Source of the DNA: Paraspadella gotoi
Taxonomy: Eukaryota; Animalia; Chaetognatha
NCBI GenBank assembly: GCA_051294375.1
Contig: JBJCIZ010000761.1
Location: forward strand, 1-14,224
Reading direction: 5' to 3'
DNA: 14,224 nt
Part shown: positions 1 to 14,224 of the stretch, in pieces
How the letters are laid out: every line of letters starts with the position of its first letter
How positions within the stretch are numbered: position 1 is the stretch's first letter
Notes under the pieces: generated by a model
Database searches by the model: none
Told to the model about the DNA's origin: nothing
Seen by the model: only the letters and a program-made list of their open reading frames with translations
Translations under genes and position numbers: made by a program

Positions 1-1619
1 AAAAAGAGAGAGGATAGCCACTGAGGGCTGTTAAATATGGGTGGTTAGATGTCACGTGATTGTACTTTACCGGGGTGTTTTTGGTCTATGGTTACACTTA
101 TGAGGCCGCGATAATGGGTAATATTACGCGCAATTGTGTCAACTTTTATTGGCAATCCCGAAAACAATTCTTAAATGTGCTTATGAATAAGGTAAAAGTC
201 GTTAAAGTGTGGGGCCTTTGATTATTAATTACCTAGGGCTGAGTAATAATCCAGCACTTTCTCGCATCATTGTAAATAGCCGTTTAGTTTTTTCATTTTT
301 TTTTTTTTTTTTTGCCAGTGTTTTTTTAGTTTAATGGAACTCAACGGATCCGGTTGCTGAATTCGGCTGCAGTAGGTCAGTGGTATTCCTCTGGAAAATT
401 TCATCTGAGCGGCGGTCTTCAGTAAACGTTTTTCAATGGAGAAAAGTGGATTCGTGTGTCTGCGTCCGACTAAGCGGCAGACAGATTTTTTTCTTTTTTT
501 TTAATATTTTGTCGTTTTTTGTGTCCGCGTCCGTCACTAACGGCCGTAGAAAACGGACAATTTTTTCATTTTTTCTGTCCGTGAAGCGTCTCTAACGGCC
601 GGAACAATTATCACATAAAAAATGTGGGGCGGGGCAAGAGGAAAAGAAATTTTTTTTAACTTTTTTTTTTAGCGAATGGCCGCCGATCGCAGAAGAAAGT
701 AAAAGTTTTATCGTTTTTGATTAGCTATGGCGTTTTTTAAAGTAAAATTATTTTAGAGAATTTTTTATTAAATAACGCCGAAGCGTTTTTTAATTAGTAG
801 GAAGCCGCTATAGAAAAAAGAAGCCAGTGACTTTTTTCTTAATATTTTAATATCGATGAGATGTGAATGACGGGCATATTGTAAATCCTCAAGTTTCGGG
901 CTTGTAATGCGCGACTCACATTGTGGAGAAATCTTAGGAAACCCATCAAAATTCGCACGCGCGCTTTTTTTCAACATTCTGCGGCCTTTAAGATTTTCGC
1001 GGGCGATTCTGACTTGCCTCTTTAGCAACTTATAATTCCGCTAGTTAATTTTTTTTTCATACGGAGCGAGTGATCGCATAAACTTTCTGTTATTGTTAAT
1101 GATTTCTTGCTGCGTAAAAAAAATAAAAATAAAGTATAATGAATAACATTAACATTGGGATATTAATGAAAGTAAAATGTCTTGTGAAGGCCGGTGGAGA
1201 GTTAAATAATTAAAAGATCGGCCTATTTTATTATTGAAAAATGACATTAAAATGATGAAGTAGTGTGAACGTCTTCCAGCTCATTTCAAGTAAAGCATCC
1301 CTGTTCTCTAACATAAAATAATGTTTACGTTTTTGCTTGGTGGAAAAAGAAAAGATAAATAGTTAGGCTGTGATGGAGGTGAATAATATTTTGTAGAAAT
1401 TTTGTAAGCATGCTTGTAATATCAGTGAAGGCAATAATTAAGTGAAAAAAAAATTAATATTTTCTTTATCCAAAAACTTTTAAAGTTTTATGCTATAGTT
1501 GACAATTTAGCCATTTTTTCTTTCAGAATCACTAAAAGGAATTTAATTTTCATTTATTTTATGGGGTTTCATTAGTTTTAAAATTCATTATAAATTTTGA
1601 CTTAGTTTGACAGCCACCC

Positions 1620-2112
1620 TGTAAGAGGTTTTCAGCAAAAATAATTCTAATATTGTAACTTGTAATGTGCCTAAATGATTATGGCTTCATTTTGGTACTA
1701 TTGGCCATCCCTGTATGCTTTGTTCCTTCAAGAGAATATCAGGAAAATCAGTTTTTTCTCTCACCTTCGCTATTTAGTAGCTGTCTTAGTTAGGCCTCAG
1801 GCTGGATTATAATCTATCCCAAACGCCAAGTTGATAACTAATTGTTGATGTAATCGTGCAATTGATGTGAGTTAAAAACCTTTAAACAAATTAATTATCA
1901 TTTCAAATAATTAATTCCTCAAAATCAATCCTTATTTCATACTTAGTTAACGTCATCCGGGGAGTAGAAAATTCAGTTTCTTCGTTAGCAGTGGGCGATC
2001 CCTGGCGTTCCAAAACGGTACTGATCTCCTCTAACACTTAGCAACGTTTCTAACAAAAGATCAAGTGTTTTCGTCGACGCCAGGTATTGCACGCGTACGA
2101 CCTCTCTTTACA
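1620..2112 (-). repeat. Probable 3' LTR (~493 bp)
   Basis: Starts TGTAAAGAGAGG and ends CCTCTTACA (imperfect terminal inverted repeat), with an internal TATA-like CTAAATAG. The partner LTR is not in the window, so the ends are unconfirmed. Confidence 0.5.
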
Positions 2113-2121
2113 CTCCCACCT
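2113..2121 (-). other. Polypurine tract (AGGTGGGAG) abutting 3' LTR
   Basis: Minus strand reads CAGGTGGGAG|TGTAAAG, a G-rich tract directly before TGT as in BEL elements. Confidence 0.6.
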
Positions 2122-2443
2122 GTACGTAACACGGACACTACAAACAAGAGAGGTCGTAGGCACCACTGTACTTCGCCCTATGGCAGTAGTCTTTGCTTCA
2201 GCATGGCAACCTCCTCTGCAAATTATCCCCAGAAAGTTCAATATCCCCTTCAGTCGTGTAGACCCATCTTGACGATCTTGTTGACAGCTCGTAACTCCGA
2301 TGAGGCTCCAATTCCAACCGGCGTCGTCGCTGCCCATTTGAAACAAAGCGAAGTCGCCCGGCGTCGAGCAGCATCATTCCCGGCCACGTTGTCACGATAA
2401 CGACTTGTCAACGACCCTGGGATCGTCTTCATGGCCGACGATG

Positions 2444-2692
2444 TAGCCGCCGCCGGCGTCGTCCCTTCGACGACGCCTCGAACGGCGGCTCTGCCTCGTT
2501 TTGTTAAGTTCCCGCGTTGACGCCCGTTTAGCCGGCACCAAGTCTTCATAACGATGTCCTTCTAGCCGCCGCCGGCGTCGCCCCCTTGACGACGCCTCGA
2601 ACGGCGGCGCCGCATCTTTGACGACGTCTCCTTCGTATCGTCCTATTAGCCGCCGCCGGCGTCGCCCCTCTGACGACGCCTCGAACGGCGGC
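2444..2692. repeat. Three 46-bp GC-rich direct repeats, each a hairpin (2444-2489, 2563-2608, 2647-2692)
   Basis: Consensus TAGCCGCCGCCGGCGTCG(t/c)ccc(ttc/ctt/tct)GACGACGCCTCGAACGGCGGC. GCCGCCG pairs with CGGCGGC and GGCGTCG pairs with CGACGCC. Confidence 0.92.
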
Positions 2693-3183
2693 ACTTCCTC
2701 CGGCTTGAGTTCTTTTCATTCCGGATCAGTGTGTGCGACTTCGTGCATGCAGTATAATTGATGTTGTATGATTTGGGTGTTGAAACCGATCGCCAACTGC
2801 TCTAACTCAGTTTATCTGGACTTGATCTTATGAGAGTCTTACTTCGATTGATGATCCGGTTTGGTTTCTTTGACCGTTTTCACTCTGGTCTTTTCTCTCC
2901 CCCTTCTTGTTTTTTACAAGAAATTTTGATTTGATTAGTTATGCACACTGTAAAGAGGAACGTAATGATTTGATATTTTGTTCCTTTGAATCACGAATAA
3001 TACAATAATACAATAAATATGTATGTAACAATAGTCATCGGTGTGTCCAGTTCATTTGTTCGTTGCTTAATTCCTTGACTCATTATCTCTACTGCATCAT
3101 TAATTTTCGTCAACCGTTGCTAGGCAACCTTCTTCTCCTCTTCTTATTTTTCGGCTCGGTTTTCTCTCGTCAACATCTCGCTC

Positions 3184-3186
<3 letters not shown>

Positions 3187-3215
<29 letters not shown>
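3187..3215 (-). repeat. Genomic poly(A) tract (29 nt) on the element sense strand
   Basis: T29 on the plus strand. The sense strand reads ATTAAAAATAAAAT immediately before it. Confidence 0.9.
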
Positions 3216-3217
<2 letters not shown>

Positions 3218-3516
3218 TTTATTTTTAATGTCTTTCGTTGTTCTTTTTCTCGTCGTTAAATTAGTTTATATTAAGTTTATTTGTTATGTTAGTTTTGTTC
3301 AAGATTAATTCAAATTTTTTTAAATTTTTCTTTTCTCAGTTTTCTCCCGTTATTATAGTCGTTTTTGTCATGGTACCGGGCATTGAAATATTAAATGCAA
3401 AAATTATGAATGTGCCTCCAGGCCATATGACTCGCCGACGAGGGTTTGGCGGTCGGCTCTGGAAGTGCCGGTCCGGGAAATCAGCTACACCAGATCCGAC
3501 AGTCTCTTAAGAAAGT

Positions 3517-4692
3517 TCAATTCGTTCTTTTCTTCGTCGCTTTCTTCGCCCATTCCGGATATCTTTCTCTCGGAGGAGGCGGAGGCGGCGGCGACATTGG
3601 CTGCAAGGTGGGAATCCTCCTTTTTGACGGAACCGGAACGCGAGAACGCGGCGGCGACCTCACGAAGTGTTCCATCCCTGCTGGTGGACGAAAAGAGGAA
3701 AGACGTAGATCCTGTTGCGGCGGAGATGGCGACCGTGGATGCGGACAAGACAGCGCTTCTATTTTCTCGTACATGCGTCCGCATGTTTGCGACCAAAGTC
3801 GCTCCGTCGTTGCCCGCCTCTGCTCTACCTCTCTCACGCGCCCTTCCAACTTCACCTCAGCTTGGATTCGTCTTTCCGTCTCTTTCTTGAGTTCCTGTTC
3901 GAGGCGCTCTATTTTTACGCGGAGATCGGCTTTTTCCATTTCCGCTCTCACGAGTTCCTGGCTTTGGCGACGGCATCTTTCCTCAAGCTTCGACCACCTG
4001 CTGCCGTCAAGATCCGTCTGTGATGCAGCCGAAAGTTTATTTTTCGTCTCTCCGGATGTCGTCGTTGTCGTTGCGTAGTCGACGGCCGGTCCAGATTTGT
4101 CAAAGATCACGACTCGAGTTGACGTCGCCGTTGGAGGTGGCGGCATGGTGGTCTCTGTAGTTGATTGTGATTGATGATTAGTCCGGATAACTTTGGCCAT
4201 CATTCGTAGCGTCTCCAGATCCGTCCCGTCGTTTATTGCCTTGATCAAGTCGTCGAATTCTGCTTCTCTCCATCCCCTGCATCTCGCCACCTTTCTCCAC
4301 GTTTTTTTTATTCTGCGTACCATTAGTTTATTTTCTTTCGTGATTTTAAAGTTTTTTAGGAAGAATGGCTCGTCGCCACTGTCGATCACTATTGGAACTG
4401 TAAAGTCAATTAATGCTCGTCGGTGCGGCGGTAGCGTTGACCTTTTGTTGAGGAATCTTGATGCAAAATCCTCGCCGTCTGCTGGAAATTGTTCCATGGT
4501 AGATGGCGCCGCAATTTCCTCGATCGACGCCGACGTAGCCAAAGAAATTGTCTCTGTTTCGTCCAGGGATATGCCGGGCTCCCTGAAGTCCCGTGCGAAT
4601 GGGAATTCCCCGAACATCTCCGCTTTTTCTTGGTCCGACGGCGCCCACATGACAGAGTCTAAATTGATGTCCATGTTGGAATATGATTCCAT
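3517..4692 (-). CDS. Accessory ORF7, ~391 aa soluble protein (acidic N-term, globular core, Thr/Pro linker, coiled coil, Pro/Arg-rich basic tail); not env-like
   Basis: Long open frame. The likely start is ATG 4692 (MESYSNM), after acceptor-like TTGTTCACTTATTATAG (4743-4744) and GCTTTCAG (4731-4732). No signal peptide or TM segment is visible. Confidence 0.75.
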   Translation of the reverse strand: MESYSNMDINLDSVMWAPSDQEKAEMFGEFPFARDFREPGISLDETETISLATSASIEEIAAPSTMEQFPADGEDFASRFLNKRSTLPPHRRALIDFTVPIVIDSGDEPFFLKNFKITKENKLMVRRIKKTWRKVARCRGWREAEFDDLIKAINDGTDLETLRMMAKVIRTNHQSQSTTETTMPPPPTATSTRVVIFDKSGPAVDYATTTTTSGETKNKLSAASQTDLDGSRWSKLEERCRRQSQELVRAEMEKADLRVKIERLEQELKKETERRIQAEVKLEGRVREVEQRRATTERLWSQTCGRMYEKIEALSCPHPRSPSPPQQDLRLSSFRPPAGMEHFVRSPPRSRVPVPSKRRIPTLQPMSPPPPPPPRERYPEWAKKATKKRTN

Positions 4693-4995
4693 CGCTATTT
4701 GTTGAATTTGGGATGTAGAATGTATTATATCTGAAAGCTTTCCTATAATAAGTGAACAATAAAAGAATGTATGGTAAATAAACATCGAGTCAAATTTCTT
4801 TTTACGATCAATGGACACTGTAATTGAGTTTATTGCAATTTAAGTATATCACATCTTTTACTTTTCAAACTCGGCCGGACTTTTCGTTTTTGCTCCGTTT
4901 TGATTCTGAATCACGTTGACTGGTAATGCTGGAACGACTTTATAATTTAAATTTAGATTGAGTTAATAACTTTGAAACTCTAGTTAACTATATAG

Positions 4996-5245
4996 CTAGT
5001 TTTTGCTTTTACTTATCGATCTAAATTCTGATTCGAAATTTTTCGAGTGTCTTTTGTCTATTTTTTCGCCCTCTACATTTCTCAGAAAAGTTTCTTCGAA
5101 CTTATCGCTTTTTGCCTTTAAGCGTCCTCAACTCGTCATTCATGTGGATGCTTGGGCGGTTTTTGTCCACTGACTTCGTTACAGCAACTTCCTTTACGAG
5201 GATGCCAAATCTTCCGAACTTTAACGCGATCTGTGAGATGTCCAT
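4996..5245 (-). pseudogene. Accessory ORF6, absent from ORF track: 47 aa as read (5102-5245), ~82 aa if one extra A near 5120 is removed
   Basis: MDISQIALKFGRFGILVKEVAVTKSVDKNRPSIHMNDELRTL, then KAKSDKFEETFLRNVEGEKIDKRHSKNFESEFRSISKSKN* in the shifted frame. Preceded by TTTATACTTGCCTTTAG (AG at 5259-5260). Confidence 0.5.
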
Positions 5246-5340
5246 TTCACTATTGAAACTAAAGGCAAGTATAAACGAAAATATAAATACGGTTCAACAC
5301 GATTCCAATATTTGAATGTTTTTTTTTTATGTCGGGTATT

Positions 5341-5652
5341 TCACGGCGTTTTGATATCTTTGACTTTATCTTTCGTTTGTTTTGAGAAGATCTTATTCTC
5401 AGCTTCCATAATATCGGCCCATCTGTCCAAGTTCTTAATTCTCCATTCATATTCTTCAGACTCTTTTTCCATCGGGAAACCGTGTGCGATGTAATTGTAA
5501 AATAATGATTCTAGTTTATCTCTATTCGCATTTCTTTTTTCCAGCGTGTCTTCAAGGTTATCCGGCGTCATCGCTGCGACTCTGGCTCTCTGTTGGATCC
5601 GAAAGCTCTGTGACTTTCCCGTCTCGTATTCGGTAAGTTCAGATTTGTTCAT
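5341..5652 (-). CDS. Accessory ORF5, 103 aa helical protein
   Basis: AAAAATG start 21 nt after CTTATTCAG (AG at 5674-5675). Shares a motif with ORF4. Confidence 0.65.
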   Translation of the reverse strand: MNKSELTEYETGKSQSFRIQQRARVAAMTPDNLEDTLEKRNANRDKLESLFYNYIAHGFPMEKESEEYEWRIKNLDRWADIMEAENKIFSKQTKDKVKDIKTP

Positions 5653-5722
5653 TTTTGTTTAAATGTCAATACACTGAATAAGTAGCGCTCAAAAAAAAAC
5701 GAACATAATAATAAATGATATT

Positions 5723-6004
5723 TTATTCGAGATTTGGTCTGTTTTGGTATTTCTTGTCTTTTGTGTGGTTCCTCATCGCTTTTTGGAATTTGGAGAAAAT
5801 TCGTTCTTGGGCGAATCTTACCTCGATCCATCTATCGTAGTACTTATTCTGTTCATTTAAATCGGCTTCTAATTGTTTCACTTTTTCTTTGTCATGATTG
5901 TATTTTTCCAATTGTTTTTTAATGTATTTTTCGTAAGAATCTTTCATCTTCATGGCATCTTCTACTGATTGTGGTGTGCAGTCGGCTTCTAGACACCATG
6001 TCAT
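5723..6004 (-). CDS. Accessory ORF4, ~93 aa helical protein (MTWCLEAD...)
   Basis: First in-frame ATG at 6004, downstream of CGTTCGTTCAG (AG at 6033-6034). Shares a DRW-x5-A-x3-IFSK motif with ORF5. Confidence 0.65.
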   Translation of the reverse strand: MTWCLEADCTPQSVEDAMKMKDSYEKYIKKQLEKYNHDKEKVKQLEADLNEQNKYYDRWIEVRFAQERIFSKFQKAMRNHTKDKKYQNRPNLE

Positions 6005-6061
6005 TGTTTCACATCGAAATTTGATCACTTCACTGAACGAACGGTAACAATTTTTGATATT

Positions 6062-6457
6062 CTACTTTCTCGTGGTTTCGACTTTCTTCTCGAGAGTTTT
6101 GATTTTTTCATCGATCTCTTTCTTCTCCTTTTCTAGACGGACTAATATTTCTTCATATATCCAAGAATTTACATACTTTTTTTCAGCTTCAAGGATTTCT
6201 GCTCCTTCTGTTTTTCTTTGTAGCAGGTTGTCTCTCTTTGCTTTGGCCCTTTCTAACGCCTTTTCCGGTGCGCTGGACTCTTCTTCAATTTCTGTTTGTC
6301 TTTTTTCGATCTCTTTTAATTCTACTTCGGGAAGGATTAGTTTTCGAGTAAGATTGATTGACTCTTGATATTCGCCTTTTTTCCATAATTCATGTCCTTT
6401 TTCCCATTCTTTACTAAGTTCATATCGTTTGTCTTTGAAACCTTTTGCAAGGTCCAT
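6062..6457 (-). CDS. Accessory ORF3, ~131 aa coiled-coil-like protein (MDLAKGF...)
   Basis: ATG at 6457 (AAAATG context) lies 5 nt after TTACTTTCTCAG. Confidence 0.65.
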   Translation of the reverse strand: MDLAKGFKDKRYELSKEWEKGHELWKKGEYQESINLTRKLILPEVELKEIEKRQTEIEEESSAPEKALERAKAKRDNLLQRKTEGAEILEAEKKYVNSWIYEEILVRLEKEKKEIDEKIKTLEKKVETTRK

Positions 6458-6536
6458 TTTGGCTGAGAAAGTAATTTTAATTAACGATAACATAACATTG
6501 TTTTTACCAACTGTGATAAACTATTTCACTATATTT

Positions 6537-6896
6537 TTAGATCATCGATTTCTGGATGTTTTTCAGTTTTTTTGTTGTTTCACTGATCTTTTTCTGGGTT
6601 CTTTCTTCGATTATACCGAAGATTTTTTCTCTTTCCGTATGGGTCTCTTTGGCTTTTTTAATGTTTTCTTTGAGCTGCGTCCACTCTTCGATTTTTTTCT
6701 CCAGTTTGGACATTGCTCTGTCTGGATGCTTTTTCACTTCCATCTCTTCCTCCTCGTTCTTCACTTTCAGCTTCAACTCTCTTTCGTTCATGACCAGTTC
6801 GAACACTTCTCTCCAATTATCTTTTCCTTCTTTCTCCCCCGCCAGTCTCTCCCACCTTCTTTCTATTTCCATCCATTTCTCATTCGCCGTTTCCAT
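6537..6896 (-). CDS. Accessory ORF2, ~119 aa coiled-coil-like protein (METANEKW...)
   Basis: ATG at 6896 lies 5 nt after TATTATTACAG. E/K-rich amphipathic sequence. Confidence 0.65.
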   Translation of the reverse strand: METANEKWMEIERRWERLAGEKEGKDNWREVFELVMNERELKLKVKNEEEEMEVKKHPDRAMSKLEKKIEEWTQLKENIKKAKETHTEREKIFGIIEERTQKKISETTKKLKNIQKSMI

Positions 6897-6966
6897 GGTA
6901 ACTGTAATAATACGTGAACGCAATTATCAAAACGAATTTTTATTATACGGATGTTTTTTGATTTCA

Positions 6967-7449
6967 TCATTTCGTTTTAATTTTTCTTCTAATCAGGAAT
7001 AGTCTCTTGTTTCTTTTTTTTGTTCTTTCTTTATCCTCGTCGTGTCTGTTGGTGGTTTCGTCTGTTTCTTCGGGGATGGTCAGTTCTTGTGGTTTCGGCG
7101 TTGTTTGTTGTTCGTTTTTTGGTTTTCTCGACATTCTCTTTGCAATGGAATTCCTCGTCTCCTCGTCGAATTCCTCCTCCGGGATCTTGTATATCTTTTT
7201 GTAAATTGTCTCTTCGTCGTCTACGGGCAATGGTGGCGGAACGTAAATGCCTTTTAGTTCTTTAGTAAGTTCCGTTATCATTTGTCTTCTCCGCCTGACT
7301 GCGTCTAGTATTATGTTTATTTCTGTGGTTGGTGCGTATCCCCATGATTGTACGGCTTCTACCTCCTCCCATAATTCCTTCACCATCTTGTCGATTGATG
7401 ATCTCAACTGTCTCTCAAAACATCCTTTTACAAATAGTTCGATGTTCAT
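6967..7449 (-). CDS. Accessory ORF1, 160 aa, unknown function (helical N-half, acidic/basic tail)
   Basis: ATG-initiated ORF ~150 nt after the pol stop, same strand, with K/E-rich composition like pol. The C-terminus may be altered by an A-run indel near 7015. Confidence 0.65.
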   Translation of the reverse strand: MNIELFVKGCFERQLRSSIDKMVKELWEEVEAVQSWGYAPTTEINIILDAVRRRRQMITELTKELKGIYVPPPLPVDDEETIYKKIYKIPEEEFDEETRNSIAKRMSRKPKNEQQTTPKPQELTIPEETDETTNRHDEDKERTKKRNKRLFLIRRKIKTK

Positions 7450-7601
7450 CTTTTCGATGCTTGTTATTCTCTATGTTTGCATGATTTTCGTATTGACATT
7501 TAATTATTCAATTTGTCTATTAGATTCTTTTCAAACAAATTCAATCTACCGTTCAAGTTTTTAGCTGATTTTTTATGTTTTTCTTTTTTCGGTTGACAGT
7601 T

Positions 7602-8099
7602 TTATTCCAACTCCAGTTGGACCAACGCATTGTGATGTCGTCGAAATGTTCTCCCGTCGGCGAGTCGGACGATTGCTTCTCTTTTGAGCGGGCCGTCTCC
7701 TTTCATCTCGGTGACTCTGCCCGTTCTCCACTGATCCCGCGGTGCGTTCGGCTCGACGAGCATTCGACGACTTGGCCCTCTTTCAGGTTTTCTGCCGAGT
7801 TTCGCCATTTTGTTCTTTCCTGTAATGAGATCAAATATTCTGTATGCCATCTTTTCCAGAATTCGTCAGCCACCTCTCTCACTTGTCTCCAAGCTGCCTT
7901 CATACAGTCTCCTTCTGCTGCTGCATATGGTAATAATGTTAATGATGTTGAGGTGAATAGATATGGATATAAAAAAATTGATGGCGACAGCGCTACTTCG
8001 CTTTTGGGATCGGATGACTCAAATGTTAATGGGCGTCGATTTAATATACCTGCGGTTTCACTTAGGATCGTCGCGAAGGTGTCGACGTCCAATTCGTTT
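7602..8099 (-). pseudogene. pol: Integrase C-terminal part of pol, split by two frameshifts (~8097-8099 and ~7764-7765)
   Basis: ILNRRPLT...LSPS...FWKRWHTEYLISLQERTKW...LKEGQVV (frame of 7703-8161), then MLVEPNAPRDQWRTGRV...RRHHNALVQLELE* (frame of 7602-7850). This is the typical BEL integrase tail. Confidence 0.9.
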
Positions 8100-11000
8100 G
8101 CATGACGGCTTTGAGGTGCTTCTTTGTTTCGCGGATCATCCTTTCCCACGCACCTCCCCAATGAGGAGCGTTTGGCGGTCCGAAAGTCCAGGTGATGCCC
8201 TTTTTGGCTATTCCTTCGTTGACTTTGGTGTCTTCTTGAAGGTGTTGAAGTTGTTTCTCGATTTCGTTGCTGGCGCCTACGAGATTGGTGCCGTTGTCTG
8301 ATACGAATGTCCGTACTCCTGGATAAACATTTTTAAATCTTATTAATGCGCTAAGCATAGATTGAGATGACATGTCTTTTAAGATTTCGAACGCTACTGC
8401 TCGTGTCGTCAGACAAGTGAATATAACGACATTCTTTTTGTTTAGTCCCCGCCCGGCGTGCTTCACCTGAAATGGGCCAAAACAGTCAAGTCCTGTGACT
8501 TCGAATGGGATTGTCTCGTTCACTCGAAATTCTGGATGTTCGGCCATTTTCTGCGGTGACGGGACTTTCAAGTTTCTTTGGCAATTCAAACATCGACGGA
8601 CGATCTTTTCCACTGCGGGTCTTCCTCCCAATAAGGTAAATTTCTGTCTGAGCGAATGAAATGTTGCGCATGCTCCGGAGTGGTATAATGTCACATGTTC
8701 ATGGCGTATCAACGACTCTACGTTTTCTTCATCTTTAGGTAATATGATGGGATGTTTGGTATGATATGGTAGGCCTTTTGAGTTCCCCAACCTTCCTCCA
8801 GTCCTCATTATTCCTTCTTCGTCTATAAATGGGCTCAATGCAATGATTCTCGAATTTCTGTGTCTTAACTCTCTGTGTGAATTTGGCGTCATTACTCCCA
8901 GTTTGAGCAACTCGAATATTTCCTTTTCAAATTTCTTTCTTTGAATAGCTTTGATTAATTTCATTTCGGCTTTTTTAAAGTCTTCTCCTGTCATCATGAT
9001 TTGTTTTCTTTCAATCTTTTCCCCTTTTTTCTCGCGAATTCGACTTTCGACTAGTCCTTTCACGGCTTTTGCAACGTATGCTATTCTTCTTACTTTTTTT
9101 GTCCACTCGCTAATTTTTTCGGTCGCTGTCAGCACCCAATCTTCGCGTTCTTTGCCGATCTCTTTCTTTGGGTATTCTCGCGTCGAATTTGCAAAAATTA
9201 ACTCCATTGGGCTATATTCACTATCATCATGAATCGCGGTTATATTTACTACCGTTTCTTCTTTCTTTTTCTTTAGTTTGTCTAAGTCTTCAGTGACTGG
9301 CCATTCCTCTTTCTTTTTACTAAGCCATTCGGGGCCTTTGTGGAACTTCTTCCAGTTTTCTGTGTCATCTGCGTCGACTCCACGACTTGTGAGATCTGCC
9401 GGGTTTTCTTGTGAAGGTACATATTTCCATTCATTCGGTCTTGATAACGATCGGATCGTTTTTAATCGGAAGTTTTCATATGTCTTAAATCTTTTCTTCC
9501 AATCTCTAATCCATCTTATCACCGTTATTGAGTCCGTGAGCATGTGAATTTCGTCAAACTCCTCTCCCGCTTCTCTAATCATAGTATCTCTTGTCTGTGC
9601 TGCTAATCTAGCCGCGTTCAGCTCTAGTCTTGGCATCGAGTCTCCATGATCCAACTGGTCTTCAATAATTATTTTTTCCTGCATCTTTACTGGAACCACA
9701 TGTGCTTTTGCGAATAATAGTGTTACGTGACTTTTTTCACTGCCCTTGTTTTCCTTCTTAATGTATATCGCCACCCCATAACCTTCACAACTCGCGTCGC
9801 AAAATACTATCAGCGTTGTCTTCACACAATCTAGCCCGATGATGCTCGTCCACCTCGGAATTCTTATTCGCTTCAAGAAATGCATCTTCTTCCTCCATTT
9901 GTCAAACGCTTCGAACAGCTCTTCCGGTAGTTTCTCATCCCAGTCCAATCCTTCCATTACCACTTTCTGGAAAATGCTTCGTCCTTTCAGCACGAAAGGT
10001 GCTACTAATCCCAGTGGGTCGAATACTGACGCCACTAATTTAAGCACGTCTCTCCTCGTCTTTGCCTCTTTTTTAGATTTTTCTGTGACACGCACAAAGA
10101 AAACGTCTCGTTTCGAGTTATAACCAGTTCCTAGTACTTTCGAATCGTGTTCTTCCATCGATGGATCTTCCGGCAGAGCGTTTCCGGCCAGTCCTTCAAG
10201 ATTGTCTTCTAAATCTTCCTCCAGTCCTTCGTCGACATCTTCGTTTGTCGACTCATCATTTTCGTTTTCTTCTGCTTTATCTAATAATATTTTTGGGTGA
10301 GATGCTTGCCACTTGGTTAATTCGAATCCTCCTCTTCTCATAGCCTCCGTCATATCTAGCCTCATTTTTCGAGCTTCTTTAATTCCATCTAAAGTGTCGA
10401 GATAATCGTCGACGTATACTTTTATGAAGAAGGCGATAATGACCTCTGGCGAAAATTCTCCGGTAAAGCTCAACCTTTTTCCATGGTACTGTAGCACGAA
10501 TGTAGCTACTCCCGGGCTTCCTGCTCCCCCGAATACATGTACTAGCGGCTCATGCACCTCCAACGTCTTCATCGATTCGTCTGTGTACCAATGATACCTG
10601 AAAGCGGCAACATCTTTTGGATGTAATTCAACTTGATGGAAAAATCCTTTAATGTCAGCAGAGATTGTATATCTTTTCCTCCTGAATTTTAACAGCATAC
10701 CGATCAGCGGAGTCAGGTTGTCCGGCCCCCCGATAAGATGGTCGTTTAGTGCGTTCCCGTTCACTTTTGATGCTGCGTCTTGGCAAATTCTGAACTTTCC
10801 CGGCTTGTCTGGTCTTGTGACGACTAGTAATGGCGCGAAACATTCTGGATTTCCCGGCGGTGGGTGGTCGGCTACAGCTTTTCTTGCATGACCCGATTCG
10901 ATTGTCTCTTTCATTGTCTTGAATACCCCTTCCTTCAGCACTGGATCTTTCCGCATCTTGTTCGCCAACTTTCGGGCGCGGCTCTCTGCGTTTTTTATGA

Positions 11001-11793
11001 CGTCATCTTTAACCGTCTCAAAAAATTCGGCAGTCTTTTCTCTTCCCTTTTTCCATGGGGATGGCGCGACATAGTGCCCAGTCTTTTCGTTAAAGTATAC
11101 CTCCTTCTCCAGCTGCTCCAATGCGTAACAATCTTCCGCCGACGGATGCTGCACCTCCGAAGGATATTTTTCTGTCCCTCTCATCAAGAAATCATGCCGG
11201 AACATCGACGCGATCATGTACTCTAACTTTTCGTGCTCGTGCGGTGTTGAACAACAACTAATATGGTCTCCGCTTTCGTTCTCACTTGCTCCTACTAATG
11301 TCCATCCAAACAAGGTTTTCAAAGCGACTGGATAACCTTCCGGTCCTTTTCTTATTTCTCCTCCGACCCACGTGTGCGCCAATCTTGCGTCAAGGATCAT
11401 CTCCACCGAATCGTCTTCTAAATCAGCGAATTCCACTCCTTTCATGTAATGATAGTCTTCGATCTCCTCGTTTCTCGTCGGTCGGTCAGTCTCCGTCGTG
11501 AGGACTTCTCCGACCATCACTTTTCTCATCTCTGTCGTGAATGTATCTTCTAAGTTAGAGATTTCGATGTCTCCGTAGTCCCTCCATGCTCTTGAAACTT
11601 TATCATATGTTGTTAAGTTAGTATACTCAGAATAAGTGGCTACATTTAGTTCTTCGGCTATTTTTATCGACATGGCGGAGCGGGTAGCGCCGCTGTCTAG
11701 TAATGCGTACGTAACGACCGATTTTTCACCATTTCTGACTACGACTGGAACGATCGGCCGGAATGCTCCTGTCGTCACGTACGCTGCCGCCAG
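8062..11793 (-). CDS. pol: Pol polyprotein: aspartic protease, reverse transcriptase, RNase H, integrase zinc finger and DDE core
   Basis: Protease YALLDSGA. RT KFRICQDAA, ADIKGFFHQV, VFGGAGSP, YVDD. RNase H VFCDAS, PRLEL, TDS, ENPADLTSRG. Integrase H-x4-H...CLNC, GLDCFGP, SDNGTNL, GGAWERM. The frame is open directly after the gag stop (CTG at 11793). Confidence 0.97.
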   Translation of the reverse strand: MAAAYVTTGAFRPIVPVVVRNGEKSVVTYALLDSGATRSAMSIKIAEELNVATYSEYTNLTTYDKVSRAWRDYGDIEISNLEDTFTTEMRKVMVGEVLTTETDRPTRNEEIEDYHYMKGVEFADLEDDSVEMILDARLAHTWVGGEIRKGPEGYPVALKTLFGWTLVGASENESGDHISCCSTPHEHEKLEYMIASMFRHDFLMRGTEKYPSEVQHPSAEDCYALEQLEKEVYFNEKTGHYVAPSPWKKGREKTAEFFETVKDDVIKNAESRARKLANKMRKDPVLKEGVFKTMKETIESGHARKAVADHPPPGNPECFAPLLVVTRPDKPGKFRICQDAASKVNGNALNDHLIGGPDNLTPLIGMLLKFRRKRYTISADIKGFFHQVELHPKDVAAFRYHWYTDESMKTLEVHEPLVHVFGGAGSPGVATFVLQYHGKRLSFTGEFSPEVIIAFFIKVYVDDYLDTLDGIKEARKMRLDMTEAMRRGGFELTKWQASHPKILLDKAEENENDESTNEDVDEGLEEDLEDNLEGLAGNALPEDPSMEEHDSKVLGTGYNSKRDVFFVRVTEKSKKEAKTRRDVLKLVASVFDPLGLVAPFVLKGRSIFQKVVMEGLDWDEKLPEELFEAFDKWRKKMHFLKRIRIPRWTSIIGLDCVKTTLIVFCDASCEGYGVAIYIKKENKGSEKSHVTLLFAKAHVVPVKMQEKIIIEDQLDHGDSMPRLELNAARLAAQTRDTMIREAGEEFDEIHMLTDSITVIRWIRDWKKRFKTYENFRLKTIRSLSRPNEWKYVPSQENPADLTSRGVDADDTENWKKFHKGPEWLSKKKEEWPVTEDLDKLKKKKEETVVNITAIHDDSEYSPMELIFANSTREYPKKEIGKEREDWVLTATEKISEWTKKVRRIAYVAKAVKGLVESRIREKKGEKIERKQIMMTGEDFKKAEMKLIKAIQRKKFEKEIFELLKLGVMTPNSHRELRHRNSRIIALSPFIDEEGIMRTGGRLGNSKGLPYHTKHPIILPKDEENVESLIRHEHVTLYHSGACATFHSLRQKFTLLGGRPAVEKIVRRCLNCQRNLKVPSPQKMAEHPEFRVNETIPFEVTGLDCFGPFQVKHAGRGLNKKNVVIFTCLTTRAVAFEILKDMSSQSMLSALIRFKNVYPGVRTFVSDNGTNLVGASNEIEKQLQHLQEDTKVNEGIAKKGITWTFGPPNAPHWGGAWERMIRETKKHLKAVMQTNWTSTPSRRS

Positions 11794-11796
11794 TCA
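11705..11796 (-). promoter_or_regulatory. Candidate gag-pol stop-codon readthrough signal (UGA-C, 9-nt spacer, 14-bp stem)
   Basis: mRNA reads UGA CUGGCGGCA GCGUACGUGACGAC ...52 nt... GUCGUUACGUACGC. The arms 11771-11784 and 11705-11718 pair 14/14 with one G-U. Confidence 0.65.
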
Positions 11797-13425
11797 GGAG
11801 GAGCTCTGATTTTGGTCAGTTTCCTCCCGATGTAGGGATGCGTGATGCCTCTGTCCGCATGTCTGGCACCCCATAAGATTTGAGCAAGTTCTTGCCATGT
11901 GACCTCGTCCGAAACATAATCTGCATAAACCTTTCTCTTTCATCCAATTTAATCTCTCGTCGACGTTCAACTCGAGAAACTTCGAACATACTCCCGTGAA
12001 GTGGTTTTTTTCACAAAAATCACATTTCGACTGTCTTGGCCCTCTTGGTGCGTGGTTATTTGGATCTGAATTCGGATTAGCAAAATTTCGATTCGCTGCA
12101 ATGGTTGCTTTCGACGCGCGGGTGGTCGTGGCTGCACGAACGGAAATATGGTTTCTAACGACTTCCCCTGATGTCCTCGCGCTGTTGTAATTAGACCCGC
12201 TCGGTTTGTCTCCCGACACGGTCCCTTGTTTCATCAGTATTCCCATCGTTTCTTTCGATCTAGTTACCTCTTTCACTATGTCTAAGAACTCTTCGAATTT
12301 CAACTCAAGATCGCCTTTCTTTCTGTCATCTCCCTTTAAAATGGCCAATTCATGTTTAGTCATTCTTTTTGCGACAGGATTAGCTAGAAATGGTAATTTT
12401 TTTGAGATGATCTCTATATAAGTTTCGCGAGTTGAAAAGGTTGCGGCACGGTTCGTCTCGATGGCTCTTTTATAAAACCTTTCCATCTCTAGTATAAATG
12501 TTCTTGCCCCCGTGAAATCCCTTTCGTTTATCTTCGGCCCTTTCAGAAGTTCCTCCAGCATCTGCTGCGCCGTGAAATTTTTACGCCCGAATTCTATCTC
12601 CAATGCTTTTTTTGCTTCTTTCAATGCCTCGGTATGGTTTCCCGATGCCTCATGTTGTGACACTATGATCCCAGCGTCCCCGTCGAAATACTCTTTTAGC
12701 TCAGACATTAATATTTCGTCCGTTACTCCCACCACTTTGCTCAACGACTCAAACAAGTTCAATTGTGATTCAAAGTCTACTCGTCGATCCTTTCCACTAA
12801 ATTTTAATTTCGGTCTTTTTTGTCTGACAATACTCAGCGCCTGCTGTTGAGTTTGTAAAATGCATAATTGTGTGAGTGCATTCTCATGTGAGGATTGGAA
12901 ATTAATTTTTTCTTCCTTATTTTTATTCCTCCCTCCCCCGTCCAGGTCCTCAACAAATGATTCGACAACAGACGACATCGTCGGGCGCGGCGCGCTGCGA
13001 CACGAACATTTGTGACACTCAGTTAACATCGACGAGTCCTCAACATTATGAACAGGGATCACGGAAGAAATGACCGGCGGATGTGTTGGCGTGAACGGCG
13101 GCGAGTGACTAATTGACTGTGTTACTATCGGTGACGTTGTGAAAACCGGCGGAGCGAGTATTGTCGGCGGCAACGATGGTAACGGGACCGGCGGTGGCAA
13201 TGTGACGGGCGGCGGCGGCGGTACTATCCGCGGCGGCGGCGCGATCGGCAACGGCGGTGACCCGGACGAAACTGGCGGTGGTTCGGACGAAACTTGCGGC
13301 AGCGCGGACGAACGGACGGCGGAGGAGGCGCGCATGGCGGCGATGAAGTAACGCGGCCGGCCGGCGGCGCAATAATGTTCTGTCGATTCTCGGCTTCTCC
13401 TCTTCTCCTCAAGTAAGTCCCTCAT
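11794..13425 (-). CDS. gag: Gag, main open segment (Pro-rich region, capsid-like DUF1759-type region, three zinc knuckles)
   Basis: C-terminal CDFCEKNHFTGVC, CRLCFGRGHMARTC and CQTCGQRHHASLH match the BEL/Pao triple-knuckle pattern. LKFSG...FE..L..F resembles the BEL gag core. Ends at TGA 11794-11796. The true start is upstream of 13425. Confidence 0.9.
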   Translation of the reverse strand: MRDLLEEKRRSRESTEHYCAAGRPRYFIAAMRASSAVRSSALPQVSSEPPPVSSGSPPLPIAPPPRIVPPPPPVTLPPPVPLPSLPPTILAPPVFTTSPIVTQSISHSPPFTPTHPPVISSVIPVHNVEDSSMLTECHKCSCRSAPRPTMSSVVESFVEDLDGGGRNKNKEEKINFQSSHENALTQLCILQTQQQALSIVRQKRPKLKFSGKDRRVDFESQLNLFESLSKVVGVTDEILMSELKEYFDGDAGIIVSQHEASGNHTEALKEAKKALEIEFGRKNFTAQQMLEELLKGPKINERDFTGARTFILEMERFYKRAIETNRAATFSTRETYIEIISKKLPFLANPVAKRMTKHELAILKGDDRKKGDLELKFEEFLDIVKEVTRSKETMGILMKQGTVSGDKPSGSNYNSARTSGEVVRNHISVRAATTTRASKATIAANRNFANPNSDPNNHAPRGPRQSKCDFCEKNHFTGVCSKFLELNVDERLNWMKEKGLCRLCFGRGHMARTCSNLMGCQTCGQRHHASLHREETDQNQSSS

Positions 13426-14224
13426 GAGCTTGACTAGAAATATCTTCCTCTTCTTTCCTTTCCTCCCTTTCCTTTCCTCCCTCTCACCGTAGTAATGATC
13501 GATTTGGGCACCGTCGTTTCCGGCGGAGATTCCTCAACGTGTGTCGCGTACGATCGGGTTGCGTTCCTCATGACGTTCGACGATCGGGCGTTCCTCGACG
13601 CGGCGCTCGCGATCGGCGTTCCTCAACATGACGTCCGCTCCGGCGACTCACGACGCTCCGACGTGACGCCTTCGTACGACCGCCGTCCGATCTACAAGAA
13701 TACAGGTCTTCTTCAGAGCTGTCTCCACTAATTCGTGATAATCTCTCTTTAACTGCCCTTTCCTTCTTTTCAATAGCCTTTCGTTGAAATTCGAATTCTA
13801 TTGCTTTCTCTCTTTTCCTTCTTCATTCTTTTCCTTTCCGCTTCTCTCATTTTTTCCTCTTTTCTCTTACGGATCTCCTTAATCTTTGCTTCTAACGCTT
13901 CTTCTTCTCTCTTTCGAATCTCCTTCATCTTCGCCTCCAGAGCTTCCTCTTCTTCTCTGCTCTCTCGTTCTACTCTCCTTCTTTCTTTCTCAATCTTATT
14001 CTTTTCTTTCGCTTCCTCAAATGCACGACGCTCATCTTCAACTCTCTCTAGGTCGAGAACCAACCTCTGGCGGATCGTCTCTTGAGACGATCGGGATGAC
14101 TTTGTTACCGACGTTCCCCCGTTTTTCGACGATCTGACGCTCACGCTCGACGGTTCCAAATACGCGGAGATGCCCGTAGCGGATTTCGGCGACGTACATA
14201 CGGACGGAGATGTTGCCACCCAGT
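13426..14224 (-). pseudogene. gag: Frameshift-broken 5' part of gag (Ser-rich then E/K/R coiled coil)
   Basis: ORF 13770-14219 is open to the window edge. Protein-like text continues in shifted frames (EKAIEFEFQRKAIEKKERAVKERLSRISGDSSEED..., VEERPIV-type repeats, VEESPPETTVPKS) down to 13425. It needs several indels to join. Confidence 0.7.
13863..13952 (-). repeat. 45-bp in-frame tandem duplication in gag (EEEALEAK[M/I]KEIRKR x2)
   Basis: Two adjacent 15-codon copies, seen directly in the translation. Confidence 0.9.

Follow-up and report, generated by a model that had tools for sequence, protein, structure and literature searches.

How could an LTR retrotransposon express seven genes placed in series behind pol? 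Such elements are limited in the number of genes that a single promoter can serve, and the known solutions add one gene. The window analysed here, a 14,224-nt stretch of Paraspadella gotoi DNA, contains seven orphan ORFs, ORF1 to ORF7, between pol and the polypurine tract of such an element. An earlier note on the same DNA had proposed that this cassette is resolved into monocistronic mRNAs at acceptor-like sites sharing an upstream YGTT(C) motif. The present analysis points, with a probability of roughly 0.4, to a polycistronic RNA that would be resolved by host spliced-leader (SL) trans-splicing at six acceptor-like sites.

Identity of the element

The minus strand of the window carries an LTR retrotransposon of the Bel/Pao type (Table 1). 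A profile scan of the window ORFs identified the Pfam domains Peptidase_A17, RVT_1, Integrase_H2C2 and DUF5641 in pol, which shows the PR-RT-RNaseH-IN order and the Pao-type domains of this superfamily, with a gag bearing Cys/His knuckles upstream. The Pfam scan gave no match for gag; 55 loci have a pre-pol region matched by the gag ORF (11794-13425). Gag ends with TGA, followed by an in-frame CTG and the protease region, and an in-frame stop divides gag from pol in the clade of this element; a search for stable RNA structure downstream of it was negative (z -0.5). In this copy the pol frame is broken, with shifts near 8095-8098 and 7757-7763 in tblastn with P0001. A check of LTR ends (TG...CA), PBS and PPT found no TG directly after the polypurine-tract-like run, and the 5' end of the element lies beyond the window. 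Three bulged hairpins sit in the repeated, LTR-like 3' region, and Rfam returned no matches.

Identity to the named insect Bel/Pao proteins among the matches is 25-36%. In the tree the element falls among 44 sequences that form a clade of their own (FastTree support 1.0) and include no named member. Pol in this clade has an ORF to itself, about 1420 aa long, and a gag knuckle occurs in 0 of 40 clade sequences versus 28 of 54 others. Metagenome and genome scans yielded 92 loci, among which only two, L001 and L002, reach 39-40% identity; L001 ends 140 nt past pol, and L002 has no post-pol region. A search of viral contigs found no relatives.

Table 1. Features of the element and its accessory cassette, in window coordinates
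Feature	Coordinates	Strand	Remarks
gag	11794..14224	-	5' part beyond window edge; Cys/His knuckle region near C-terminus
pol (PR-RT-RNaseH-IN-DUF5641), Bel/Pao type	7602..11793	-	Pfam and tblastn with P0001
ORF1	6967..7449	-	160 aa, no family; without good acceptor-like site; start uncertain
Acceptor-like site 1, before ORF2	6900..6945	-	AG 6903-6902; 82-nt AG-free run; YGTT -33, -19
ORF2	6537..6896	-	119 aa, K/E-rich, no family
Acceptor-like site 2, before ORF3	6461..6505	-	G 6463; 46-nt AG-free run; YGTT -35, -30, -24
ORF3	6062..6457	-	131 aa, K/E-rich, no family
Acceptor-like site 3, before ORF4	6031..6061	-	G 6033; 27-nt AG-free run; three YGTT
ORF4	5723..6004	-	93 aa; probable paralogue of ORF5 (z 6.1); AATAAA overlaps stop
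Acceptor-like site 4, before ORF5	5672..5722	-	G 5674; T9 tract; YGTT -32, -28; GAG 12 nt upstream
ORF5	5341..5652	-	103 aa
Acceptor-like site 5, before ORF6	5257..5300	-	G 5259; 97-nt AG-free run; YGTT -41, -19; TATA-like word -29
ORF6	5102..5245	-	47 aa; weakest coding signal, z 1.9
Site 4929, weak, heads no ORF	4927..4940	-	rank 35/1017 AGs; AG-free run 7 nt
Acceptor-like site 6, before ORF7	4729..4790	-	G 4743; second TTTCAG site 4731; 53-nt AG-free run
ORF7	3517..4692	-	391 aa, coiled-coil-like middle, Pro-rich end, no family
AATAAA with directly adjoining genomic A tract, about 30 nt	3186..3229	-	after ORF7
Site 2948, acceptor-like, heads no ORF	2946..2962	-	rank 13/1017 AGs; about 30 nt before polypurine tract
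Polypurine-tract-like run	2892..2917	-	related contigs match; joint 2794-2896
Three tandem hairpins, 9+9 bp, 3-nt bulge, 5-nt loop	2444..2703	-	z -3.4 to -5.9

The accessory ORFs

The accessory ORFs are intact, use codons as gag and pol do, and carry a purine at -3 of the ATG in all seven cases. ORFs of at least 90 aa number five, compared with at most one in 1000 shuffles. Stop-to-ATG gaps measure 57-95 nt for ORF2 to ORF6 and 409 nt before ORF7, and two ATGs, at 7499 and 7482, lie upstream of ORF1. ORF4 and ORF5 are probably paralogues, so the sites that precede them are not fully independent observations.

Homology searches left these proteins as orphans. Pfam placed none of the six accessory ORFs scanned (all except ORF6) in a family above cut-off. 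Nothing usable emerged from the homologue search with ORF7, from the alignment search with ORF2 to ORF5, or from the ORF3 search, whose two matches were repeat proteins; ESM Atlas gave matches below 0.9 for the accessory proteins in one search and none in another. A death-like domain guessed in ORF7 was dropped, as the structural model (pLDDT 51, best Z 4.7) was uninformative.

A reading of the ORFs as exons that together encode one protein was discarded on the basis of their own start contexts, an in-frame stop in the ORF5 leader, and ORF ends without strong donors. Across 2000-14224, donors matching at least 8 of 9 consensus positions are absent, and 2000-7700 holds five that match 7 of 9; the ORFs therefore do not resemble the exons of a single gene. 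Within the 3' LTR-like region the best donor, at 2119, matches 7 of 9.

Acceptor-like sites in the spacers

The minus strand contains all eight sequence contexts quoted in the earlier note, and the G of each AG is where the note places it. Six precede ORF2 to ORF7 and have the statistics of acceptors, whereas the extra sites at 4929 and 2948 are weak and head no ORF. ORF1 had been described as having no clear site, and its best candidate, at 7517, indeed ranks only 44th among 1017 AGs, with two ATGs intervening before the ORF.

In the 370 nt that make up the stretches before the six sites, AG is depleted (6 versus 14.4 expected, P 0.002) and YGTT is enriched (14 versus 3.8 expected, a count reached in 0 of 5000 shuffles). 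Seven other non-coding stretches (1184 nt) show no YGTT excess (4 versus 4.4 expected), and three of five other non-coding stretches on the same strand show no AG deficit. Each site has two or three YGTT copies within 45 nt of the AG, scattered between -42 and -7. These varying positions indicate a scattered GU-rich signal, so the shared upstream motif proposed earlier stands as an enrichment and falls as a single positioned element.

Searching for YGTT plus YAG at most 55 nt before an ATG, with no ATG between, recovered 5 of 7 ORFs versus 13 of 197 other ATGs; with dinucleotide shuffles of these 85 nt as the reference, P is about 3e-4 for a motif that was defined post hoc. The loose pattern is common (26 matches on the minus strand, 11 of them inside gag/pol) and misses the site at 5674. 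Leave-one-out scoring ranks the six sites 2-29 among 1012 AGs, in part an effect of T-richness. YGTTNAY words occur five times versus 0.7 expected and are branch-site-like, presumably through pairing with U2. AG-to-ATG leaders from ORF2 to ORF7 measure 5, 5, 28, 21, 13 and 50 nt. The ORF4 leader includes a start followed at once by a stop (ATG-TGA, at 6014). The base after the AG is T in four of the six sites, and TCAGT, the arthropod initiator, is exact in two (ORF4 and ORF5).

The hexamer AATAAA starts at 7606 (pol stop), 6944, 5727 (ORF4 stop), 4834, 3281 and 3223. The first four positions agree with the earlier note; the poly(A)-signal argument built on them is weak. The hexamer occurs in 5 of 8 junctions versus 2.8 expected (P 0.047) and is absent after ORF2, ORF3 and ORF5. 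Where present, it lies 42-91 nt upstream of the acceptor. Among clade relatives, L001 alone has post-pol DNA, and this contains a GTTCAG site that is T-rich and precedes an ATG by 5 nt. That site ranks only 10th of 71 loci by matrix, and the loose pattern occurs after pol in 27 of the 71. In run X7, flagged as possibly RNA although it covers the flanking repeats too, none of the contig joints or loose ends listed falls at the six sites, an observation that carries no weight as evidence.

Proposed expression by trans-splicing and its alternatives

These features fit the earlier proposal of monocistronic mRNAs in that ORF2 to ORF7 appear as separate cistrons with 3' splice-site-like heads (AG exclusion, a GU-rich patch, purine at -3, codon use). 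From the sequence we infer that the six sites would be used as 3' splice sites, with a host SL RNA rather than a donor in the element as partner. One polycistronic RNA would span the accessory cassette, and the GU-rich, AG-free, YAG-ending sites would serve as acceptors for a putative host spliced leader, so that trans-splicing would cut the RNA into single-gene mRNAs. ORF1 would be the uncut first cistron, with a promoter probably near the end of pol, and each upstream mRNA would end at or near the next acceptor, in the fashion of tunicate operons. Some full-length RNA would escape processing and act as genome and gag-pol message, pol being reached through readthrough of TGA-CTG.

In spacing, the arrangement is closer to tunicate than to nematode operons. 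Same-strand genes lie less than 100 nt apart, and all six downstream ORFs have sites with acceptor-like statistics; whether these are unpaired would depend on the 5' leader, beyond the window. The nematode Ur motif TAYYTT has two matches versus 2.0 expected, at -11 and -25, and the operon-tight 29-82 nt between stop and AG at five junctions depart from the SL2 spacing, in which the poly(A) site lies about 100-130 nt upstream of the acceptor. Counted against trans-splicing are the start-stop in the ORF4 leader, the three junctions without AATAAA, the chance-level count of the Ur motif, the modest matrix rank of the L001 site and the frequency of the loose pattern after pol, the post hoc definition of the motif, and the T that follows most of the AGs, whereas in Oikopleura A is the usual base after a trans-splice AG (available part of PMC6389100).

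Alternative cis-splicing from one donor in the 5' leader, outside the window, is an unlikely though substantial rival. As in complex retroviruses, each spliced mRNA would be translated only for the first ORF past the junction, and all would end in the 3' LTR. The acceptor statistics fit this scheme equally, the YGTTNAY words suit it as branch sites, and the three bulged hairpins recall what we take to be similar regulatory RNA elements of complex retroviruses. Cis-splicing is also the usual route to a third gene (Tor3a env, Cer1 cerv, rotifer ORF3). It would require every accessory ORF, ORF1 included, to have an acceptor in front, yet the first ORF, where the cis model needs one most, has no good candidate, a point that favours trans-splicing. 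The window also offers no strong donor, and the AATAAA at internal junctions are a marginal liability.

It is quite improbable that the sites are a relic or by-product, with T-rich spacers multiplied by tandem duplication of spacer plus ORF, or captured with host operon RNA, and the ORFs translated through reinitiation, if at all. The probable paralogy of ORF4 and ORF5, the broken pol, the frequency of the loose pattern and the captured-mRNA-like A tract beyond ORF7 agree with such an origin; the composition of the other same-strand non-coding stretches, the intact ORFs sharing gag/pol codon use and the shuffle comparison of ORF lengths argue against it. Least probable is a compact internal promoter in each spacer, with CAGT/TAGT as initiator and the GU/U-rich patch as core promoter or 3'-end signal of the upstream gene: the frequent T after AG, the two exact TCAGT, the TATA-like word of the ORF6 site and the internal promoters shown for Tor3b/4b env (available part of PMC4402516) agree with it, but the ORF3 and ORF7 sites misfit an initiator, a TATA-like word stands at the right distance in only one of six sites, and upstream AG depletion is not predicted.

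Implications and comparison with known systems

If host trans-splicing resolves the cassette, a retroelement could add genes in series, each needing a signal of 40 nt, and a cargo of seven genes would be accounted for. With six copies in 2.2 kb, the GU-rich, AG-free signal would then offer a compact natural training set for the marks of trans-splice acceptors. It is possible, albeit doubtful, that this widespread unnamed Bel/Pao clade comprises "complex" retroelements, with their own operon, a variable cassette of at least six orphan genes resolved by host SL, gag-pol stop readthrough and tandem bulged hairpins, which would constitute a third expression route besides cis-splicing and internal promoters. 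The literature search found single-gene precedents only (Cer1, Tor) and no multi-gene array of this kind; nor did it find a six-acceptor array in a Bel/Pao element, a point that holds even under the cis model.

Compared with other Bel/Pao elements (Belpaoviridae), this one shares the Pao peptidase/RNaseH region, RT, integrase zinc finger and DUF5641 tail in the same order, but seven small orphan ORFs stand where those elements have one env-like ORF or none. The likeness to complex retroviruses of the HIV type presumably lies in several small accessory ORFs, each with a 3' splice site, or here an acceptor-like one, in front of it, and in bulged hairpins in the terminal repeat; unlike them, this element has non-overlapping ORFs, no env or tat/rev homology that was found, and no donor in the window.

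Tunicate and nematode operons likewise have same-strand genes with gaps under 100 nt. There an unpaired AG precedes every downstream gene, a role that the acceptor-like sites may play here, and Ciona operon genes abut, with up to six per operon (available part of PMC2760879). Ciona trans-spliced genes are G+U/A+U-rich upstream of the first acceptor, according to an excerpt of PMC11155486. These are host chromosomal genes, whereas the present cassette belongs to a mobile element, and it is also unlike nematode SL2 operons with their Ur motif and median distance of 129 nt between poly(A) site and acceptor (PMC7668243). The Ty3/Gypsy-like Tor elements of Oikopleura place a third gene after pol, expressed through splicing (Tor3a) or an internal promoter in or after pol (Tor3b/4b), as the accessible sections of PMC4402516 describe; they carry one env gene, unlike the seven ORFs here, which have no env family match and belong to another superfamily.

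Cer1 of C. elegans, a Ty3/Gypsy element, is likewise an LTR retrotransposon; it resides in a trans-splicing host, as is proposed here, and has an SL1-bearing accessory mRNA. It differs in making one accessory protein from five cis-spliced exons, in contrast to six tandem single-exon cistrons with their own sites in another superfamily. The proposed scheme, if true, raises the testable question of how genomic RNA of full length would avoid being processed at six sites; in Cer1, the subgenomic mRNA takes SL1 and the 8-kb RNA skips the site (PMC3315495, in the portion available).

Element, clade and 3' region

The minus strand of the window carries a Bel/Pao LTR retrotransposon lacking its 5' end. 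After the TGA that closes gag, the frame continues through CTG into the protease region. L001, a clade relative with 39% pol identity, has the same in-frame gag-TGA-CTG-pol junction at its positions 1043-1048. UGA-C is a leaky stop context. Because this in-frame TGA-CTG occurs in both elements and pol ORFs are separate in the clade, readthrough of the gag-pol stop is likely, probably clade-wide. The two frame shifts in this pol copy may be assembly faults, since Logan contigs show 4 gap letters relative to the window in sequencing run X1, and 12 in run X3, somewhere within 5319-10765. CpG o/e is 0.9-1.5 in element and flank, without depletion.

Positions of the features in the window
Feature	Position	Strand	Remarks
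gag	ends at 11794	-	
gag-pol junction	11791-11796	-	TGA, CTG
pol	11793-7602	-	Pao peptidase, RT, integrase zinc finger, DUF5641 domains
pol frame shifts	near 8095-8098; 7757-7763	-	
ORF1	6967-7449	-	nearest pol
Sites before ORF2-ORF7	6902, 6463, 6033, 5674, 5259, 4743	-	G of AG
Extra sites	4929, 2948	-	
DRW...IFSK pattern	5341-6004	-	ORF4, ORF5
ORF7	3517-4692	-	last ORF
A tract	3186-3229		AATAAA, then ~30 A
Polypurine run	2892-2917		
LTR-like region	2050-2900		
Arg-run frame	2392-2715	-	107 codons, no ATG
Hairpin units	2444-2703	-	three, tandem, 57 nt
High-depth repeat	~800-1950		

A search with pol yielded 97 proteins; identity is 36-44% for the top 40, which include no named protein. With five short sequences excluded, a tree of the other 93 (of 98) places the window within a clade of 44 (support 1.0), and this clade is undescribed. 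The gag knuckle occurs in 0 of the top 40 matches versus 28 of 54 others. Contigs of at least 10 kb carry 8 of the top 40, and in one cluster 6 of the 15 members listed lie on contigs of 10.3-10.8 kb, sizes that leave room for extra cargo. One member of the cluster is assigned to a SAR324 genome bin, which suggests a marine sample source. Bel/Pao pol also lies on thirteen contigs filed as prokaryote genomes (L080-L092), a sign of animal DNA in the assemblies concerned.

The LTR-like region contains no sense-strand AATAAA, and no TG directly follows the polypurine run. Its tandem units fold into hairpins of 9+9 bp that carry a 3-nt bulge and a 5-nt loop (z -3.4 to -5.9). Their region has much greater depth in Logan contigs than the cassette, and contig joints suggest that the number of units differs among relatives. 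The frame crossing them encodes repeated Arg runs and probably arises incidentally from the GC-rich repeat. A separate repeat in the flank reaches an X3 depth of ~50,000 versus ~120; it contains, near 1613-1624, an end resembling that of a Tc1/mariner-type miniature element.

Accessory ORF cassette

Seven non-overlapping ORFs lie on the same strand between pol and the polypurine run. Their in-frame codon use is gag/pol-like in six (z 3.2-8.0; ORF6, z 1.9), five ORFs of at least 90 aa lie within 7601-5102 versus at most one in 1000 shuffles, and each of the seven start codons is preceded by a purine at -3. ORF4 is probably a paralogue of ORF5 (z 6.1); the DRW...IFSK pattern common to them gives the pair the look of tandem paralogues. 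For the cassette ORFs searched, neither a family nor a homologue was detected. The A tract, inside the element and upstream of the polypurine run, could mark a captured polyadenylated RNA. Elsewhere in Bel/Pao, single long ORFs of 583-1072 aa follow the pol stop in L006, L016, L018, L025, L050, L052, L076 and L087; these may be env-like in some cases and the beginning of an adjacent copy in others.

Acceptor-like sites

The array of acceptor-like sites is a real, non-random feature. All eight sites quoted in the earlier note match the sequence; the six before ORF2-ORF7 hold up, whereas 4929 and 2948 are weak and have no ORF behind them, 2948 being 73% identical over 33 nt to the end of a flanking repeat (1592-1624). 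ORF1 indeed has no good site. A loose pattern built from these sites (YGTT, then YAG) means little by itself, with 26 matches on the strand, and gains significance from its position before the ORFs: 5 of 7 cassette ORFs versus 13 of 197 other ATGs (P ~3e-4, a post hoc test).

Upstream of the six sites, AG-free runs extend 82, 46, 27, 12, 97 and 53 nt, with 6 AGs observed versus 14.4 expected (P 0.002); in five control stretches the corresponding figures were 12/18.4, 19/17.9, 9/11.3, 24/20.5 and 17/15.7, one of them also low. YGTT occurs 14 times versus 3.8 expected, with two or three copies in the 45 nt before each site; in 1184 nt of non-coding sequence elsewhere there are only 4. Such depletion and clustering fit 3' splice sites. 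Leave-one-out matrix ranks among 1012 AGs are 4, 29, 18, 2, 3 and 12, partly owing to T-richness. The ORF4 leader contains ATG-TGA.

L001 alone shows clade DNA after pol (140 nt, the first 120 nt 47% T); a GTTCAG site lies there, followed 5 nt downstream by an ATG. This fits the cassette signal, but its weight is reduced because the loose pattern is present after pol at 27 of 71 loci, among which L001 takes matrix rank 10. These are the loci, from 92, with a located pol stop and 120 nt beyond it, although for a few the stop was probably placed in an adjacent copy.

Possible modes of expression

The six sites are probably spliceosomal acceptors, cis or trans (probability about 0.68). Choosing a mechanism relies on anatomy read from DNA. 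A polycistronic RNA resolved by trans-splicing is tentatively favoured because stop-to-AG distances are operon-tight (29-82 nt at five junctions), no donor matching at least 8 of 9 consensus positions occurs in 2000-14224, a GU-rich patch is present and the first cistron has no site. Alternative cis-splicing, the usual route for third genes, is less probable; its donor could sit in the 5' leader outside the window, and branch-site-like YGTTNAY words number 5 versus 0.7 expected. That the sites are relics or chance matches is improbable, and internal promoters, in favour of which stand T after AG at 4 of 6 sites and TCAGT at 2 of 6, are slightly less likely still. The earlier note's general idea stands with its mechanism unproven; its poly(A) argument is weak, AATAAA being present at 5 of 8 junctions versus 2.8 expected (P 0.047).

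Comparison with known systems

Titles and abstract openings searched, which covered few subscription papers, included no Bel/Pao multi-acceptor cassette or retrotransposon-borne operon. LTR elements occasionally capture ORFs after pol (PMC6431247), and CERV (PMC10309623) and rotifer ORF3 (PMC5408684) are further points of comparison. For operons and acceptors, the comparisons are nematode SL2 operon spacing and the Ur motif (PMC7668243), Ciona operons (PMC2760879), Ciona composition upstream of acceptors (PMC11155486) and the Oikopleura trans-splice AG (PMC6389100). Tor env is described as expressed by splicing or an internal promoter (PMC4402516), and spliced Cer1 mRNA occurs with and without SL1, while the 8-kb Cer1 RNA is not trans-spliced in that account (PMC3315495).

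Follow-up and report, generated by a model that had tools for sequence, protein, structure and literature searches.

The window analysed here, a 14,224-nt stretch of the Paraspadella gotoi contig JBJCIZ010000761.1, holds a BEL/Pao-type LTR retrotransposon whose sense strand is the minus strand (Table 1). Its pol displays the domain order PR-RT-RH-IN together with Pao-type domains, with Pfam matches to RVT_1 (326–452, E 6.7e-05), Peptidase_A17 (539–715, E 1.4e-34), Integrase_H2C2 (982–1034, E 5.6e-08) and, at its end, DUF5641 (E 0.014). The named proteins nearest to this pol (30–33%), from a hemichordate, a schistosome, a sea urchin, a lancelet and a tunicate, have the same domains, and in a pol tree comprising 140 of 169 candidate rows the element falls, separately from these named hits, in a distinct clade of 57 sequences with a support of 1.0. 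A Pfam search with gag, a protein that in the Belpaoviridae has capsid and nucleocapsid domains, gave no match, and its Cys/His knuckles resemble those of other loci. Since the K/E-rich frame at the 5' end runs out of the window, the 5' LTR and the PBS lie outside it; of the paired LTRs of 0.2–1.2 kb and the tRNA primer-binding site that mark the family, the window contains the 3' LTR. The last part of pol sits in two further frames (ORFs 7703–7903 and 7602–7850), which indicates that the end of pol is broken in the window copy.

Table 1. Features of the retrotransposon in the window
Feature	Position	Strand	Description and evidence
5' open frame	13770..14222	-	K/E-rich, likely N-terminal part of gag; extends past window edge
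gag	11794..13425	-	543 aa from ATG, C-terminal Cys/His knuckles; 27–30% identity to gag of clade loci L002–L004, E 1e-36 to 1e-43
In-frame TGA-CTG	11791..11796	-	Likely readthrough site between gag and pol; TGA-CTN in 6/6 (window, L001–L005)
pol	7602..11793	-	PR-RT-RH-IN-DUF5641; Pfam; frame open to 8062
ORF1	6967..7449	-	160 aa, helical N-half, PPPLP motif, basic C-terminus; orphan; ORF call, codon score
ORF2	6537..6896	-	119 aa, 40% K/E, amphipathic; weak ORF3 paralog; acceptor-like CAG ends 6902
ORF3	6062..6493	-	143 aa; 131 aa from second ATG 6457, 5 nt behind acceptor-like CAG at 6463
ORF4	5723..6004	-	93 aa, strongly amphipathic; probable ORF5 paralog; acceptor-like CAG at 6033; in frame of ORF3
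ORF5	5341..5652	-	103 aa, three predicted helices with confident hairpin; acceptor-like CAG at 5674
ORF6	5102..5245	-	47 aa, doubtful gene; codon score reached by 83/2000 shuffles
ORF7	3517..4785	-	422 aa, Pro-rich, one coiled-coil-like stretch, basic C-terminus; orphan
29-A run	3187..3215	-	ATTAAA and AATAAA ahead; ~300 nt behind ORF7 stop
Three 57-nt repeats	2444..2703	-	GC-rich, 86–100% alike, predicted hairpins; common to more abundant relatives in same organism
Polypurine tract (PPT)	2113..2121	-	AGGTGGGAG, in loop of 13-bp stem; TGT follows at 2112
3' LTR	1843..2112	-	TGT...ACA, ~270 bp; start supported, end inferred; contig ends, depth drop
Antisense RNA of element family	7617..14224	+	Multiply spliced; joints in X5/X6 contigs, depth 126–188
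Antisense introns	7787–7859, 7930–8065, 8192–8445, 8636–12945, 13413–13492, 13706–14051	+	All GT..AG

The 3' LTR does not follow straight after pol; a position directly behind pol was what the preliminary description had named as fatal to its reading. It is preceded by a PPT of ~10 nt, and two of the 32 contig pieces listed (994 further pieces exist) end exactly at 2112, which supports the start of the LTR. Read depth drops towards the LTR end (1779–1861) in each of the four runs, reaching 0 in X5 and X7, and it peaks at 2443–2691, over the GC-rich repeats, again in all four. In the antisense RNA, the longest stop-free frame has 112 codons.

Gag and pol are separated by an in-frame TGA-CTN in every clade member with a readable gag end (the window element and L001, L002, L003, L004 and L005). 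Its position is fixed at 30–31 codons before the protease motif, which in the window element reads LLDSGAT and lies ~30 codons past the gag TGA in the same frame. Gag-Pol is probably made by UGA readthrough, a process promoted in Sindbis virus by a C directly after the UGA (PMC2194720). An in-frame stop is also found between gag and pol in MuLV and Tca2, and between pol and env in SIRE1; here, in contrast, TGA-CTN is kept across a BEL/Pao-type clade at a fixed distance from the protease motif, and the clade constitutes a ready collection of natural readthrough signals. Kamikaze is reportedly a further BEL element with a gag stop.

Seven ORFs lie on the sense strand of the 5.5-kb stretch that runs from the stop of pol (7602) to the PPT and 3' LTR (2113/2112). 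They had been described as seven genes, of which six are well supported (five if ORF3 and ORF4 are one) and one, ORF6, is doubtful. Scored against the codon usage of the gag and pol of the element, ORF1, ORF2, ORF3, ORF5 and ORF7 reach values attained by none of 2000 shuffles and ORF4 by three, while ORF6 stays within the chance range (83 of 2000), 109 of 2000 of its shuffles being free of stops. Five ATG-initiated ORFs of at least 90 aa occupy 75% of positions 5100–7601, a number reached in 0 of 1000 trials under each of three null models. The T content climbs right behind all seven stops and drops at the ATG in five of seven cases (ORF2–6), so that the frames start and stop where the coding composition does. 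From ORF1 to ORF6 the stop-to-first-ATG gaps measure 70, 43, 57, 70 and 95 nt, which bears out the tight head-to-tail packing first noted, if not its range of ~55–95 nt, and 316 nt then separate ORF6 from ORF7. ORF3 and ORF4 share one frame, with a single TAG and 19 open codons between them.

The K/E-rich, helical character attributed to ORF1–6 holds for ORF1–5 (24–40% K/E) but not for ORF6 (19%), in which amphipathic periodicity is absent, its value being attained by 263 of 300 shuffles; ORF7 contains 15% K/E. Transmembrane segments are expected above a hydropathy of ~1.6. Over the ORFs the peak 19-residue value is 1.17, so that no transmembrane helix is present, in agreement with the preliminary description; an env with a transmembrane anchor, as in complex retroviruses, is likewise absent by this value and by the lack of a family match. 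In the AlphaFold model of ORF5 the mean pLDDT is 74, with residues 31–90 at 80–89. For ORF1–7, no homolog was found in the databases searched, nor a fold pointing to any function. The alignment of ORF4 with ORF5 scores 71, a value that among 1000 shuffles each is attained by none when residues are permuted and by 11 when heptad blocks are, and these two are probably paralogs; for ORF2 and ORF3 the corresponding counts are nine and 25 of 1000, which points weakly to paralogy.

An acceptor-like YAG stands ahead of six of the seven ATGs (p ~0.03), the acceptor score of 41 comparing with a shuffle mean of 20 and being reached by 131 of 5000 shuffles; this result is modest, the ATGs of ORF3 and ORF7 having been picked after looking. 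The mean score is 5.9 in the array against 2.3 at 32 internal ATGs of pol, and a purine occupies position -3 in all seven chosen ATGs. The acceptor of ORF1 is weak, ORF4 scored none because an ATG-TGA intervenes, and ORF7 has a second ATG at 4692 (391 aa) with acceptor-like sites ahead at 4743 and 4731. In a trans-spliced operon each gene would receive a spliced leader and be followed by a poly(A) site; here AATAAA occurs at or behind four upstream stops or spacers (7606, 6944, 5727 and 4834), a motif common anyway in an A-rich strand. No sense splice joint in the array was found among the 15 joints listed (8 further exist). The acceptor-like sites make splicing onto each ORF the likeliest mode of expression, and cis-splicing from the 5' leader, rather than spliced-leader trans-splicing, is somewhat favoured. 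The label 'operon-like' thus fits the packing of the ORFs, but the sites before the ATGs favour separately spliced mRNAs over a polycistron. Precedents are provided by the ORF3s of bdelloid rotifer elements, which are 3' ORFs reported to be expressed from spliced messages (PMC5408684), by orf a and b of WDSV, expressed from spliced subgenomic RNAs (PMC3185748), and by the env of Tor, a spliced or subgenomic 3' ORF (PMC4402516).

In the reading that we prefer, the region from pol to the 3' LTR would hold six small soluble protein genes belonging to the element, separate mRNAs would arise by splicing of a shared 5' leader to the acceptor that immediately precedes each ATG, and the products may serve as adaptors that bind proteins of the host or Gag. 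ORF4 and ORF5, as well as ORF2 and ORF3, would have arisen by tandem duplication. Taken whole, this reading has about an even chance of being correct.

Its first part, that the array is element-borne rather than a passenger, is probable. An unbroken DNA contig (X2 record 3, 5319–10765) joins pol and ORF1–5, although the DNA set that contains the element best may be the one from which the window derives, and two pieces from a separate study (X7, 7565–7763 and 7414–7591) span pol into ORF1. It is unlikely that the block from ~7563 to 3187 represents a polyadenylated RNA that a single copy acquired in its 3' part by retro-insertion or capture and that the element does not use. The 29-A run behind ATTAAA and AATAAA closes the block, and the 10-mer AAAAAATCAG occurs twice, like a TSD, once ~30 nt past the stop of pol and once where the A run ends; however, an 11-letter match to the same junction is found in gag, so that matches of such size occur by chance, and the X2 contig is unbroken at 7564. 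The array, found in one subfamily of one organism only, is covered less deeply than any other part of the element (116 in X2 versus >1000 for parts of pol), and it is missing from L080, the sole clade element obtained with >1 kb after pol. L080 carries there one unrelated 413-aa ORF with a coding signature (0 of 1000), in frame behind a strong pyrimidine tract and CAG and with no similarity to ORF7. Yet homopolymer runs are also present in this 3' region of L080, and the depth in X2 of the 3' UTR behind the A run (138) is close to that of the array (116–162), which leaves no surplus of near-identical empty copies. The codon use of the array also matches that of the element, a source gene was searched for and not found, and six genes on one host mRNA would be unusual.

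Translation of the genes from a polycistron by reinitiation, with ORF7 as a transactivator expressed from its own promoter, is improbable. The head-to-tail order, the gaps of 43–95 nt and the longer spacer before the last gene resemble the polycistron of caulimoviruses with its TAV/P6; in CaMV, a 106-bp spacer before ORF VI carries the 19S promoter (PMC5902531). Part of the spacer near 5094 is common to more abundant relatives, and the sole RNA-like contig over a spacer (X5 record 9, depth 3.2) crosses that between ORF5 and ORF6 unspliced. Caulimoviruses, however, have no LTRs or integrase and no sequence link to the element, ORF7 gave no Pfam or sequence match, TAV/P6 included, an ATG-TGA lies just upstream of ORF4, and reinitiation needs no acceptor-like sites before the ATGs.

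Still less probable are one or two larger coiled-coil genes, with the spacers as introns or with ORF3 and ORF4 forming a single gene across a TAG that is either a nonsense codon or read through. In-frame GT..AG joins (15 listed) are possible for ORF2–3, 3–4, 4–5 and 5–6, introns as short as 73 and 80 nt are spliced in the host, and ORF3 and ORF4 are indeed divided by one TAG. Nevertheless, no join is possible for ORF1–2 or ORF6–7 within the ranges tested, most joins remove coding-like sequence, including the part common to ORF4 and ORF5, and coding composition continues up to each stop. The ORF3/4 spacer is T-rich (0.33–0.36), as are the others, ORF5 has an in-frame stop two codons ahead of its ATG, and sense introns would tend to vanish on retrotransposition. 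That the ORFs arose by chance on a strand rich in A and poor in T is very improbable: they contain 40–47% A and lack homologs, and ORF6 is within chance, but for ORF1–5 and ORF7 such an origin is refuted at the level of the null-model and codon-score tests, stops being frequent in the other two frames and the codon scores frame-specific, with position asymmetry.

As the preliminary description had held, an array of this kind is atypical of BEL/Pao. Members of the Belpaoviridae are described with one to three genes in 4.2–10 kb (PMC8742986) and with gag and pol continuous or overlapping (PMC8742986; PMC3118150). The element shares with them the Pao peptidase A17, RT, integrase and DUF5641, the ~10-nt PPT and an LTR of ~270 bp, but exceeds 12.4 kb, carries six or seven additional genes without any env-like one among them, where the family normally has none or one between pol and the 3' LTR, and has a TGA-CTN interrupting the frame that gag and pol share; it is therefore classed as a BEL/Pao-type variant, not as a typical Semotivirus member.

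Several accessory genes before the 3' LTR are also found in WDSV and in the foamy-like AcERV of fish, the latter having a genome of >17 kb with five accessory ORFs that lack both transmembrane motifs and known domains (PMC5210030). Both belong to the Retroviridae, with an env and with purifying selection shown, whereas the present element lacks env, belongs to a different RT family and carries smaller, all-helical genes. LTR elements of bdelloid rotifers likewise carry non-env ORFs behind pol (ORF3 of coiled-coil, GDSL and DEDDy types), but one per family in the account given, compared with an array of six here (PMC5408684). Plant Retand elements share a long region between pol and the 3' LTR (2.9–6.6 kb, with extra ORFs and repeats) and differ in their Gypsy lineage and in their extra ORFs, which are antisense and carry TRP28 (PMC11963269).

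Returning to the element-borne, separately spliced genes, we tentatively propose that ORF1–5 act as adaptors or decoys and that ORF7 functions in the nucleus or in RNA regulation, possibly by way of the three 3' hairpins. More broadly, the element could possibly, at a comparably low level of confidence, represent an undescribed 'complex' BEL/Pao lineage with UGA readthrough, a spliced antisense RNA and no envelope, some members of which would express about six duplicated helical accessory proteins from a nested set of mRNAs, spliced or leader trans-spliced, and use a Rev- or TAV-like ORF7 acting on the three hairpins.

Accessory-gene arrays mark complex retroviruses and pararetroviruses, and descriptions of BEL/Pao elements go no further than gag, pol and env. 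Should the array prove conserved and expressed, BEL/Pao too would have evolved gene-rich complexity, without an envelope, and the genes would for this reason point to intracellular host barriers such as silencing, RNA export and particle traffic, for which the array supplies six orphan proteins to test.

All seven sense ORFs (see table) are present where the preliminary description had placed them, between the pol stop and the polypurine tract, and six of the seven genes that it claimed are well supported because of ORF cover, codon scores and T-content borders, ORF6 being doubtful. ORFs of at least 90 aa number five and cover 75% of 5100–7601, which was equalled in none of 3 × 1000 null sequences. 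When the ORFs were scored with a codon model derived from this element's gag and pol and compared with 2000 shuffles, ORF1, ORF2, ORF3, ORF5 and ORF7 scored above all 2000, and the scores of ORF4 and ORF6 were reached by three and 83 shuffles, respectively. Behind each of the seven stops the T content goes up; at the start codon it goes down in ORF2–ORF6, but not in ORF1 or ORF7.

Coordinates of the features (element on the minus strand)
Feature	Position	Remarks
Gag-end TGA-CTN	11791–11796	in frame with pol
pol stop	7602	
ORF1	7449–6967	
ORF2	6896–6537	
ORF3	6493–6062	
ORF4	6004–5723	
ORF5	5652–5341	
ORF6	5245–5102	doubtful
ORF7	4785–3517	
GC-rich repeats	2444–2703	three of 57 nt; predicted long hairpins; common to abundant relatives
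13-bp inverted repeat	2095–2157	loop holds polypurine tract and LTR start
Polypurine tract	2121–2113	
3′ LTR	2112–1843	begins with TGT; end at terminal ACA inferred
CA, then TGGCG	1824–1832	just past inferred LTR end; resembles a primer-binding site, probably by chance
Flanking repeat(s)	700–1780	very abundant; depth up to 115 000 in sequencing run X2
Antisense RNA	7617–14224	plus strand; six introns within this range

The minus strand of the window carries most of an LTR retrotransposon, the gag region of which passes off the right end; its 5′ LTR lies beyond the window. Its pol contains Pao-type Pfam domains (Peptidase_A17, E = 1.4e-34; RVT_1; Integrase_H2C2; DUF5641); in this copy it is open to 8062 and is broken behind that point, as its last part falls in two further frames. 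The 3′ LTR does not follow pol directly, but starts 5.5 kb beyond it, immediately after the polypurine tract. Of the 32 contig pieces listed, two (drawn from two runs) stop precisely at 2112. Depth collapses at 1779–1861, beyond which the very abundant flanking repeat begins, and an alternative LTR start at 3175 was dropped on these contig-end and depth data. With the terminal ACA at 1843 as its end, the LTR would measure approximately 270 bp. The three predicted hairpins are a candidate packaging or export signal; Rfam gave no match within 1700–7700 and hence none for them, and the bacterial and phage matches to an 18-nt hairpin pattern were put down to chance. No tRNA was found.

The array occurs in nine sequencing runs of one organism, nearly whole in four (possibly the window's own source) and at 0.06–0.28 of words in the others. 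In X2 a single contig covers 5319–10765, with four other letters and 12 gap positions relative to the window, and further contigs of like depth (116–162) lie over 4520–5328, 3236–4549 and 2584–3180, while in X7, a run from another study, overlapping pieces lead from pol into ORF1. None of the pieces listed holds the whole element. It is unlikely that the array is a captured or retro-inserted polyadenylated block, a reading to which a 29-A run and a possible 10-nt duplication lend some weight. The same organism also contains commoner, diverged relatives, whose matches fall in parts of pol, gag, the LTR, the three hairpins and a stretch near 5094 and hardly at all in ORF1–ORF3, for which reason the array in its present form belongs to a low-copy subfamily, depth being only a rough guide. 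This short stretch (about 5050–5113, at the end of ORF6), to which such relatives also contribute (X2 depth at 5094: 614 of 776), may be a cis element or an ORF7 promoter. Across ORF4–ORF6 (5065–5798) the X2 depth is 189–254 against a baseline of 116–162, which hints at diverged copies of this region in the same organism.

A eukaryotic ribosome on the genomic RNA would not get to these ORFs. The favoured mechanism is that one shared leader would be spliced onto an acceptor ahead of each ORF, on account of acceptor-like sites in the array, an acceptor in a relative (locus L080, below) and precedent for splicing to 3′ ORFs in passages on rotifer elements (PMC5408684), WDSV (PMC3185748) and Tor (PMC4402516). 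A pyrimidine-preceded YAG stands 5–38 nt before the ATG in six of the seven ORFs, with a score that 131 of 5000 shuffles equalled, and a purine is at −3 of every one of the seven ATGs; ORF4 has a YAG 28 nt upstream, with an intervening ATG-TGA. Counting against splicing, no sense joint is among the joints listed, and the ORF5/ORF6 spacer is retained, unspliced, in a single contig of low depth. Reinitiation on one RNA is improbable. ORF3 and ORF4 lie in the same frame, interrupted by a single TAG; that the spacers are introns, or the array one larger broken gene, has still less probability. Set beside the coding evidence, chance ORFs are hardly credible.

Spliced RNA was seen on the opposite strand. 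Contigs from runs X5 and X6 (depth 126–188), the tables of which are almost identical and were counted as one, contain six joints, all GT..AG on the plus strand and thus antisense to the element, with introns of 73–4310 nt. Its depth in X5/X6 greatly exceeds that of every contig across the accessory ORFs; no run with the array is recorded as RNA, and the low or missing cover of ORF1–ORF3 in these two runs says nothing on expression. Judged by its length, the main antisense contig extends to about 7616, and since another AG behind a pyrimidine tract is present at that point, additional exons may follow towards the 3′ LTR. Its longest stop-free frame is 112 codons, with no long ORF. Spliced antisense transcripts of transposons are already known (10.1101/2023.05.27.542554).

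The absence of transmembrane segments claimed in the preliminary description was borne out for every ORF. Amphipathic periodicity is present in ORF1, ORF2, ORF4 and ORF5 (reached by 12, 2, 0 and 22 of 300 shuffles, respectively), and on average there was none in ORF3, ORF6 and ORF7. ORF4 and ORF5 are probable paralogs, judging from 27% identity, the presence of DRW and IFSK in both and a score reached by none of 1000 residue shuffles and 11 of 1000 heptad-block shuffles; 21 ORF pairs were tested by the former and eight by the latter. ORF2 and ORF3 (nine and 25 of 1000, respectively) are weak candidates for a second pair. No DNA-level repeat remained among the ORF units, a high U1–U2 DNA score being an artefact of overlapping ranges. 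ORF2 was rejected as a member of the ORF4/ORF5 profile (prob. 0.3), codon-position identity between paralogs was set aside as circular, and a weak likeness of ORF2 and ORF7 to gag frames (1–3 of 300 shuffles, 14 pairs) was ascribed to composition.

No accepted family was found for ORF1–ORF7 in Pfam and PHROGs; for ORF2, ORF3 and ORF6 the best Pfam matches (E = 0.011–0.09) all failed to reach the cut-off, PHROGs gave a single 36-residue match (E = 0.0055) and tblastn against the 80 collected loci gave none. ORF7 had no match at E = 0.001 among 1.84 billion representatives, and in the 5.8-billion set, at near lengths only, none of 14 candidates was accepted for the ORF4/ORF5 alignment and none of 20 for ORF1. 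Scans of viral and prokaryote contigs revealed no relative. A portal protein assignment for ORF1 (Atlas 0.92) was discarded, with fewer than 170 shared features, recognition under the tool's threshold and nothing in Pfam or PHROGs. Fold prediction, as proposed earlier, gave an AlphaFold model of ORF5 with three helices and a confident hairpin, but only generic hairpins matched it, none at E = 0.001; a death-domain likeness at ORF7 residues 105–210, suggested by a sequence motif, gained no support (AlphaFold pLDDT 48; best E among PDB sequences 0.04; none in Atlas). As the searches gave no homolog or fold, the functional reading is drawn from anatomy. Proteins that are small, amphipathic and helical, and that undergo duplication and rapid divergence, would most likely bind other proteins, and we conjecture that ORF7, with its basic tail, and the three hairpins might form an RNA-export or regulatory pair.

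The pol has about 50 relatives at 36–44% identity, followed by a gap down to named animal elements at 30–33%, and an RT–RNase H tree (140 of 169 rows kept) places the window within a clade of 57 sequences with support 1.0; locus L004, the length of which did not suffice for the tree, shares gag similarity with the others. One cluster member is filed under a marine bacterial bin, a slight hint at marine hosts. In all six readable members (the window and L001–L005) a TGA-CTN closes gag while keeping the frame of pol, 30–31 codons ahead of the protease motif, which in 25 of 26 other loci is preceded by no such stop. Programmed readthrough is likely; in-frame stops are known in MuLV and Tca2, where the bypass mechanism turned out to be non-canonical (PMC2194720). 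More than 1 kb behind pol is seen in only one other clade element (L002/L080), with 3.1 kb on a contig that stops before any LTR. There, a 413-aa orphan ORF (L080 4687–6082; coding signature, 0/1000) combines a K/E coiled coil, RS repeats and Pro/Ala-rich sequence, a strong splice acceptor lies 153 nt upstream of it and a repetitive 155-aa ORF (3/1000) also lies behind pol; this region has no array and no similarity to ORF7. Short GC-rich motifs are repeated there. Ten clade proteins lie on contigs of 10–12.8 kb, which suggests that long 3′ regions are common in the clade.

No multi-gene array in a BEL/Pao element came up in the literature search, the scope of which excluded subscription papers, repeat libraries such as Repbase, and supplements, where one may be described. 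The finding is confined to a single subfamily. The element departs from the ICTV description of BEL/Pao (PMC8742986) in length, gene number and gag–pol junction. It differs from a complex retrovirus in its Pao-type pol and lack of env, whereas the accessory region, as far as can be told, would work alike.

Follow-up and report, generated by a model that had tools for sequence, protein, structure and literature searches.

An in-frame UGA followed by a covarying stem separates gag from pol in two diverged BEL/Pao retrotransposons: a candidate case of programmed readthrough

The effect of a 3′ structure on translation termination has so far been measured in four animal virus genera (PMC13517186). 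Segment 9 of the coltivirus CTFV and the alphaviruses VEEV and SINV, which belong to Beier-Grimm type II, carry a UGA-CUA or UGA-CGG stop context, and an extended stem that encloses a large loop follows after a spacer of 8-9 nt (PMC13517186). The tested stimulators begin at +12 in MoMLV, VEEV and CTFV (the U of the stop being +1), the CTFV element measures 78 nt and has a basal stem of 17 bp, and with a spacer of at least 8 bases the structure is thought to lie where the mRNA enters the ribosome (PMC13517186). In MoMLV, a UAG-G context is combined with an H-type pseudoknot, the UAG lies between the nucleocapsid knuckles and the protease, and the RNA element also codes for the N terminus of the protease (PMC13517186). 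Among LTR retrotransposons, the Ty1/copia element Tca2 of Candida albicans has an in-frame UGA between gag and pol together with a predicted 3′ structure, and its junction directed no readthrough in yeast reporters (PMC2194720). The Belpaoviridae, in turn, are characterized by a three-knuckle Gag, the order PR-RT-RH-IN, and Pao A17 and DUF5641 domains, and their profile gives one continuous or two overlapping genes rather than an in-frame stop (PMC8742986). Stop codon readthrough is a known mechanism, and this family is one described as having a fused or overlapping gag-pol. The silkworm element Kamikaze reportedly has a stop between gag and pol (Gao et al. 2003, RNA 9:1422), and may be a precedent within BEL/Pao. 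No paper on BEL/Pao readthrough was found by our literature search; the terms 'stop codon' and 'frameshift' are absent from the accessible part of the family survey PMC3118150, and the accessible parts of PMC554778, PMC5009743, PMC6238403, PMC6317226 and PMC12440569 contain nothing on a BEL/Pao gag-pol stop.

The window analyzed here is a 14,224-nt stretch of Paraspadella gotoi DNA, and the features of its gag-pol region are collected in Table 1. A preliminary description of this DNA had placed gag and pol in one frame with only a UGA, followed by CUG, between them, and this layout was confirmed on the minus strand, where gag is closed at 11796-11794 and the same frame reopens at 11793. The Cys-His motifs of Gag are located at residues 504, 537 and 556, 11 residues separate the last knuckle from the stop, and a Pfam search of the window gag returned zero matches. 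In pol, no in-frame Met occurs before codon 41, past the protease Asp at codon 33, in agreement with the earlier statement that no pol ATG precedes the DSG motif; the sole ATG within the first 99 nt of pol is out of frame.

Table 1. Positions of the gag-UGA-pol junction and neighboring features in the window
Feature	Position	Strand	Remarks
gag ORF	11797..13533	-	579 codons stop to stop, three Cys-His knuckles
In-frame UGA ending gag	11794..11796	-	same TGA at 1043-1045 of the distant relative L001
9-nt spacer CUG GCG GCA	11785..11793	-	UGACUGGC common to window and L001
Stem 5′ arm	11771..11784	-	codons Ala-Tyr-Val-Thr-Thr
Loop, 52 nt	11719..11770	-	inner folding differs in L001
Stem 3′ arm	11705..11718	-	codons Val-Val-Thr-Tyr-Ala, directly 5′ of the protease motif
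Protease DSG motif	11689..11697	-	Asp is pol codon 33; Pfam aspartyl-protease matches weak
pol ORF, 1243 codons	8062..11793	-	protease, RT (YVDD at 10416), Pao A17/RNase H region, integrase
pol 3′ end (DUF5641)	7601..8100	-	interrupted by frame changes at about 8100 and 7770 in the window copy
Open charged coiled-coil-like frame	13770..14222	-	probably the N-terminal part of gag, detached from the main gag frame

Short-read contigs of two runs, X1 and X4, which are possibly the window's own source, showed 0 differences over the junction, so that a read error at the TGA can be dismissed. Diverged copies were uninformative on variants of the junction, with no differences in 11705-11796 among the 40 of 1477 rows listed. 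An alternative genetic code was rejected, since four reading frames of the window and of its distant relative L001 (see below) contain 0 in-frame TGA against 46 TGG, and UGA terminates the pol of L001. Frameshifting was rejected as well, since gag and pol share a frame and no slippery heptamer is present.

The assignment to BEL/Pao rests on several features. The window Pol matched the Pfam families PF13975 (weakly, residues 29-71), PF00078 (366-492), PF05380 (579-755, E 1.5e-34) and PF17921 (1022-1074), with PF18701 beyond, giving the order protease-RT-RNase H-integrase with Pao-type domains. Three Cys-His knuckles are typical of a BEL/Pao Gag, and three are present here. A Cys-His box is also named for the family in PMC554778. 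The named distant matches were all animal proteins at 23-34% identity, most of them with PF05380 and/or PF03564. The preliminary description had contrasted this junction with a family in which gag-pol is usually fused or frameshifted, and the contrast fits the continuous or overlapping genes that the ICTV gives for the family (PMC8742986), a trait that is descriptive rather than diagnostic and from which the window departs by having its genes in frame with one UGA between them. As to LTRs, a primer-binding site and a polypurine tract, no long direct repeat was found within the window, which stops inside the presumed start of gag. The other lesions mentioned earlier for this copy are present, as frame breaks in pol near 8100 and 7770 and a cut in gag between 13533 and 13770. 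Note, however, that within 7000-10765 short-read contigs carry gaps relative to the window (11 in X1; 3 in X4, within 7000-9502), so that some of the frame breaks may be read errors.

Several other observations were made in the window. Downstream of pol, at 3517-7470 on the same strand, lie six tightly packed ORFs of 167, 128, 152, 112, 105 and 440 codons, none with a Pfam match below E 0.01 and the largest with no Atlas match of at least 0.9; they may be accessory cargo of the element, and the part of the window below ~7480 is not covered by diverged copies. Three GC-rich 57-nt repeats of 86-88% identity, spaced by 119 and 84 nt, are found at 2444-2703 within an Arg-rich frame of 107 codons. 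Contigs from X5 and X6 (probably one data set, and RNA only by guess) match 7618-14224, one contig showing no other letters and a single gap, and they omit GT..AG segments on the plus strand, opposite gag-pol, at ~7787-7859, 7930-8065, 8192-8445, 8636-12945, 13413-13492 and 13706-14051; the 4310-nt segment 8636-12945 spans the gag-pol junction. The depth of the spliced contigs was 125-190, against 3-4 for identical unspliced pieces, and their stop-free frames reached at most 111 codons. These contigs look like abundant spliced antisense RNA.

The stem proposed earlier, of 14 bp beginning 9 nt past the stop with a 52-nt loop and one G-U, was found as described, with all 14 positions paired. Other 120-nt windows of the same pol (n = 59) held at most 11 contiguous pairs, and when the window peptide was re-drawn synonymously (20,000 draws), at least 14 pairs in register were obtained in 2.6% of draws. 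Folding of the junction, which had been suggested as a check, gave a divided answer: the z-score, which varies with the boundaries chosen, was only -1.42 on 111 nt (14/200 shuffles equally stable) and reached -3.54 once trimmed to the arm ends, a trimming that flatters the score. The minimum free energy fold has an alternative pairing available for the innermost three pairs, whose probabilities are 0.73, 0.56 and 0.48. The case for the stem from the window by itself is modest and suggestive, and it is L001 that makes it. Rfam returned 0 matches for either element. A short extra helix is possible in both, between 11790-11793 and 11697-11700 in the window and between 1046-1050 and 1138-1142 in L001; it would join the CUGG that immediately follows the stop to the Leu-Asp codons in the protease motif, and would sit within the terminating ribosome.

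A metagenome scan returned 9 loci, among which L001 was the sole true relative; the other eight (L002-L009) matched only the protease motif and were discarded. The L001 junction reads gag-TGA-CTG-GC-pol, its Gag is 31% identical to that of the window, and its pol is intact, with 1468 codons and 40% identity to the window Pol. Directly after the stop, 48/90 nt are alike. Within the stem arms only 13/28 bases are identical, and yet 14/14 pairs are kept in the same register, through 6 double changes and 3 single changes with 5 pairs unchanged. Slid registers were only 14-54% paired. The observed pair conservation was equalled by 9 of 500 shuffles, which is near the floor for two sequences, in a control that takes no account of kinship and uses a pairing register derived from the window. 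The L001 helix extends to 24 pairs; at least 21 occurred in 0.2% of synonymous draws (P = 0.002), and background windows of L001 (n = 70) had at most 12. It contains eight G-U pairs and scores z = -4.21 in the sense orientation against -0.26 in antisense, and the eight G-U pairs point to a fold specific to the sense strand. Conservation of the UGA and covariation in the stem, which the preliminary description had proposed to look for in other copies, are thus both found in this relative. The gag-UGA-pol junction with its covarying downstream stem is real and conserved, as seen in the two junctions available as DNA, and the stem is predicted to form in the cell.

The distribution of the split was examined at the protein level. 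A search with the window Pol gave 42 matches, 29 of them at 37-44% identity and without the Gag domain PF03564, which was present in 10 of the 13 distant matches. The L001 Pol added at least 25 further relatives (34-68% identity) without a Gag domain, among the 120 of its 141 matches that were listed. These 54 close relatives are metagenome proteins and none is a fused Gag-Pol. In all of them the protease Asp is preceded by at most 32 residues, the number found in the window, as counted by alignment for the first 29 and, for the 25 others, by motif (16) or by eye (9, starting at or after the Asp). Ten clusters with 406 members contained 142 listed members of at most 1482 aa, on contigs of up to 18.8 kb. 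A Gag profile search gave 150 matches, of which the best 109 were looked at; 29 were unscorable, and the 80 with a scorable third knuckle, one of them the L001 Gag, all stop no more than 70 residues past the last knuckle. P0304, the single full fusion whose match is Gag-wide, lies outside the Pol-only branch. In RT-RNase H trees, a branch with support 100 set 31 Pol-only rows apart from 11-12 fused rows; the trees (quick and FastTree) were midpoint-rooted, left out P0037 and P0040, included no BEL/Pao reference set and labelled P0032 as fused, though only 76 residues precede its Asp. Note that the gene calls of the relatives, some of which may be clipped by contig ends, speak for Gag/Pol separation and a fixed upstream limit of pol rather than for the identity of the stop. 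The relatives known only as proteins nevertheless probably share the in-frame stop. A sense codon at this position in most copies had been named as the outcome that would speak against readthrough, and no such outcome was seen, with the stop kept in L001 and fusion seen in none of the 54.

Genome scans returned two fused BEL/Pao fragments, L010 and L011, which were taken as outgroups, and no split relative. Scans of viral contigs returned no relative of the window element, the Gag alignment offered no stretch conserved enough to scan with, and a word-based Gag search gave one match, an unrelated knuckle. The fragments L010 and L011 and the protein P0072 are BEL/Pao pieces in bacterial assemblies and probably represent eukaryotic contamination. 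Three further Pol-only proteins, P0393-P0395 (28-30% identity), may form a sister group whose junction differs: the outer relative P0394 (29% identity) has 36 residues before the Asp and shows no stem-compatible pairs.

A trace of the stem was sought in the proteins, where the helix sets the two leading bases of codon k against those of codon 34-k (33-k if the loop is one codon longer). Pairing-compatible codon pairs numbered 33/44 in 13 N-termini, and 25/36 without the window and L001, compared with 13/48 in 12 fused elements and 6/52 to 17/52 in slid registers. Codon pair 7:27, for example, is Thr-Val, Gly-Ser, Gly-Pro or Ala-Ala. When 10 representatives were permuted, p was 5e-5, or 7e-4 if only Watson-Crick pairs counted, with kinship ignored and the register taken from the window. 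In a held-out set of nine proteins, most of them called too late to include the 5′ arm, 6/16 pairs were compatible, a nonsignificant result (p 0.22); P0368, P0377 and P0380 of this set fit at the base of the stem. The inner pairs of P0001 were compatible in 0/2 cases, a misfit suggesting a shorter or bulged stem in part of the group. The fused outgroups had no helix of more than 8 pairs at the junction, though L011 pairs at 10/14 register positions.

One interpretation of these data is that programmed readthrough of the UGA is the way in which Gag-Pol is made, and from the arrangement of the sequence this is probably the case. The UGA-C context and the predicted long stem 8-9 nt downstream would together help low-frequency readthrough, giving a Gag-Pol fusion. 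The stem would sit at the mRNA entry of the ribosome and delay termination, allowing a near-cognate tRNA to decode the UGA, so that most ribosomes would stop and release Gag while a few per cent would continue to Gag-Pol, which would be packaged by way of its Gag portion and cleaved by the protease. Readthrough would in this way set the Gag:Pol ratio. The stem starts at +13 in the window and +12 in L001, within an element of 80-82 nt, and this match to the spacing in the tested viruses suggests the same mechanism for both.

An alternative is that Pol is produced as a separate protein, by re-initiation or by a non-AUG start at the CUG after the stop, with the stem aiding a weak start. The CUG and the G after it are common to both elements, where CUG makes up 17/97 (window) and 10/146 (L001) of the pol Leu codons, L001 has an in-frame ATG at pol codon 8, and a subgroup of relatives (P0006, P0012, P0014, P0015 and P0022) has its called start at the second codon past the presumed stop. 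Given any CUN codon, however, the probability of CUG in both is ~0.06. The base at -3 of the CUG is a U, which makes a poor start context by the Kozak rule. No UGGGA re-initiation motif is found within 150 nt upstream of either stop, the last 30 nt before the stop are alike at only 8/30 positions between window and L001, and the called starts of the relatives range from codon 2 to past the protease motif. A separate start would, moreover, need no strict in-frame stop, and this explanation is considered unlikely.

Less likely again is removal or avoidance of the stop at the RNA level, either through splicing of an intron whose last bases are the CAG at +8 to +10 or through an internal promoter yielding a pol-only RNA. 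Both junctions read TGAC-N6-CAG, phase-1 GT-purine-A sites lie upstream in the gag of both, and Tca2 has a minor promoter inside its junction (PMC2194720). Against an intron, there is no pyrimidine tract before the AG, P0006 has a Met at the CAG codon, which excludes CAG if the register holds, and no minus-strand splice joints were seen among the 15 of 26 joints listed; in the window, a transcript of pol alone would offer no in-frame AUG upstream of the protease Asp. Only a slim chance is likewise given to the stem serving some other job, such as packaging, dimerization or pausing, with the UGA leaking through its context or being bypassed by way of a distant element, as proposed for Tca2. Covariation is evidence of structure and not of function, and for the chikungunya and triatovirus structures stimulation is unconfirmed (PMC13517186); but in both elements the stem begins 8-9 nt past the stop, the spacing of tested stimulators, and the fused outgroups lack a comparable helix there. 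Finally, the preliminary description raised the caveat of a nonsense mutation, and this copy does have frame breaks elsewhere. The corresponding reading, in which the copy is dead, its UGA a nonsense mutation and the stem a product of chance, is in practice refuted by the same stop at the same place and the covarying stem in L001, whose pol is intact, and by the lack of any fusion among the close relatives, and deserves hardly any credence.

Readthrough remains the preferred reading, and the likeness to alphaviruses pointed out earlier stands for UGA-C, spacer and long stem and fails for the codon after the stop, UGA-CUG being unlike the tested type II contexts, with only +4 C and +5 U agreeing with CUA (PMC13517186). 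Of the type II traits, a stem 8-12 nt past the stop and a downstream in-frame ORF conserved together with the stop are both found here. The predicted stems of 14-24 bp likewise resemble that of CTFV in scale (PMC13517186). In contrast to the alphaviruses and coltiviruses, the element is an LTR retrotransposon with no homology to them. With MoMLV, the junction shares its position between knuckles and protease, its spacing, its presumed purpose and the coding of the protease N terminus by the RNA element (PMC13517186); it belongs to a different family, however, and its UGA-C stop with a predicted plain stem departs from the gammaretroviral type III pattern of UAG-G, a purine-rich 8-nt spacer and an H-type pseudoknot. 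The resemblance to Tca2, a fungal copia element, is in the in-frame UGA and predicted 3′ structure, and the window and L001 differ from it in showing stem covariation at 40% protein identity; the failure of Tca2 in reporters is a warning against assuming readthrough from a similar junction.

A large BEL/Pao branch, of at least 54 distinct Pol families from metagenomes, may well have independently evolved a switch in the style of alphaviruses and coltiviruses, in which the stem dictates residue pairs at the N terminus of the protease. This would be a third mode of Pol expression for this family of retroelements, and one that marks a whole branch. Gene callers split such elements, and lone copies would pass as pseudogenes. 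The dozens of diverged families would also offer a natural series of stem lengths behind a stop, with which the tuning of eukaryotic termination by 3′ structure may be tested.
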